The notes beneath the pieces were generated by a model. That model was given only the letters and a program-made list of their open reading frames with translations, was not told where the DNA came from and did no database searches. Below are positions 1 through 64,000 of a stretch of DNA of 64,000 bases, one piece after another. This DNA is from Myxococcota bacterium. Its GTDB lineage: Bacteria > Myxococcota_A > Polyangia > Nannocystales > Nannocystaceae. Within the stretch, counting starts at the first letter, position 1. Every line of letters starts with the position of its first letter. The translations under genes and the position numbers were made by a program. The DNA lies in assembly GCA_039028615.1 (NCBI GenBank), contig JBCCHT010000006.1, forward strand, positions 32,001 to 96,000, read 5' to 3'.

Positions 1-412
1 CCTCGATGGGCGAGCAGCGGGTCGCGTTCCAGCTGCTGCCGCCGGAGTTGTCCCACGGCATGCACTTTTCGCCCTCGGGGCAGTCCTGCGCCCAGATGTC
101 ACACTCGTTGTTGGGGCCGCCGCCATCGGGCTCCATGATGAAGTTGCTCGGACCGTCGTCCGAACCCTCATCGGCGCCGCCGCTGGTGCCCACCGGGGTA
201 TCGTCGTTGCCACCGGTGTCTTCCGCCGTGCCGTTCATCGGCAGGGTGTCGTCACCGTTGGTTTCTTCGGCCGGAGTCGCGCCCCCATCCACGTTGCCGT
301 CTTCGGCTCCCGCGTTGTCCTGGGTTCCGCAACCAATCGCCAAAAGCAATCCAAACGCGCCGGCCAGAGAGGCGCTAGCGCTGAGCACAGAGTTCATCCG
401 ACCACGTCGCAT
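1..412 (-). CDS. Cys-rich myxobacterial lipoprotein, partial (runs off the left edge)
   Basis: Minus frame read by hand: M(RRGRM)NSVLSASASLAGAFGLLLAIGC (lipobox-like), acidic Gly/Thr linker, then ECDIWAQDCPEGEKCMPWDNSGGSSWNATRCSPI. Paralog of 58906-59829. Start could be 412 or 397. Confidence 0.8.
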   Translation of the reverse strand, partial: MRRGRMNSVLSASASLAGAFGLLLAIGCGTQDNAGAEDGNVDGGATPAEETNGDDTLPMNGTAEDTGGNDDTPVGTSGGADEGSDDGPSNFIMEPDGGGPNNECDIWAQDCPEGEKCMPWDNSGGSSWNATRCSPIE

Positions 413-582
413 CCTGGGAGGATACACGAAACGAAGTCTTCCGAAACCTCCATTCCAAACACCTGAGCTAGGTACAACCCATAAATCTAATGTGCGACGA
501 TGAGAGAATTGTAGGCAATCGTTGCACATTCGGCCCACGGGCTCGCCGGGATGTTCGGGGCCAAGGGTCGTCGAAATTGCCG

Positions 583-1398
583 TTAGCGTGCGGACAACGT
601 GGTCTCGCGCTCGGTGGGCACGGCTCCGCCGAGACCGGCGTGCTCGATCCAGGGCCACGGTTCGGATCCGCCCCCCGAGATCCACGCGAGCTGGCTTCGA
701 TATCGCGACAGCAATTGCAGCGCAGCCACGCCGTGGTCGGGATGACGATGGAGCGTCGACCGCAGCTGCAGCCCCTGGCCGGGGTGCTCGGCGGCGCATC
801 GTGACGCGAGGGCTTCGAGGGCCTGCGCTCGTTCGTCGGCGCCGAACATGGCGGCCACGCCCCCCGCGTCGACCTGGGCCCCAAGCTCGGTCGGACGCGG
901 CGGCGTGGACATGCGACCGCCCTCGAGCTCGAGCCGTCGCAGCTCGGCCCACGCGGGCACGAAGGCATAGGGACGATCGTCGTAGTAGCTCGCCGGGCGC
1001 TCGATGAGACGGGACGCGGCAAAGAGGGTGCGGTGATCGAGGTGCCCGCCGATCCCCAGCGGCCACCAACTCTCGCGGGGTTCGATGACTGCGAGGTATC
1101 GCCGCAAGGCATGGGCGATGCGTTCGACCTCGGTCGACTGAAGCCGCGGCTGCACGACCAGGGAGTGAAAACTCGGCACGAGCCCGCGCCGAACCGGAGC
1201 ATCGGCGAAGTCGAGGTGCATGCACTCCGCGCCCACCGAGGCCAGCGCCGCCCGGTCCTCGGCTCGTCGCTGCGGTTGGTCTGCACCGAACACGGTGATC
1301 ACCACCACCCGACGGCCCGCGGCTCGACACGCCACGATCCCGGCCGCGCAGGAGAACACGGCGTCATCGAGATGGGGTGAGACATAGACCCGCGTCAC
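583..1398 (-). CDS. PIG-L/LmbE family N-acetyl-sugar deacetylase
   Basis: SPHLDDAVFSC, RRAEDRAA and GGHLDH motifs; GTGA overlap with the upstream gene. Confidence 0.85.
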   Translation of the reverse strand: MTRVYVSPHLDDAVFSCAAGIVACRAAGRRVVVITVFGADQPQRRAEDRAALASVGAECMHLDFADAPVRRGLVPSFHSLVVQPRLQSTEVERIAHALRRYLAVIEPRESWWPLGIGGHLDHRTLFAASRLIERPASYYDDRPYAFVPAWAELRRLELEGGRMSTPPRPTELGAQVDAGGVAAMFGADERAQALEALASRCAAEHPGQGLQLRSTLHRHPDHGVAALQLLSRYRSQLAWISGGGSEPWPWIEHAGLGGAVPTERETTLSAR

Positions 1399-2144
1399 GA
1401 GCTCGGCTCCACGATGGCTGCACCCACGCCGAACCCGATGGTCAGCACCAGCGTGGGCGTGGGGCGAGGACCGAGCTGCACGAAGGCCGCGGTCGCGGCC
1501 AGTTCGGCGTCGTTGACCAATCGCAGGTGCTCGAGCTCGATGCCCATGCGCTCCGCCAGCTCGGCGCGCCAGGTCGGATCGGGGTCACGCCAGCAATAGG
1601 TGCAGACCGTCGGGGCTTGGTCCGAGCCCACCTCGCACGGCAGCGCCAGCAGCACCCGGCCCGAAGCCGCGTGGGTGCCCAGCGCTTCGGCAATGAAGTC
1701 GAGCGTCGTGCTCCGTGAAGTCTCGTCCCCGGCGGCGCGGGCCATGGGGGCGAGTCGTTCGTCCCGCTCCACTCGCCAGGCATGTCGGCCGTCGAAGAGC
1801 TTGAGCGAGGTCTGGCCAAGGTCGGCGCACAGGTCGACGGACGGTGACGCCGTCGTCCAACCCGCTCGTACCGCGGCGAAACTCGGGTCGTCCGCGACGT
1901 GCACCGTCAGGCCCAGCTCGGCCAACGACGCCTCGATCGCAGGCTCCACGCCTCCTCCCGCGAGCACGACGGTGTCGATGTCCCGCGCCAGCTCGACCGC
2001 GTGCGCCACGATGTCTCGCCCGAGCGCGCCCGTGCGCAGCCCTGCCACCACCGCGGCCAGCTGGCGGGCAAACGAAGGCCGCTGCCGGTAGTGCTGCAGA
2101 GGCCGGCCCTCGACGGGCATGTCCCACAGCTCCAGCGGAGTCAC
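1395..2144 (-). CDS. ROK/ASKHA-family sugar kinase-like protein, circularly permuted
   Basis: DLGQTSLK, VNDAELAA and LTIGFGVGAAIV motifs; GTG at 2144 overlaps the TGA of the upstream glycosyltransferase. Confidence 0.7.
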   Translation of the reverse strand: MTPLELWDMPVEGRPLQHYRQRPSFARQLAAVVAGLRTGALGRDIVAHAVELARDIDTVVLAGGGVEPAIEASLAELGLTVHVADDPSFAAVRAGWTTASPSVDLCADLGQTSLKLFDGRHAWRVERDERLAPMARAAGDETSRSTTLDFIAEALGTHAASGRVLLALPCEVGSDQAPTVCTYCWRDPDPTWRAELAERMGIELEHLRLVNDAELAATAAFVQLGPRPTPTLVLTIGFGVGAAIVEPSS

Positions 2145-3103
2145 CGAGGGTGCACGGTCCACGGCGGCTCCTTCGTCTCTTCTACGACCGGCCATGGGTC
2201 ACAGGGTCGACGGCTGATGCGCTGATAGTAGTGCCGCTCGACGAAGTACAGGACCTTGCACAGCCGCAGCGCGAACTCGAAGACCTGCCACGCCATGCGC
2301 TCTCGGGCCGGAGCCGAAGCCAGCAAGTCGGGTCTTCGACGGCCGTGTCGGCGGTGGACCGCGCGGGTCTCGGGGAAGAGCCGATCGAGGCGCTCGAGCT
2401 CCATCCGCATGCGTCGGTAGTAGCGATACATCCCGACGAAGGTCTCGGGGGCCCGAAACCAGATCTGGCCGCGACTCGTCTCGACGATCGAGCCCAGGCC
2501 GTGGTCTCGCACGATCACTCGGCTGAGGTAGATGTCGTCGATGCGCATGCCCGCCGCGTAGTCGTAGAAGCGATCGTCGGGCAGCGCCTCTGCACGGGCC
2601 TTCATCTGTCGCACGCTGGGCATCTCGTAGCGACGAATCGCGAAGAGCTTGCCCGAAAACCATGTGCGCTGAGACGAGTGACCACGACGCAGGTTGTACA
2701 GATGAAGGGCGTGGGCCAGCACGGTGCGTCGGCGCGGTGGCACGGGCACCTTGGGCGGCATCGCGACCTGGAGGCTCGGATCGCGCAGCATCGCCTCGCA
2801 CAGGGCAGTCACCGTGTCGGGCTCCACACGGAGGTCGGCATCGGAGAACAGCACGAAGGGCCCGGGTCGAACGCCGCGCAGCTGGGCGGAGACCTTGCCG
2901 CCCGTGCTCGTCACCACCGGCCAGCCGCAGGAACGAGCGATACCCACGGTGTCGTCGCGGCAGTCGTCCGCCACGACCAGGCGGTCGAACGCGAGGCCCA
3001 GCTCCGCGGTCGCGTGCTCGCACGCCTGCGACAGCGACTCGAGGCACCGGGCCAGGGCTCGCGCCTCGTTCTTGGCCACCACGGTGATGGGGATGGTGGT
3101 CAC
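2141..3103 (-). CDS. Glycosyltransferase family 2 (GT-A fold)
   Basis: VVAKNEARALARCLESL, VVADDCRDDT, GK, FSDAD (DxD) and IDD motifs. Confidence 0.85.
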   Translation of the reverse strand: MTTIPITVVAKNEARALARCLESLSQACEHATAELGLAFDRLVVADDCRDDTVGIARSCGWPVVTSTGGKVSAQLRGVRPGPFVLFSDADLRVEPDTVTALCEAMLRDPSLQVAMPPKVPVPPRRRTVLAHALHLYNLRRGHSSQRTWFSGKLFAIRRYEMPSVRQMKARAEALPDDRFYDYAAGMRIDDIYLSRVIVRDHGLGSIVETSRGQIWFRAPETFVGMYRYYRRMRMELERLDRLFPETRAVHRRHGRRRPDLLASAPARERMAWQVFEFALRLCKVLYFVERHYYQRISRRPCDPWPVVEETKEPPWTVHPR

Positions 3104-4278
3104 CTCATCGCCTCCTCGGCGAGGTCGGCCGCACCTCGGCTGCCGTCCTGGGCGCGGTAGCTGTCGGCGATGCGCTGCGATGCGTCGCGATGAGGGCCGG
3201 GTCCAGCGAGGCGCGCCAAGGCTTCACCGATGAGCTCGACCGACGCGGTCTCGAGGTCGATGCCCTGCCCTGCCCCGCAATGCTCGACCATGGCCAGGTT
3301 GTGGGGCTGATCGTTGCAGATCGGCGCGAGCAACAGCGGCACGCCTGCCGCCAACGACTCCATCACCGAGTTGGCGCCACCGTGGGTGACGATGACGTCC
3401 GCCTGCTCGAGCACCGCCAGCTGGTCGACATCCGCCTCGCAGCGAATCGTAGGCGGCAACCCGCGGGCTCGAAACTCGGCGTCCAGGTCACCCATGCTGG
3501 CGATCATCGCCAGGCCGCGCCGGGTGGCGGCGGCGATGATGCGTTCGAAACGCTCGGGCTGGTACCAGGCCTGGCTCCCGAAGCTCGCGTAGGCCAGCCG
3601 CCGTGAACCTCGGTCGGGAATCTCGGGCCGTACGCCCGTGCGGTCTCCGCCCCGCGAAGGCCCCACCAATCGAATCGTGGGATCGGCGGGTGCGGAGGCC
3701 ACCGCGGAGGTGGTGAACACCGCGGTGCCGTGGGGCGACAGCACGTCGCTGACCCGAAACCGTGCCTCGAGCCCATGTCGCTCGAACAACGCATGACGCA
3801 TGGGGTCGAGCGCCTCGAGCGTCTCGATCAACGTGCTGCGCGTCGTGTCCGGCACCACCGGGTTGAGCGAGGTCGACCACCCCACCCAGGGCACGCCCTC
3901 CCGCTCGGCTGCGATCGCGGCGGCGTAGACCATCGAGTCGATGGCCACCACGCCCGGCTTCACCCGGCGGATCATCTCCCGGAACGGCTCGACCAGCTCG
4001 GCTTGAGCGTCGATGAGCATGGCCCGAATCCACCCCGCCAGGGCGGCCGGATCGGTGAGCAACTCGGTCAGCGCCTTGCCCCGCAGCGCCGCGTCGGGGG
4101 GCGGAGCATCGGGCGGCAACGCGACCTGCTTCACCCCCGCCGCTCGTAGCTCCGACCGGATGTCCGCCGGCGTGCCCCATACGACCTCGAAGCCGCGGCG
4201 CTCCAGCTCCAGCGCAGGCCCGAGCAACGGGTGGTAGTGACCGCGCTCGGGGATGGTGAACACCATCGCGCGCTTCAT
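3100..4278 (-). CDS. GT1/MGT-like UDP-glycosyltransferase (GT-B fold)
   Basis: N-terminal ERGHYHPLL; C-terminal VDQLAVLEQADVIVTHGGANSVMESLAAGVPLLLAPICNDQ (UDPGT signature); ATGA overlap with the asnB stop. Confidence 0.9.
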   Translation of the reverse strand: MKRAMVFTIPERGHYHPLLGPALELERRGFEVVWGTPADIRSELRAAGVKQVALPPDAPPPDAALRGKALTELLTDPAALAGWIRAMLIDAQAELVEPFREMIRRVKPGVVAIDSMVYAAAIAAEREGVPWVGWSTSLNPVVPDTTRSTLIETLEALDPMRHALFERHGLEARFRVSDVLSPHGTAVFTTSAVASAPADPTIRLVGPSRGGDRTGVRPEIPDRGSRRLAYASFGSQAWYQPERFERIIAAATRRGLAMIASMGDLDAEFRARGLPPTIRCEADVDQLAVLEQADVIVTHGGANSVMESLAAGVPLLLAPICNDQPHNLAMVEHCGAGQGIDLETASVELIGEALARLAGPGPHRDASQRIADSYRAQDGSRGAADLAEEAMR

Positions 4279-6023
4279 GGCGCCGCGACTCCGTAGGCCT
4301 CCGCCCACCGCTGGAGGCAGGCGACCCGGAACATCGCAGCCCGACGCGGCTCGTCGAGCGGTGCCGGCTCTCGAAGCCGCGAGAGATCGACCACCGCCTC
4401 CACGAGGGGATGAGGCGCCTGCGCCAGCTCGTGGATGAGCCCCTGGTAGATGCGACCGACGTCTTGGTCCTTGGGCAGGGCGGACTTGCGACGGACGCGA
4501 ATGGGCTCGGGTACCCATCCACGGACCGCCTCGCGCAGCACCGTCTTCTCGACTCCTTCGGCCAGGGCGCGCGTCGGCTCGATCGCCTGGGCACAGGCCA
4601 GCACCGCGTTGGCGGCAAAGGGCACGCGCGGCTCGACCCCGAAGGCCATGCAGTGCACGTCGCCGTTGTGCAACAGTCGAGGGAGCCACCGCTCCACCAC
4701 CAGCCGCGTGGTCGCGGCCACCCGCGAGGCAGGATCAGAGAAGCGCTCGCCCTGTCGTTCGAGTCGTTCACGGTAGCGACGGTCGAGCGTCTCCAGCGGG
4801 TCCGCGTCGACCTCGGGACGAATCGCCACGGCACCCAGCCGCTCGAGGATGTTCCTTGGGCGGCGAGTCGCGACGTCGTCGAGCAGGAAGTGATAGCCGT
4901 AGTGCGTCTCGTCGGCCGCGTCGCCGACCAAGATCCCTTTGAGACCGCGCTGGGCCGCGGCCTTCGCCAACGTGCGCTGCGACAGCTCTTGCTCCCAGGC
5001 GGGCAGAGCATCGTTGCTGCGCACCAGCCCTCGGAGCTCGGCGTCCATGGTGGTGCGCTCGAAGGGTACGAAGTACGCCTCGAGCTCGAGCTCCCGGGCG
5101 GCCATCCGGGCGAAGGGCGTGTCGTCGGAGACCACGATCGCCGAGTCGCGGCTCGTCCAGCGCTCCTGGCCGTCGAAGGCCACCGTCAGCGCCACCAGGT
5201 CGGGCACCTGCGCCCGCGCTCGGGCGGCGATGAGCGTGGAATCCAGGCCTCCGCTCAAAAAAACGCCCAAGGGAGCATCGGCGATGCACGCCGCCCCGAT
5301 GGCATCGTGCAGCGCCTCACCGAGCTCCGACGCGCCGACCGCGGGATCGGCCCCCGGAGACCACCGCCAATACGCCAGTTGCGTGATGCCGTCTCGGCTC
5401 ACCTGCAGCCGATGTCCCGGGGGCAGAATCTCGAGCCCCTCGAACATCGCCCGCTCCACCCCGCTGAACGCAGGTGCGACCAGATACTCCACGATGGCCT
5501 CGAGGTCGGCCCGCACCGCGCCCGTCCCCGGACCCAACAGAGCCTTGGCCTCGGACGCAAAGCTCAGACCATTGGGCGTGCGGCGAAAGACGAAGGGCTT
5601 GACCCCGAGGCGATCGCGAACACCATGGCCCTCGCCGCGCTGCGCGTCCCAGAGGAAGAACGAGAACATGCCGTCGAGGTGATGCGGCGTCTGGGTGCCC
5701 CAGCGGGCCCACGCCGCGAGCACCGTCTCCGCATCGCAGCGGCTCCGCCACGGACCGCCCAGCTGCGCCCGCAGCTCGGCGTCGTTGTACAGCTCTCCGT
5801 TGTAGATCAGGTGATAGCGACCATCGGGGCTCACCAGCGGCTGCTGTCCCCCGGACACGTCGACCATGGCCAGACGGGTGTGCGCCAGGGCAGCGTGCTC
5901 CACGAACACCGAGCCTTCACCGTCGGGGCCGCGATGACGCAGCTGAGCCTGCATCCACTCGAGCCCTGCGCGCGAAGCCTCGGAGGATCGATCGAAGTCG
6001 ATGATGCCCGCGATGCCGCACAT
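4275..6023 (-). CDS. asnB: Asparagine synthase (glutamine-hydrolysing)-like amidotransferase
   Basis: MCGIAG N-terminal nucleophile, HRGPDG, YNGELYN, RDRLGVKP, LSGGLDS, GDAADE; TGATG overlap with the upstream gene. Confidence 0.9.
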   Translation of the reverse strand: MCGIAGIIDFDRSSEASRAGLEWMQAQLRHRGPDGEGSVFVEHAALAHTRLAMVDVSGGQQPLVSPDGRYHLIYNGELYNDAELRAQLGGPWRSRCDAETVLAAWARWGTQTPHHLDGMFSFFLWDAQRGEGHGVRDRLGVKPFVFRRTPNGLSFASEAKALLGPGTGAVRADLEAIVEYLVAPAFSGVERAMFEGLEILPPGHRLQVSRDGITQLAYWRWSPGADPAVGASELGEALHDAIGAACIADAPLGVFLSGGLDSTLIAARARAQVPDLVALTVAFDGQERWTSRDSAIVVSDDTPFARMAARELELEAYFVPFERTTMDAELRGLVRSNDALPAWEQELSQRTLAKAAAQRGLKGILVGDAADETHYGYHFLLDDVATRRPRNILERLGAVAIRPEVDADPLETLDRRYRERLERQGERFSDPASRVAATTRLVVERWLPRLLHNGDVHCMAFGVEPRVPFAANAVLACAQAIEPTRALAEGVEKTVLREAVRGWVPEPIRVRRKSALPKDQDVGRIYQGLIHELAQAPHPLVEAVVDLSRLREPAPLDEPRRAAMFRVACLQRWAEAYGVAAP

Positions 6024-7060
6024 CAGCCGCGACCCCGGAGCACGTCCATCAACATGTGCAGGGTGGACCACTGCACCCGTCGTCGAGTGGTATCCAGCGA
6101 CAGCGGCCGACCCAGCTCCCCCGCCAGCCCCTCCAGCTCGTGGCGCGGCAGGGGAAGCGCCGAGGCGTCGCAGGGAAGCATACGCGGGACCTTGGGGCCC
6201 GAGGTCAGCCACCGGGGTGCGCCCCGCTGCGCCAGATAGTCTCGCACCCACGCCTTGTCCGGGTCGGGACCGCGGTGGAGCCACGAGCCCAGGACCTGGT
6301 CGTCGAAGAACGGGGATCGAAGCCCGAGGCCTGCCGCATCGGTCAGCGCCGCCACGATCGGAATGTAATCATAGTCGGGTCGGCCTCGAAAGACGGCGTC
6401 GGCTCCGTCCCCCGTCACCACCACGTCGTGTCCACGGCGGGCGAGGTCTCGGGCCAGCAACCATCGCCCCACCGGGTGCAGGCCATAGAGCGGCGTCTCG
6501 ATGCATGTGATGACCGAGCCCAGCTGCTCCACCAGCTCGCGGGGGTTCACCGTCACGCGCGCGAGCGGGACCTCCAGCCAATCGCAGATCGACTGCGCGG
6601 CGTCGACCTCGTCGTAGCGGTCGATACCCGTCTCGAGGGTCACCACCGTGGGTGCAGTACCCAGCTGCCTCCGCCACGCGACCAAGACCGCCGCGGCATC
6701 GAGCCCGCCGCCCAGGGCGAGGACGGGCGAGCGCGAAGACTGGGCGATGGCCGCGACCGCGTGTTCGAAGCTCACCGAGGGCTCGACGGCTTCAGCCGCC
6801 GCAGGCCCGGGCACGGCGACGCGCTCGATCCCCTGCACCACCGTGCGACGGTGACCGGTCGGGGAGAGTCCCCACGCTTCGTCGACGCCTCTCGGGTCGA
6901 GCTGCGAGTCCGAGCCGGTCAGGGCCGACAACCGCGAAGCCCGGGCCCCATCGGCGACCCGCAGGTAGGACCAGCCGATCCCGTGCCAGGCCCGCGCGCC
7001 CTCGGGCTCGACCCGGCGAGCGAGTCGCGTTGCGCAGAGCCCCTGCCGTGATGCCGACAC
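6023..7060 (-). CDS. Asparagine synthase-related protein (synthetase domain only, degenerate PP-loop)
   Basis: LALGGGLDAAAV, VVTGDGADAVF and LRSPFFD; no N-terminal Cys GATase domain; start (GTG 7060) uncertain. Confidence 0.7.
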   Translation of the reverse strand: MSASRQGLCATRLARRVEPEGARAWHGIGWSYLRVADGARASRLSALTGSDSQLDPRGVDEAWGLSPTGHRRTVVQGIERVAVPGPAAAEAVEPSVSFEHAVAAIAQSSRSPVLALGGGLDAAAVLVAWRRQLGTAPTVVTLETGIDRYDEVDAAQSICDWLEVPLARVTVNPRELVEQLGSVITCIETPLYGLHPVGRWLLARDLARRGHDVVVTGDGADAVFRGRPDYDYIPIVAALTDAAGLGLRSPFFDDQVLGSWLHRGPDPDKAWVRDYLAQRGAPRWLTSGPKVPRMLPCDASALPLPRHELEGLAGELGRPLSLDTTRRRVQWSTLHMLMDVLRGRG

Positions 7061-7074
7061 GTTCGCGCGGCATT

Positions 7075-7851
7075 CTAGCCTCTCGTGGTCACCGGCTGAA
7101 CGTAGTGGCGAATGATGCCGACCTCGGGATGGCGCGCGATGTACTTCGCGGCCGCTGGCGCCCATCCCCGGACCCCCAACACCAGCGTCCCTCGGCCTGC
7201 GCTCACGACTCGGTACGGGAGCTGCGCCCGATCGAAGTCCTGCCGGATGCAGCCCCACACGACGTCCCAGGCTTCGCTCGACGAGAAGTACGGGTCGGCG
7301 AAATCGACGGCGATCATCGCCGACTCGTCGGTCACCGTCTCGCTGATCTTCGCTTCGGGCGGAGCGAGTTCGATGGACTCGACCATCCCGCGCAGCTCGT
7401 CGAGCCTCTTGGGCGAGAAGGAGACGATGGAGTGGCGCTCGTCGATCACGACGAGTTCTTGGGCCTCGTACGCATACATACGGAAACCGAGGTTGCCGGA
7501 GCCGAGGTCGTGCGTCACGAGGTAGGACAGCTGCGTGTCTTCATCGATGGGAATGGGAAGACCGTCGGGGCCCACCGCGATCGTCGACGTTCGAAGCCGC
7601 TCGTGATCGGGCGGATCGCGATCGAGGAAGTCGTCCTCCTCGTACTCGTCGTCGTACTCCTCCTCGTCTTCTTCGTCCTCGGGCTCCGGCTCTTCGGGCA
7701 CTCGCTCCTGTTCGAGCTTGGGAGTCTCGACCTCGGCAAACGTTGGTCCGGAGGCTCCGGGGACCTCGGTCGCATTGCGCTCGCAGGCCACGGCACTGAC
7801 ACAAAGCGAGCCCAGGAGGGCGAGTACGGCATTCGAGCGCATGTCGTTCAA
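7075..7851 (-). CDS. Hypothetical lipoprotein with acidic tract
   Basis: Hydrophobic signal ending VSAVAC, then EPEPEDEEDEEEYDDEYEEDD. Confidence 0.7.
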   Translation of the reverse strand: MNDMRSNAVLALLGSLCVSAVACERNATEVPGASGPTFAEVETPKLEQERVPEEPEPEDEEDEEEYDDEYEEDDFLDRDPPDHERLRTSTIAVGPDGLPIPIDEDTQLSYLVTHDLGSGNLGFRMYAYEAQELVVIDERHSIVSFSPKRLDELRGMVESIELAPPEAKISETVTDESAMIAVDFADPYFSSSEAWDVVWGCIRQDFDRAQLPYRVVSAGRGTLVLGVRGWAPAAAKYIARHPEVGIIRHYVQPVTTRG

Positions 7852-8184
7852 CTCTCGATCACGCGAACGTGCGGCGAGCCGAATCGAGCTACGCCCGGCA
7901 ACACTCGCGGTGGGTCACGCAGCCCCCAACGCATCGAGACGCGTCGTCGACATACCGCAATGTCGGTCGCTCGCGTCACCGAAGGCCGTTCTTCGGGCTC
8001 GATCCATACGGGCGAACACGACCAACTTCGACAGCCCTGATTCGGAAATTTTCGAGGCCCGTAGGCCGGGTTGCGGACACTCGTCGACGTCCGAAAAATT
8101 GTCGGGACGGCATCGATTTCGTTGTCGCCTGCCGTATTGGATCCATGTTAGTCAATCAACCCGACAACCACTCATAGGGGGGTC

Positions 8185-9690
8185 ATGGCTAGGTTCAATG
8201 CGCTGTACATCCTGCCCTCGGGGTCAGGTGAATATCACGCGAATCGCTATCGCGTTTACTTCCGGCCCAACCAACAGGGCATGACGGTCGCCGATCTCAA
8301 CAACGAGTTCATGCGGTCGTTCACGTCCATCTTCAATGGCAGTGTCTCCGGTGGCACGACCAATGTGGCCGAAGTGACGCGACGTGGCGACCTGAGCTGG
8401 GAGGGTGAAGCCCCGCTGCAGTTCACGCTGGATGCCGTGTTCGCGGACGCCATCGATGTCCCCGACGTCCGTGACGACTGGGTGGGCATCACGTGGAAGG
8501 AAGCAGGCCGAGGCTTCGCCGCGCAGACCCTCCAGCTCGAGCAGAGCACGGGCCGTCAGGTGGGCGTCGCCGTCATGGGAATCACCCTGGGCGGCCTGCT
8601 CGGGGGCATCCCCGGGGCGGTGCTGGGTACCTTGGTCCTCGACGAAGCCGACGAAGAGCTGATGCTCTCGCACTTCCTCGCGGGTCGACGCTCGTGGGTC
8701 ATCGGCGATGCCTACGACGACGCGGCCGGGGAGTACCTCGAAGAGCCCCCCACCGCCCACGGCCAAGTCTTCTACCTCGAGACGGGTGCCGTCGAGCGCT
8801 TCTCGACCTGGTTTTACCACGTGTGGCCCACGGCCACGCTCGCGGGCCTCATGGCGCCGGGCGGAGACATGCGCTCCGCCATCGACATCGTGTGGAAGAA
8901 CCTCCTCGAGAACTATCTCGACTTCAAGGGCAGCAGCATCTCGGTGGTGCCCACCAGCCAGATCAACCTCACCGCCCCCTCGCCCGACTGGGTGCCGCTG
9001 GGCAGTGAAGGGGTGGTCCATACCTGGGAGTCGTTCGACGGGTGGCGAGACGTTCGGAACAAGGCGTGGACGGCCGAGATGCTCGACCTGCACCCCGGCC
9101 TCGAGATGCAGTTCCCGCGCCCGGTCCAGGCTCCCGTCGATGCCGCGCTGTGCTGGAGCCGCGGTCGTACCTACTTCTTCAAGGGCTCCCGGTACTGGCG
9201 GTACGACCTCAACAACGACCATACCGACTGGAACTACCCCAAGAGCATCTCGCGGCACTGGCCGGGCCTGCCCGACGACCTCGACGCCGCCATCGATTGG
9301 GATAACGGCAAGACCTACTTCTTCAAGGGCAGCCAGTACTGGCGCTGGACCAAGGACGAGGGCCTGGACAGCGGGTACCCCAAGTTGATCGCCGACGAGT
9401 GGCCGGGGATTCCCAACGACATCGACGCGATCTTCGATCACAACGATGGTCGCGTGTACTTCTTCAAGGGCAACCAGTACTGGCGCTGGACCAAGGGCTC
9501 CGAGAGCGCCGACAGTGGGTACCCCAAGTTGATCGCCGACGAGTGGCCCAGCGGGCTCCCCTCGATCGATGCCGGCATCCGTACCGGGCTGCACCGAGTC
9601 TACGCATTCGCGGGCGACCGCTACTGGCGTTGGGACATCGACGACGAGCTCGACAGCGGATACCCCAAGAACATCCGAGACCACTGGTAG
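8185..9690 (+). CDS. Hemopexin-repeat protein with uncharacterised N-terminal domain
   Basis: Four C-terminal repeats of the form DAA...YFFKGxxYWR...GYPKxIxxxWPG; GGGGG-type RBS; internal hydrophobic glycine-rich segment. Confidence 0.9.
   Translation: MARFNALYILPSGSGEYHANRYRVYFRPNQQGMTVADLNNEFMRSFTSIFNGSVSGGTTNVAEVTRRGDLSWEGEAPLQFTLDAVFADAIDVPDVRDDWVGITWKEAGRGFAAQTLQLEQSTGRQVGVAVMGITLGGLLGGIPGAVLGTLVLDEADEELMLSHFLAGRRSWVIGDAYDDAAGEYLEEPPTAHGQVFYLETGAVERFSTWFYHVWPTATLAGLMAPGGDMRSAIDIVWKNLLENYLDFKGSSISVVPTSQINLTAPSPDWVPLGSEGVVHTWESFDGWRDVRNKAWTAEMLDLHPGLEMQFPRPVQAPVDAALCWSRGRTYFFKGSRYWRYDLNNDHTDWNYPKSISRHWPGLPDDLDAAIDWDNGKTYFFKGSQYWRWTKDEGLDSGYPKLIADEWPGIPNDIDAIFDHNDGRVYFFKGNQYWRWTKGSESADSGYPKLIADEWPSGLPSIDAGIRTGLHRVYAFAGDRYWRWDIDDELDSGYPKNIRDHW
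9316..9548 (+). repeat. Near-identical DNA repeats encoding hemopexin blades 2 and 3
   Basis: tacttcttcaagggca(g/a)ccagtactggcgctggaccaagg at 9316 and 9457; gacag(c/t)gggtaccccaagttgatcgccgacgagtggcc at 9367 and 9511. Confidence 0.85.
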
Positions 9691-9766
9691 CGGCCGCTGA
9701 CGCGCTCCGACCCGCACTCTCTCTTCGACTTCCCAACGCGATCGTCATGACGCGACCGAGGCCACG

Positions 9767-12301
<2,535 letters not shown>

Positions 12302-12316
12302 CTGGAGTATCAGTCC

Positions 12317-14266
12317 ATGTCCCGCGACAAGACCAACGAAGCCGTTCGGTTCTTCCTCGACGAGTGGGTAACCGCCGAGCAGCGCCAAGCCCTCGTGGAC
12401 AGCCCCCACACCCTGTATCAGTGGGGGGTCTACTCGAAATACACCGGGGGTCCCATCGATGCGGTGGCCGGCCGTCGGCTCACGCCCAACTTCCACCTGC
12501 GGCTGTCCCGTGACCCCATCCCCCGGCAAGCCGGGTTCCCGGTCACGGCCGACGCGACCTTGGGCGTCGACCCCGTCAGCACCCCGCTGTTCTTCGTGCG
12601 GCGCGTGGCCGACCCGATCCAAGACTCCGAAGAGGAGATCCGCCAGACCCTCCTGAGCGGGCTCTTCCACGGCTCGCTGGCGGCCCAGCGCAGCGAAGAG
12701 TGGGCGGCTCAGGCCGCGGCGGCCATCCACGGCGCCGCCTCGTCGGGCACGCTGTCCCAGAACGTATTCACCCACACCGCGGTCCCCGACGGGCTCGAGG
12801 TCTTGGGCGATCGCGATCAGTTCTTCGAGCTGATGACCAACTGGTTCACCTTCACCTGGGAAGGCAACTACTACTCGCGGTGGGAGAGCGGCTCTACCGG
12901 CACCAGCGCCGATGAGCTCACCAGCGACTATCTCGACCGCAACCTGCTCGAGGTCCAGCTGCGCGACGACTGTGCCTACGCGCGCATCGTGGCCCCCCAG
13001 CACTGGTTTTTGGGCACCGCGCGCCCCGCCACGGTCGCCTTCCGAGAGGTCTACCTCCAGTTCTCGTTCGAGGGCGACCGCATCGACCACGTCGAGATCG
13101 TGCACAGCGTGGGCGTCGACGTCCCCGGCAACACGGCCGACTACTACGACATCTCGTTCTTCTACGCCGAGGACGGCTTCGTGCCGCCCCATACCCGCGA
13201 GCTGACCCCAGTCACCACCTACGTCTCGGGCTTCGTGGTGGGGCACGCGAGCCCGCGCTGGGATCATCATCGCCGCGACGAAGACCCCCAGCAGCTCAAC
13301 CTCGCCCTGTCGCGTCGCCGTGCCGACCACGTGTCGGCCATGCTGCAAGAGCTGATCAACGCGGCGGGGCACGGGGACACGCTCGTCTGCGACCTCGTCA
13401 ACGCCTGCTACATCCCTCCCGTGGGCAGCGATGGTGACGAGACCTCGGGGATGGCCCTCGTCGCGCTCGGAGACCAGGTCACGCGCGTCGAGGCGGGCGG
13501 CGACGAGAATGCCGACGCCGAGTCGATGCGTCGGGCCGAGATCTCGGTGGTCGTGACCCATCAGGTCGCGACCCAGCAGACGCTCGACTACACCGAGACG
13601 GTTCGCTACCGCATTCCCGAGGAGTGCGAGCCCAACGAGACGCGCCGTTGGGCGGTGGCGATCTCGGTGTCGGGCGGAGCGGGCCATGCCGGAATCGGCG
13701 GAGCCTTCGCCTTGGGCAAGCTCAAAAACCGCCTCACCGGCCAAACCGCGCAAGGGGCCTTCACCGGGGGCGGCCCCGGCATCGGCCTGGCCTCGCCGGG
13801 GGCCGACCCGGGCTGGGGCGACTGGACGAACTTCACCACCGCCTACGGCTGCACCTTCGAGGACTTCGACGTCACCGACGCGGTCCTCATCTCCGCCAGC
13901 GTCGGCATCGCGATCTTCGGGGTGTCCGTGGCCTGGCTCGGGTTCCCGACTCTGGGGGTGTCACCGATGTGGATCGGCGACTTCAACATGGGCACCTTCG
14001 GCGCGGACGCGGGGGTCAACTGGGGTGCCTGGAACGTCATCGGCGATCCGCCGGGCCCCCGCTGTTCACCCGAGCGCTGGGAGTCCCGCGAAGAGTCGCG
14101 CCAGATCCAAAGCCCCTTCCGCCTCGAGGGCACCGAGCAGCTCACGCTGACCGTCACCTTCGATACCGGCGAAGACGAGCTGGCCGGCGACCAGCAAGAG
14201 GCGCTGCAGAACTTCGCTCAGCAGATCGTCGCCGCGTATCAGCAGGGCCAAGCCCTCGCACAGTAG
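12317..14266 (+). CDS. Protein with circularly permuted OmpA-C-like domain and a Gly-rich beta insert
   Basis: VVGHAS...NLALSRRRADHV...RRAEISV internally; TFDTGEDEL...QEALQNFAQQI at the C-terminus; ggag RBS 15 nt after the previous stop. Confidence 0.8.
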   Translation: MSRDKTNEAVRFFLDEWVTAEQRQALVDSPHTLYQWGVYSKYTGGPIDAVAGRRLTPNFHLRLSRDPIPRQAGFPVTADATLGVDPVSTPLFFVRRVADPIQDSEEEIRQTLLSGLFHGSLAAQRSEEWAAQAAAAIHGAASSGTLSQNVFTHTAVPDGLEVLGDRDQFFELMTNWFTFTWEGNYYSRWESGSTGTSADELTSDYLDRNLLEVQLRDDCAYARIVAPQHWFLGTARPATVAFREVYLQFSFEGDRIDHVEIVHSVGVDVPGNTADYYDISFFYAEDGFVPPHTRELTPVTTYVSGFVVGHASPRWDHHRRDEDPQQLNLALSRRRADHVSAMLQELINAAGHGDTLVCDLVNACYIPPVGSDGDETSGMALVALGDQVTRVEAGGDENADAESMRRAEISVVVTHQVATQQTLDYTETVRYRIPEECEPNETRRWAVAISVSGGAGHAGIGGAFALGKLKNRLTGQTAQGAFTGGGPGIGLASPGADPGWGDWTNFTTAYGCTFEDFDVTDAVLISASVGIAIFGVSVAWLGFPTLGVSPMWIGDFNMGTFGADAGVNWGAWNVIGDPPGPRCSPERWESREESRQIQSPFRLEGTEQLTLTVTFDTGEDELAGDQQEALQNFAQQIVAAYQQGQALAQ

Positions 14267-14284
14267 CGGCCCTTCGGGCGCGCT

Positions 14285-15499
14285 TCAGCGGCTCATACGG
14301 CCGGCCGCGACCTCGTCCCTCGTCAGCTGATGATGGGGCAAGGTCGGGCCGTCGCCGCCGCGACAGTAGTGGCACGCCCCGAGCGGCTCGCTGCGGTTGA
14401 GGTAGCGCTCGAGTCGCTCGGCCAGGTCCTCGGACTCGAGGTCGACCCCGTCGTCGCCTCGGACCACCTCGACGCCGGCCGGGACCGGCTCGTGCTCGAC
14501 GCGGGCGAGGAAGTCGGGCGCATAGGCGGCGCGGGTACACATGTAGAAGCGACCGTCCCGCACGATGAGGCAGCGATGCCGCAGCCAACACCGCTCGAAG
14601 GTGGTCGCCGCGGTCTCCTCGTCCACGAAGCGAGGCGACAGCACCTGGCTGAACTCCTGGACCTCTTTGATGTTGAGGACGAAGCCGTGCTCCCGCGACC
14701 GCTGGCGCGCCAGCTCGAGCAACGCGGGGCGAACCGGAGCGCTGACGTAGTTGGAGATGGTCATCTCGTCGAGCGCGGGCCAAAACGCGTCGGGCATCGC
14801 CTTGAGGCGCAGGCCATTGGTGAACAGCCGCACCCGGTCCGCCACCCCCGAGCGCCGCAGGACCCCGATGATCTCCACGATCTCGGGGTGCAGCAGCGGC
14901 TCGCCTCCCATGATCTTGATGACGTCGGCGTGGAGGACCGACCGCATGCGCTCGCAGATCGCCTCGACCTCGGCGACCCCGAGGCTGTGCCGCGCCACGA
15001 AGGGCGACATGTTGCAGCAGTTGGCGCAGCGCAGGTTGCAGTGCTCGGCGATGTGGATCTCGAACGCCTCGACCCGCACGCGGCCCTGCTCGTCCCGCAC
15101 GTAGCGCTGACGATCCGGGGAAAAGCCGGCGCGCGGTCGGATGCCCGCCGCCAGCGTCATCGGCCCCGGTCCGCGGAGCACCGTGAGCGTGCACGTCGAG
15201 CCCAGGCGTCGACGGAGCCAGGCTTCGATGGCATCGCCGTCCGCCTCGGGGGCGACACGCACCGCGAACACGGCCGTGTCCTCGAGTCGATAGCCCTCGT
15301 CGCGGCCGAGCCGTCGCACCGCCTCGCGGGCGCTTTGCCGTCGCAGCTGTTCGAAGGCCGCGTCGAGCGAGTCCAGGCCGGAGCCCTCCGCGGCCACGGC
15401 CACCAGCAGGTCCGGTTCGTCCCCGGGACCGAGCGCGCTGGTGGTCTCGCCCGCCTCACATGCAGCCACAACACGCTCGGACACGGACGGGCTCACCAT
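14285..15499 (-). CDS. Radical SAM protein with N-terminal extension and C-terminal Cys cluster
   Basis: HCNLRCANCC (CxxxCxxC), GGEPLLHP, FTNG; C-terminal CWLRHRC...YMC...CHYC; AAGGAGAGG RBS before ATG 15499. Confidence 0.85.
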   Translation of the reverse strand: MVSPSVSERVVAACEAGETTSALGPGDEPDLLVAVAAEGSGLDSLDAAFEQLRRQSAREAVRRLGRDEGYRLEDTAVFAVRVAPEADGDAIEAWLRRRLGSTCTLTVLRGPGPMTLAAGIRPRAGFSPDRQRYVRDEQGRVRVEAFEIHIAEHCNLRCANCCNMSPFVARHSLGVAEVEAICERMRSVLHADVIKIMGGEPLLHPEIVEIIGVLRRSGVADRVRLFTNGLRLKAMPDAFWPALDEMTISNYVSAPVRPALLELARQRSREHGFVLNIKEVQEFSQVLSPRFVDEETAATTFERCWLRHRCLIVRDGRFYMCTRAAYAPDFLARVEHEPVPAGVEVVRGDDGVDLESEDLAERLERYLNRSEPLGACHYCRGGDGPTLPHHQLTRDEVAAGRMSR

Positions 15500-15606
15500 C
15501 CTCTCCTTGATACCGGAACGCGACGACCACGGGGGCAACGAAGCGCGCGAGGGCCTGCAACGGGCCTCCACGGCGCGTCTATCGGGTGCCCCTGCCGACG
15601 ACCGGT

Positions 15607-16362
15607 CTATGACTCCGGGCTGGTCTTGGCCTCGGCCGAGGGGCTGGGGTCGTCGCTCGCCTCCGGGTCCCCGGGCTCGTCGCTGCCTTCGGGCCAGCCC
15701 AGCCACTCGAACACCGCCCGCGCACGCTGCACCTTGCCGACGAAGCCCTCCACCGAGTCGGGGAAGTCGGTGCGCCCCTCTTCGACCCACGAGCGAATGC
15801 GGGTCGGCCCTCGAACGTAGGACGCCAGCGCGAGGCGCTGATCGCCATCGAACTTCGCGAGCAAGCGCGACAGGTACCAGGTCCCGGCGTGCACGTTGAA
15901 CTCGGCGTCGTAGACCTTGGTCGGCCGACCGATGCGCTTGCCGATCGACTTGGCCGTCTTGGGCATCAGCTGCATCAGCCCACGCGCACCGCTGCGGTTG
16001 CGAGCCTTGCGATTGAACTTGCTCTCGACCCAGATGACGCCGTTGACCAGGTAGGGATCCACGCCATACTCGGCGGCGGCCGCCGCGACGATCGGCTGGA
16101 TCGCCAGGATCCGAGCCTCGTCCGAGGGTCGCCACATCTTCTCGGGCTCCGGCTCTGGTTCCGGCTCCGGCTCGACCACGGGGGCAGGCGCCGGCTCGGG
16201 CTCCGGCTCCGGCTCGACCGCGGGGGCAGGTGCCGGCTCGGGCTCCGCCACGGCCGGGGCTGGTGCTGCGCTCACGGCCGGCGCCGACTCGACGGAGCCG
16301 CTGCTGCCGACGGCACAGCCCCCCGACAGACCCATCGTGACCGCGAAGACGAGACGGCGCAT
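15607..16362 (-). CDS. Lytic transglycosylase (SLT domain) lipoprotein
   Basis: VIWVES (catalytic Glu), ARGLMQLMPKTA, ALASY; lipobox-like SGGC; PE/PA-rich linker. Confidence 0.9.
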   Translation of the reverse strand: MRRLVFAVTMGLSGGCAVGSSGSVESAPAVSAAPAPAVAEPEPAPAPAVEPEPEPEPAPAPVVEPEPEPEPEPEKMWRPSDEARILAIQPIVAAAAAEYGVDPYLVNGVIWVESKFNRKARNRSGARGLMQLMPKTAKSIGKRIGRPTKVYDAEFNVHAGTWYLSRLLAKFDGDQRLALASYVRGPTRIRSWVEEGRTDFPDSVEGFVGKVQRARAVFEWLGWPEGSDEPGDPEASDDPSPSAEAKTSPES

Positions 16363-16479
16363 GGCCGGAGTCCTAGCAGATCTCGAAGGCCAGCGTCCGT
16401 CGGCGCTCACGTCCTCGCCCCACGCAGTCGCGAAGTCGCGCGCATCGGCCCATCAACGGCCGCGCAGCCCCGCTTCGGC

Positions 16480-17088
16480 TCACGCGCGCTCGGCCCATGA
16501 CACGTCGACGTGGAGTCGACCGCCGCTCGGATCCCGCATGCGAATGATCGACTCCCCGGGCAGCTCACAAAAGCGAAGCAACCCCTCGAGACCGCCCGCG
16601 ATGCCTTCGAGATAGCCACGCGCGAAGAACTCGGGCGGCAGTTCCTCGTACGAGAGTCGAACGCTGCGCCCCAGCTCGCAGTCGTCGAAGCTCGCCGAGC
16701 CCGCGTTGCGATAGACCTGACTCCACCCGCGCGGCACCATCTTGAAGAAGTGCCGTGGCGACACTCCGAAGAGTCGAATGGTCCCCTGCGCCAACGGGCC
16801 GAGCAGCGGTCCGTTGAGGCTGTCGAGGATGGAGCGCGCGCACACCCGGCGAATCCCCACTTCGCCGAGCACGTCCCACATCGCAGTGTTGAGATCGATG
16901 TCGACGGACACGGGCAACCACTCGCCCCGCCCGACGCCCCGCATCATCGTGCGCGTCTGCTCTGGTAGTGCCTCCAGTATCTGGTCGGACTCGGGCTCCT
17001 CGTCGAGTGCCCGTAGTTTCGCGATCAGCTGACTCCCCCGATATCGTGCCCCCACGGGGTTCGATTCTAGCCCCGAAATCGCGCGCAT
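16480..17088 (-). CDS. Conserved myxobacterial hypothetical protein (DUF2378-like)
   Basis: GEWLPV and PRGWSQVYRNAG patterns; coding-like composition. Confidence 0.6.
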   Translation of the reverse strand: MRAISGLESNPVGARYRGSQLIAKLRALDEEPESDQILEALPEQTRTMMRGVGRGEWLPVSVDIDLNTAMWDVLGEVGIRRVCARSILDSLNGPLLGPLAQGTIRLFGVSPRHFFKMVPRGWSQVYRNAGSASFDDCELGRSVRLSYEELPPEFFARGYLEGIAGGLEGLLRFCELPGESIIRMRDPSGGRLHVDVSWAERA

Positions 17089-17254
17089 CAGGACTCCCGC
17101 GTGAATGCGCGATCGGCAGAAGTGAATGCCTCACGCGAGGCGCAAGAGTCCGAGAGCCCGATGGACGGCGTTCATCCTCGGTGCCGCGCTGCGTTCGGGT
17201 TCATGCACGCCGTCGATCGATCGTGGGGAACTCACCGACGGCGCTCACCGCTAG

Positions 17255-18046
17255 TCAGTCGACACCCGAGGGGCGCGCAGTCGCGCCCGCGTCGATTCGA
17301 TGCCGGTCGACCCCCGAGGGGTGATGCACTTCGATGGTCCCCGCTTCGGTATCGAGCGAGACCCACATCGTTCGCGCCCCGCTGCAGGTTCCCGTGTTGA
17401 CCATGACGCCCCCCTCGAACGGGGTGATGCCCGGCACGTGGGTGTGGCCCATGACCACGATGGAAACGTCGTGCTCGCGGCTCAGCCCCTGCGCCCCTCG
17501 AGCGTAGGGGCCCTGCGCTCCGCGAAACTTGCGGTCCTTGATCTCCACGTCGCGCTGCTCGAACCACCACGCCAACGGTCGTAGCCCCCATGCGCGTAGC
17601 CGACCGGTGCCCCAGGTGCCGAAGTCGGCCGCCCACGAGGCCTTCACCGCGACGGGATCGAACTGGTGGCCATGGATGAACAGCGTGGGAAAGCGGCCGG
17701 GCATGCGCAGGTGCTCGGGTGCATCCAGGGCCTCGCCCGCGACCTCGTCGTGGTTGCCGAACACGTGCACGTAGGGCGGCTGGTCGAAGCGCTCGCTGAG
17801 GCTCGGCACCCGGCGACGCACCTGCTCGAGCATGCGACGGGCCGCGGCGCGGCTCGGCACCGCGGAGTGATCGGTCTGGTAGATGTCGCCGAGCAACACG
17901 ATCCGATCGTGGTCCGCCTCGAGCTGATCGAGGAACCGCGAGAAGGTCCCCAGGTCGTGACCGAAACCATCGGTGTGGTCACGAGCGCCGATGTGGAGAT
18001 CCGAGAGGGCTGCGATGCGCACGAAAAGGGGCTCCCGCCGCAGCAT
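17255..18046 (-). CDS. Calcineurin-like metallophosphoesterase (LpxH-like)
   Basis: SDLH, GD, GNHD, HGH and GHTH motifs. Confidence 0.9.
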   Translation of the reverse strand: MLRREPLFVRIAALSDLHIGARDHTDGFGHDLGTFSRFLDQLEADHDRIVLLGDIYQTDHSAVPSRAAARRMLEQVRRRVPSLSERFDQPPYVHVFGNHDEVAGEALDAPEHLRMPGRFPTLFIHGHQFDPVAVKASWAADFGTWGTGRLRAWGLRPLAWWFEQRDVEIKDRKFRGAQGPYARGAQGLSREHDVSIVVMGHTHVPGITPFEGGVMVNTGTCSGARTMWVSLDTEAGTIEVHHPSGVDRHRIDAGATARPSGVD

Positions 18047-18050
18047 ACGC

Positions 18051-18845
18051 TCATTGGCCCGGTCGGAGTGCCCAGAGCATCACGGCGGTCGCCGCCGCCA
18101 CGTTGAGCGAGTCGACCCCGGGGGCCAGCGGGATCGTGAGCGCATCATCGGCCCGTGCCCGAACCGGCGCCGAGAGCCCGCCCCCCTCGTTGCCCACCAG
18201 CACGATCGCGCGCTCGGGCGCCCGGTAGTCGGCCACGTCCACGCTCCCGGGCCCGACCACCGCCGCCACCACCCGGGTGTCCGAGCCCATGCTTTCGCGG
18301 AGCTCGTCGATCGTCTCGGGCAGCTGGCGGCTCTCCACGATCGGCAGCGAGAAGCACAGGCCCATCGCCGCTCGGATCGCTCGCCGCGTGAACGGGTCCG
18401 CTCCCCGTCCGTGCACCAGCGCATCCACCCCGAAAGCCCGCGCGTTGCGGACGACCGCCCCGAGGTTGGCGGGATCAGCCAGCGACTCCGCCACCAGCAC
18501 CCGACGCGGGCCCCCGCCCCACCCCGCACACAGCGACGCGATCGATGGCGACGAGGGTCGAGGCATGACCGCGAGGCAGCCGCGATGAAAGTCGAAGCCG
18601 ACCACCTCGCGCACCAGGGCGGCCCCGGCCACGAAGGCGGGCACCTGCTCGTCGATCGCATCACCCAGCCGCTCGCGATGGGCCTCGGTCACCAGCACCG
18701 CGTCGACCGGATGGTCGCTGGCCAGCGCCCGCGCGACCGCGATCTCGCCTTCCACCACCACCTTCGGCCCCCGCTTGCGCGTGGTGAGGGCCGTAAAGGG
18801 CTCGAGGCGAGGGTCTTGGGCGTCGTCAACCGGCCAGGTCGGCAT
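18051..18845 (-). CDS. TrmH/SpoU family RNA methyltransferase
   Basis: DPANLGAVVRNARAFG, VGNEGGGLS, IPLAPGVDSLNVAAA. Confidence 0.92.
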   Translation of the reverse strand: MPTWPVDDAQDPRLEPFTALTTRKRGPKVVVEGEIAVARALASDHPVDAVLVTEAHRERLGDAIDEQVPAFVAGAALVREVVGFDFHRGCLAVMPRPSSPSIASLCAGWGGGPRRVLVAESLADPANLGAVVRNARAFGVDALVHGRGADPFTRRAIRAAMGLCFSLPIVESRQLPETIDELRESMGSDTRVVAAVVGPGSVDVADYRAPERAIVLVGNEGGGLSAPVRARADDALTIPLAPGVDSLNVAAATAVMLWALRPGQ

Positions 18846-19896
18846 CGGTCTCGCCTCGTGCCTCGAAGGCCGCCACCGCGCTCTCGATCTCGCCGCACAC
18901 GTCGTCGCGGGCCGCCTTGGCGGCGACCTTGATCGCGTTGGCGATGGCCTGCGCCCCGCTCCGCCCGTGCGCCTTGATGATCGGAGCGGAGAAGCCCAGC
19001 AGCGGCGCGCCGCCGTACTCGCGGTAGTCGGTGACGTCCTTGAGCCGACGAAGCCCCCCGGACAGCAGCACCAAGCCCATGCGCCACAAGAAGCTCTGCT
19101 TGAACGCCCACTGGCCCAGGTTCTTGAACACCTCGTTGACGCCCTCGGCCATCTTGAGGGTCACGTTGCCCGTGAAGCCCTCGCACACGATGACGTCGGC
19201 CGCCCCCTTGGGGATGTCGCCGCCCTCGACGTTGCCGATGAAGTTGAGCAGCGGGTCGCCCTTCATGTAGCGGTGGGCATCCTGGAGGGTCTGGTCGCCC
19301 TTGGTCTCCTCGGTGCCCATGTTGAGCAACGCCACCGTCGGGCGGGTGACCTTGGAGATTCGGCTGGCGTAGGCGTGGCCCATGTAGCCGAAAAAGAGCA
19401 GGTCCGTCGCGCGGCAGCGCACGGTCGCCCCCACGTCGAGCAGCAAGGCGAAGCGATCGGGATTGTTGGCGCGCTGCTGGGTCGGATACACCGCGGCCAA
19501 GGCCGAGCGCTTCACTCCGGGGATCATCGGCACCTTCATCGCCGACGCGAGCACCAGGGCTCCGGTGGACCCGGCCGACACCAGGGCATCCGCCTCCTTG
19601 GCGGCGACCATCTTCGATGCCACCAGGATCGACGCGTCGGGCTTGGCCTCCAGCGCGGGGCGAGGCTTCTCGTCCTGCCCCACCACCTGCGTCGCCTCGA
19701 CCAGATCGATGCGCCGCGGTTCGTGCTCCACCTCGGCCAGCTCGGCCTTGATGGCGTCGAGGTTGCCCGTCAGCGCAATGTTGATCTCGGTATCGAGGGA
19801 CACCTGCGCGGCTGCGCGGACGACCTCTCGCGGCGCATGGTCGCCTCCCATGGCGTCTACGGCGATACGAAAACTGCGCTCGGCCACGGCGCTCAT
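18826..19896 (-). CDS. plsX: Phosphate acyltransferase PlsX
   Basis: IAVDAMGGDHAP, VSAGSTGA, LLDVGA, LLNMGTEETKG, FIGNVEG, CEGFTGNVTLK, YGGAPLLG, KAHGRS. Confidence 0.95.
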   Translation of the reverse strand: MSAVAERSFRIAVDAMGGDHAPREVVRAAAQVSLDTEINIALTGNLDAIKAELAEVEHEPRRIDLVEATQVVGQDEKPRPALEAKPDASILVASKMVAAKEADALVSAGSTGALVLASAMKVPMIPGVKRSALAAVYPTQQRANNPDRFALLLDVGATVRCRATDLLFFGYMGHAYASRISKVTRPTVALLNMGTEETKGDQTLQDAHRYMKGDPLLNFIGNVEGGDIPKGAADVIVCEGFTGNVTLKMAEGVNEVFKNLGQWAFKQSFLWRMGLVLLSGGLRRLKDVTDYREYGGAPLLGFSAPIIKAHGRSGAQAIANAIKVAAKAARDDVCGEIESAVAAFEARGETDADLAG

Positions 19897-19936
19897 CGTA
19901 GCAGCGCAGGCGCCTCGTTCGCGATACGCTGGGCCC

Positions 19937-20746
19937 ATGGACTTGCGGAAGTCGATGATCTTGGGGGGTTGGGTGTTGAGTATGGGCTTGGGCTGTAGCC
20001 CCATCGAGCCCGAGGTCACCGGGGGAAGCTCGGGCACCGAAGACGGCAGCGGGACCGCGAGTGACGATTCCGAGCCCTCCGTGCCCGCCAACCCCAGCGC
20101 GAGCGACACGGGGATGTCCGCCGACGGCACCTCGGCCGACTCCGCCATGGGCACGGATTCGACGTCGAGCTCCACGGGCGAGCCGCCCACCGACACCACC
20201 ACCGAGGATTGCCCGCTCGGCACCGAAGGCTGCTCCTGCGACGACGAAGAGGGTTGCGACGAGGGCCTCGAGTGCAGCGACGCGGGCACCTGCGAGACCC
20301 CGCCGCCGTGCATGTCCATCGACGCCGAGATTCACGACGACGAGGCCACCGCCACCCCGCTGACCGAGCTCGACTGCGGCAACACCTCGGACCTCGGCCT
20401 CATCGGCACCATCGATGGGACCGAGACCGACTGGTACACCTTCTACGGCAACCACGAGTTCATCGGCTGCAACGAGCGCCCGGGCGCCGCCGTCGATTCC
20501 GATGTTCCACTGGAGGTCTGCGTGTTCATCAGCTGCGACAGCGGCAACCGCCAGAGCATCGAGTGCGACGGCGGAAACACGACGGAGATGTCGCCCGAGG
20601 GTCGGCCCGGCTGCTGCGGCACGGACTCGGCGGGCATGGAGGACTACGGATGCTCGTCGCTCACCAACGACGATGTCTTCGTGTGGATCTCCGTCACCTC
20701 CGAGGCCCCGGTCTGCGCCAACTACGGGCTGTCCTACGATTTCTGA
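19937..20746 (+). CDS. Cys-rich lipoprotein, hypothetical
   Basis: Lipobox-like MGLGC, S/T/D/G linker, CPLGTEGCSC...CDEGLEC motif, C-terminal beta domain (DWYTF...YGLSYDF). Confidence 0.8.
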   Translation: MDLRKSMILGGWVLSMGLGCSPIEPEVTGGSSGTEDGSGTASDDSEPSVPANPSASDTGMSADGTSADSAMGTDSTSSSTGEPPTDTTTEDCPLGTEGCSCDDEEGCDEGLECSDAGTCETPPPCMSIDAEIHDDEATATPLTELDCGNTSDLGLIGTIDGTETDWYTFYGNHEFIGCNERPGAAVDSDVPLEVCVFISCDSGNRQSIECDGGNTTEMSPEGRPGCCGTDSAGMEDYGCSSLTNDDVFVWISVTSEAPVCANYGLSYDF

Positions 20747-21669
20747 GCCACGGTCGGGCCCGGCACCGCGAAGGCCAGCCGCTCGAACCACTGGACGCAG
20801 AAGTCGACGAAGGCGCGCACGTTGGGCGCCACGTAGCGGCTGCTCGGGTACACCAGGTGGAAGGGCGAGGACATCGACTTGTAGTCGGGGAGGATCATCT
20901 TCAGCTGCGCTTGGCGGACCGGCTCCACCCCGAGTGAGTCGGGCAGAAAGGCGATGCCCGCCCCGTGCATCAGGGCCACGCGCACGAAGCCAAAATCCTG
21001 GGTGGAGATGCGTCCGCGGACGGTCACCGATTCCGAGCGCCCGTCGGGCCCCTCCAGCGTCCACTCCATCTGGCCATGCCGCGCACGAAACAGGATGCAG
21101 TCGTGGTCGGCGAGCTCCGCGATCGTCTGGGGCTCACCGTGCTGCTCCAGGTACTGCGGAGACGCGAACAGGTGCGCCTGGCTCATGCCCACCGCCCGCG
21201 CGATCAGGCTGGAGTCCTCGAGCTTGCCCGCACGCAGCGCGACGTCGAAGCCCTCGGCGATGAGGTCGACGCGGCGCTGAGTCAGCTCCACCTCGAGCTG
21301 GACCTTGGGGTACCGCGCACAGAACTCGGCCACGATCTGCCCCACGCCCTCGTTCCAGTCCGACGGCGCCGTGATCCGTAGTCGCCCTTTCGGCTCGCCC
21401 ATCAGCTCGGCCACCGAGCGCGCGGCGTCGGCCAGCTGCGCCACCGCCCCCGTGACCTGGGCGTGATAGCTCTCGCCCACGTCGGTCAGCCGTTGCCGCC
21501 GCGTCGAACGCTCGAGCAAGCGCGCCCCCAGCTGATCTTCGAGTCGAGCCACCCGCCGCGACACGTTGGACTTGGCCAGCCCCAGCCGATCGGCGGCCGC
21601 GGTGAAGCTGCCCGTGTCGACCACGGCCAAAAACGCGGTCACATCCTGGAGATCGGGGGGTTCGTCCAT
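20734..21669 (-). CDS. LysR family transcriptional regulator (CrgA/DmlR-like)
   Basis: FLAVVDTGSFTAAADRLG...VSRRVARLEDQLGARLLERSTR HTH; VDLIAEGFDVALR. Confidence 0.95.
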   Translation of the reverse strand: MDEPPDLQDVTAFLAVVDTGSFTAAADRLGLAKSNVSRRVARLEDQLGARLLERSTRRQRLTDVGESYHAQVTGAVAQLADAARSVAELMGEPKGRLRITAPSDWNEGVGQIVAEFCARYPKVQLEVELTQRRVDLIAEGFDVALRAGKLEDSSLIARAVGMSQAHLFASPQYLEQHGEPQTIAELADHDCILFRARHGQMEWTLEGPDGRSESVTVRGRISTQDFGFVRVALMHGAGIAFLPDSLGVEPVRQAQLKMILPDYKSMSSPFHLVYPSSRYVAPNVRAFVDFCVQWFERLAFAVPGPTVAQKS

Positions 21670-21670
21670 T

Positions 21671-21687
21671 GTTGCGGATCATAGAAC
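21671..21687. promoter_or_regulatory. Putative LysR binding site (GTT-N11-AAC)
   Basis: gttgcggatcatagaac is a T-N11-A dyad directly next to the lysR start, in the divergent lysR/doxX gap. Confidence 0.5.
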
Positions 21688-21763
21688 GACGAGTTGTCGG
21701 ATGGCGCCCTACCGGCCCCCATCGCCTGGTCGCATGCTCGAAGCAGCCCAAGGAGAACGAGAA

Positions 21764-22219
21764 ATGTCCGACGCAATCCGCTCCAAGCTCCCCACCGCCG
21801 CCCGCATCCTGCTGGGGCTCGCTTTCTTCGTCTTCGGCCTCAACGGCTTCCTGCAGTTCGCGCCCAATCCCCCCATGCCCGAAGAGGCGGGGGCCTTCAT
21901 GGGCGCGCTGGCCGCGACCGGATACATGTTCCCGCTCATCAAGGGCACCGAGGTCGTGGCCGGCCTGCTGCTGCTCGGCGGACGCTTCGTCCCGCTGGCG
22001 CTGGTGCTGCTGGCCCCCATCCTCGTGAACATCGTGCTCTTCCACGTGGTGCTCGCGCCCGCCAACATGGCGATGGTCTTCGTGCTGCTCGCGCTCGAGC
22101 TGTACCTCGCGTGGGCCTACCGCGACTCGTTCCGCGCCGTGCTGCAGGCCGACGCTCGGCCCACCGCCAACAGCCCCGCGGCGGGTGGAGTCCTTCGCGA
22201 AGCCACCGCCACCCGCTAG
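21764..22219 (+). CDS. DoxX family membrane protein
   Basis: ARILLGLAFFVFGLNGF, GYMFPLIKGTEVVAGLLLL, NIVLFH; aaggag RBS; four TM segments. Confidence 0.9.
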   Translation: MSDAIRSKLPTAARILLGLAFFVFGLNGFLQFAPNPPMPEEAGAFMGALAATGYMFPLIKGTEVVAGLLLLGGRFVPLALVLLAPILVNIVLFHVVLAPANMAMVFVLLALELYLAWAYRDSFRAVLQADARPTANSPAAGGVLREATATR

Positions 22220-22235
22220 TCCGACCGGACCCACG

Positions 22236-22265
22236 AGCACCACCACCCTTCGGGGTGGTGGTGCT
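22236..22265 (+). terminator. Stem-loop (13-bp stem, UUCG loop) after doxX
   Basis: agcaccaccaccc-ttcg-gggtggtggtgct perfect inverted repeat 17 nt after the stop; U-tract weak. Confidence 0.7.
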
Positions 22266-22419
22266 TGGTCGTGGTTGCGAGACTGCGCGGCCCGAGAAAC
22301 TTCGCGCGGGCCGTGATCCGAAGCGTGCCCGCGGGACTCTATCCCCGCCGAGACACGGAACGCTGCGCCGGGATTTTTGGCCTGGCGGGCGCTCCGTCCG
22401 TGCCTCGAAGGGGATCCCC

Positions 22420-24009
22420 ATGAAGTCTTCCACGCGCGCCCTGTCCCTCGTCGCCCCCGTGCTCGGCGGCCTCATGCTGTGCTCGTTCGCCTCCGAGGCC
22501 TCCGCCGCGGCGTTCATCGTCACCAGCAACGCCGACGAAAACGACGACGACCTCACCGACGATCTGTGCATCACCGCCTCGGGCACCTGCACCCTGCGCG
22601 CCGCCATCGAGCAGGCCAATGCCATCGACACCGAGGCGCACACCATCGACATCCCCGGGGTCGTGGGCACCATCGTCATCACGCAGACCGGCGTTCCCAA
22701 CAACGACGCCGCCTGGGGCGACCTCGACATCGACGGCGACATCACCATCGTCGGCGACGGGAACATCATCGACGGCAACGGCACCGACCGCATCTTCCAC
22801 GTGCTGATCGGCGCCAGCCTCACCGCCTCCGAGCTCACGTTGCAAAATGGTTGGGGCGACACCTCGGGCGGCGCCATCTACAACCAGGCCGACCTCACGC
22901 TCATCGACTCGACGCTGATCTTCAACACCAGCACGGGCGAGGGCGGAGGCATCGAGAGCATCGCGGGGAGCTCCACCGTGCTCGAGGGCTGCCGCATCAC
23001 CGAGAACTCCAGCACCCGAGGCGGCGGCGTGTACTCGGCGGGCGACCTCGAGATCGTCGACAGCACCATCGACCTCAACGTCGCGACCTACGGCGCCGGC
23101 CTGTACCTGACGCATACCGGGGCTCCGGCGGCCTCGATTACCGGCAGCTTCATCGGCACCAACGACGCGACCTCTCAGGGCGGCGGCATCTGGACCTCGA
23201 GGCCCGTCGACATCCTCGGAACCCGCATCGAGGCCAACTCCGCCGATGACTTCGGTGGCGGCATCTATGCCTACTTCGGCGACGCGGTGGTCGACGTGTT
23301 CAAGTCGGACCTCGTGGGCAATGCCGCCGACAACGGCGGCGGGCTCTACAACAACCGAGGCGACACCGCCCTGCGGCGCGTCAACGTAGTGTTCAACACC
23401 GCGACCACGGCCGGCGGCGGCATCTACAATCAGGGCCCGCTGATCATGCGCCGCAGCGCCGTGTTCAACAACGACGCCGCCGCGGGTGCGGGGCTGTACA
23501 ACTACTTCTTCGACGCCGACCTGACCGCGCTCAACACCACCTTCAGTGGCAACGACGCGACGGGAACCGGCGGCGGCCTGTGGCTGGGCTCGAACTCCAC
23601 CGCTCGCTTCAACAACGTCACCGTCACCAACAACACCGGGCTCGGCGGAGGCCTCCAGGCGTGGGCCGGAGCGTCGGCCGAGTTCATCAATACCCTGGTG
23701 GCGGGCAACGTGGACGGGGGCGGCCTGCCCTCGGACTGCAGCGGCCCCATCGTCTCCAACGGTCACAACCTCATCGAGGACACCGCTGCCTGCACGATCA
23801 CCGGGCCCGCGACCAACGACATCTACGCCACCGCTCCCGATCTGGGGCCGCTGTCCATGAACGGCGGTCGCTCGCCGACCCACGAGCTGCTGCCCACCAG
23901 CGCCGCGCTGGAGGCCGGCGATGCGGCGACCTGTCGAGGCGTGGACCAACGCGGCGAGCCCCGCCCGGGCGGGGCCGTCTGCGACATCGGTTCCTTCGAG
24001 CGTCAGTGA
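22420..24009 (+). CDS. Secreted CSLREA / parallel beta-helix protein with choice-of-anchor Q-like C-terminus
   Basis: Signal peptide; CTLRAAIEQAN; repeated GGAI/GGGI + N motifs; C-terminal LGPLSMNGGRSPTHELL...DQRGEPR...CDIGSFE. Confidence 0.88.
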   Translation: MKSSTRALSLVAPVLGGLMLCSFASEASAAAFIVTSNADENDDDLTDDLCITASGTCTLRAAIEQANAIDTEAHTIDIPGVVGTIVITQTGVPNNDAAWGDLDIDGDITIVGDGNIIDGNGTDRIFHVLIGASLTASELTLQNGWGDTSGGAIYNQADLTLIDSTLIFNTSTGEGGGIESIAGSSTVLEGCRITENSSTRGGGVYSAGDLEIVDSTIDLNVATYGAGLYLTHTGAPAASITGSFIGTNDATSQGGGIWTSRPVDILGTRIEANSADDFGGGIYAYFGDAVVDVFKSDLVGNAADNGGGLYNNRGDTALRRVNVVFNTATTAGGGIYNQGPLIMRRSAVFNNDAAAGAGLYNYFFDADLTALNTTFSGNDATGTGGGLWLGSNSTARFNNVTVTNNTGLGGGLQAWAGASAEFINTLVAGNVDGGGLPSDCSGPIVSNGHNLIEDTAACTITGPATNDIYATAPDLGPLSMNGGRSPTHELLPTSAALEAGDAATCRGVDQRGEPRPGGAVCDIGSFERQ

Positions 24010-24112
24010 GTCGCTCCGGTCGACCCACGGCCTGGCGCCGACGAATCGGTCGGGGCGGCGTCAGGCCCGGGTCGACCGACATTCGGCACCAGACCGTGGC
24101 ATGGTTGCTGGG

Positions 24113-24649
24113 ATGTCCTCTCGCTCGCTCCGCAATCGGCTCATGGCCGCGGCGCTCGGCTTCGGCTTGGTCGCGCTGGGCGTGTACCTGGCCCCCTCCG
24201 AGGCCTACGAGATCCAGCAGCCCTTCCGCGACGGCGGCGAGCAACAGATGGCCACCGTGGTCTCGACGGGCGCTGGCTCCCGGAGCTACGAGGCGGGCGG
24301 CCAGCACGGGGGAACCCGAACCTACGAGGTGCTCACCGTCGACGTCGAGCTGGACAGCGGGCGAACCGTGCGCATCGATCACCTCGTGCTGGCCCGCGAC
24401 CACGAGCGGTTATCGCCCGGCGACGAAGTCTCGGTGACGCTGATTCGGGGAGAAATGACCAAGGCCCTGCCCCGCGGGCCCTTCTACTTGCTGACCAGCT
24501 CGGTCGACGCGGGCACGATGGACCTGCTCGGCTGGACCTTCAACGGGCGGCCCGCGAGCGGAAAGGCCATTGCCGCTCTCATCCCCGGGCTCATCCTCCT
24601 GATGTTCGTGGGAGCGCTGACCATCGATCGTCTTCGTACGCGAGAGTAA
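24113..24649 (+). CDS. Hypothetical membrane protein (two TM, OB-fold-like loop)
   Basis: N- and C-terminal hydrophobic helices; LSPGDEVSVT; start 24101 or 24113. Confidence 0.65.
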   Translation: MSSRSLRNRLMAAALGFGLVALGVYLAPSEAYEIQQPFRDGGEQQMATVVSTGAGSRSYEAGGQHGGTRTYEVLTVDVELDSGRTVRIDHLVLARDHERLSPGDEVSVTLIRGEMTKALPRGPFYLLTSSVDAGTMDLLGWTFNGRPASGKAIAALIPGLILLMFVGALTIDRLRTRE

Positions 24650-24705
24650 TCGAGGCCCGCCGCGTTGCGGCCGTTGCAGGCGTGTTCGGTGGTAAATTCG
24701 TCGCG

Positions 24706-26739
24706 ATGGATGGGGCGAGATTGGGGGCAGTGCTTGCATCGGCGTTGCTGGCGAGCTGCACGAACACAGAGCCGCCGGCCGATGGCGATGCGACCCGCGG
24801 CGACGCCACGAGCACCTCGACACCGTCGGCCACGGGGGCCGACGGACCGGAAACGACGACGACGGGTGCCGCCGACACGACCGGTGCTGCCGACACGACC
24901 AGCGGCGGCAGCTCGGGCGACGACAGCACCACCAGCGACGAGTCCACGGGCGACGAGCTGCCTCCCTGCACCACGCCGGCCGTGGACGGCCGCCTCGTGC
25001 ACGGACCCGCCTCACCGCTCGTCGATGTCGATCCATCCTGCGGTCGGCTGACCTACGGGCAGTACGCCAATCAGGGCCAGGCCGACGCCGTGCACGTGCT
25101 GCCCGACTTCTCGTTCGCCGGATACATGCGAGGGGGTGTCGCGCTGCCCGACGTGCCCACGGTGGTGACGCTCAATCCCGAGGCCGGCGACAACCGGGCC
25201 GCGATCCAGGCCGCCATCGACGAGGTGAGCGCCATGGAGCCGGACGCCGACGGTCTTCGAGGGGCCGTGTTGCTGACCGCGGGCACCTACGAGGTCGGCG
25301 ATTCCGTGCTGCTCCACACCAGCGGCGTGGTGCTCCGCGGCGAAGGCCAGGGCAGCGCGGGCACCACCCTCGTCGCGACCCGTCCCGAGCAACACGACCT
25401 CGTCGTCGTCTCCAGCGGGAGCACGGGGCCGACCGAGGTCGCCGACACCCGCGTGGCGATCACCAGCGAGCTCGTGCCCGTGGGGGCGCGGTCGCTCGAG
25501 GTCGCCGACGGCCGCGGCTTCTCCGTCGGCGACACCGTCACCGTGGTCCGCATCCCCAACCAGACCTGGATCGATGACCTCGAGATGGGCCAGTGGGGCT
25601 GGACGCCCGAGGCCTACGACATCGGATTCGAGCGGGTCGTCACCGAGGTCGATGGCGATACGCTGACTGTCGACATCCCCATCGTCGACGCCATCGAGTC
25701 GCAGTACGGCGGCGGGGCGGTCGCCCGGGTCGATGTCTCCGATCGGATCGAGCAGGTCGGCGTCGAAGATCTCCGGCTGCAATCGGCCTTCCAGGCGCCC
25801 GACGACGAAGCCCACGGCTGGAACGCCGTCGCGCTGCGGGGCGCAGCCAACTCCTGGGTGCGCCGCGTCACCGCCCTGCACTTCGGCTACGCCGCCGTCA
25901 CCCTGGTCGACTCGAGCTTCAACACCGTCGAAGAGGTCGCCCAGCTCGACCCCGTCTCGCAGATCGCGGGCGGTCGGCGCTACTCGTTCAACATCGCGGG
26001 CCGCGGCACGGGCAACCTGTTCAGCCGCTGCTTCGCCCGCGAAGGTCGCCACAACTTCGTCACGAGCTCGCGAGTCCCGGGGCCCCACGTGTGGCTCGAC
26101 TCGCTTTCGGTCCAGAACAACAGCGACGAGGGGCCGCACCACCGCTGGGCCACGGGCTTGCTCTTCGACAACACCGCCTCCCAGCTCTTCAACGCGCAGA
26201 ACCGGGCTGACTCGGGCTCAGGGCACGGTTGGGCGGGAGCGCAGATCCTCTTCTGGAACATCCTCGCCACCGCCACCGTGGTCAACGATGCACCGCAGGG
26301 CGCCATGAACTGGGTGGTGGGCGGTGACGGCACCCGATCCGACAGCGGCTTCACCCCCGACGAGCCCGACGGTTGGTGGGAGTCGTGGCAGAGCACCGTG
26401 ACCCCGCGCAGTCTCTACCTCGCGCAGCTCGAAGACCGCCTCGGCCCCGAGGCCGTGGCCAACGTCACCATCCCCGAGCAGCTCGAGGGCGACATCTGGT
26501 CGCTGCTCAACGGCTGGGCGGGCGAAGGTCGTCTGGCGGATGCGACCCCCGAGGATCCCGTGGTGTGCACGGGAATCCTGTCGGGTAGCGGCGCGGCGTG
26601 TTGCCCCGCGTCGTGTGGCGCCTGCGGAGGCGCCGGCTGCAGCGGGTTCCCCGGCGGCGGCGACAACTGCTGCGAGGGCACCATCGTCGCAGCGGGCCTC
26701 AGCTGCGCCGACTTCCCGCCGCCCTGCGTCATGCCCTGA
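24706..26739 (+). CDS. Pectin-lyase-fold (beta-helix) polysaccharide-active lipoprotein with C-terminal Cys-rich module
   Basis: Lipobox LLASC; DFSFAGY, DNRAAIQAAID, VVLRGEG, GRHNF, GPHHRWATGLLFDN, GSGHGWAGA. Confidence 0.8.
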   Translation: MDGARLGAVLASALLASCTNTEPPADGDATRGDATSTSTPSATGADGPETTTTGAADTTGAADTTSGGSSGDDSTTSDESTGDELPPCTTPAVDGRLVHGPASPLVDVDPSCGRLTYGQYANQGQADAVHVLPDFSFAGYMRGGVALPDVPTVVTLNPEAGDNRAAIQAAIDEVSAMEPDADGLRGAVLLTAGTYEVGDSVLLHTSGVVLRGEGQGSAGTTLVATRPEQHDLVVVSSGSTGPTEVADTRVAITSELVPVGARSLEVADGRGFSVGDTVTVVRIPNQTWIDDLEMGQWGWTPEAYDIGFERVVTEVDGDTLTVDIPIVDAIESQYGGGAVARVDVSDRIEQVGVEDLRLQSAFQAPDDEAHGWNAVALRGAANSWVRRVTALHFGYAAVTLVDSSFNTVEEVAQLDPVSQIAGGRRYSFNIAGRGTGNLFSRCFAREGRHNFVTSSRVPGPHVWLDSLSVQNNSDEGPHHRWATGLLFDNTASQLFNAQNRADSGSGHGWAGAQILFWNILATATVVNDAPQGAMNWVVGGDGTRSDSGFTPDEPDGWWESWQSTVTPRSLYLAQLEDRLGPEAVANVTIPEQLEGDIWSLLNGWAGEGRLADATPEDPVVCTGILSGSGAACCPASCGACGGAGCSGFPGGGDNCCEGTIVAAGLSCADFPPPCVMP

Positions 26740-26762
26740 GCATCAGGGCCACCGAAACGGGC

Positions 26763-27530
26763 TCACGAATCGTCGCCCCCGTCGAGGACGCGGGCGCGGA
26801 CCTGCTGCTGGAGCTCACGCCAACCTTCGAGCAGCTCTTCACCCTGCTCCTCGATCTTCCGTCGCAGCTCCCCCACCTGCACGGCCGCGAGTTCGAACCA
26901 TCGAGACAGCGGCTCCATCGTGGGCGCGGACTCCATCGGCTCGTCCGCGCGTAGCGTAGGCAGCGGAAACTCGGCGGTGACGATGGGGCCGTCGGTGACG
27001 AACTCGACCTCGGGAGCGACGTCGCGGAGCAGCTCGGCCATGGAGCGATTGACGGCCAGGAAGTCACAGCGAAAGCGCTGCACGCCCCGCTCGGTGGCGG
27101 CGGCGATGAGGCGCAGCATCAGGCGTCCGCCGAGGCCCTGCCCCTGCATGCTGTCGAGGATGGCGAGCGCGGGCTCGGCCACCTCGGGCTCGGTGGGCAG
27201 ACAAATGAAGCGGCCGATGCCGAGGCCTTCGCCTTCGCGGCCGTCCTCGTCGAGCGCGACCACCCCCATGGCGAAGTGGCTCTCCCCGTCGACCTCGGTG
27301 AAGTAGCGGAGCTCGGCGTCGCTGAGGTCCTCTTTGTCGGTGAAAAACCGCAGATAGCGGGAATGGGGCGAGAGGCGCGCGAGCCCGGCCACGAGGTGTT
27401 GTTTGTCGGACGGGCGCACCAGACGAAGGCGGGCGCAGCTGCCGTTGCGCAGCGTGAGATCCTCGGCGTATTCGGGGCCAAAGGTCCGCATGGACTCGGC
27501 GGGCGGGCGGTCGTCGGCGGGCTCCGACAT
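26763..27530 (-). CDS. GNAT family N-acetyltransferase
   Basis: LRLVRPSD, LSPHSRYLRFF, AEPALAILDSMQGQGLGGRL (acetyl-CoA motif A). Confidence 0.88.
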   Translation of the reverse strand: MSEPADDRPPAESMRTFGPEYAEDLTLRNGSCARLRLVRPSDKQHLVAGLARLSPHSRYLRFFTDKEDLSDAELRYFTEVDGESHFAMGVVALDEDGREGEGLGIGRFICLPTEPEVAEPALAILDSMQGQGLGGRLMLRLIAAATERGVQRFRCDFLAVNRSMAELLRDVAPEVEFVTDGPIVTAEFPLPTLRADEPMESAPTMEPLSRWFELAAVQVGELRRKIEEQGEELLEGWRELQQQVRARVLDGGDDS

Positions 27531-27593
27531 GCGCTCAGGGTAGCGCCCGATCGCGGGCAGGCCAGCGCCGCGAGGCTGCTATGATGCACGGCG

Positions 27594-28391
27594 ATGGCCC
27601 CGCCCATTCGGCTCACCGCCGCCCAACAGCGCGCCATGGCCGAGCGCCACCGCCAGCGCCTCCAAAACTGCGAGCCCTGGTCAGCGGGCATGCCCTGGAA
27701 GCACGAGCTCCAGATTCAGGGGGACACCTACCGGGTGCTCGAGCTGTGGCCGGGGATCGTCGCTTCCGATGCGCCGGTCGACCGACTCGAGCCCGGGCAG
27801 TTCGTCGACTCGCCCACCGGTAAGTTCCGGTACTGCGTGCGGCTGCACCGAGCAGGGCAAACCCTACTGACGTGGTGGGGCAATCAAGTCGGCACCGTCC
27901 TGTTCGACAAAGACGTGATCATTCCCGCCCTGTACCAGGTGCGCGGGCCCGACGAGCCCGGCGATGGGCACTGGTCCGCGACGCCGTGGATGTCGCTGAC
28001 GCCGGCCGAGCTGATGACGCTGCGGCCAGGCACGCGCATGGCCAAAGGTCGCACGCTGGTCGCAGGGCTCGGGCTCGGGCACCAGCTCATCGAGGTCAGC
28101 AAGCGCGTGCAGGTCAAGCGCGTGATCCTGGTGGAGCTCGACCAAGAGCTGGTCGACTGGATCCTCCCTCGCATCCGGCCTCATATGAAAACGAGGCTCG
28201 ATGTCCACGTGGGTGACGCCTACGAGCTCATTCCGAAGCTCTCCGCCGACGTCGCGCTCATCGACATCTTCCCGGGCTACGGCGACGGCTTTCGCCGCGT
28301 CGAAGAGCTTGCGCGGGCGAGCCCGAAGATCAAGAAATTCTGGGGCTGGGGCACGTCGGAGATGACCGGCCGTGCCCAGTCCGGCGGCTGA
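27594..28391 (+). CDS. Class I SAM-dependent methyltransferase / spermidine-synthase-like protein
   Basis: WMSLTPAE, LVAGLGLG, VILVELDQEL, HVGDAY, DVALIDIF. Confidence 0.75.
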   Translation: MAPPIRLTAAQQRAMAERHRQRLQNCEPWSAGMPWKHELQIQGDTYRVLELWPGIVASDAPVDRLEPGQFVDSPTGKFRYCVRLHRAGQTLLTWWGNQVGTVLFDKDVIIPALYQVRGPDEPGDGHWSATPWMSLTPAELMTLRPGTRMAKGRTLVAGLGLGHQLIEVSKRVQVKRVILVELDQELVDWILPRIRPHMKTRLDVHVGDAYELIPKLSADVALIDIFPGYGDGFRRVEELARASPKIKKFWGWGTSEMTGRAQSGG

Positions 28392-28639
28392 CCGCGTGTG
28401 CACCGACCAAGTGACCCGCGGTAGTTTCGACCTCCGCTCGGCGAGGCCTCGACGCCTCGCCGAGATGCCCCGAATTGAACCGCCCCCTCGGGCGAAGGCC
28501 TGCAGCGGCCTTGGTGAGTCCCACGAGCGGGCCCTGGTTCTGCCGGAAATCATGCGTTACGGTTGCGCCAGACTGAGGGCACTCTCCCTGGCTCGAATTC
28601 CACGGAGGGGACCTCAACTAGGAAAAACGAGACGAGAAG

Positions 28640-29047
28640 TTGTCCAAGAAAATCTTCGTAGGCGGCTTGGCATGGGCCACGGATGACGGTTCACTGCGCG
28701 CTGCTTTTGAGTCCTACGGCCCGGTGGAAGATGCGAAGGTCATCCTCGACCGCGAGACCGGACGGTCCCGGGGCTTCGGCTTCGTGACCATGCAAGATGA
28801 CAAAGACGCCCTCAAAGCGATGGAGGAGCTCGACGGGTCGGAACTCGACGGTCGGCAGATCCGTGTGAACGAGGCCCAAGAGCGCTCGCGTGGCGGTGGC
28901 GGTGGCCGCGGTGGCGGTGGTGGCTACGGCGGTGGCGGTGGCGGTGGCGGCGGCTACGGTGGTGGCCGCGGCGGCGGCGGATACGGTGGCGGTGGCTTCA
29001 ACGACCGTGGCGGTGGCCGAGGCGGCCGCGGTGGCGGACGCTATTAG
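28640..29047 (+). CDS. RRM RNA-binding protein with Gly/Arg-rich tail
   Basis: KIFVGGL (RNP2) and RGFGFV (RNP1); TTG start; RGG/YGG-rich tail. Confidence 0.95.
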   Translation: MSKKIFVGGLAWATDDGSLRAAFESYGPVEDAKVILDRETGRSRGFGFVTMQDDKDALKAMEELDGSELDGRQIRVNEAQERSRGGGGGRGGGGGYGGGGGGGGGYGGGRGGGGYGGGGFNDRGGGRGGRGGGRY

Positions 29048-29065
29048 GCGAAGCCTCGCTCCCGT

Positions 29066-29929
29066 CTAGAACAGGGCCACCTGCTCGGGCTCGCGTCGCT
29101 CGCCGACGAAGCCGGGCAAGTGGCCCACTTTCGTGCGCGTAGACAAGATGTCGAAGAAGCGTCGAGCCAGGCGCGGCGCGTGGAAGTCGTTGGGCACGTG
29201 CATGAACACGTGGGGCTCCCGCCCCTGCTCCAGCCACTGCACCACGACGTCGGACCAGCTCGCCAAGCGCTCGTCGTTGGCCTCCAGATCGGGGTTGGCG
29301 ATGAAGCGCAAGACGGGGCGGCCCGCCGTCGCCACGACGGGCGCGGGGAGCTTGGGCTTGCGCTCGTGGGCCTGCACCAGCGCGGGATCGTCCCCCGTGG
29401 CCTCGTGCACCCCTCGGGTATCGAGGATGACCCGGTCCACCCCCAGCTCGGCCAACATGGAGTCGAGTTCTTCGGCGATGCGGGCCTCGAAGTACGCCGG
29501 GTGACGGACCTCGACCGCATACGAGGCCAAGGGCGGCAACGCGAGCAGGAAATCCTCCAGCTGCGGTAGGCGTTCGGGGCCAAAGCGCGGCGGGAGCTGG
29601 ACCAACACCGGGCCGATCCGGTCGGCGAGCGGGCGCATCACCTCCATGAACGAGACGGCCTCGCGCTCGGCGTTCACCAGCATGCGATCGTGGGTCACGG
29701 TGCGCGGCAGCTTGAAGCAGAACCGAAAACCGGGCGGCGCCTGGTCGAGCCAACGCAGCACGGTCTCCGCCGGCGGCGTCGCGTAGAAGGTGGTGTTGCC
29801 TTCGACCGCGTTGAAGTAGCGCGCGTAGGCTTCCAAGCGGCGATCGGCCGGCGTCTTGGGCGGGTAGAGCTCCCCGTTCCAGTCGACCCGATTCCAGATC
29901 GGCAGGCCGAGCCACACCCGCTCGATCAT
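29066..29929 (-). CDS. DUF72 (YecE-like) family protein
   Basis: YARYFNAVEGNTTFYATP, FRFCFKLPRTVTH, QLPPRF, AVEVRH. Confidence 0.92.
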   Translation of the reverse strand: MIERVWLGLPIWNRVDWNGELYPPKTPADRRLEAYARYFNAVEGNTTFYATPPAETVLRWLDQAPPGFRFCFKLPRTVTHDRMLVNAEREAVSFMEVMRPLADRIGPVLVQLPPRFGPERLPQLEDFLLALPPLASYAVEVRHPAYFEARIAEELDSMLAELGVDRVILDTRGVHEATGDDPALVQAHERKPKLPAPVVATAGRPVLRFIANPDLEANDERLASWSDVVVQWLEQGREPHVFMHVPNDFHAPRLARRFFDILSTRTKVGHLPGFVGERREPEQVALF

Positions 29930-30020
29930 GTGCGCTCACCCATCTATGACGAGCCTAGAGCGCATCCGCGAACGATTTCAAGCGGTCATGCGAACGCCAG
30001 TATGCAGTACGCTGTCGCCC

Positions 30021-30737
30021 ATGAGCCTGTCGCTGAAGACCCAGTGGACCATCGTCGCCTCGGGACTCGTGGCACATGCCGATCACGTGCTCACGGGTGA
30101 AGAGTGCGAGCGGCTCATGGCGATGGTGGATGCGCAGGTCGACGAGGACGAGTACGCGCAGTGGATGGCCATCATCAGCGACGGGCCGCAGCTCGAACAA
30201 CGACTGAAGAGCCTGCCTCCGCCCCCGGCCGAGGATCATCGCCAGATCCTCGAGGACGCGTGGCTGATGGCGGTGGTCGATGGCGAGCGCGCGGACGAAG
30301 AAATCGAGGCCCTGGAGCGCATCGCGGAGCACATCGGGGTGGAGCCCCTTCAGCTCGAGTTCTGGCGCGAGGCATGGACCGAGGCCCAGCAGGCCTACGC
30401 CGAGCACGTGAGCATCGCGTTGGCCTGGGTGCTGGGCGGGGGCGAACCCGCCGGCCCCGACGACGCGGGCACGATTCGCGACACGGTGGGTGAGCTGCCC
30501 ACGACCCACGAGCACCGCGAGCAGCTCGAAGGGGTCGCCCGCGCCGGACACGACGGAGACAAAGCCGCCGCCGGCCTTCGCGCCGCAGGCACGGCCCAGC
30601 GCCGCGATGCCCTGCAGCGGCTCCACGCCGCGGCCGAAGCCGCCTCCCGCGGTGACGAAGCCAAGACCCGCTGGCGGGAGCTGGCGGCCGCGACCGGGCT
30701 CGACGACGCGGAGATCGAGCGCATCGCCAGCGCCTAG
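30021..30737 (+). CDS. TerB-like helical protein
   Basis: VAHADHVLTGEE and MAVVDGERADEEIEALERIAEHIG motifs; start uncertain. Confidence 0.65.
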   Translation: MSLSLKTQWTIVASGLVAHADHVLTGEECERLMAMVDAQVDEDEYAQWMAIISDGPQLEQRLKSLPPPPAEDHRQILEDAWLMAVVDGERADEEIEALERIAEHIGVEPLQLEFWREAWTEAQQAYAEHVSIALAWVLGGGEPAGPDDAGTIRDTVGELPTTHEHREQLEGVARAGHDGDKAAAGLRAAGTAQRRDALQRLHAAAEAASRGDEAKTRWRELAAATGLDDAEIERIASA

Positions 30738-30773
30738 GCCCGGCCCGCATTCATCGATACAAAGGACACGATC

Positions 30774-31577
30774 ATGGACCTCGGAGCCGAGCGACTGCTC
30801 TCGCTGGTCGAGAACGCGGGTGGGTTCGAGGTCTCGCGACCGCGCCCCTTCTGCGCGGTGCTCCAGCCCCGGGAGCCCACCGAGCGAGACTTCCTCCACC
30901 AGGACCTGCTGCGCCCCGAACATCGCGAGGCGTTCTTCAGTGTGGTCGACGAGGTCGGCCTGGTCGTGGTGCGAGGGGTCGCGGCCGATCCGAGCCGCTA
31001 CCGCGACGTCCGAGGCCGTTCGAGCCGCGGGCGCCTGAGCCAGGGCGAGTACTATCACCACGACGGCTGCTCCGGCCCCACCAAGCCGCGCGTGGTGGAG
31101 ATTCGCTGCCCGCACCAGCCGGTAGCGCGCACCATCGCCACCGCGGTCGCCCCCTTCCCCGCCACGCTCTACTCGATGCTGCGCGAGCTCCCGCCGCAGC
31201 TCCGAAGCCGTGAAGAGCTCGCCCCGTGGTGCGAGCAGCTCGATGCCCAGGGCCGGCTCCCCGAGCCGGAGCTCGACATGGTGCAGGGACTGGCGACCCG
31301 AGCCGTGCGCAAGAGCCTGGGTGCCGCTGATGCCCGGAGCTACTTCCGCGGGGTCGACCAGCGCTGCGAGGCCTTCGACGAACCCTGGCAACGCGGTGAG
31401 AGCCGCTTCATCGCCAATGCCAACGCCGGTCGCACCATGCAGCACCGCCGCGCCTACGCGATGAGCCACGACGAGCTGGGGCCCAGCGGCAAGCTGCTCA
31501 AGCGCTGGCCGGCCGACCCGGGCGTGCTCGACGGACCGGCTCAGCCATCGAGTGCGCCCGGGAACACCCCGTCGTAG
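30774..31577 (+). CDS. Hypothetical protein, possible TauD-like Fe(II)/2OG dioxygenase
   Basis: YHHDG (HxD) and late WQRGE..FIAN...MQHRR; aagga RBS. Confidence 0.5.
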   Translation: MDLGAERLLSLVENAGGFEVSRPRPFCAVLQPREPTERDFLHQDLLRPEHREAFFSVVDEVGLVVVRGVAADPSRYRDVRGRSSRGRLSQGEYYHHDGCSGPTKPRVVEIRCPHQPVARTIATAVAPFPATLYSMLRELPPQLRSREELAPWCEQLDAQGRLPEPELDMVQGLATRAVRKSLGAADARSYFRGVDQRCEAFDEPWQRGESRFIANANAGRTMQHRRAYAMSHDELGPSGKLLKRWPADPGVLDGPAQPSSAPGNTPS

Positions 31578-33172
31578 CGAGCGATGGCGTCCTCGGTGCC
31601 GCACAGGTGGACGCGGTCGCCCTCGGCCGGCACGAAGTCCTCGGAGAAGTCGACGATGACCTGGTCGTCGCGCTCGACGGCGACCACCGAGCAGCCCGTC
31701 TTGGCCCCGACCTTGGACTCGCTGAGCTTGCGACCGATGAGCCCGGTGGGCCGTACGCCGACGAGCTTGAGGCGAGCCTCGAGGGAGATCCACTCGTCGC
31801 CCAGCAGCTTGTGGGCCAGGATCTCGCCCGCGACCTCGCCCAGCGAGACGGCAAAGTCGGCCCCCGCCCGGTGAAAGCGCTCGACGTGATCGACCCGCGC
31901 GACCCGGGCAATGATCGGAATCTCCGGGGCCAGGTCGCGAGCCACCGCGGCGGCAAAGAGGTTGGTGCTGTCGTCGGCCACGGCCAAGATCGCGGCCCGG
32001 GCCTCGGTCAAGCCCGCCTTGCGGAGCACGGCCGGATCGAGCGCATCCCCCACCACGTCGACCCCCGCGACGTCGCGGCGATCGACCACCACCGTCTTTT
32101 CGCCGGCGTCGTGCAGGAACTCGACGACCTTGCGACCGACCTCGCCGTAGCCGGCGACCAGGAACGGACCTTCGGCGGCGATGGGCTTGGCCAGCTCGCC
32201 GAGCCGCGCCAGGGCTTCTTCGCTGCCGACGCCCATGAGGATCGCCCCCGCCTGCAGAGGAACGGAGCCGGGGACGTGGGCCTTGAACTCCCCGCCGTGC
32301 CAGCGCCCGATGATCGACACGCCCGTGCGACGACGGATGTCCGCCTGCGCGATGGTCAGCCCCTCGAGCGCGCTGTCGCGGTGGACCCGGACCTCGCCCG
32401 TGCGCAGCCGCCCCCCGAGGTGCTGGATGCCGGTGAGGCGCCCCGCGACCCGACCGTGGGCGAGGCCCGCGAGCGCGGCCGCCTGCACGTGCCGCGGCGT
32501 GTACACGGCCGTCGCCCCCTGCAGCAGCATGGGACGACGATGCAGGGGCTCGTCGACGAGCGCGATGAGTTCGCCCTTGAAGCCCAGCTGAACCGCGGCG
32601 AGCACCAGCGCCCCGTTGGCGGGGTCGGTGCCGTTGGCGATGACCGCCCGCGCGCGATGGAACAGCTCGGGCTCGAGCTCGTCGTCCTCGACCACGCCGT
32701 AGATCACCACTCGGCCGCGGTCTCGGAGTCGGCGAGCGAGCGCCTCGTCTTCTTCGTAGACCACGACCGGGACCTTGGCGCGGTCGAGCTCACCGAGCAG
32801 CGAGTCGACGGCCGGGCTCCAGCGATACACGAGCACGTAGTCACGCTCTTCGGGCACGCCCCGCGGCAGCCGCCCCTCGAAGCGATGCTCGAAGTAGGGC
32901 ATGACCAGCAGTGGGAAGACCAAGAACGCCAGCGACATGCCCATGAACTGGCACACCACGACGAACGCGATCATCACCGGGTGCTCCCAGTGGTTGTCGC
33001 CGCCGTACCCGGTGGAGGTCAGGGTCTCCGCCGCCCACGCGAACGCGTGCGCGAACGATCGCTGCTGCCCCTCGAGGTGCTCCATGCCCAGCATGTAGAG
33101 CAGGGCCAACACCACCAGCACGCCCGGCAGGGCGGCCAGCAGCATGAGCACGCGACGGAGGGAGGTCGTCAT
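31541..33172 (-). CDS. Potassium channel protein with two TrkA-N/TrkA-C (RCK) modules
   Basis: Two TM helices around ETLTSTGYGG; VAGYGEVG; GDALDPAVLRKAGL; GCSVVAVERD. Confidence 0.9.
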   Translation of the reverse strand: MTTSLRRVLMLLAALPGVLVVLALLYMLGMEHLEGQQRSFAHAFAWAAETLTSTGYGGDNHWEHPVMIAFVVVCQFMGMSLAFLVFPLLVMPYFEHRFEGRLPRGVPEERDYVLVYRWSPAVDSLLGELDRAKVPVVVYEEDEALARRLRDRGRVVIYGVVEDDELEPELFHRARAVIANGTDPANGALVLAAVQLGFKGELIALVDEPLHRRPMLLQGATAVYTPRHVQAAALAGLAHGRVAGRLTGIQHLGGRLRTGEVRVHRDSALEGLTIAQADIRRRTGVSIIGRWHGGEFKAHVPGSVPLQAGAILMGVGSEEALARLGELAKPIAAEGPFLVAGYGEVGRKVVEFLHDAGEKTVVVDRRDVAGVDVVGDALDPAVLRKAGLTEARAAILAVADDSTNLFAAAVARDLAPEIPIIARVARVDHVERFHRAGADFAVSLGEVAGEILAHKLLGDEWISLEARLKLVGVRPTGLIGRKLSESKVGAKTGCSVVAVERDDQVIVDFSEDFVPAEGDRVHLCGTEDAIARYDGVFPGALDG

Positions 33173-33209
33173 CGAGGCGCACAGTGTAGACCCGAGCCCG
33201 GCTGATCGT

Positions 33210-35090
33210 TCAACCGGTGCTGCTGTTCAATAGGGCGGCCACGATTCCCATGAGGGATTCGCCCGCGATGAGGCCCGCAGCCACGGGAACGGCCAGCGCA
33301 GCCAAGGCCTGCGGTCGACGTCGGGCGATCGCCCAGGCCACCAGGCCCCCCACGAAGAACGACAGGGCATTGGAGGCGGGCAGCACGAAGGCCAAGCCCA
33401 GGCCGGTCGCGCTGGGCAGCCACGGGCGCCAGGCAGGCCGCCCGTGCTCGAGCAGGGCCAAGATCACCGCGACCGCGGCTGCGATCACGGCGGCCCACAG
33501 CGCAGACGCCGGGATGCTCGACAGGCCCTGCCCGACCACCGTGCTCACCGACGCCCACACCCGAGCCGCGGGGGCGGGCCACGCTGCGCTCCCCAGGGCA
33601 GACGCATCGGGCACCAGCACGTAGCGATAGATCGGCACCACCACCGCCACGCCCACCACCACGCCGACCGCCTGGGCGAGGAACTGACGGCGCGGGTGAG
33701 CGCCCAGCAACGATCCGCTCTTGAGATCGGTCAGCAGATCGGCCGCGCTCGCGGCTGCCCCCGCGCTGACGGTGGCGATCATGAGGTTGGGCGCGGGGCG
33801 GCCGGGGATCATCACGCCGCCCGCGAGCTGAGCCACCTTGCCCAGCGGGCCCATGGGAGTGATGTCGGTCTCCCCCGTCACGCGGGCGGCCACCGTGGCC
33901 AGCACCACCGCCAGCACCACCGCCAGCACGGCCACCACCACGGGAATGTCGAACAGCACCACCTGCAGCACGATGCAGCCGAGCGCCGCGGCCCCGCCCC
34001 CGTAGCCGACCCACGAGGGCGGCACCTCGAGGTCGGCCACCGGATCGGCCTCGCGATCGCGCTCGGGCGTCGCCCGGCGAAAAATGCCCAGGCCTCGCGC
34101 GACGCTGCGCCACCGGGGCGCGAGCGCGGACAGCCCGGCGATCATCATGAGGGTGGCCCCGGGCCACACGCTCCAGGCGACGACATTGCGATAGCCAGGG
34201 CCCGCGACGAGGCCCTCTTCGAGCAGCCGCGGCGCGATCAACCCGAAGCAGACCAGGGCCCCCAGCCCGATGCTCCAGCCGACACGCCACCCCACCAAGA
34301 TGCCCGCCGCGGGCAAGAGCAGAGACACCTCGAGGGCCCAGCCGTAGGCGACGAGGGCTCCCAGCGCAGGCACGGCCTCGACCATCGCCTCGGTGGGTAG
34401 GCTCGACGGCAACGCGAGCCACGACGGCGTCCCGAGCGAGCCGGACAGCAGCGGCAGGACCGAGGTCAGCCCCTGCAGGCCCACGCCGATGGCCAGGGCG
34501 ATCATCAACGCCCGCGCCTGCCGACGGCCCTCGCCTCCGTCCGAATGCAGCGTTCGCAGGGTCTCGGCCGCGGCCGCCCCCGACGGGAAGGGCAGCTGCT
34601 CGGCGTTGATCAGCATGCGCTTGAGCGGCACCGCAATGAACAAGCCCAACATGCTGATCGACAGGATCCACGCCATGAGCTGCCACAGCGGCAGGTGGTG
34701 CCCCGTGATCATGAGGTGGGCGGCCATGGCCGAGACCAGCGTGGTGCCGGTGGAGTAGCCCGCCGCCGAGGCGGTCGAGGCCATGGCGTTGGTCTCGAGC
34801 ACCGTCGCCTCGCGCCGCGAGATCCCCGTTCGCACCGCGAGTCGCCACGCGGCCCAGCCCACGATGCTCGCGGTGATGACCACGCCGAGGCTCCAGCCGA
34901 TCTTGAGCCCCACGTACAGGTTGGACAGCCCGGTCACCGCCCCCAGCACCGCGCCCATGGCCAGGGCCCGCGCGGTGAGCTGCGGGACCCGGTCGCCCTG
35001 ATACACCCGCTGCCTCCACGCGCGGTCGATCGCCTCGGGACCATGGGTCTCGAGCGTGGGCAGGGGCGCCGAGGGCTCGGGCGCGGGCAC
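33210..35090 (-). CDS. OPT family oligopeptide transporter
   Basis: QLTARA, NLYVGLKIGW, ETN, LPFPSG, GETDITP, DLLTDLKSG, GLIAGES. Confidence 0.93.
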   Translation of the reverse strand: MPAPEPSAPLPTLETHGPEAIDRAWRQRVYQGDRVPQLTARALAMGAVLGAVTGLSNLYVGLKIGWSLGVVITASIVGWAAWRLAVRTGISRREATVLETNAMASTASAAGYSTGTTLVSAMAAHLMITGHHLPLWQLMAWILSISMLGLFIAVPLKRMLINAEQLPFPSGAAAAETLRTLHSDGGEGRRQARALMIALAIGVGLQGLTSVLPLLSGSLGTPSWLALPSSLPTEAMVEAVPALGALVAYGWALEVSLLLPAAGILVGWRVGWSIGLGALVCFGLIAPRLLEEGLVAGPGYRNVVAWSVWPGATLMMIAGLSALAPRWRSVARGLGIFRRATPERDREADPVADLEVPPSWVGYGGGAAALGCIVLQVVLFDIPVVVAVLAVVLAVVLATVAARVTGETDITPMGPLGKVAQLAGGVMIPGRPAPNLMIATVSAGAAASAADLLTDLKSGSLLGAHPRRQFLAQAVGVVVGVAVVVPIYRYVLVPDASALGSAAWPAPAARVWASVSTVVGQGLSSIPASALWAAVIAAAVAVILALLEHGRPAWRPWLPSATGLGLAFVLPASNALSFFVGGLVAWAIARRRPQALAALAVPVAAGLIAGESLMGIVAALLNSSTG

Positions 35091-35095
35091 ACCCG

Positions 35096-36187
35096 ATGAT
35101 ACCGACGAAGACGGCGCCTGGCCGCGCTACCATCGATGAAGTGCCGGGCTGGACCTCGAATCGGGCGTGCTGGCAGCTGGTGACGCTCCTGCTGCTCGGC
35201 TGCGGCTCTCGAACGACGACGCCTGTCGGGGAGACGCCTCGGGCTGCGCCCGCCCCCGAGCCTGCGATGGTGACGACACCGACCTCACCATCCGCAACCT
35301 CGCCGCCCGCCGAGCCTCACCGAGTGCAGTCGTTGCAGATCGTGGTGCTGTCGACCTCGGTCGCCCCGCAGGGCGTCTCGGAGTGGGGATTCGCCGCGCT
35401 GGTGGAGGCGGATGGCCATCGCATCCTGTTCGACACGGGTGCGCGCCCAGACACGGTGAAGCGCAATGCGAAGACGCTCGGCATCGACCTGGCCACCGTG
35501 CCCACCGTCGTGCTCAGCCATCATCATGACGATCACGTGGGTGGCTTGTTGACGCTGCGGCAGTCGGTCCTGCCCACGCATCCCGACGCGCTGGCCACGG
35601 TGCATGTCGGCCGGGGGATCTTCGAGCCGCGGCGTTACGGCGCCAAGACCCACGAAGTCAACGACATGCTCACCATTCGGCCCGCGTTCGAGGCCACGGG
35701 CGGCCGCTTCGTCGAGCACGCCGAGCCCGCGATGCTCGTGCCCGGCGTGTGGGTCACGGGGCCCGTGCCGCGCGTGCACCCGGAGCGCAACTACAGCGGT
35801 GCTCGCCGGCTCCCGGGCGGTGATGGTTGGATCGAAGACACGCTGCCCGAGAGCCAGTCGCTGGTCATCGAGACCACCGAGGGCCTGGTGTTGCTTTCGG
35901 GGTGCGGGCATGCGGGGATCGTCAACACCGTGACCCATGCGCGAGACGCCGTCTCGTCCGCCCCGCTGCACGCGGCCGTCGGCGGCTTCCACCTGCATCG
36001 GGCCAAGCCCGAGCACCTGCGGTGGACGGCCGCCGCGTTGCGTGAAGCGGGCCTCGACGTATTCGCGGGAGCCCACTGCACGGGCCGACGGGCGATCGAA
36101 CGCGTGGGCCGAGCCCCTGGCGTCGCCTCGTCGGTGGAGCTCGGGGTCGGCGAGGCCTTTGTGCTCGGCGCCGATGAAGCCGGCTGA
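35096..36187 (+). CDS. MBL-fold metallo-hydrolase, lipoprotein
   Basis: EWGFAAL, ILFDTG, LSHHHDDHVGG, SGCGHAG, GGFHL, AHCTG; LLLGC lipobox; start uncertain. Confidence 0.88.
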   Translation: MIPTKTAPGRATIDEVPGWTSNRACWQLVTLLLLGCGSRTTTPVGETPRAAPAPEPAMVTTPTSPSATSPPAEPHRVQSLQIVVLSTSVAPQGVSEWGFAALVEADGHRILFDTGARPDTVKRNAKTLGIDLATVPTVVLSHHHDDHVGGLLTLRQSVLPTHPDALATVHVGRGIFEPRRYGAKTHEVNDMLTIRPAFEATGGRFVEHAEPAMLVPGVWVTGPVPRVHPERNYSGARRLPGGDGWIEDTLPESQSLVIETTEGLVLLSGCGHAGIVNTVTHARDAVSSAPLHAAVGGFHLHRAKPEHLRWTAAALREAGLDVFAGAHCTGRRAIERVGRAPGVASSVELGVGEAFVLGADEAG

Positions 36188-36391
36188 ACTCGATCTGTAT
36201 CCGCGGTAACGAGTCGCACCGCAACCGCTGCTCGCCCTTCGCCGTCGAGACGAGAGTCTGAACAAGGTCGGCCGACTCGGGTGACTCCCAATTGTCGGCA
36301 GGCATGGGTGTCCGCGGACGTCCGTCATTCATCACGTGACAGACGTCGGACGGCGACGACCCGTGATGCACGAGCGAAGGGACGAGGAGCG

Positions 36392-38011
36392 ATGAACCAG
36401 ATGAATGAAACGACCGCCATTGGGAACAACCGCCGCCCAGGATCGACGTCCTGGAAGATCCGAGTCGGCTTCGGCGCCACGCTATGCGCCCTCGTCGGCG
36501 CCTGTGACCCCGGTGTCGCTCCGATCGAGACGGACGTCGACGGCACCTTCCGGGCAAAAACGACGGCGAATGCCCTGGTCGTGTCCTCGGACGTCATGAC
36601 CGCGATCAAGGAGTGGGAGCTGAGCGACCGGGATATGACCCTGGCCGAGCACCTCGAGGCCAAGGCCCGCTTTCGAACGACCACCGATGCCTCGCTGACC
36701 GCGGCCGTGAGCGCCCTGTCGGCCCCGGACACCTGCACCGCGTTCATCTCCGAACCCGATTTCAGCGGCGTGCACCGCATCGACGATCAGTCCAACGACA
36801 ACTGGCGGGCCTGGAGCGAGGGAGTCTCGTTCATGGCCGACGTCAACCTCGACTACGACAACGTCTCCGACGACGACACCGTCATCGACTCGTTCGGCGC
36901 CCAGAACAAGGTCAAGTTCGAGATCTTCACCGAGTGTCCGGACGAAACCGCGAACATCGTGCCCAAGCTCGCGCTGCACTCGTCGTACTTCGGGCGAGTG
37001 TCCGTGCGCAGCTCCGCGTCGACCCGCTTCGCCGGCTCGGCCGAGGCCACCGCACGACTCCAGGGCGTCACTGCTACCCGCGTCACCGAGTTCGACAGCG
37101 GCGATGTGCTCACGGTACTGGCCGCCAACTCCCTCCAACTTCAGTCTTCGAGCAAGGCCCAGTCACAAGATTGGCAGCAGGAGCTACTGCTCGAGATCGT
37201 GGACATCGCTCGCGACTACGCCAAAATCACCGTCGATACGAGCGAAGAGGCCGTCACCGCCTTCGGTCCCAAGAAAGTCGCGAAAAACGGCACGGCCGAT
37301 GCCGACACCATCATTGCCGATGCGGCGAGCGCTGCGAAGACCTTCCTCAACGGCATCGTCCAGGACCAGAGTCAGTCCAACTTTCACAAGACCACCGACC
37401 TGTTCGCGGAGAAGGAACTCGGCCGAGTTCTCGACGACTCGGGGCAGCCGCTGGCCATCGGCAAGACCTACATCGTCACGATGCACTCGGAGTACAGCAT
37501 CGAGACGAACGCCAAGACCCATCACAAGGCCGCGGGGTGGCCGAGGCACTCTCGTCAGCACGCCCACGCCGGGGTGCAAGTAATCGACGACTTCTTGTTG
37601 GCGGGCGTGGTCGGTTTCGAGGATTCGAACCACGCCTACCGCGTCCCGGGCACGGAGGAGGCAGCCTTCTTCGTGGCGGGCACCAAGCCCTCTCACCCCA
37701 ACCTCTTCATCGACCTCGAAGAAGTGCCCGATCCCCTCGACGAGCCCGGCCCCGACGACGAAGACATACACCTGACCGGGCTGAGCAGCGACCGCAACTT
37801 CGCCGAGCTTGCCAACGATGCGCGCTCGTTCTTCTCCGCGGTGTGGCCGACGGGCGGCGATCTCCACGACCAAGTCTTCGCCCGGCTCGAGCTCATGGCC
37901 GATCGCGACGCGACGAACTACAAGACATCGGATATCGGCAAGACCGACGGAGTCAACGTGGTCGCGGAGACCCTCACCGGGATCAACACGCCCTGCATCC
38001 GCACCGAGTAG
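36392..38011 (+). CDS. Hypothetical lipoprotein (539 aa)
   Basis: GAGGAG RBS; LVGAC lipobox; long ORF with coding-like GC3. Confidence 0.75.
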   Translation: MNQMNETTAIGNNRRPGSTSWKIRVGFGATLCALVGACDPGVAPIETDVDGTFRAKTTANALVVSSDVMTAIKEWELSDRDMTLAEHLEAKARFRTTTDASLTAAVSALSAPDTCTAFISEPDFSGVHRIDDQSNDNWRAWSEGVSFMADVNLDYDNVSDDDTVIDSFGAQNKVKFEIFTECPDETANIVPKLALHSSYFGRVSVRSSASTRFAGSAEATARLQGVTATRVTEFDSGDVLTVLAANSLQLQSSSKAQSQDWQQELLLEIVDIARDYAKITVDTSEEAVTAFGPKKVAKNGTADADTIIADAASAAKTFLNGIVQDQSQSNFHKTTDLFAEKELGRVLDDSGQPLAIGKTYIVTMHSEYSIETNAKTHHKAAGWPRHSRQHAHAGVQVIDDFLLAGVVGFEDSNHAYRVPGTEEAAFFVAGTKPSHPNLFIDLEEVPDPLDEPGPDDEDIHLTGLSSDRNFAELANDARSFFSAVWPTGGDLHDQVFARLELMADRDATNYKTSDIGKTDGVNVVAETLTGINTPCIRTE

Positions 38012-38012
38012 C

Positions 38013-39320
38013 TCAACCCGGGGGTGGCTCGTCGAGCCACCCCTGCCCCGTCTCGGCGATCGTGCGCGCCCACGGGAGCAACGACTCGGGCCAGTCTTCT
38101 TCGACGATCTCGAAGCGGGCATGGTCGAAGGGCTCGCCCGTCGCCGGCTGCACTCGCACCAGTCGCTCACGCCGGCCGCGGGTCATCAGATCGAGCGCAC
38201 GGTGGTGACACACGGGGTTGTTGCCCCGCCGCCCCGACAACACGTGACTCGTCCACGTGCAGCCGGCCTTGCAGACGTCGGCGTAGTAGCAGCTCGCGCA
38301 GTAGCCCCACAGGTCCTCGGTCTTGCGCCCTCGAGTGAAGCGCAGCGCCTTCGACCGCTCCCACACCGCCTGCAGACCGTGCTCGCGGACGTTGCCGCCG
38401 ACATAGGCATCGGTGGGCAAGGACGGGCAGCCCTTGATGTCGCCGTTGGCCTCGAGGCCCAGCGTGTCGCGCCCCGCCCCGCAGCCCGTACCGTGCCCCC
38501 GCGGCATGTGCCGACGAAAACGCCCCTCGTAGGGCCCGAAGTAGCCGACGTTGGTGCCCGGCCATAGCCGCACGCCGACCTGTTCGGTGCGCTCCTGCAG
38601 GCGCATCACCATCGGCATGACCTCGACCATCTGATAGGGCTGCAGCAGCAGGTCCGGCTCGTCGGCGGCGCGCCCCATGGCCACCGTGATCTGCACCTGC
38701 CACGAGTGGATCCCCAGCGGGTGCAACAGCTCGAAGAGCGGCTCGATCTGCTTGCGGTTGGGCTGACAGATCTGGGTGTTGACCGAGATCGGCATGCCCA
38801 CCGCATGAAGGTGCTCGAGCGCGCCGACGGCCGCGCGATGGCTGCCCTCGACCGCTCGCAGCTGGTCGTGGGTGTGTTCGAGACCATCGATGGAGACGGA
38901 GACCGTACCGATGCCGGCATCTTTGGCCCGCTGAGCCCGCTCGCGGGTGATCCCCCGCCCTCCCGTCGTCATGCCGCACTCGATGCCCGCGCCGACCAAG
39001 GCCGCCGCGATCCGATCCCAGTCGTCGCGCAGGTAGGCCTCGCCTCCGATGAGCGAGACCTCGCGGACCCCCAGATCGGCCATCTGCCGCACCATGTCGA
39101 GGGCTTCGTCCGTACTCAGCTCGTCGGGCCGAGCGTGACCCGCCCGCGACCCGCAGTGACGGCACGCGAGATCGCAACGCAGGGTGATCTCCCAGACCGC
39201 GTAGATCGGCCGCACCGAGTCGATGGGCCGCACCTCGTCGGCGAGCGGTAGGTGGGTCCGCGATGGCTTGGCGCGCGGAGCGATGGGCAGAGACCGCGGC
39301 CGAGGACCGAGTTCACTCAC
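38013..39320 (-). CDS. Radical SAM/SPASM peptide maturase, PlpX/splicease-like
   Basis: VWEITLRCDLACRHCGSRAG, IGGEAYLRDDW, WQVQITVAMGRA, GYFGPYE; SPASM cysteines CGAG...IKGCPSL...CxxC-x5-C-x3-C-x16-C. Confidence 0.9.
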   Translation of the reverse strand: MSELGPRPRSLPIAPRAKPSRTHLPLADEVRPIDSVRPIYAVWEITLRCDLACRHCGSRAGHARPDELSTDEALDMVRQMADLGVREVSLIGGEAYLRDDWDRIAAALVGAGIECGMTTGGRGITRERAQRAKDAGIGTVSVSIDGLEHTHDQLRAVEGSHRAAVGALEHLHAVGMPISVNTQICQPNRKQIEPLFELLHPLGIHSWQVQITVAMGRAADEPDLLLQPYQMVEVMPMVMRLQERTEQVGVRLWPGTNVGYFGPYEGRFRRHMPRGHGTGCGAGRDTLGLEANGDIKGCPSLPTDAYVGGNVREHGLQAVWERSKALRFTRGRKTEDLWGYCASCYYADVCKAGCTWTSHVLSGRRGNNPVCHHRALDLMTRGRRERLVRVQPATGEPFDHARFEIVEEDWPESLLPWARTIAETGQGWLDEPPPG

Positions 39321-39323
39321 CGG

Positions 39324-39848
39324 TCAGCCACCCGCGCCGGGTTTGGGCTTCGGCTCGGGTTTGGGCTTCGGCCGCGGCGCACCGCCGTACTTGGGCGCGG
39401 GGCGAGGCCGCTCTTCTTTGCCGGGCACGTCGACCTTTCGGGGCGGACCACCGTACTTGGTGGCGATGGGCCGCTCTTCGACCTCGGCGGGCGGCTTGTC
39501 GGCGACCTCTCCTCCATCGGCAGGCTCGCTCGGCTGCTTGGGTTGCTCGGGCGCCACCGCGTCGGGCGTGGCCGGCTCCTCGGGCTTGTCGGGCTCGGGC
39601 TTCGCCTCGGGCTTGGCTCCGCCATCGGCCTTGGCCGGCGTCTCGACCTTGGCCTTGTCGTCGGCCTTGCCGTCTGCTTTGGCCTTGCCGTCGTCACAGG
39701 CCGACAGCAGCATCAGCGGCAGGGCCAGCACCAGCGCTCGCGCCAGCACGGGGGCCGACGTGGTCGAGGACCGCCCACAAAACGGGCAGTGCTCGTCTTC
39801 GATTCGCACGTGACGCGTGCACCCCGGGCACTCGACCAGCTGGCTCAT
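39324..39848 (-). CDS. Putative radical SAM substrate: Zn-ribbon + lipobox + two KYGG motifs
   Basis: CPGCTRHV...CPFCG; hydrophobic LALPLMLLSAC; EERPIATKYGGPPR and EERPRPAPKYGGAPR; stop is 3 nt before the rSAM start. Confidence 0.8.
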   Translation of the reverse strand: MSQLVECPGCTRHVRIEDEHCPFCGRSSTTSAPVLARALVLALPLMLLSACDDGKAKADGKADDKAKVETPAKADGGAKPEAKPEPDKPEEPATPDAVAPEQPKQPSEPADGGEVADKPPAEVEERPIATKYGGPPRKVDVPGKEERPRPAPKYGGAPRPKPKPEPKPKPGAGG

Positions 39849-39905
39849 GACCGGAATGCTACCGCGATTTTCGGCCGGATGCGGGAAAATCCCGCCGTCC
39901 TCGGC

Positions 39906-41375
39906 TCACTCCTCGGACGGCTTCTTGAAGATCATGCGCCGACCGGGCTTCTTGGTCGTGGGTTCGTCGTCCTTGTAGACGACCGTCTCGCGCTTGCCGT
40001 TCTCGTCGACTTCGACCCAGCGGCCCTGCTTCTTGCCCTCTTCGTACTTGCCCGAGGCCTTGAGGCTGCCGTCGTCGTACCAGTACTCGCCCTTGCCGTG
40101 GCGCTCGTCGTCCTTGTAATGCTCCCGGTACTCGCGCTCGCCGTTTTTGTAGAAGCCTTCCCACTCGCCCTGCTTGTCGCCGGTCTTGTACTCGCCCTCG
40201 GTCTTCTTCTGACCGTCGCGGAACCACCACATCCAGATGCCCTGGCGGCGGTTCTTCCAGTACTCGCCCTCGACCCGCTTCTGGCCGTTGTTCCAGTAGG
40301 CGAGGAACTCCCCTTCCCGCTTGCCGTCGAGGTAGTCGATCTCCTCCTTGACCCGCGAGTTGTTGTGGAACTCGGTCCAGCGGCCTTCCTTCTTGCCCTC
40401 GAGGAACTCGCCCTCGAGCTTGACCCCCGCGTCGGCGTCAGCGCTCTGCCACTGGGTCCAGGTGCCGTGCTTGATGCCGCCCTCTTTTTCGCACCACTGC
40501 TCTTTGCCATCGGGGGGCGCGGCGCCCTTGCTCACCAGGTCATCGCCGCAGTGGCCAGCCTCGACCTTGGCGCCGTCCTTCCACTCGTCCTCGGCGACCT
40601 TCTTGCCGTCTCGGTCGAACTCGACCCACTTGCCGTTCTTGCGACCATCGACGTAGGCGCCCTCGGCCGCGAGCTGGCCGTTGTCATGCCACGCGCGATG
40701 GGTGCCCTCTTCGGTGTCGTCCTTGTAGTTGCTCTCGTCGCGCTTTTGGCCGTTGTCGAAGAAGTGCACCCACTGCCCGTTGCGCTTGCCCTTGCGGTAC
40801 TCGCCGTCGCTGCGCTTTTGGCCATCCTCGGAGAAGGTCACCCAGCGCCCGTGCTTGACGTCGTCCTGGTACTCGCCTTCTTCCTGCTTTTGACCGTTTT
40901 CGTACCAACTGGTCGATTTGCCGTGCTTGTGGCCGTCCCGGTACTCGGTCTCGTGCCAGCGCTCGGAGGTGCCGTCGTGCCAGCGTGACCAGCGACCGTG
41001 CCGCACGGTGCGACCGTCCTTTTCGCGCTCGCACCATGCCTCGTGCCCGGCCGGGGGCGTTGCCCCCTTGGCCACCCCACCGTCGGGGCAGTCGATGGCG
41101 GGCGCAGCTGCGGCGGCTTCGGCTTCGGCGGCCGCCTCGTCTCCTGCCGCTTTGGCCTCCGCCCCGTCTTTGGCGTCTTCGGCCTTGCCCTCGTCCGCCT
41201 TGGCGTCGGCCTTGCTCTCGTCGGCCTTCGCTTCGTCCTTGGACTCGTCGGCTTTGGCCTCGTCCTTGGCTTCGTCGCCGCCACCGGTCAGCCGATCACA
41301 GGCGGGAGCGAACAACGTGAGGCTCGCGAGGCTCGCGAGCACGACGACACGATGACGGCGGACAGACATCGCCAT
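39906..41375 (-). CDS. MORN-variant repeat (YwqK-like) lipoprotein
   Basis: Many repeats of the form HGxWxxWYENGQKxxEGEYxxG; FAPAC lipobox-like; KADE-rich linker. Confidence 0.88.
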   Translation of the reverse strand: MAMSVRRHRVVVLASLASLTLFAPACDRLTGGGDEAKDEAKADESKDEAKADESKADAKADEGKAEDAKDGAEAKAAGDEAAAEAEAAAAAPAIDCPDGGVAKGATPPAGHEAWCEREKDGRTVRHGRWSRWHDGTSERWHETEYRDGHKHGKSTSWYENGQKQEEGEYQDDVKHGRWVTFSEDGQKRSDGEYRKGKRNGQWVHFFDNGQKRDESNYKDDTEEGTHRAWHDNGQLAAEGAYVDGRKNGKWVEFDRDGKKVAEDEWKDGAKVEAGHCGDDLVSKGAAPPDGKEQWCEKEGGIKHGTWTQWQSADADAGVKLEGEFLEGKKEGRWTEFHNNSRVKEEIDYLDGKREGEFLAYWNNGQKRVEGEYWKNRRQGIWMWWFRDGQKKTEGEYKTGDKQGEWEGFYKNGEREYREHYKDDERHGKGEYWYDDGSLKASGKYEEGKKQGRWVEVDENGKRETVVYKDDEPTTKKPGRRMIFKKPSEE

Positions 41376-41543
41376 GGACGGTGGCACACCCCACGGGGGC
41401 AGGGCAAAGTCTCCCCCGCGCCCCACCCCCGCGGGTGGCCCCCGCAGCGCCCGCGACGACGCGAAACGCCGTCGTCGGGCTCTCATGCTCGATGCGTCCC
41501 ACAAAGGCCCACTGGCCCAACCGCGGCCCGGGCCAAGCAGGCT

Positions 41544-42899
41544 CTAGTCATTCCAGCTGATGATCGTTGCGGCCACGGCTCCCAAGCTCGGACCGTAGTC
41601 ACCATTGCAAACGGAGTAGAGCCCGTCGTCGGGCGCGGAGGCGAACGCGTTGGCGACCGCTCGCATGCGGACCGGGGGCACCGCCCGCTGGTCGTCGAAG
41701 TCACAGCCCGGACCCACGCCGAAGTCGTGGTGGAACTCGGGGGTCCCCGTGTTGCCATACTCGAAGCCGCCATCGATCGCGCGACCGACCAGCCCCATCA
41801 CCGCGACGCGCCCGGCGATCTTGGCGTCTTGGATCGCCTGCAGCTGATCGATGTACCGCGACACGGGCAGCATTGCTGCTGCGTCTGGCGTGGTCGGTGA
41901 TCCGTCGGCCGCGAGGTCGACGGGGTTGCACTCGAGATCCGCCCCCGCCCCGGTGCACTCGACCCCCGCGTTCCAGCACACGGCCGAGGTCGGCGCAGGC
42001 GCGTCCTGGTCGGACCAGAACACACGATCGCCATCGGGCAGGAAGATGGTCTCCTGCTCGGGGTTGTAGGAGCAGTCCGCCTCGTCGGTCACGAAGATGA
42101 CCAGCAGGTTCGCGTCATCGCGAATGAAGCCGTTTTGCTCCTCGCCCACCGTCGACGACCGCTGAATCGCGCGGTGCATCGCCTCGAGCGGCTGCTCGAA
42201 GCCGCAGCCGGCAATCCCCATCGGCAACGCGCACGACAGCAGCGCGGACGGAGCCTGGCCCGGGGTGTTGTTGTCGGCGGCCGAGGTCCACTCGAGCCAC
42301 GGGCGCACGGCGGGGGCCGGCTGTCCGTCGACCGTCGATGGGTCGATATCGAAGGAATCCAGCGCACAGACGTCGAGGCACGCCTCCTGGGTGGCGTCGA
42401 TCTGCATCGCCCCGTCAAAGACGAAGTCCGATTGGCGCTCCCGACAGCTCGAGAGCACGAAATTGCCCGCCTCGGGCGTGCTGCCCTGACACCAGGGGTT
42501 GCCGACGTCCGTGGTGGTGATACCCAGCCGGAAACGAATGCCCGCGTTGCGCAGCGGCTCCGTCAGCTCGCCGATGGACTGTGCCAGTTTCGCCTGCTCG
42601 GCTCCCATGAAGCCGGAGTTGTCGACGACAAAGAGGATGTCGACCGCATCCGAGCCCTCGGGAGGCGGAGGCGGATCGGTGGGGTCGTCCGGCGGATTTC
42701 CGTCCGAGCCGTCTTCGCCATCGGTCATGCCATCGTTCATCGAGGTCGCGCCCGGCCCGTCGCCAGAGGCCCCCGCCTCGTCGTTCCCTTCCGTCGCACC
42801 GAGTTCATCGGTATCGACGTTCCCGAGATCGACCTGCACACCGCACCCAGCCGCCGCAGCCAGGGCCGCGACCATACTCCAACCATGCATTGTTCTCAT
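41544..42899 (-). CDS. vWA-domain lipoprotein, myxobacterial type
   Basis: VDILFVVDNSGFM (MIDAS-like), GITTTD, GCGFEQPLEA, LLVIFVTDEADCS; AAGC lipobox. Confidence 0.85.
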   Translation of the reverse strand: MRTMHGWSMVAALAAAAGCGVQVDLGNVDTDELGATEGNDEAGASGDGPGATSMNDGMTDGEDGSDGNPPDDPTDPPPPPEGSDAVDILFVVDNSGFMGAEQAKLAQSIGELTEPLRNAGIRFRLGITTTDVGNPWCQGSTPEAGNFVLSSCRERQSDFVFDGAMQIDATQEACLDVCALDSFDIDPSTVDGQPAPAVRPWLEWTSAADNNTPGQAPSALLSCALPMGIAGCGFEQPLEAMHRAIQRSSTVGEEQNGFIRDDANLLVIFVTDEADCSYNPEQETIFLPDGDRVFWSDQDAPAPTSAVCWNAGVECTGAGADLECNPVDLAADGSPTTPDAAAMLPVSRYIDQLQAIQDAKIAGRVAVMGLVGRAIDGGFEYGNTGTPEFHHDFGVGPGCDFDDQRAVPPVRMRAVANAFASAPDDGLYSVCNGDYGPSLGAVAATIISWND

Positions 42900-42909
42900 T
42901 GCTTTGCTT

Positions 42910-43722
42910 TCACTCTATCGAACAGGCTTCTGCCACTCGTTGTTCATGGACCGAACGGGGGAATCGAGAAGAAAAGGACGCCGCGGTCCGAGCCCCGGAT
43001 TTCACATCGAGGCCACACTTCGCGATGGCATGTAGAGCCTCGCGATCTTCGGTGAGCGCCCCACGGGGAAACTCGCGGCGATGGGTCGCGACGATGGACA
43101 ACGCGTTGCGATGTTCACCGCGATTGACCGCCTGCCCCGCCCACTTGATGAGCTCGATCTCGCGAGCGATGCCGGTCGGGCGCTTGCCCTCGCTCGCAGA
43201 GGCCTCCGGGCGTCGTTCCTTGCGAGCGCGACCGGGCGCACGCGGCTCGGGCACGGCGGCGGTCCCGGCTTCGGCCTCGGCCTCGGGGGCGTCGTCCATG
43301 GGCGCCGGCTCGGGCGTCACCGCGTCCGTGTTCGCGGGGGCCACCGCGGGCGCGGGAACCTCGTCGACGTCGCTCGAGGGTGATGCCGAGGCGCGAGCCT
43401 CGGGGCGAGCGGTCTCGCCCTGTTCTGCATCGGATGCGACCGCACCAGACCCGGCTTGGTCGTCCGCCGGATCGAGCACCAGCACCAGCGCGATTGCAGC
43501 CCCGGCAAAGGTCGCCCCCATCAGCGCCTTGCTGACGACGGTCTTCAGCAGCGCGGCTCCGCCCGAGGGCGTGGGAGGCGGCGGCACGTCGAAGGGCGCC
43601 ACCGCACCCGCGGCCATGCTCCGCTTCAGTCGCTGCCAGTTCTGCTTGGCAACACCAGGCGCGGGCGCGGGCGGCTCTTCGCGCTCTGCCGCGATCAAGG
43701 AATCGAGCGCCGAGCGTTTCAT
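42910..43722 (-). CDS. Putative anti-sigma factor (one TM, Pro/Ala linker, C-terminal helical domain)
   Basis: ATGA overlap with the ECF stop; HRREFPRGALTEDREAL...FPRSVH C-terminal pattern. Confidence 0.7.
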   Translation of the reverse strand: MKRSALDSLIAAEREEPPAPAPGVAKQNWQRLKRSMAAGAVAPFDVPPPPTPSGGAALLKTVVSKALMGATFAGAAIALVLVLDPADDQAGSGAVASDAEQGETARPEARASASPSSDVDEVPAPAVAPANTDAVTPEPAPMDDAPEAEAEAGTAAVPEPRAPGRARKERRPEASASEGKRPTGIAREIELIKWAGQAVNRGEHRNALSIVATHRREFPRGALTEDREALHAIAKCGLDVKSGARTAASFSSRFPRSVHEQRVAEACSIE

Positions 43723-44228
43723 CGTGCGTTCCTCCGACTACGAGCTTCGCTCCGGGCCAGCACCCGCGAGAGTTTTTCGCGGGCGAGGCGAAGGCGGGAG
43801 TACACGGTGGCGACCTTGACCCCCACCACCGCCGCGATCTCGGGCGCGGTCATGCCTTCGAGCTCCGCCATGATGAACACCGCCCGCTGGTCGTCGTCGA
43901 GTACGGAGAGGATCTCTCTGAGGGTTCGCGCCGCGTCGGCGCGCGCGTGGGGCTCGTGGGCTTCCACTTGTTCGCGGGCCACCCGACTACGCCGCTTTCG
44001 CTCGCGGGCCGCATCGCGCCGGATCCCCTGGGCCACCCGCATCGCGATGGCAAAGAGCCAGGTTCGCAGGTTCGCTCGCCCCTCGAACTCTTCGAGCCGA
44101 CGCGCCACCACCAAGAAGGTGTCGTGCATCGCATCGTCGACGCGGTGATCGGGCACGCCCAGCCGCACCAAGGAACGCCACACGAAGCGGTGGTGTTCGC
44201 GGTAGACCTTCTCGAGCTGTCGCGTCAT
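43719..44228 (-). CDS. ECF-type RNA polymerase sigma factor
   Basis: DDAMHDTFLV, LRTWLFAIA (region 2); QRAVFIMAELEGMTAPEIA...TVYSRLRLAR (region 4); start may lie further upstream. Confidence 0.93.
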   Translation of the reverse strand: MTRQLEKVYREHHRFVWRSLVRLGVPDHRVDDAMHDTFLVVARRLEEFEGRANLRTWLFAIAMRVAQGIRRDAARERKRRSRVAREQVEAHEPHARADAARTLREILSVLDDDQRAVFIMAELEGMTAPEIAAVVGVKVATVYSRLRLAREKLSRVLARSEARSRRNAR

Positions 44229-44406
44229 GGCCGGCGCGCGTCGTCGTGAGCCCGGGCCCGAGCCCACGCGGGAGCTCAGCTTCGTCGGGAGGTTGCCCTC
44301 GACGAACGATACCGCGGCAGAGAAGCTCACATCCGTCCGTGCCGCGGGCCCCACGAATCCATCACGATTTTTCAGACAAACTCTAAACCTTCGTCATTTT
44401 AGGTAC

Positions 44407-45474
44407 TTAGGGAAACCGAACCTCGATCGCGAACACTGCGCGGACCCCCACCGGGCTCGGGGCAAACACTTCACCCGCGGGCGCCAGCCGGTAACTCGCG
44501 AGAATGAAGGGGCCATAAAGCTCGGTCGACGCCCGCAGCCCCAGCCATGGCACGGGCAACAGCACGACGCCGGGTTGAACGAGCCACGCGATCCACGGCT
44601 GGTTGGGCGGCGCCGCCTGGTCCGTGCCCTCGGCCCGCACCACCGTCTGACCCGCCTCCACCCCGGCACACGCGAGCAGCTCGAAGCGAGCCGCCACCGG
44701 GAACACGGGACACGCCCGCAGCGCGACCGACCACTGGCGGAAGTCGACCGTCGCCCCGGGGACGATGGCGGCGCTGCGAAACCAGTACTGACCCGCGGCC
44801 GTCACCCGTACCCGCGGCAGAGCCAGGCCCGCCTCGAGACCCGAGGTCCCGGCCACCGTCGGCAGGTTGCCGAAGCCGAAGCCACCGAAGACCCCCACCA
44901 ACCCACGAAGGGGCGGACCCGGCGGATCGCGTCGCGCCGCGTCGGCGGAGCCCGACAATCCCCCGGAGTCGCTGCCCCCGGGGTCCGCCTCCGGCAGCTC
45001 CGACGGCACGAGGCTCGGAGCGGGCTCGGGCTCGGTTTGTGCGGCGGCCGGCTCGGGTTCGGGTTCCGGCTCGGCCTCGGGGGGTGGCGCAGGCACGGCT
45101 TGGCTCGGTGGCGGCGGAATCCGGCCCGCCCCCGCCTGCGGATCGATGGAGATCGCGATCACCACCGCCGCCGCTTCGGCAGCCTCGGTGCAATCGAGAC
45201 CACCGGGAATCGTGCGACGCCGCTGGCCGTCTTCGCCCGAGATCTCGACCTCGACGGTCCAGGTCTGATCCTCGAGCCGATGGGCGCGCGCCTGGACCTC
45301 GAGCCCGGCTCCGGCATCCGAACCGGCGAGCAAGGCATCGATCCGCCCGCGGACTACCGAGGCCGAAGGACACGAGGACGGCGCATCCCAGGCGACTCGG
45401 AGCGGAGCGGCCGAAGAGGGCGCGGGAGCGGTAGCGAGGCTCGTTCCCACGGCCACGATGGCGGCGGCCAGCAT
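44407..45474 (-). CDS. Putative outer-membrane beta-barrel protein linked to the ECF cassette
   Basis: Signal peptide; WDAPSSCPS...DCTEAAEAAAVVIAISIDP domain; Pro-rich linker; amphipathic strands ending IEVRFP. Confidence 0.7.
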   Translation of the reverse strand: MLAAAIVAVGTSLATAPAPSSAAPLRVAWDAPSSCPSASVVRGRIDALLAGSDAGAGLEVQARAHRLEDQTWTVEVEISGEDGQRRRTIPGGLDCTEAAEAAAVVIAISIDPQAGAGRIPPPPSQAVPAPPPEAEPEPEPEPAAAQTEPEPAPSLVPSELPEADPGGSDSGGLSGSADAARRDPPGPPLRGLVGVFGGFGFGNLPTVAGTSGLEAGLALPRVRVTAAGQYWFRSAAIVPGATVDFRQWSVALRACPVFPVAARFELLACAGVEAGQTVVRAEGTDQAAPPNQPWIAWLVQPGVVLLPVPWLGLRASTELYGPFILASYRLAPAGEVFAPSPVGVRAVFAIEVRFP

Positions 45475-45585
45475 CGTCGCGGGCAAAGGTACCGTATCGG
45501 GCGGAGTCCGTGAAAACGCCCGATCCCGGCCCCGAAGAGGGGTACACGGGCTCGGGCGTCGTCGAGCGTCGCACAGGACGGGCGA

Positions 45586-46572
45586 CTAGCCGCAGCTGTT
45601 CGGCACCTCGGTGAGCAGCTGCGTGGTGAAGCCTGCCGTGAAGTCGAAGGCGGTCTCCCCCATGCGCTCGGTGCAGTCGTCGGTGGGGCCGACGCTGCCG
45701 AGCAGCTCGGCCAGGGGCACGCCGCCGTCGGGGCAGCCACCGCAGTCGGGATGCGCCGCGCCACCGCACGCACCCAGGCACGAGCACAGGTTCCGCGCCT
45801 CGGACTCGACGAGGCAGCCCGTCATCTCGCCACCCGCGATCTGGCCCGCCTCGTCGACGGTGACGGTGGCCCGGATGGCGTGCAGCGGCACCGCGCTGGG
45901 AGCCGCCCCGCCCGGCACGCAGTTGAACGCAGTGCCGTCGTCGTCCTCGGCGTAGATGTAGACCACGTCGTCGGGCCCCAGCTCGAGGCCGTAGGTTCCG
46001 CCCGACGTGCCGCTGCCCGCCTCGACGCACTGGTCGGAGGCGCCGCTGGGCTGCCACATCGTGGCATCGGGATCGAAGGTCGCCGCGTAGTCCGGCGAGG
46101 CGGTCGTGCCCTCGACGCATTGGTCGTTGGGCATGGTGCCGACACCCGAGCCGATGGCGATGGTCGCCGTGCCGGCCTCGTCATCGCGCTCGCGCACGGT
46201 GAGCAAGACGTTGAGCTTGAAGTTGGTGATGTCGCTGCCCCAGGTGTTCTCGAGCAGCGTCGCCTGAATGGCTTCGGCATCGGGGAGCCCGTCGCCGTTG
46301 CTGTCGCCCATGGCCAGGATGTCCATGCAGTCGAAGCGGTAGGTCGCGGGGAACATCAACTCCCCCGTTCCGGCCGTCTCATCGGCGCTGGACGCCGTGG
46401 TGGCCTGTTCGGTGGTCGCAGCCGAGGTCGCGCTCTCGTCCGTTCCAGTGCTGCTGTCGCCGAGGTTGTTCACGCCTCCGGTACCACCGCCGTCGTCGCC
46501 ACATCCGACCGCCAGGGGCACAGAGAACAACAAACCCCCACAGACCTTCCGCATGGTCGTCATCGAAGCCAT
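45586..46572 (-). CDS. Cys-rich lipoprotein, hypothetical
   Basis: LAVGC lipobox, S/T linker, LCSCLGAC...CGGC; start uncertain. Confidence 0.75.
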   Translation of the reverse strand: MASMTTMRKVCGGLLFSVPLAVGCGDDGGGTGGVNNLGDSSTGTDESATSAATTEQATTASSADETAGTGELMFPATYRFDCMDILAMGDSNGDGLPDAEAIQATLLENTWGSDITNFKLNVLLTVRERDDEAGTATIAIGSGVGTMPNDQCVEGTTASPDYAATFDPDATMWQPSGASDQCVEAGSGTSGGTYGLELGPDDVVYIYAEDDDGTAFNCVPGGAAPSAVPLHAIRATVTVDEAGQIAGGEMTGCLVESEARNLCSCLGACGGAAHPDCGGCPDGGVPLAELLGSVGPTDDCTERMGETAFDFTAGFTTQLLTEVPNSCG

Positions 46573-46700
46573 GGCGCGGAGGGTAACACGCGAACTCATG
46601 GTCGAAACCCTTGCCCCAGCGGGGGTCGCCGTGTCTCAATGCCCGAGTGTCGATGCTCCGTGGTCCATCACCGACTCGTGGTCGTTCCACTTCGCGAAGC

Positions 46701-48260
46701 ATGCGAGGTGCGATAACTGCCGCGTTTTCCTTGGGTGTCGCTCTGCTCGCTCCCACCGCGGCGTCGGCGGGTGGCTTCGACATCCCCGGGGTCGGCGCAC
46801 GTGGACTCGGTCGCGGCGGTGCAAACGTCGTCGGTGCCGTGGATGGCACGGCGTTGCACTACAACCCCGGTTCGCTCGCAAAGCAGCGGGGAACCCGCGT
46901 CACGTACAACCATTCGCTGGTGTTCCACGACACTCGTTTTGCTCGCGCGCCCATCTCCTTCGGTGAGTTCGAGGGCACGAGCTTCGACGAAGCGAGCAAT
47001 AACGAAGGACTCTTTGCGCTCGGCGGGATGCTGGTCGTCAGCTCCGACTTCGGCCTCGACAACTGGACCTTTGCAGCCGGCGTGTACGGACCCAACTCGG
47101 TCGGTAAGCACAGCTACCCCGCCTACGGCTCCCAATCGTTCATGCTCACGGACATGGACGTGCTGCTGGTCTACTACTCGCTGGCCGCAGCGTGGAAGTG
47201 GCGCGACGTCTTCGGCATCGGCGTCACCGCGCAGTACGTCGACCTGATGAAGATGGAGTACTCGCTGGTCACCGACAGCGCGTTCACTCCCGAGCTCAAC
47301 CCCATCCCCGACGCAGACAGCACCCAGCTCGAGGCGACCTTGAACCTCAAGGATCGCACCGCGGGCACGGCCCTGCTCGGCATGTGGTACCGCCCGCACA
47401 AGCGCGTCGAGCTCGGCCTGGCCGGACGCGTGGTGCCGATCTTCCTCAACCCCGAAGGCACCATGAGCACGGACAAGCCGACGCTGGTGACCGACGAGGT
47501 TCAGGTGAGCATGCCGCTCACCCTGCCCGCCATGGTCCGCGGCGGTGTTCGCTACATCCACGACAACGGCGAGCGCGAGTGGTTCGACCTCGAGCTGGCC
47601 GCACAGTGGGAAAACTGGTCGGTCATCGAGTCCTACGACGTGGAGCTCGACGGCATGATCTCCGGGCAGGAGCTCCAGAACCTGAGCCTGACCAAGAACT
47701 GGCAGGACACGGTGTCGGTGCGCCTGGGTGGTGACGTGCACGTCATCCCCAACCACCTCACCTTGCGCGCGGGTGGCTTCTTCGAGACCGCGGCCGTGCC
47801 CGAGCAGTTCGCCCACCTCGACTTCCCCTCGTTCATGCGGGGCGGCTTCGGCGGAGGCATCACCGCGGGCGGGCGCGGCATCTACGGCACCGTCGGCTTC
47901 CAGCACGTGCGCCAAGCCCCGCAGGAAAACGACGAGCTCAACGCCCTGGTGCTTCAGCAGCGGCCCTTGCGGCCCTGCCCGGACAACTGCAACGGCCTCA
48001 GCGGCGTGCCGGCCAACGCGGGCCGCATCACCTCCACCCTCAACCTCCTCAACGTCGGCCTCGAGATCCGGTTCGCGGAGCTGCTGGGCAAGAACCGCAA
48101 GAAGAAGAAGGGCAAGAGCGGAGCGGAGTCGGGCAGCAGCGCCAACGTGCCGCCCACCGCCCCGGACATGACGCAGTTCGACGCCGAAGAGTACGCCGCC
48201 CCGGTCGAGGAAGAACAAGAGTCAGGGGACGAGGGCTTCGGCGGATTCGGCGGGGCCTGA
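46701..48260 (+). CDS. OmpP1/FadL/TodX family outer-membrane transporter
   Basis: ASAGGF..GARGLGRGGA...ALHYNPGSL hatch motif; WENWS; NWQDTVSVRLG; LRAGGFFE. Confidence 0.88.
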   Translation: MRGAITAAFSLGVALLAPTAASAGGFDIPGVGARGLGRGGANVVGAVDGTALHYNPGSLAKQRGTRVTYNHSLVFHDTRFARAPISFGEFEGTSFDEASNNEGLFALGGMLVVSSDFGLDNWTFAAGVYGPNSVGKHSYPAYGSQSFMLTDMDVLLVYYSLAAAWKWRDVFGIGVTAQYVDLMKMEYSLVTDSAFTPELNPIPDADSTQLEATLNLKDRTAGTALLGMWYRPHKRVELGLAGRVVPIFLNPEGTMSTDKPTLVTDEVQVSMPLTLPAMVRGGVRYIHDNGEREWFDLELAAQWENWSVIESYDVELDGMISGQELQNLSLTKNWQDTVSVRLGGDVHVIPNHLTLRAGGFFETAAVPEQFAHLDFPSFMRGGFGGGITAGGRGIYGTVGFQHVRQAPQENDELNALVLQQRPLRPCPDNCNGLSGVPANAGRITSTLNLLNVGLEIRFAELLGKNRKKKKGKSGAESGSSANVPPTAPDMTQFDAEEYAAPVEEEQESGDEGFGGFGGA

Positions 48261-48287
48261 GTCCCCGCACCCGCGGACGGGGCCGCC

Positions 48288-49766
48288 ATGCTCGAGGCCT
48301 GCTTTCTCGGCCATCAGGGCTGGTTGCTGTCCAGCGCGTCGACGCGAGTACTCGTCGACCCCTTGCTCACCGACCGCTTCGGTCACGGCGGGGGGGTCGG
48401 CGTCGTTCATCCCCCGCGGCGAATCGACCTGTCCGCGTTCCCGCCCGTCGATGCGGTCATCCTCAGCCACGAGCACGACGACCACTTCGACGTGCCCTCG
48501 ATCCATCGCCTCGACCGCCGGATCCCGATCCACCTGTCGAGCCGAGCGTCGAACGCCTCGCGAGCGCTGCTGCGCGACATGGGGTTTACGGTGCATCCGC
48601 TGCGCCCCAACGCCACGCTGGCCGTCGGCGACCTGCGCTACCGCAGCTTCGTGGCCGACCACGTGCGCGGGCCGGTCGAAGACGAGTGGGGCGTGTTTCC
48701 GTTCCTGCTCTACGACACGGGCGGGCACGGCAGCGTGCTGTCGGCGATCGACGTCGAGCCCCGCGACGACGGGCTGGCGCAGCTCGGTCGCCTCGCGCCC
48801 CCGGGGCTGTGGTGCTACGCGAACAACACGACCGACAGCCGCTTCCAAGACGCTCTGCGCGGGCCCTCGGCCGCGCCCCCGACCGACGACACTCCCCTGC
48901 TGGCACGGGTGGTCGCGCGGCGTCACGCGCAGATCGAGCAGGCATGGGGGCACCCCTTGGCCACGCTCGTCGGTGGTGCGGGTTGGGCCTTCGAAGGAGA
49001 CCGCGCGTGGATCAACCACCACGCATTTCCCATCGATCCGAACCGGCTGTGCGAGGCGCTCGCCCGGGCGTGCCCGTCCGCTTCGTTCACCGCTCCCGTC
49101 CCCGGTGAGACCTTCGTGCAGCACGAGGGCCGACTGCTCGCCGAGCGCCCCCGGGCCCCGTTCATCGCGGTTCCTCCTCGCTCCCAGTGGCCGACGCGGA
49201 CCCATGACCCGACCGTCCCCGTCCGCGACCACGCGCCTGTGCTGAGCGGCCGTGCCTTCGGCGAGGCACAGCTGCAGACGCTCATCGATGAGCTCGGCGA
49301 CTTTGCCCGCTACCTCTACGGCGGTGCGGTGTTTCGGGCCCTGCAATCGCTGACCGAAGACGACCTCCACGGTCGACGGTGCGCCCTGGCCATCGCCCTG
49401 CGCCGCGCCGATGGCCCGCCCTACGTGCTGCGCTACGAACCCGAAGCCTGCGGCTTCACTCGTCAACCAAGCACCGACGCGATCGAAGAGTTTGCCTCCG
49501 GTCTCGAGTGCTGGGGCGCCGACCTGCTCGGCCTGATGCGAGGGGAGCTCGGGGTGAGCGCACTATGCTTCGCCGGCCGCATGCGGGTGTGGAATCACGC
49601 TCCCCGGCGGCTGCGTTGGTCCCCCCACGACTTGTGGATGTTCGGGCACCCGCTCCGACGGCCGGCCGCGGCCACACAGCTCTACCGCGTGCTGCGGGCC
49701 CAGCTGCCCGAGTCTACCGAGCGCGTGCGATTTTCCGGCTCGGCCCCCGTAGGGCGGCCCGACTGA
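48288..49766 (+). CDS. MBL-fold metallo-hydrolase (UlaG-like) with extended C-terminus
   Basis: FLGHQGWLL, VLVDPLL, DAVILSHEHDDHFD. Confidence 0.8.
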   Translation: MLEACFLGHQGWLLSSASTRVLVDPLLTDRFGHGGGVGVVHPPRRIDLSAFPPVDAVILSHEHDDHFDVPSIHRLDRRIPIHLSSRASNASRALLRDMGFTVHPLRPNATLAVGDLRYRSFVADHVRGPVEDEWGVFPFLLYDTGGHGSVLSAIDVEPRDDGLAQLGRLAPPGLWCYANNTTDSRFQDALRGPSAAPPTDDTPLLARVVARRHAQIEQAWGHPLATLVGGAGWAFEGDRAWINHHAFPIDPNRLCEALARACPSASFTAPVPGETFVQHEGRLLAERPRAPFIAVPPRSQWPTRTHDPTVPVRDHAPVLSGRAFGEAQLQTLIDELGDFARYLYGGAVFRALQSLTEDDLHGRRCALAIALRRADGPPYVLRYEPEACGFTRQPSTDAIEEFASGLECWGADLLGLMRGELGVSALCFAGRMRVWNHAPRRLRWSPHDLWMFGHPLRRPAAATQLYRVLRAQLPESTERVRFSGSAPVGRPD

Positions 49767-49857
49767 CCCGAGGCCAGCCCGCTCCTCGCCGAAATCTCGC
49801 CCATCGCCGCCGAGATGGCCACCTGGGCTTGGACCCCTCCACGGTTTCGCGGTACGC

Positions 49858-50970
49858 ATGCTTGTCCCCGTGCTCGTGTTTCCGCTGCTCGCCGTCCTCG
49901 CTGCCGAGCCCGCATCGCCGGCTCCCGTGCCCGTGGCCCCCGACCAAGGGACCACGGAGACGCCGTCGGCCCCTGGCGACCCCTCCACAGTCCCCACGCC
50001 GCCGGTCCTGCCCGAGCCGCCGCCCACCGAGCCCGAGCCGGCCCCCGCTCCTCCGCTGCGCTGGTCCGCGCCCGTCAGCTGTCCGTCGCCCGACGCCGTA
50101 CAACGAGGCATCGAGCAGCGCCTCGGTCGGCGATTGCTCGAGCGCGAGGTCGAGGCCCGGGCCGAGATCACCGAAGACGCGCAGGGCTATCACCTGACGC
50201 TACGAACCACGACCTCGGGCTTCTCCGAGGAGCGCACCTTGAGCGCGAACGACTGCGTGGCCCTGGCCGACGCCACCGCGCTGATGATCGCGCTGGCGAT
50301 CGACCCGGTGGCGGTCGCCAGTGCAATCGAACCCTGGGAGCCGAGCGAGCCCGAGGCCGATCCGCCGACCTCCGCCCCCGCTGTCAACGAACGAGCGCAC
50401 CCCACCGAGCCCGCCGGCACCACGCCTCCCGCCAACGAGCCCTCGCGACGCCTGCAGGGCGGCATGCTCCGGCTCGCCGCCAACCTCGGGCTGGGGGCAC
50501 TGCCCGCCGTCAGCGGTGGTCCGGCTCTCGCCGCCGGCCTACGCTGGCAACGAGCCCGCATCGAGCTCGAAGGTCACTACTTTGTCCCGCGTGGCAGCAC
50601 CCCCGTCGACGGCGCGAGCGTGAACGTCCAGCTCGGCACCGCCACCGTGCGCGGGTGCGGGCAGCTGGCCCACGAGCGCATCGAAGCTCCGCTCTGCGGC
50701 GGCGTGCAGCTCGGCGGCATGCGAGGCGATGGCGACTCGACCCCCGGCGCTCGGACCGGCGTCGGGCTGTGGTTCGCCCTCGAGGCGAGCATCGGCCTGT
50801 CGTGGTGGTTCCGTCCGCAGTGGGCTCTGTCGGGCGGCGTCGCCACGGCCGTGCCCATCGTGCGCCCCGGCTTTCAGCTCGACGACGAGCCCGCCGTCGA
50901 GTTGTTCGAGCCTTCGTCGGTCGCCGGTCGCGTGTGGCTCGGCATCGAAGTCCGCATGCCCTCGCCCTGA
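49858..50970 (+). CDS. Putative outer-membrane beta-barrel protein, paralog of 44407-45474
   Basis: LRWSAPVSCPS...DCVALADATALMIALAIDP; C-terminal strands ending LGIEVRMPSP. Confidence 0.72.
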   Translation: MLVPVLVFPLLAVLAAEPASPAPVPVAPDQGTTETPSAPGDPSTVPTPPVLPEPPPTEPEPAPAPPLRWSAPVSCPSPDAVQRGIEQRLGRRLLEREVEARAEITEDAQGYHLTLRTTTSGFSEERTLSANDCVALADATALMIALAIDPVAVASAIEPWEPSEPEADPPTSAPAVNERAHPTEPAGTTPPANEPSRRLQGGMLRLAANLGLGALPAVSGGPALAAGLRWQRARIELEGHYFVPRGSTPVDGASVNVQLGTATVRGCGQLAHERIEAPLCGGVQLGGMRGDGDSTPGARTGVGLWFALEASIGLSWWFRPQWALSGGVATAVPIVRPGFQLDDEPAVELFEPSSVAGRVWLGIEVRMPSP

Positions 50971-51275
50971 CGGGTGGCCCGTGGCCCCCACGTTGGGGGC
51001 GGTGATTTCCGTCCCGATCGCGAACGGAGGCAACGGTTGTATCCACCCTCCCTGCGCCTCGATGCGATGAAATCGAGGAAATCTCGCGTTGATTTGAAAG
51101 TCCTGGCGGTCGGACGGAACTCCCCCTTCGACGGCCGCTCCCACGGGAAGGCCGACGTGAAGTGAGCACCGTATTGGGGGTGTCACATTCACGACTATGA
51201 ATGGCGGGCCTCGAAGCAGTGCACGGGGATGGATGGGTGCACGGAGGCGGCCGCCGCAATGACGAAGGTCCAACG

Positions 51276-52382
51276 ATGAACGAACGCGGACGAACCAACT
51301 CTCATGTTCTCGCCTTATCCACGGTCATGCTCGGTCTGAGCCTCGGTATGGGAGGCTGCACCGAAGCGCTGGACGACGCCGATCTCGACAAGGACGCCCT
51401 GGTCGTCGAAGACGTGGGCGATGGGACGGTGGAGCTCGAGCTCACCGATGACGGCGCCCGCGGGCACTACTTTCACGCCGACGCCGAGGTCCGCTTCGAG
51501 GCCGCCATCGACGAGGACACGGAAGAGGTCACCCTGGAGCTGCGCGGCATGATGCTGCTGCTCACCATCGATCGCGAGACCGGAGCCTTCGACGTCGACG
51601 GTTTCTCGGCCGACAACGGGCTCGACACTCAGATCCTGCCCGAGGACAAGCAGCTCATCGCCGCCTTCGACCAGGCCCTCGGGGCGCTCGAGCTGGAAGA
51701 AGGCGAGGGCGACCCGGCCGTCGACTTGCTCGTGCGCGCCGCGACGCTCTTCGGCGACTATGCCAGCTCTCTGCCGCTGCAGCGGGCGTTTTATGGCCGC
51801 CTCGATCGCAGCTCCAACCTCTGCGGCTCGGTCAATCGACCCGGCCAGGGCGTCAACACCAAGCGCTGGACCAACGCCACGCACGACTGCAACGACACCG
51901 CGGGCGACTGCAGCAACTGGTGGGGCTGCGACCGTTGGGACGACAACTCGACCGTCGACCACGTGTTCATGAGCATGCACCCCGATGGCAGCTGCGGCAG
52001 CGACACCTACTTCGGCGACTCCAGCACCGGCTTCTCGTGCCAGGGGCCGGATCACCCGGGCGGCAAGGAGTACGCCTACGGCGGCTGCTTCGGGCGCTGC
52101 GGGGCGGGATGCGGCTCGGGCACCCAGTTCACCCGCGCGTGTGTCGACCACGACCTGTGCGTCCGTTTCGGCCACTCCATCACCTCGATTTGGTGCAACG
52201 ACGAGTTCGCCGCGACCGGCTGGGACGTCATCAACGCCAGCCACTGCTCGGGCGCGCACTTCACCGTCGACTACAACTGGGCGGGCACCAGCCGCGAGAA
52301 CTCGTGCCCCACGAGCTGGAAGGACACCAACGACGGCTGTGACCACGGCTGCCAATTCATCGACGGAGACTGCTTCCGATGA
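51276..52382 (+). CDS. Cys-rich lipoprotein with PLA2-like CxxHDxC motif
   Basis: GMGGC lipobox-like; CFGRCGAGC...CVDHDLC...CNDEF; C-terminal CPTSW...DGCDHGC...DGDC. Confidence 0.78.
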   Translation: MNERGRTNSHVLALSTVMLGLSLGMGGCTEALDDADLDKDALVVEDVGDGTVELELTDDGARGHYFHADAEVRFEAAIDEDTEEVTLELRGMMLLLTIDRETGAFDVDGFSADNGLDTQILPEDKQLIAAFDQALGALELEEGEGDPAVDLLVRAATLFGDYASSLPLQRAFYGRLDRSSNLCGSVNRPGQGVNTKRWTNATHDCNDTAGDCSNWWGCDRWDDNSTVDHVFMSMHPDGSCGSDTYFGDSSTGFSCQGPDHPGGKEYAYGGCFGRCGAGCGSGTQFTRACVDHDLCVRFGHSITSIWCNDEFAATGWDVINASHCSGAHFTVDYNWAGTSRENSCPTSWKDTNDGCDHGCQFIDGDCFR

Positions 52383-52804
52383 AGCTCCAGCGTCTCGCGT
52401 GGCCTGCCGCCGTCGTCGCGGCCCTGCTCCAGACCGCCGCGTGCAGCGTCGATGACGACCCGGCCACGATGTCGGCCGCCGACACCCAGGCGAGCGAGCA
52501 ACGGGCCGCCGACGCGCTCGTCGTCCGCGTCTTCGATGCCTTCGCCCGCAAGGACTGCGACGCTCTCTCCCGCACCCTGGGGGAGTCCCTCCGCACCCCA
52601 ATGAGCGCCAAGCCGTGCGACGAGTTCCTCGCCCACGAGCCGCTCACCAACGCCGAGCTGAAGGCGGTTCACCGTGTCGAGGTCGATGGCCGTGACCCCA
52701 ACGCGATGTTGGTCACCGCGTCCATCGTCCAGTCCGGGCGCGAGCGCCCCATCGTGATTCGAGTAGGCCGAGAAGCCGACGCCCTGCGCGTCGTTGCCAT
52801 GTGA
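52379..52804 (+). CDS. Small lipoprotein (NTF2-like pattern)
   Basis: ATGA overlap with the upstream stop; LQTAAC lipobox-like; helix-helix-beta pattern. Confidence 0.65.
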   Translation: MKLQRLAWPAAVVAALLQTAACSVDDDPATMSAADTQASEQRAADALVVRVFDAFARKDCDALSRTLGESLRTPMSAKPCDEFLAHEPLTNAELKAVHRVEVDGRDPNAMLVTASIVQSGRERPIVIRVGREADALRVVAM

Positions 52805-52811
52805 GGACCTC

Positions 52812-53399
52812 ATGAGCGAAGCCACCATCCAACGTTGTCTCATCGTCGTCTCCGTCGTCGCCGCGCTCGGTCTCAGCGGCGCGGCCCTGTCGATGACCTC
52901 TGCCTCCGACTCGCGCACCGCCTCTTCGGCGAAGACCCCACCGATACGACGCGCCAAACTGGTCACCGCGGGCGGCGAGCGGCACCAGCCCCGTCGGGTG
53001 GCCTCGGCTCGCGACGTGCGAGCCCCCGCACCGACGGTTGCCGATGAAAAACACCGCGAACTCGAAGCCTCGCGAACGAAGGACCAACCGGTCCCGGCCG
53101 CCCTCGACCACGAAGGACCTCGTCCCGAGTCCGAGGTCGAGCTGGAGGCGACGCAGTCCGACGCCGAGCTCGAGCTGCCGGGCGCGGAAAAAGCACACCA
53201 GGCCCGGCGCTTGGCCAGTGCGCTCGAGACCCGAGCCGACAACGTCCGCGAGCGAATCGAGCAGGCCGAGGCCGACGGTGACGCGGAAGAGGCCGCACGT
53301 CAGCAGCGGATCCTCGTCCGGCTCGACACCCGCGCCGCCACCTTGACCCAGCACGCCGAGGCCTTCGACCAGCAGGACGAGGACGGCACCGAGCCGTGA
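52812..53399 (+). CDS. Hypothetical membrane-anchored coiled-coil protein
   Basis: GAGG RBS; N-terminal TM; C-terminal helical heptads. Confidence 0.6.
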   Translation: MSEATIQRCLIVVSVVAALGLSGAALSMTSASDSRTASSAKTPPIRRAKLVTAGGERHQPRRVASARDVRAPAPTVADEKHRELEASRTKDQPVPAALDHEGPRPESEVELEATQSDAELELPGAEKAHQARRLASALETRADNVRERIEQAEADGDAEEAARQQRILVRLDTRAATLTQHAEAFDQQDEDGTEP

Positions 53400-54493
53400 T
53401 GAGCCTGGCCCTCGTGCTCGCGCTCGGGTCCTCGAGCGAGCTGTCGGTGCCCGAGCACGGGGTCGCGGCCGTGGTGCCCCGCCGCGGCACGGTCGACGAA
53501 GCCTCGTCACAGGTGTTGTGCACGGCGGCGCTGGTCTCCGACCGCGCCCTGCTCACCGCGGGGCACTGTGTCGACGACGAGGCGCGGGGCACCCTGGAGC
53601 TGGCGTTCGGCCCGGACCCCGCCGACCCCGACGAGGTCCGACTCATCCGCGAGATCGTGCTGCACCCCCGGTACTCGACCACCGACAGCGCCTTCGACCT
53701 CGCGGTCCTGTGGCTCGACGAGCCTGTCACCCGGGCTCCGATCCCGCGGCACGAGGGCGCGCCAAACATCGACCTCGTGGGCGATTCGCTGGCGGTCGTC
53801 GGCTTCGGGAGCGGCGAGCAACGAGCGGGCACCGTCGTGCTCAGCGAAGTCGACGAGCACACGCTCACCTACGTCCCGGGGCCCGACATGACCTGCGGGG
53901 GCGACAGCGGGGGCCCGGTGTTGACGACCATCGATGGCGAGATGCGGCTATGGGGGATCACGTCGGCCGGGGATCGGGCCTGCGAAGCCTGGGGAGTGGC
54001 CGCGCAGATCGACGACCAGGTCATCGAGCTGCTCGCGGCCGAGCCCGAGGCCCCGCAGTGGCCGGTCGAGCCCGAGGCGATCTGCGAGCAGGGCTGTGTC
54101 GAAGACGCCGAGTGCCCCGGTGATCTGGTCTGCACCGACGACGGGCTCTGCGTCGTACGAGGGCTGGAGCCGGGGAACCTCGCCGGTCCGTGCACGAGCC
54201 CCGACGACTGCGCGTCCGGGCAATGTGTGACGATGGGCGCGAGCGCGCAGTGTCTCGAGCCATGCGCGGTCGAAGGCGAAGACGAGACCGTCGGCGCTCC
54301 CGCGGGCTGCACGATCGGTCGGGAACGCGGCGGCGGCTTCCCCCTCGCGCTCGTGCTGACGGTGCTCGGCTGGGGACTTTGCCGGCGCTCCTCGGCCGCG
54401 CAGGCGGCCGCGACTCAGCCCTCACGCTCGGTCAGCCAGGCCTCGATCTCGGCATACCGCTCGGGCCGAGCGGAGTCGGACCCGGGCGCATAG
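53396..54493 (+). CDS. Trypsin-like (S1) serine protease with Cys-rich repeats and MYXO-CTERM-like tail
   Basis: LTAGHC, FDLAVL and CGGDSGGP catalytic triad; GCTIG...LALVLTVLGWGLCRR tail; GTGA overlap. Confidence 0.9.
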   Translation: MMSLALVLALGSSSELSVPEHGVAAVVPRRGTVDEASSQVLCTAALVSDRALLTAGHCVDDEARGTLELAFGPDPADPDEVRLIREIVLHPRYSTTDSAFDLAVLWLDEPVTRAPIPRHEGAPNIDLVGDSLAVVGFGSGEQRAGTVVLSEVDEHTLTYVPGPDMTCGGDSGGPVLTTIDGEMRLWGITSAGDRACEAWGVAAQIDDQVIELLAAEPEAPQWPVEPEAICEQGCVEDAECPGDLVCTDDGLCVVRGLEPGNLAGPCTSPDDCASGQCVTMGASAQCLEPCAVEGEDETVGAPAGCTIGRERGGGFPLALVLTVLGWGLCRRSSAAQAAATQPSRSVSQASISAYRSGRAESDPGA

Positions 54494-57306
54494 AACTCCT
54501 TCGCCTGCCGGGCCAGCTCGAGCGCGCGCTCGCGATCGGAACCCGACTCCCACAACCCCTGGGCCTGCCACCAGTGCGCCGCAGTGACGATGGCCGCCTC
54601 GTCGCGCCCCTCCACCATCGCCAACGCTCGCTGAAGCTCCGACAGCCCCCGCTCGTGCGCGCCCGACGAGACGTGGAGCCGACCGAGAAACACCCGCGCA
54701 TTGGCGACCGCGGCGTCCTCGGGGCCCTTGGACGCCGCCAGCGTGTCCACCAGTTCCTGCTGTAGCTCCACGGCTTCCGCCCATCGCCCTCGGCCCTCCA
54801 GGTTCCGCACGACCTGCACCATCGCCCCCGTGACCAACGCGTGACCACGATCGTGGTGGGACCGCCGGATCTCCAGCGCCCGACGGCACCGCGGCGCCCC
54901 GGCCTCCAGGCTCTCCGCCCACTGGTGGGCCCGGCAGATGTTGGACAGGGTCTCCGCGACCGCCAAGTCGTCCGGCCCCATCGCGTCGACCTGGATCGCG
55001 AGCGCCCGCTCGTAGGTCGCGAGCGCCCGCTCGAAGTCCCCCCGCTTGCGGTAGATGATGCCGAGGTTGTTCAGGGTCCGCGCCAGCCGAGGATGATCGG
55101 GGCCCAGGGTTCGCTCGCGGATCTCGAGCGTCCGCTCGTTGAGCGCGATGGCCTCGTCGTTGCGATCCCAGACATAGTTGAGCACCGCGAGGTTGTTGAG
55201 GGTGTCCGCCACGTTGGGATGGTTGGGCCCCAGCACCCGCTCCCGCGTGGCCAGCGAACGCAGGTAGGCCTTCTCCGCCTCGGCATAGTCCTCGTTGTTG
55301 CGATGGACGACCCCCATGTTGTTGAGGATCTGCGCCACGTCGGGGTGGTCTTCACCGAGCAACGAGGTGCGAACTTCGAGCGCCCGCTGGTAGTCGGCCA
55401 GGGCCGCGTCGTAGTCCGTGCCACGGCGATGCACCATGCCGCGCACGTTGAACAAGGTGGCGTGCAAGAACCCGTCTTCGGCGTTCAGGTGGATCAGCAG
55501 CGACTCCGCGATGGCCGACCACCGGAGGCCGCCCTCCACGTCGCGCAGCTCGTAGCCCACGATCGCGCTCAGTCGGATCGCCGCATGGGCGGCCGTCTCC
55601 TCGTCGCCCGCCTGCAGCGCGAGATGAAAGGCGTGCTCCTGATCCTCGGCGGCCTTTCGGTACTCGCCGCGGTTTTCGTGGGCCGCCCCCTGCGATTGCC
55701 GGGCTCGGGCCCGCAGCGGGCCCCACCCGAGGACATCGGCCGCGACCACGGCATCGGTCGCCGCCGCGAAACCCTCGTCGTAGCGGCCCGCGTTCTTCAG
55801 CGCGGTCGCGCGAGCCATGAGGGTCTGCACCTCGTTGGCCGCCTGACGCGAGCGTTCGGCATCGGGCAAGGGCGGGCGTCGTCGCAGCCAGCCGTCGTCC
55901 GAGCACTGGCGGATCGGGGGCAGGCGGGCCACCGACTCGAGCACCCCGTACAGCGCCGGGCCTTCGAGCGTCGCGCTCACCTCCAACACGCCCTGCAACG
56001 AAATGCGGCGTTCGGCCAGGCACTGCTCGGTGAGCGCATGCAGCTCCGCGGAGCGGGTGCCCGCGATCGTGGTCGCCTCGCAGCTGGCCTGCCGCGCCTC
56101 CGACCACTCGGTGGTGTAGCCCTCGATCCACCCCCGCGTCTCGTCCCATGCCTCCTGGACGCCCTCGTCCGCAAAACGCTCTCCCAGGGCCGACTCGTTC
56201 GCAGTGCTCCACGCCGAGCCGATCTCTTCCGCCGCATCGCGACAGGCGTGCTCGGCCCGCGCCTGCTGCAGACGAATCGCCCCGAACGCCGTGGCCCCCA
56301 CTACCGCCACGCCGCCCAGCACCGCCCACCGCCGACGCTTGCGGGTCGGGTCCTGGCCCAGCGCGGTGAGCATGGCGCTCATGTCTTCCCAGCGGTCTTC
56401 GGGCGCGACCGACAGCCCGCGAACGACGACGGCGCGCAGCCATCGGGGCACGGTCGCGTTGGGGCTGGGGGGCCGTAGCTCGCCCTGACACACGCTGTAG
56501 GCCAGCGTCGCCATGTCGTTGCCCGGAAAGGGGCGCTCGCCGTAGAGCGCTTCGTACAGCGCGGCCGCAAACGCGAACTGGTCCGAGCGAGCGTCGGCCA
56601 GGCCTCCCAGGAACTGCTCCGGGGCCATGTACGCGGGCGTGCCCATCACCGCGCCGGCCATCGTCAGCGCGGGGTTGGATCTCGTGTCCGACTCGACCAC
56701 GACCGCGTCGGCACCGGATCCTCCATCGGAGGAGGGGTCGTCGCGCCGCGCGAGCCCGAAGTCCATGACCCGCGGCCGCCCCGAGTCGTCGACCATCACG
56801 TTGTCGGGCTTGAAGTCGCGGTGGACCAAGCCCTGGGCGTGGGCCGCCTCGAGCCCCCGCCCCGCGGCGCGGAACATCTCCAGCGTCTCGCGCCACGGGT
56901 GCGGCTGCTGCATCCACTCCGCCAGCGTGCTCCCGTCCACGAACTCCATGGCCAGGTAGACCCGCCGCTCGTGCTGCCCGACGTCGTGCACCGCCACCAC
57001 GTTCGGGTGCTGGAGCTGCGCCATCGACTGCGCTTCGCGGAGCAAGCGAGCCCGCCCGGTGGACGTCTTTGCGTCGTCGCGAGGCCCTGGTCGCAGCAGC
57101 TTCAGCGCGACCTTGCGATCGAGTTCGGGATCGTAGGCGGCATGCACGACCCCCATGCCTCCCGCCCCGATGCGACCCAGCAAGACATAGCGACCGATAT
57201 GATGACCGGTGAGGTCGGGCGCCTCCGGTCGAGCCCCAGCACCGGGGCTGCTCGGGTCTCCCGTGGCGGTCTCGCCGAGGAGCGTAGGCCCACCATCTGC
57301 GGTCAT
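54415..57306 (-). CDS. Ser/Thr protein kinase with TM segment and TPR repeats
   Basis: IGAGGMGVV, VALK, HRDFKPDN, DFGLA, GTPAYMAPE; repeats of the form LGxxHPxVAxxLNNL. Confidence 0.95.
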   Translation of the reverse strand: MTADGGPTLLGETATGDPSSPGAGARPEAPDLTGHHIGRYVLLGRIGAGGMGVVHAAYDPELDRKVALKLLRPGPRDDAKTSTGRARLLREAQSMAQLQHPNVVAVHDVGQHERRVYLAMEFVDGSTLAEWMQQPHPWRETLEMFRAAGRGLEAAHAQGLVHRDFKPDNVMVDDSGRPRVMDFGLARRDDPSSDGGSGADAVVVESDTRSNPALTMAGAVMGTPAYMAPEQFLGGLADARSDQFAFAAALYEALYGERPFPGNDMATLAYSVCQGELRPPSPNATVPRWLRAVVVRGLSVAPEDRWEDMSAMLTALGQDPTRKRRRWAVLGGVAVVGATAFGAIRLQQARAEHACRDAAEEIGSAWSTANESALGERFADEGVQEAWDETRGWIEGYTTEWSEARQASCEATTIAGTRSAELHALTEQCLAERRISLQGVLEVSATLEGPALYGVLESVARLPPIRQCSDDGWLRRRPPLPDAERSRQAANEVQTLMARATALKNAGRYDEGFAAATDAVVAADVLGWGPLRARARQSQGAAHENRGEYRKAAEDQEHAFHLALQAGDEETAAHAAIRLSAIVGYELRDVEGGLRWSAIAESLLIHLNAEDGFLHATLFNVRGMVHRRGTDYDAALADYQRALEVRTSLLGEDHPDVAQILNNMGVVHRNNEDYAEAEKAYLRSLATRERVLGPNHPNVADTLNNLAVLNYVWDRNDEAIALNERTLEIRERTLGPDHPRLARTLNNLGIIYRKRGDFERALATYERALAIQVDAMGPDDLAVAETLSNICRAHQWAESLEAGAPRCRRALEIRRSHHDRGHALVTGAMVQVVRNLEGRGRWAEAVELQQELVDTLAASKGPEDAAVANARVFLGRLHVSSGAHERGLSELQRALAMVEGRDEAAIVTAAHWWQAQGLWESGSDRERALELARQAKEFYAPGSDSARPERYAEIEAWLTEREG

Positions 57307-57745
57307 GCGCGAGCATCTTGCCTCACGCGCCCCGGCCGAGCACGACCTAACCCCGTTTCAGATCCAACGACGGCGGCACCAATGCGGGACCGTCGGGTGC
57401 TCCCTGAAACGAGGCGCGGCGCCGCCATGGGAACGAGCGACCGCTGGTCTCCCCTGCCCTCCGCTCGCCCCCTGCCGTATCCCGGTGAGCACGCGCCTGC
57501 GCCCCTTCGAATCCGGCCTCGTCACTTCGCCCTGGCCGCTCGTGACGAGGTGACGGGCCACCCCGCGGCACGGCGGATCGACCCGCGTCCCGCCTCATTG
57601 TCCTTGGCGGAGTTCCCAAACGATCTCGGGACATTGGCCGTGGGCCTCGGACCTCGCACGCCCGACGCCGCCCGCCCGACGGATGCGTAAGCTCCGCCGA
57701 TTGGGCTTGACCGAGACCACCCTGGGCTGTGTAGAAGCAAAGCAT

Positions 57746-58471
57746 ATGGGCCGCACCTTCGAGAACCGAAAGCACGCCATGGCCAAGCGGTCGGACCGCG
57801 ACGCCAAGGCGTTCAGCCGAGCCGGCAAGCAGATCAACATGGCGGTGAAGGCCGGGGGTGGGGATCCCGATGGCAACCCCGCGTTGCGCCGCGCCGTTCA
57901 GAACGCGCGCTCGGTCAACATGCCGAAGGACAAGATCCAGGCGGCGATCGACAAGGCGCTGGGGGTCGGCGACACGGCCGAGTATCAAGAGGTGGTCTAC
58001 GAGGGCTATGGCCCGCACGGCAGCGCGCTGATGGTGGAGACCGCCACCGACAACCCCACCCGCACCGTGGCCAACGTTCGCTTCGCGTTCAAGAAGGGCA
58101 ACGGCAACCTGGGCAACGCGGGCAGCGTGGCGTTCATGTTCGACAAGCTGGGCGAGTTCCGCCTCGGCCCCGATGGCCTCGACCGCGAAGAGCTCGAGCT
58201 GGAGCTCATCGACCACGGCCTCGAGGACATGACCGATGGCCAGGACGACGACGGCAAGCCGCAGGTCATCCTGCGATGCGCTCGCGAGTCCTTCGGTGAG
58301 CTCCAGGCGGGCCTCGAGGGCAAGGGCCTGGCCGTGGTGTCGTCGGGCTTCGTATGGATCCCGAAGAACACCGTCGAGCTGAGCGACGAGCAGGTCGACG
58401 AGGTCCTCGCGCTCATCGAGCGGCTCGAGGAAGACGACGACGTCCAGCAGGTCTTCCACAACCTCGAGTAG
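57746..58471 (+). CDS. yebC: YebC/PmpR family protein
   Basis: GGGDPDGNPALR, NMPKDKI, YEGYGPHG, TDNPTRT, LEEDDDVQQVFHN. Confidence 0.95.
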   Translation: MGRTFENRKHAMAKRSDRDAKAFSRAGKQINMAVKAGGGDPDGNPALRRAVQNARSVNMPKDKIQAAIDKALGVGDTAEYQEVVYEGYGPHGSALMVETATDNPTRTVANVRFAFKKGNGNLGNAGSVAFMFDKLGEFRLGPDGLDREELELELIDHGLEDMTDGQDDDGKPQVILRCARESFGELQAGLEGKGLAVVSSGFVWIPKNTVELSDEQVDEVLALIERLEEDDDVQQVFHNLE

Positions 58472-58483
58472 CGCGTCGTCGAG

Positions 58484-58834
58484 CTACGCCAGGCGGAGCC
58501 GACGGCTTCGCTGCCACAAGAAGGTCGCGAACACGAACGCGAAGGGGGTGGTCATGGTCAGCACCAGGTACGCCCCCCAGCGCATGCGTAGGCGCAAGGC
58601 CTCGACGAAGAGCCACACGATGGCCGCGGCCGCGATGATGAACAGGTCGGCCGAAGTCCCCGCCAGCGCGTCGGTCTGGAACATCAGGCCGAGCTCGCCG
58701 AACGCGGCCGCCCCGGAGTCACCGACGGCGGGGATGAAGTGCACCAGCGGCCACACCAGGCCGACCACGGCCAGACCGAGGTAGAGCAACTCGAGCGGGG
58801 TGACGAGAGCCTTGCGATCGCCGTGGGTGTCCAT
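58484..58834 (-). CDS. DUF2834-like membrane protein
   Basis: YLGLAVVGLVWP, ADLFI, EALRLRMR, FATFLWQR; start 58834 or 58870. Confidence 0.7.
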   Translation of the reverse strand: MDTHGDRKALVTPLELLYLGLAVVGLVWPLVHFIPAVGDSGAAAFGELGLMFQTDALAGTSADLFIIAAAAIVWLFVEALRLRMRWGAYLVLTMTTPFAFVFATFLWQRSRRLRLA

Positions 58835-58905
58835 GCATTGGGTGTGCGCCGCCGGCTGGGGCCGCGCCATTCCCTAGGAGGGAAGCATGGTCGTTCCTCG
58901 TCGAT

Positions 58906-59829
58906 TCAGGCCCCTGGGAGCGCACACACGCCCTGGTCTTCGGGCCCCTCGCCGGGCCGAAACCACGGGATGCAATCGAGCGACGGATCGAGGGCATCAC
59001 ACACGGCCTGCCCTTCGGGGGTCGTCGGGTCGCAGTCGGGAGAGCAGCAGCCCGCCGCTTCGCAGCCGGGATAGGCACCGCCCGAGATGCACGACAGCCC
59101 CGGCGGGCAGACGGCAATGTCCTCGCACGAGTCGCCGGGACCGATGCCACCGCCGGGATCGGGCGCGCACACGTGCTCCTCGCCCACGGGGAAGCACCCC
59201 TCCCCTTCGTCGCACTGCGGGTCGAGCGGATCGCAGGACTGAAGGCACAGGTGTAACGCGCCGTCGTTCGTGATGACGCAGGCCGTGCCGTCGTCGCACT
59301 GCGGGTCCTTGGGCGTGCCGGTACACAGCGCCACGCACTCGCCCTCGTTCGTGCGCGGGTCGACGCCCCAGCACATCGAGCCGCCGTCGCAATCGTCGAA
59401 GCCCGCGGTGCCGCCCATGGGGGCCGTGCACGCCTCGCCCACCGACTGCGGATCGCGGTCGATCTCGACGCAGCGCACCGCATTCCACACGGGGCCGCCG
59501 TCGTCGGCATGCGGCACGCACTTTTGCCCCGGGCAGCAGTCCTGCAGCCACGATTCGCACTCGAGCGCGGGCTCTCGATCGTCGCCGCATGCGTCCGCGC
59601 CCGAGCTCGAGTCTCCGGTGGCCGCCGCCGTGGTGTCGGTGCCGAGCGACGGCCCGGAGTCGTCCACCATCGTCGTCATCGGCCGCGGCGTCTCGCCCGA
59701 CGCCGTACCCGAAGCATCGGTCTGTACGCCCGTGCTCGTGTCGTCGCCGGTCGCCCCCGGTGTAGGACCACACGCGACCATCACGAGCAGCAACGACGAC
59801 GAAACTCTCCACGTGAGCACTGCCGGCAT
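58906..59829 (-). CDS. Cys-rich myxobacterial lipoprotein (paralog of 1-412)
   Basis: VMVAC lipobox; ECESWLQDCCPGQKCVPHADDGGPVWNAVRC, DDCDGGSMCW, CDPLDPQCDEGEGC. Confidence 0.82.
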   Translation of the reverse strand: MPAVLTWRVSSSLLLVMVACGPTPGATGDDTSTGVQTDASGTASGETPRPMTTMVDDSGPSLGTDTTAAATGDSSSGADACGDDREPALECESWLQDCCPGQKCVPHADDGGPVWNAVRCVEIDRDPQSVGEACTAPMGGTAGFDDCDGGSMCWGVDPRTNEGECVALCTGTPKDPQCDDGTACVITNDGALHLCLQSCDPLDPQCDEGEGCFPVGEEHVCAPDPGGGIGPGDSCEDIAVCPPGLSCISGGAYPGCEAAGCCSPDCDPTTPEGQAVCDALDPSLDCIPWFRPGEGPEDQGVCALPGA

Positions 59830-60063
59830 GTCCTTCAGGTGTTCAATCGTACGAGCGTCGCTCCCCCCGCGCACCGCCATGTCCGTGGTCGATGGAGCGA
59901 CTTTATTTTCACAACGAAATCAAACGTTTGAACCGAGGAGATCCTGTTTCGAGCCGGGCCGACGCGGGTGGCGAAACTCGCCGATGCGATGCCCGCGACC
60001 GTGCGACTTCGACCCTCGGTCGCAGCGAGTGAAGCCTTCACCGGACATGGTACCTTCCGAAGC

Positions 60064-61986
60064 GTGAGCGAGGAGGCCGCGCGCCCCATAGGCCCAGCGC
60101 TACCGCGCTGTAGCCACTGCGGCGACGACCACCCGCCCCATCTGCTCAAGTGCCCCAAGACGGACATGCCCTTGTCCCTCGAGGGCCGGGTGTTGCACGC
60201 GAAGTTCCGCTTCATCCGCCAGATAGGCAAGGGCGGCATGGCGTCGGTCTGGGCGGCCATGAACACGCTCGTCGAGCGCCCCGTCGCCATCAAGCTAATT
60301 CGAGCCGAGGCCGGATCCGACGAGGACACGGTCGCTCGCTTCCGCGCCGAAGCCAAGGCCGCCGGTCGGATCGGACACCCGAACGTCTGCGAGATCCTCG
60401 ACTACGGGGTCGGCCCGCGTGGTCCCTATATCGTGATGGAGCGACTACGAGGCCAGAGCCTCGGCGAGCTCATCCACTACGAGACCCGGCTCGATCCGGC
60501 GATCGCGGTGGCCTTGGTGCGCCAGGCCTTGCTCGGGCTCGAAGCGGCCCACACCCGCAACATCATCCATCGCGATCTGAAGCCGGAGAACATCTTCGTT
60601 CACCAGCCCGAGACCGGACCCCCGGTCGTCAAGCTGATGGACTTCGGGGTGTCCAAGCTCCTCGACGGCAGCTCGAGCGTGCGAACCCAGCACGGTGCCC
60701 TGCTCGGGACCCCCGAGTACATGTCGCCCGAGCAGTTCAAGGGCGCGGCCACGGCCGACGTACGCACGGACATCTGGGCCATGGGCGCCATCTTGTACAA
60801 GGCGCTGACCGGCAAGACCGCCTTCGCGGGGCCCAGCGTGGCGGCCACCTTGCTGATGGTCACCACCGATCCTCCCGAGCCCATTCCCGACCTCGTGCGC
60901 GGGGTGCCCAAGGAGCTGGTGGAGATCGTCGAGCGCTGCCTCAACAAGGACCCGACCGAGCGCTTCGAAAGCGCGGCCGAGCTGTGCGACGCGCTGATGC
61001 CCTTCGACATCGACACGCTCGCGGGGCTCGTGGTGTGGGACCCCGAAGACGAGGAGCCCGAGATCTCGTCGCCCACGCTCGTCGCCGACGAGATCAGCAG
61101 CGTCTCCAAGCGGTCCCATTCGCGGCCCCTGCCCGCCGCCCAGCGCGACACCGAACAAGCCACCACGCAGCAGCGTCGCACCAGCCCTCGCGGCTGGGCA
61201 CGACCGGAGTTCCGGGCCTGGGGGGTAATCATCGTGGTGACGCTGGCCGTGGTGTCGGTGCTGTACATGCTGGCCAGCGATCCCGAGCACGAGCGACGAC
61301 ACGACGCGGTCGCGGCCGACGACAGCGACCCGCCCGACTCGGAGCCGCGCTCGGCCGCGAGCCACGTACCCACCGCCGAAGAAACGGTGGACGCCGCGAC
61401 GGCTGCTCCTTCCGATCCACCACCGTCGGACGAAGCCACCGCGACCCCGACCGAAGACCTTGCGACCGGAGCGACGGGGGCAGCCGAGCCCACGGACGCA
61501 CCACCCGAGGCTCCCGATCCGACCGCGGCCGACCCCGAGCTCGTCGAGCCTGCCCCGGCCGAGCCCGAGCCTGAACCCGCTGCACCCGATCCCGCTGCAC
61601 CCGATCCCGCCGCGACCAAGGCCGCGCCCGCCAAGACGGAGCCCAAGCCCGCCGAGCCCGGCCTGCCCCCGACCACGCCGCCCGGCACTATTCGCGTCGG
61701 CCCCTATCTCACCCTCAAGAAGCCCGGGCCCAGCGGAGACCACGGCGAGGCGCGGGCGTACTGCCGCAACCTCGGCACCCACGCGTTCGTCGGCGTCACC
61801 GAGTGGAAGCTCGCCAATCCCACCGTGGCCAAGAAGGTGGCGGGCGTGGTGAAGAAGGGCCGCTACTGGACCTCGGCGTTGTGGCAAGGCAAGGCCAAGA
61901 CCATGGCCGCGCCGTCCAAGGCGATGAAGTCCCGCGACGCCAAGCGCTCGGGTCCGCGGGCGCTGTGCGTGGCCCGTTGGCCCTGA
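60064..61986 (+). CDS. Ser/Thr protein kinase with N-terminal Zn-ribbon, TM and Pro-rich extracytoplasmic region
   Basis: CSHC..H...CPKT; IGKGGMASV, VAIK, HRDLKPEN, DFGVSK, GTPEYMSPE; start uncertain (59968 or 60064). Confidence 0.93.
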   Translation: MSEEAARPIGPALPRCSHCGDDHPPHLLKCPKTDMPLSLEGRVLHAKFRFIRQIGKGGMASVWAAMNTLVERPVAIKLIRAEAGSDEDTVARFRAEAKAAGRIGHPNVCEILDYGVGPRGPYIVMERLRGQSLGELIHYETRLDPAIAVALVRQALLGLEAAHTRNIIHRDLKPENIFVHQPETGPPVVKLMDFGVSKLLDGSSSVRTQHGALLGTPEYMSPEQFKGAATADVRTDIWAMGAILYKALTGKTAFAGPSVAATLLMVTTDPPEPIPDLVRGVPKELVEIVERCLNKDPTERFESAAELCDALMPFDIDTLAGLVVWDPEDEEPEISSPTLVADEISSVSKRSHSRPLPAAQRDTEQATTQQRRTSPRGWARPEFRAWGVIIVVTLAVVSVLYMLASDPEHERRHDAVAADDSDPPDSEPRSAASHVPTAEETVDAATAAPSDPPPSDEATATPTEDLATGATGAAEPTDAPPEAPDPTAADPELVEPAPAEPEPEPAAPDPAAPDPAATKAAPAKTEPKPAEPGLPPTTPPGTIRVGPYLTLKKPGPSGDHGEARAYCRNLGTHAFVGVTEWKLANPTVAKKVAGVVKKGRYWTSALWQGKAKTMAAPSKAMKSRDAKRSGPRALCVARWP

Positions 61987-62016
61987 CCGGGCTGAACTCG
62001 GCGCGAGCGACGACAC

Positions 62017-62070
62017 AAAAAGTGCGATGGTAAGTCCCGACCAAGCCCCAAGCCGGGACTCACCATCGCA
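62017..62070 (-). terminator. Intrinsic terminator oriented on the minus strand
   Basis: Arms at 62023-62039 and 62054-62070 pair fully on the minus strand (one G-U) and are followed by C-UUUUU. Confidence 0.6.
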
Positions 62071-62359
62071 TCACTCGGTCACTCACTCGTAGGTCGGTCG
62101 GAGCTGCGCATGAGCCCGCTCGGGCCGGCGCAGTCGATCGGTGCAGGTGCGACCACCACCGCCGTGCCACGCCCAGACGCGATCTCGCCAGGGAACCCGG
62201 AAACCGGACCAACCCCGGTGAGACAGCGGGCGTCGCTCGATGGTGCGTTTGTTGGTCACGAGCAGAGCATGGAGCCTGACCGCCGCGCCCGCCCCTTAAT
62301 CCCGCTTAAAGGGCCGAATCCGAGCTGGAGACCGAGGCTCCGCCCTATATCTTGGAGCC

Positions 62360-63355
62360 ATGCTCGCCCGACGATGTTCCTGGGTCCTGTTGTGCTCCGC
62401 CCTCGCGCTGCCCGCCTGTCAAAGCGACGACGACACCGACGACGAACAGGGGCCCAACAATCCCTCACCGAGTTCATGGCTGGTGGGCGACCAGGGCGAG
62501 ATGCTCCGCCTGACCTCCGACGAGGGCGAGGTGAGCACCTACCCCCTCGAGATCGCCACCGACCTCACCGGGATCGCGTGCATGGGTCAGGCCACCGCTT
62601 GGGTGGCAGGTGAACGCGGCACGGTGCTGGTCAGTCACGACGCGGGCGAAGCCTGGACCACCATCGACATCGGCACCACGGCGGACCTGCGCTCGATCGC
62701 GGTGAGCGAGAGCCTGCCCGGCCAGGAGACGGTGTGGGTCACTGGGGACGACGGGGCTGCCCTACGCACCACCGACGGCGGCCGCACGTGGAATCGCGTG
62801 CCCGGCCCTGCCCTCGACTTCAGCGCGGTCGCGACCCAGGAGACCGGCGACATCGCGTTCTTCACCGCGCTCGATGGCAGCGTGTGGCGAAGTGCCCACG
62901 GGGATCCCATGACCGAGGCATTGAGCCCCGGAGATCATGCGCTGTACGACGTCGCGCTCAGCCACCACGGCGACACGGTCGTGGTGGTGGGGGAAGCAGG
63001 CCACATCTGGCTGAGCCACGACGGTGGCGCTCGGTTCGCGGCGCTCGAAGCTGCGACCGCGCTCGACCTGCATGCGGTGCACCTGGCCCAGGATCGCGAG
63101 ACCCTCGTGGCGGTGGGCGAAGCCGGAGTCGTCGTGCGCATCGACCCCAGCGGGGCCCGCGTTCAACAGACCCTCGGACCAGGCCAAGCGCTGTACGACC
63201 TGCATCTGCGTGCCGATGGCTTGGGTCAGGCGGTAGGCATGGGCGGGGTCGTGCTGCTCACCGAGGATGCCGGTCAACAGTGGCGACCCGTCGAGACCGG
63301 CTATTCGAACGACTTGTGGGGAGTGGACGACTTCCACACGACACCACACTTGTGA
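62360..63355 (+). CDS. YCF48/BNR-repeat beta-propeller lipoprotein
   Basis: LPAC lipobox; repeated SxDxGxxW Asp-boxes (SHDAGEAW, TTDGGRTW, TEDAGQQW); ggag RBS. Confidence 0.88.
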   Translation: MLARRCSWVLLCSALALPACQSDDDTDDEQGPNNPSPSSWLVGDQGEMLRLTSDEGEVSTYPLEIATDLTGIACMGQATAWVAGERGTVLVSHDAGEAWTTIDIGTTADLRSIAVSESLPGQETVWVTGDDGAALRTTDGGRTWNRVPGPALDFSAVATQETGDIAFFTALDGSVWRSAHGDPMTEALSPGDHALYDVALSHHGDTVVVVGEAGHIWLSHDGGARFAALEAATALDLHAVHLAQDRETLVAVGEAGVVVRIDPSGARVQQTLGPGQALYDLHLRADGLGQAVGMGGVVLLTEDAGQQWRPVETGYSNDLWGVDDFHTTPHL

Positions 63356-63562
63356 GGACTTTCCCGACTCTAACGACTACACCTCCGTAGAGTCGGCACA
63401 CTGGCACACATGTCGAAGATCGCCTCACCTCGAGCGGCGATCATGGGAGTGCCCCTCAATCGGACGCCATGAGGCCCTAAACGTCTGTAGACGCGCGTAT
63501 TGCCGTGTGCGAAAACGAAATGGGACGAACTAACACTTGGCTCGATTGGGGGGAAACGGACA

Positions 63563-64000
63563 ATGAGCCTTACCCGTACGACGAAGATAGCGACGATATC
63601 CGCAATGCTCGCACTCGGCCTCTCGGCCTGCCCCGGTGATGATTCGGGCGGGGCTGGAGCCGACGATGGCATCGGCCCATTGCCGCCGGGCGGTAGCTCG
63701 GGTGGCACCGGCAACAACGTGACCACGGGCCTGCCTCCGGCGGAGACCGGAGTCATGACCGGCGGGCTCGATAGTGGCAGCGGCGAAGACGACGACAACG
63801 GCGACAACAGCGTCGACACCAAGTTCGACATTCCGCCCTTCCCGGATCTGAGCGGCCCCGAGAACACCTGTGACACGGATCCGAACGCAGACGAAGACAA
63901 CGACGGATTCTCGGTCAACGAAGGCGATTGCAACGACTGCGACGCCAACGTCAACCCGGGCGCCATCGAGGTCGAGGTCACCGAGCCCGACGAGATGGGC
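63563..64000 (+). CDS. Lipoprotein with putative metal-binding (MopE-like) repeat, partial
   Basis: Read by hand: MSLTRTTKIATISAMLALGLSAC...DEDNDGFSVNEGDCNDCDANVNPGAIEV; runs off the right edge. Confidence 0.8.
   Translation, partial: MSLTRTTKIATISAMLALGLSACPGDDSGGAGADDGIGPLPPGGSSGGTGNNVTTGLPPAETGVMTGGLDSGSGEDDDNGDNSVDTKFDIPPFPDLSGPENTCDTDPNADEDNDGFSVNEGDCNDCDANVNPGAIEVEVTEPDEMG

Follow-up and report, generated by a model that had tools for sequence, protein, structure and literature searches.

Candidate two-gene splicease system of Myxococcota with a predicted lipoprotein substrate and a putative zinc-ribbon docking handle

What might be made by a radical SAM/SPASM enzyme whose gene adjoins that of a lipoprotein-like protein bearing two KYGG motifs? 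The question is raised by a locus in the window, that is, the whole 64,000-nucleotide stretch of DNA analysed here (contig JBCCHT010000006.1, positions 32,001 to 96,000, from a bacterium of the Nannocystaceae). The original prediction saw in it a splicease-like enzyme together with a membrane-tethered substrate displaying two Lys-derived ketoamides, and the two open reading frames, the gap between them, both KYGG positions and the five enzyme motifs that it quoted were all recovered. The two frames lie on the same (minus) strand, 3 nt apart. As the sequences suggest, these bacteria probably produce chains of reactive keto-amide groups tethered by lipid, because a splicease-related enzyme adjoins a likely substrate that is predicted to be membrane-anchored and carries a ribbon handle. 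The features are as follows.

38013..39320, minus strand: splicease-type radical SAM/SPASM enzyme, 435 aa (TIGR04103/TIGR03913 scores, PF04055 and PF13186, tree)
39153..39176, minus strand: radical SAM CxxxCxxC motif of the enzyme, C49/C53/C56 (invariant in the alignment)
38526..38546, minus strand: GYFGPYE, enzyme residues 259-265, centre of the predicted ribbon-docking surface (conservation and complex model)
38208..38483, minus strand: SPASM cysteines C280, C298, C341, C344, C350, C354 and C371, with Y345/Y346 in the predicted interface (conservation, complex model)
39324..39848, minus strand: candidate precursor (substrate) gene, 174 aa, with ribbon, lipoprotein-type signal and disordered arm carrying two KYGG
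39777..39830, minus strand: Cys4 zinc ribbon, precursor residues 7-24, CxxCxRH...CPFC, predicted enzyme-docking handle (conservation, complex model, fusion in the GDL clade)
39696..39740, minus strand: basic R37, hydrophobic stretch and lipobox L48-S49-A50-C51 (fits L-[AST]-[GA]-C)
39696-39698, minus strand: C51, predicted lipidation Cys (lipobox pattern)
39327..39695, minus strand: predicted mature disordered arm, residues 52-174, rich in K/A/P/E/D (sequence and Atlas model)
39447..39458, minus strand: predicted splice site 1, K-Y-G-G in T-KYGG-PP, residue 131 (family motif X-Y-G-[AG]-P-P)
39381..39392, minus strand: predicted splice site 2, K-Y-G-G in P-KYGG-AP, residue 153 (sequence)

The precursor thus runs from its ribbon (residues 7-24, C7-x2-C10-x-R12-H13...C21-P-F-C24) through a spacer, R37, a hydrophobic stretch and LSAC into a low-complexity arm of 123 residues, in which the only two Tyr both lie within the KYGG sites. 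The structure model gives the ribbon a pLDDT of about 90 across residues 1-20, and the Atlas model of the arm has a pTM of 0.18 and a mean pLDDT of 0.49. The gene has a GC3 of 0.84. No NCBIfam or Pfam family matched the precursor above its cut-off, and a fold search with the leader returned nothing at E <= 0.001, the best being a weak likeness to RanBP2/NZF fingers (E 0.09). A scan of the locus for promoters and terminators gave no signal exceeding that of shuffled sequence. An upstream MORN-repeat lipoprotein (39906-41504) was considered as a further member of the system and rejected, as it recurs at one of 80 loci (L004).

Does the enzyme act like a splicease? Its best NCBIfam families by far are TIGR04103 (483 bits, cut-off 725) and TIGR03913 (441.5 bits, cut-off 591.75, the match spanning profile positions 17-389 of 477); the third-best family scores 158 bits, and the Pfam cut-offs for PF04055 and PF13186 are exceeded. 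The heme d1/NirJ, PqqE, mycofactocin and sactipeptide families, at no more than 158 bits against 483 and 441, were rejected. The five motifs begin at residues 42, 207, 259, 295 and 367; the CxxxCxxC and seven SPASM cysteines are invariant in the alignment, as are G259, G262, P263 and E265 across 44 enzymes. The closest named relative, from Paraliomyxa miuraensis, is 81% identical. Furthermore, the enzyme is 52% identical to a Nostoc plasmid protein that belongs to TIGR04103 above the cut-off (853 bits) and adjoins a Nif11 precursor with an LYG motif, and it retains over its full length the motifs that it shares with this protein. Trees were computed with FastTree for 111 enzyme rows and with IQ-TREE under LG+G4 for 32 of those rows. 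In the IQ-TREE tree the myxobacterial, Nostoc TIGR04103 and GDL-type enzymes form one clade with support of 99/98, in which the enzyme studied here branches among those of the Nannocystaceae, and a TIGR04133 enzyme and two others fall outside on long branches; PlpX, PcpX and RhaX are not among the rows, the lone Nostoc member standing in for them. Passages of PMC11002830 assign PlpX to the IPR026482 class. A sequence search of the PDB gave no close splicease structure. The features of a splicease are thus present (radical SAM and SPASM domains, a place in the PlpX-family clade by way of the Nostoc member, and an adjacent XYG-rich substrate), and the splicease grouping of the original prediction, apart from heme d1 and PqqE types, holds. 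Because of its clade placement with scores under both cut-offs, the enzyme very probably works like a splicease and belongs to neither curated subfamily.

If so, its neighbour should look like a target, and relatives of the locus point in that direction. Of 273 confirmed enzyme relatives, the best 80 loci were analysed; at 62 of these 80, between one and five ribbon precursors are encoded no more than 4 kb away. The other 18 comprise 11 Acidobacteriota loci with a different substrate type and seven of myxobacterial type. Of these seven, three lie on short contigs, one has its precursor cut, another holds a variant missed by the pattern, and at two none was seen. Across 135 neighbouring precursors, 344 of 394 Tyr in the mature region are followed by Gly, at a Gly frequency of 0.15, so that the YG motifs, as had been expected, are kept beside orthologous enzymes; the dominant context is YG[AG]PP. 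After thinning to 68 leaders of less than 60% identity the proportion was 151 of 187, and among 136 proteins chosen by their leader alone, blind to neighbours and YG, it was 295 of 313. Although the relatives counted are kin and not independent observations, the enrichment of Tyr-Gly in these precursor sequences is more than chance. The leader-only profile matched 4,990 clusters at E <= 0.001 and 1,482 at E <= 1e-10, a number that includes generic ribbon proteins; the set of 136 is what remained of 150 clusters listed once 13 generic multi-ribbon proteins and one missed by the pattern had been removed. Thirteen of the 136 are without YG, several of which appear cut or frameshifted. With an E of 6e-14 against the family leader profile, the 174-aa protein is a member of a large unnamed Myxococcota family of predicted precursors.

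The cores occur one to five times per protein with low-complexity spacers between them, and the residue before YG varies (L, A, M, R, P, E, K, D, V, F). Lys takes this place at 16 of 344 sites in the neighbouring precursors and at 4 of 295 in the leader-only set, and is typical of the Nannocystaceae branch (L001, L004-L007). The sites held to be Lys-derived are therefore such in this copy and its Nannocystaceae relatives and rare in the family as a whole, so that a Lys-specific protease trap would not be general. Some substrates end in folded C-terminal domains, for instance CarboxypepD_reg (L069) and Cu-binding_MopE (L051). Both relatives that bear a name were annotated as ‘hypothetical protein’.

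Enzyme and leader also keep company at the level of whole genomes. A full enzyme, taken as at least 454 bits at a natural gap in the scores (the next being at most 370 bits), is held by 63 of 251 Myxococcota genomes, and the leader at E <= 1e-5 by 43 of 251, of which 41 also hold the full enzyme; these counts are lower bounds, because 25 and 7 candidates per genome were scored, they come from kin that are not independent, and both thresholds were chosen after the scores were known. The two exceptions hold an enzyme fragment beside a leader, and a ribbon protein without YG. Conversely, 16 genomes have an enzyme and no leader match, and of 15 inspected, 11 turned out to carry a diverged ribbon protein with YG (ten with the Cys, whereas L096 has the ribbon, the hydrophobic stretch and YG but no Cys), and two a degenerate ribbon, with one cut by a contig end and none seen in the last. 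The neighbouring genes almost certainly encode, on this pattern, an enzyme and its substrate.

How would the enzyme find this substrate? Among 96 leaders, for which the Cys pattern was part of the selection, C7, C10, C21, F23 and C24 of the ribbon are invariant, and R12, H13 and P22 are at least 90% conserved. A complex model of enzyme residues 28-408 with leader residues 1-55 scored 0.92, the best of three controls reaching 0.01. The mark applied was reached by 116 of 157 solved pairs and by 2 of 215 mismatched pairs, counts that hold roughly here, as alignments and ligands of our own were supplied to the model, which takes it beyond the conditions for which the tool is calibrated. At least 70% of contacts are shared between runs, and the partner has a pLDDT of at least 66. 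Confident contacts join R12/H13 of the leader to enzyme residues 261-267, 274-278 and 345-349, and the hydrophobic stretch lies outside them. On the enzyme side, 93 myxobacterial enzymes retain H276/Y345/Y346/D348 and 13 GDL enzymes largely do so, while the one type I sequence compared has F/K/F/E at these positions. The model thus supports binding of the ribbon to the enzyme, an association of which we are rather confident, and the ribbon is likely an enzyme-docking element, a role absent from the original prediction.

A second line of evidence comes from the GDL-type enzymes. The C-terminal stretch of an Azospirillum member resembles the precursor ribbon, and when tails were cut at a motif carried by 100 of 111 enzymes, the leader profile matched those of all 13 scored enzymes of the GDL/DUF1843 clade (E 2e-13 to 8e-8), drawn from three phyla (11 Acidobacteriota, Azospirillum and Aureibacter), and gave no match among the remaining 87 tails. 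Past the fused ribbon these enzymes have a charged helix without Cys. At 10 of the 11 Acidobacteriota loci the substrates of these ribbon-tailed enzymes are DUF1843 peptides with YG and without a ribbon. Within the scored set the ribbon therefore belongs to one partner at a time, either the enzyme or the substrate, since GDL enzymes carry it while their DUF1843 peptides have none. According to passages of PMC11414181, PlpY and the RhaA leader helix each serve as activator of their own enzyme, also when engineered as C-terminal fusions. By analogy, GDL enzymes seem to be nature's counterpart of the PlpX-PlpY and RhaX-leader constructs. The ribbon might even be an undescribed recognition or activator module of RiPPs, placed on the enzyme in GDL systems and on the substrate in Myxococcota, where the leader would double as a lipoprotein signal, although we would not yet wager on this generalization.

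A folded domain of 24 residues ahead of a signal peptide is unusual. The signal of the precursor nonetheless fits a lipoprotein pattern, with R37 followed by 15 hydrophobic residues (mean Kyte-Doolittle value 1.95) that are closed by LSAC at C51. The lipobox L-[AST]-[GA]-C given for M. xanthus in PMC3222651 accommodates LSAC. Exactly one Cys lies past the ribbon in 117 of 135 precursors and 124 of 136 leader-only proteins, and the first such Cys is part of a relaxed lipobox in 119 of 135 and 130 of 136, so the lipoprotein features first claimed for this one substrate recur, as a pattern, through the family. The hydrophobic regions of the 135 are in many cases Ala-rich, with a median hydropathy of 1.3. 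Tat export was rejected, as there is no twin Arg, only the single R37 here and a family consensus of RLxRAA. The genome carries four LspA and five Lgt genes, and genes of both kinds occur in most bacteria. The predicted mature protein has Asp at +2 and is without the M. xanthus signals +2 Lys and +7 Ala; Asp at +2 is an inner-membrane signal in E. coli (passages of PMC3222651), and for this arm such sorting rules are uninformative. Crude clustering of neighbours revealed no recurrent peptidase or transporter at the myxobacterial loci. Export as a lipoprotein is, by these patterns, quite probable.

Taken together, we favour a two-gene splicease system that dispenses with a Y protein and whose substrate is a pre-lipoprotein. 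Enzyme and precursor, adjacent and co-occurring across Myxococcota, would meet when the ribbon, with R12 and H13 turned towards the enzyme, docks on the GYFGPYE/YY surface next to the SPASM clusters, the ribbon serving as the recognition or activator handle in the role that PlpY or the RhaA leader helix plays elsewhere. In the cytoplasm the enzyme would then act on one K-Y-G site or on both, removing a tyramine equivalent (C8H9NO, about -135.07 Da) and leaving alpha-keto-beta-lysine amides, as membership in the family implies; that it excises tyramine at YG sites of the precursor we hold to be highly probable. We infer from the lipobox that splicing precedes Sec export, which would be followed by lipidation of C51 by Lgt and removal of the leader by LspA, the ribbon remaining in the cytoplasm. 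Since Sec, Lgt and LspA would process the modified protein, the housekeeping lipoprotein pathway would replace the dedicated leader peptidase and exporter of RiPPs. For these steps together we estimate a probability of roughly 0.65. Least certain is what follows, an envelope-anchored flexible arm whose electrophilic ketoamides could act as a tethered reversible inhibitor of Ser or Cys proteases. Not every YG need be modified, as the DYG of RcsA shows (PMC11626197, in part), and the portions of the spliceotide literature covered hold no example of a KYG splice.

Other readings of the chemistry and of the topology deserve weighing. The enzyme may target the YG sites with another radical chemistry, for instance a Tyr crosslink, since radical SAM/SPASM families switch chemistry over short distances and the enzyme scores under both family cut-offs; however, it keeps the motifs of the TIGR04103 member throughout and meets the same XYG target, and we regard such a switch as very doubtful. 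Alternatively, splicing might take place on an uncleaved single-pass membrane protein, in which the ribbon stays attached, the signal acts as anchor and C51 is left unlipidated. A ribbon followed by a membrane anchor and an outer domain is indeed a common bacterial layout, such proteins are among the weak Atlas structure neighbours (all with TM <0.4), and a strict lipobox, [LVI][ASTVI][GAS]C, is present in only 55 of the 135 precursors. Yet the lone Cys that ends the hydrophobic stretch in those same 117 of 135 and 124 of 136 proteins comes directly after an Ala or Gly in 128 of 135, and from the last Arg or Lys to this Cys there is a median of 14 uncharged residues, short for a membrane span, which leaves an anchor highly improbable.

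As to the role of the product, two further readings would leave splicing and export in place and replace only the last step. The lipoprotein may be no more than the carrier of a multi-core RiPP precursor, from which envelope proteases free X-YG-[AG]-PP ketoamide peptides. Its one to five cores between low-complexity spacers recall cassette-type RiPP precursors, in which repeated cores are likewise separated by spacers, and synthetic spliceotide peptides inhibit proteases (PMC9811515, in part). Against release stand the lack of a dedicated peptidase recurring at the myxobacterial loci and the folded C-terminal domains of the L069 and L051 substrates, with which a protein product fits; released peptides thus seem unlikely. 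Likewise, the ketoamides could be covalent handles, reacting with envelope or matrix amines to give imines or crosslinks or, where the residue is Lys, closing on the amine of its own side chain. An alpha-keto group is described as uniquely electrophilic in proteins (PMC9811515, in part), and broad tolerance of X with fixed YGxP spacing would suit a structural role, but no conserved partner gene was seen near the loci in the crude neighbour clustering, and we think this role rather unlikely. Protease inhibition, ahead of released core peptides and covalent handles, is our leading guess and a tentative one: ketoamides inhibit Ser and Cys proteases, as did three synthetic spliceotides (PMC9811515 and PMC10849128, in part), although the wide variation of X makes one single protease target less likely.

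How does the proposed system compare with those already described? Spliceases are reportedly divided into types I-V by Scott 2022, and the type I spliceotide systems of Pleurocapsa are said to go back to Morinaka 2018. Type I systems (TIGR04103, ‘nif11-class peptide radical SAM maturase 3’; PlpA/PlpX/PlpY and PcpAXY of Pleurocapsa) are alike in the radical SAM/SPASM enzyme, the XYG sites and a small enzyme-binding element. However, they have a Nif11 leader and a Y protein, whereas the Myxococcota system has neither, its handle being the zinc ribbon of a substrate that, unlike theirs, bears a lipoprotein signal. The pair studied here falls outside type I, with 483 against 725 bits, no Nif11 match and no Y-like likeness; the leader was also compared with the Y-like gene that adjoins the Nostoc enzyme, and a relation between them was rejected, since the leader profile shows no resemblance. 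The GDL-motif/DUF1843 systems (TIGR03913, PF08898), which reportedly splice according to Scott 2022, share the enzyme clade, YG substrates and the same ribbon. There, in contrast, the ribbon is a C-terminal domain of the enzyme and the substrates are peptides of 55-90 aa without ribbon, signal or Cys; our enzyme, with 441.5 against 591.75 bits and no ribbon in its tail, is not of this type either. The binary type II systems RhaX/RcsX/RasX of Rheinheimera are alike in having two components with the activating element within the leader (PMC11414181 and PMC11626197, in part). That element is an alpha-helix, whereas in the Myxococcota model confident contacts come from the ribbon only, and lipoproteins are not mentioned in the sections covered of the two type II main texts (PMC11414181, PMC11626197) or of the Chem Sci supplement. 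Finally, the Bacteroidota pair TIGR04133 and TIGR04134 places, as here, a radical SAM/SPASM gene beside a putative YGxP lipoprotein (L086). Its enzyme is 32% identical to that of Myxococcota and lies outside the clade, the TIGR04133 score of our enzyme being 156 bits (cut-off 425), and its lipoprotein lacks a ribbon, the signal being of the usual short kind; the precursor gave no TIGR04134 match at E <= 0.01.

Already known, then, are spliceases, a YG-bearing pair of radical SAM enzyme and lipoprotein (TIGR04133/04134) and a survey of YG-rich loci in 189 genera, Scott 2022, in which 27 pairs were confirmed (PMC10849128, in part). Whether that survey already covers myxobacterial precursors is roughly an even bet. 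Among the matches listed in a literature search, none dealt with a splicease substrate that is myxobacterial, a lipoprotein or a zinc-ribbon protein, and the fusion of the ribbon to GDL-clade enzymes is new here. The ribbon would be a third route by which a splicease finds its substrate, and its fusion to enzymes suggests a portable tag of 24 residues for protein engineering. Passages of PMC9811515 and PMC8868522 state that native spliceotide products had not yet been isolated as of 2022, and one of these two reviews calls their biological role unknown. If our reading is true, about a quarter of the sampled Myxococcota genomes would yield lipoproteins that are anchored in the membrane and bear as many as five ketoamides in their backbone, and these would be native spliceotide products detectable by membrane proteomics; an intact lipoprotein could be searched for directly in membrane fractions of cultured Paraliomyxa miuraensis.

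The genome itself appears to hold the system in several copies, with six full enzyme paralogues, one broken one and nine leader-bearing proteins. Five of the enzymes have an adjacent partner. Because the enzyme on C42 and the precursors on C26, C30 and C35, as well as one on C1, stand apart, some modification in this genome probably occurs in trans. The unpaired C35 precursor carries the core TKYGGPP, identical to a core of the precursor at 39324..39848.

The precursor at window positions 39324-39848 (-) was absent, as an exact sequence, from a collection of 15 billion proteins in which its enzyme was found; one gene caller may therefore miss or misplace this gene. The same precursor is present in the ESM Atlas, and a 578-aa antisense ORF overlaps it. 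Upstream lies a further gene:

39906-41504 (-), probable lipoprotein with MORN_2 repeats, 57 nt upstream of the precursor on the same strand

Such a lipoprotein adjoins the cassette in one of 80 relatives (the best 80 of 273).

In a subgroup of precursors the residue before YG is the lipobox Cys itself, giving A-C-Y-G:

G000:C8:122970 (+) and G000:C26:121490 (+), precursors on two contigs of the source genome
L051, L088, L089, L090 and L094, related loci

Splicing at such a site would make a ketoamide residue out of the very Cys that anchors the lipid; alternatively, both modifications would compete. The enzymes of G000:C8 and L051 cluster together in the enzyme tree.

Y-A-G-[PC] motifs occur in three leader-bearing paralogues of the source genome, C1:7759 (-), C1:672363 (-) and C30:88655 (-); both C1 proteins lack YG, which C30:88655 has besides its Y-A-G-[PC]. 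These motifs could reflect either a different specificity or dead sites. A large Cys-rich domain forms the C-terminus of C1:7759 and C2:294836. The seventh enzyme paralogue, at C80:11300-12850 (-), consists of two fragments separated by an unrelated 165-aa ORF and looks like a broken gene.

Many Polyangiales-type loci contain two nearby enzyme paralogues of different subclades, together with several adjoining precursors:

L003, L008-L011, L014, L015, L018-L020, L022-L025, L029, L030, L033, L034, L057

The ribbon protein at L096:1755-2738 (+), with a YGPP site, has a signal ending in an AxA-type site devoid of Cys, followed by a folded domain, and is possibly a secreted, non-lipidated substrate. 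Two precursors at L069:3289-3849 and 5240-5863 (-) carry a CarboxypepD_reg domain followed by a C-terminal KPYGAPP site, and the Bacteroidota TIGR04134 lipoprotein (L086) matches this same domain weakly.
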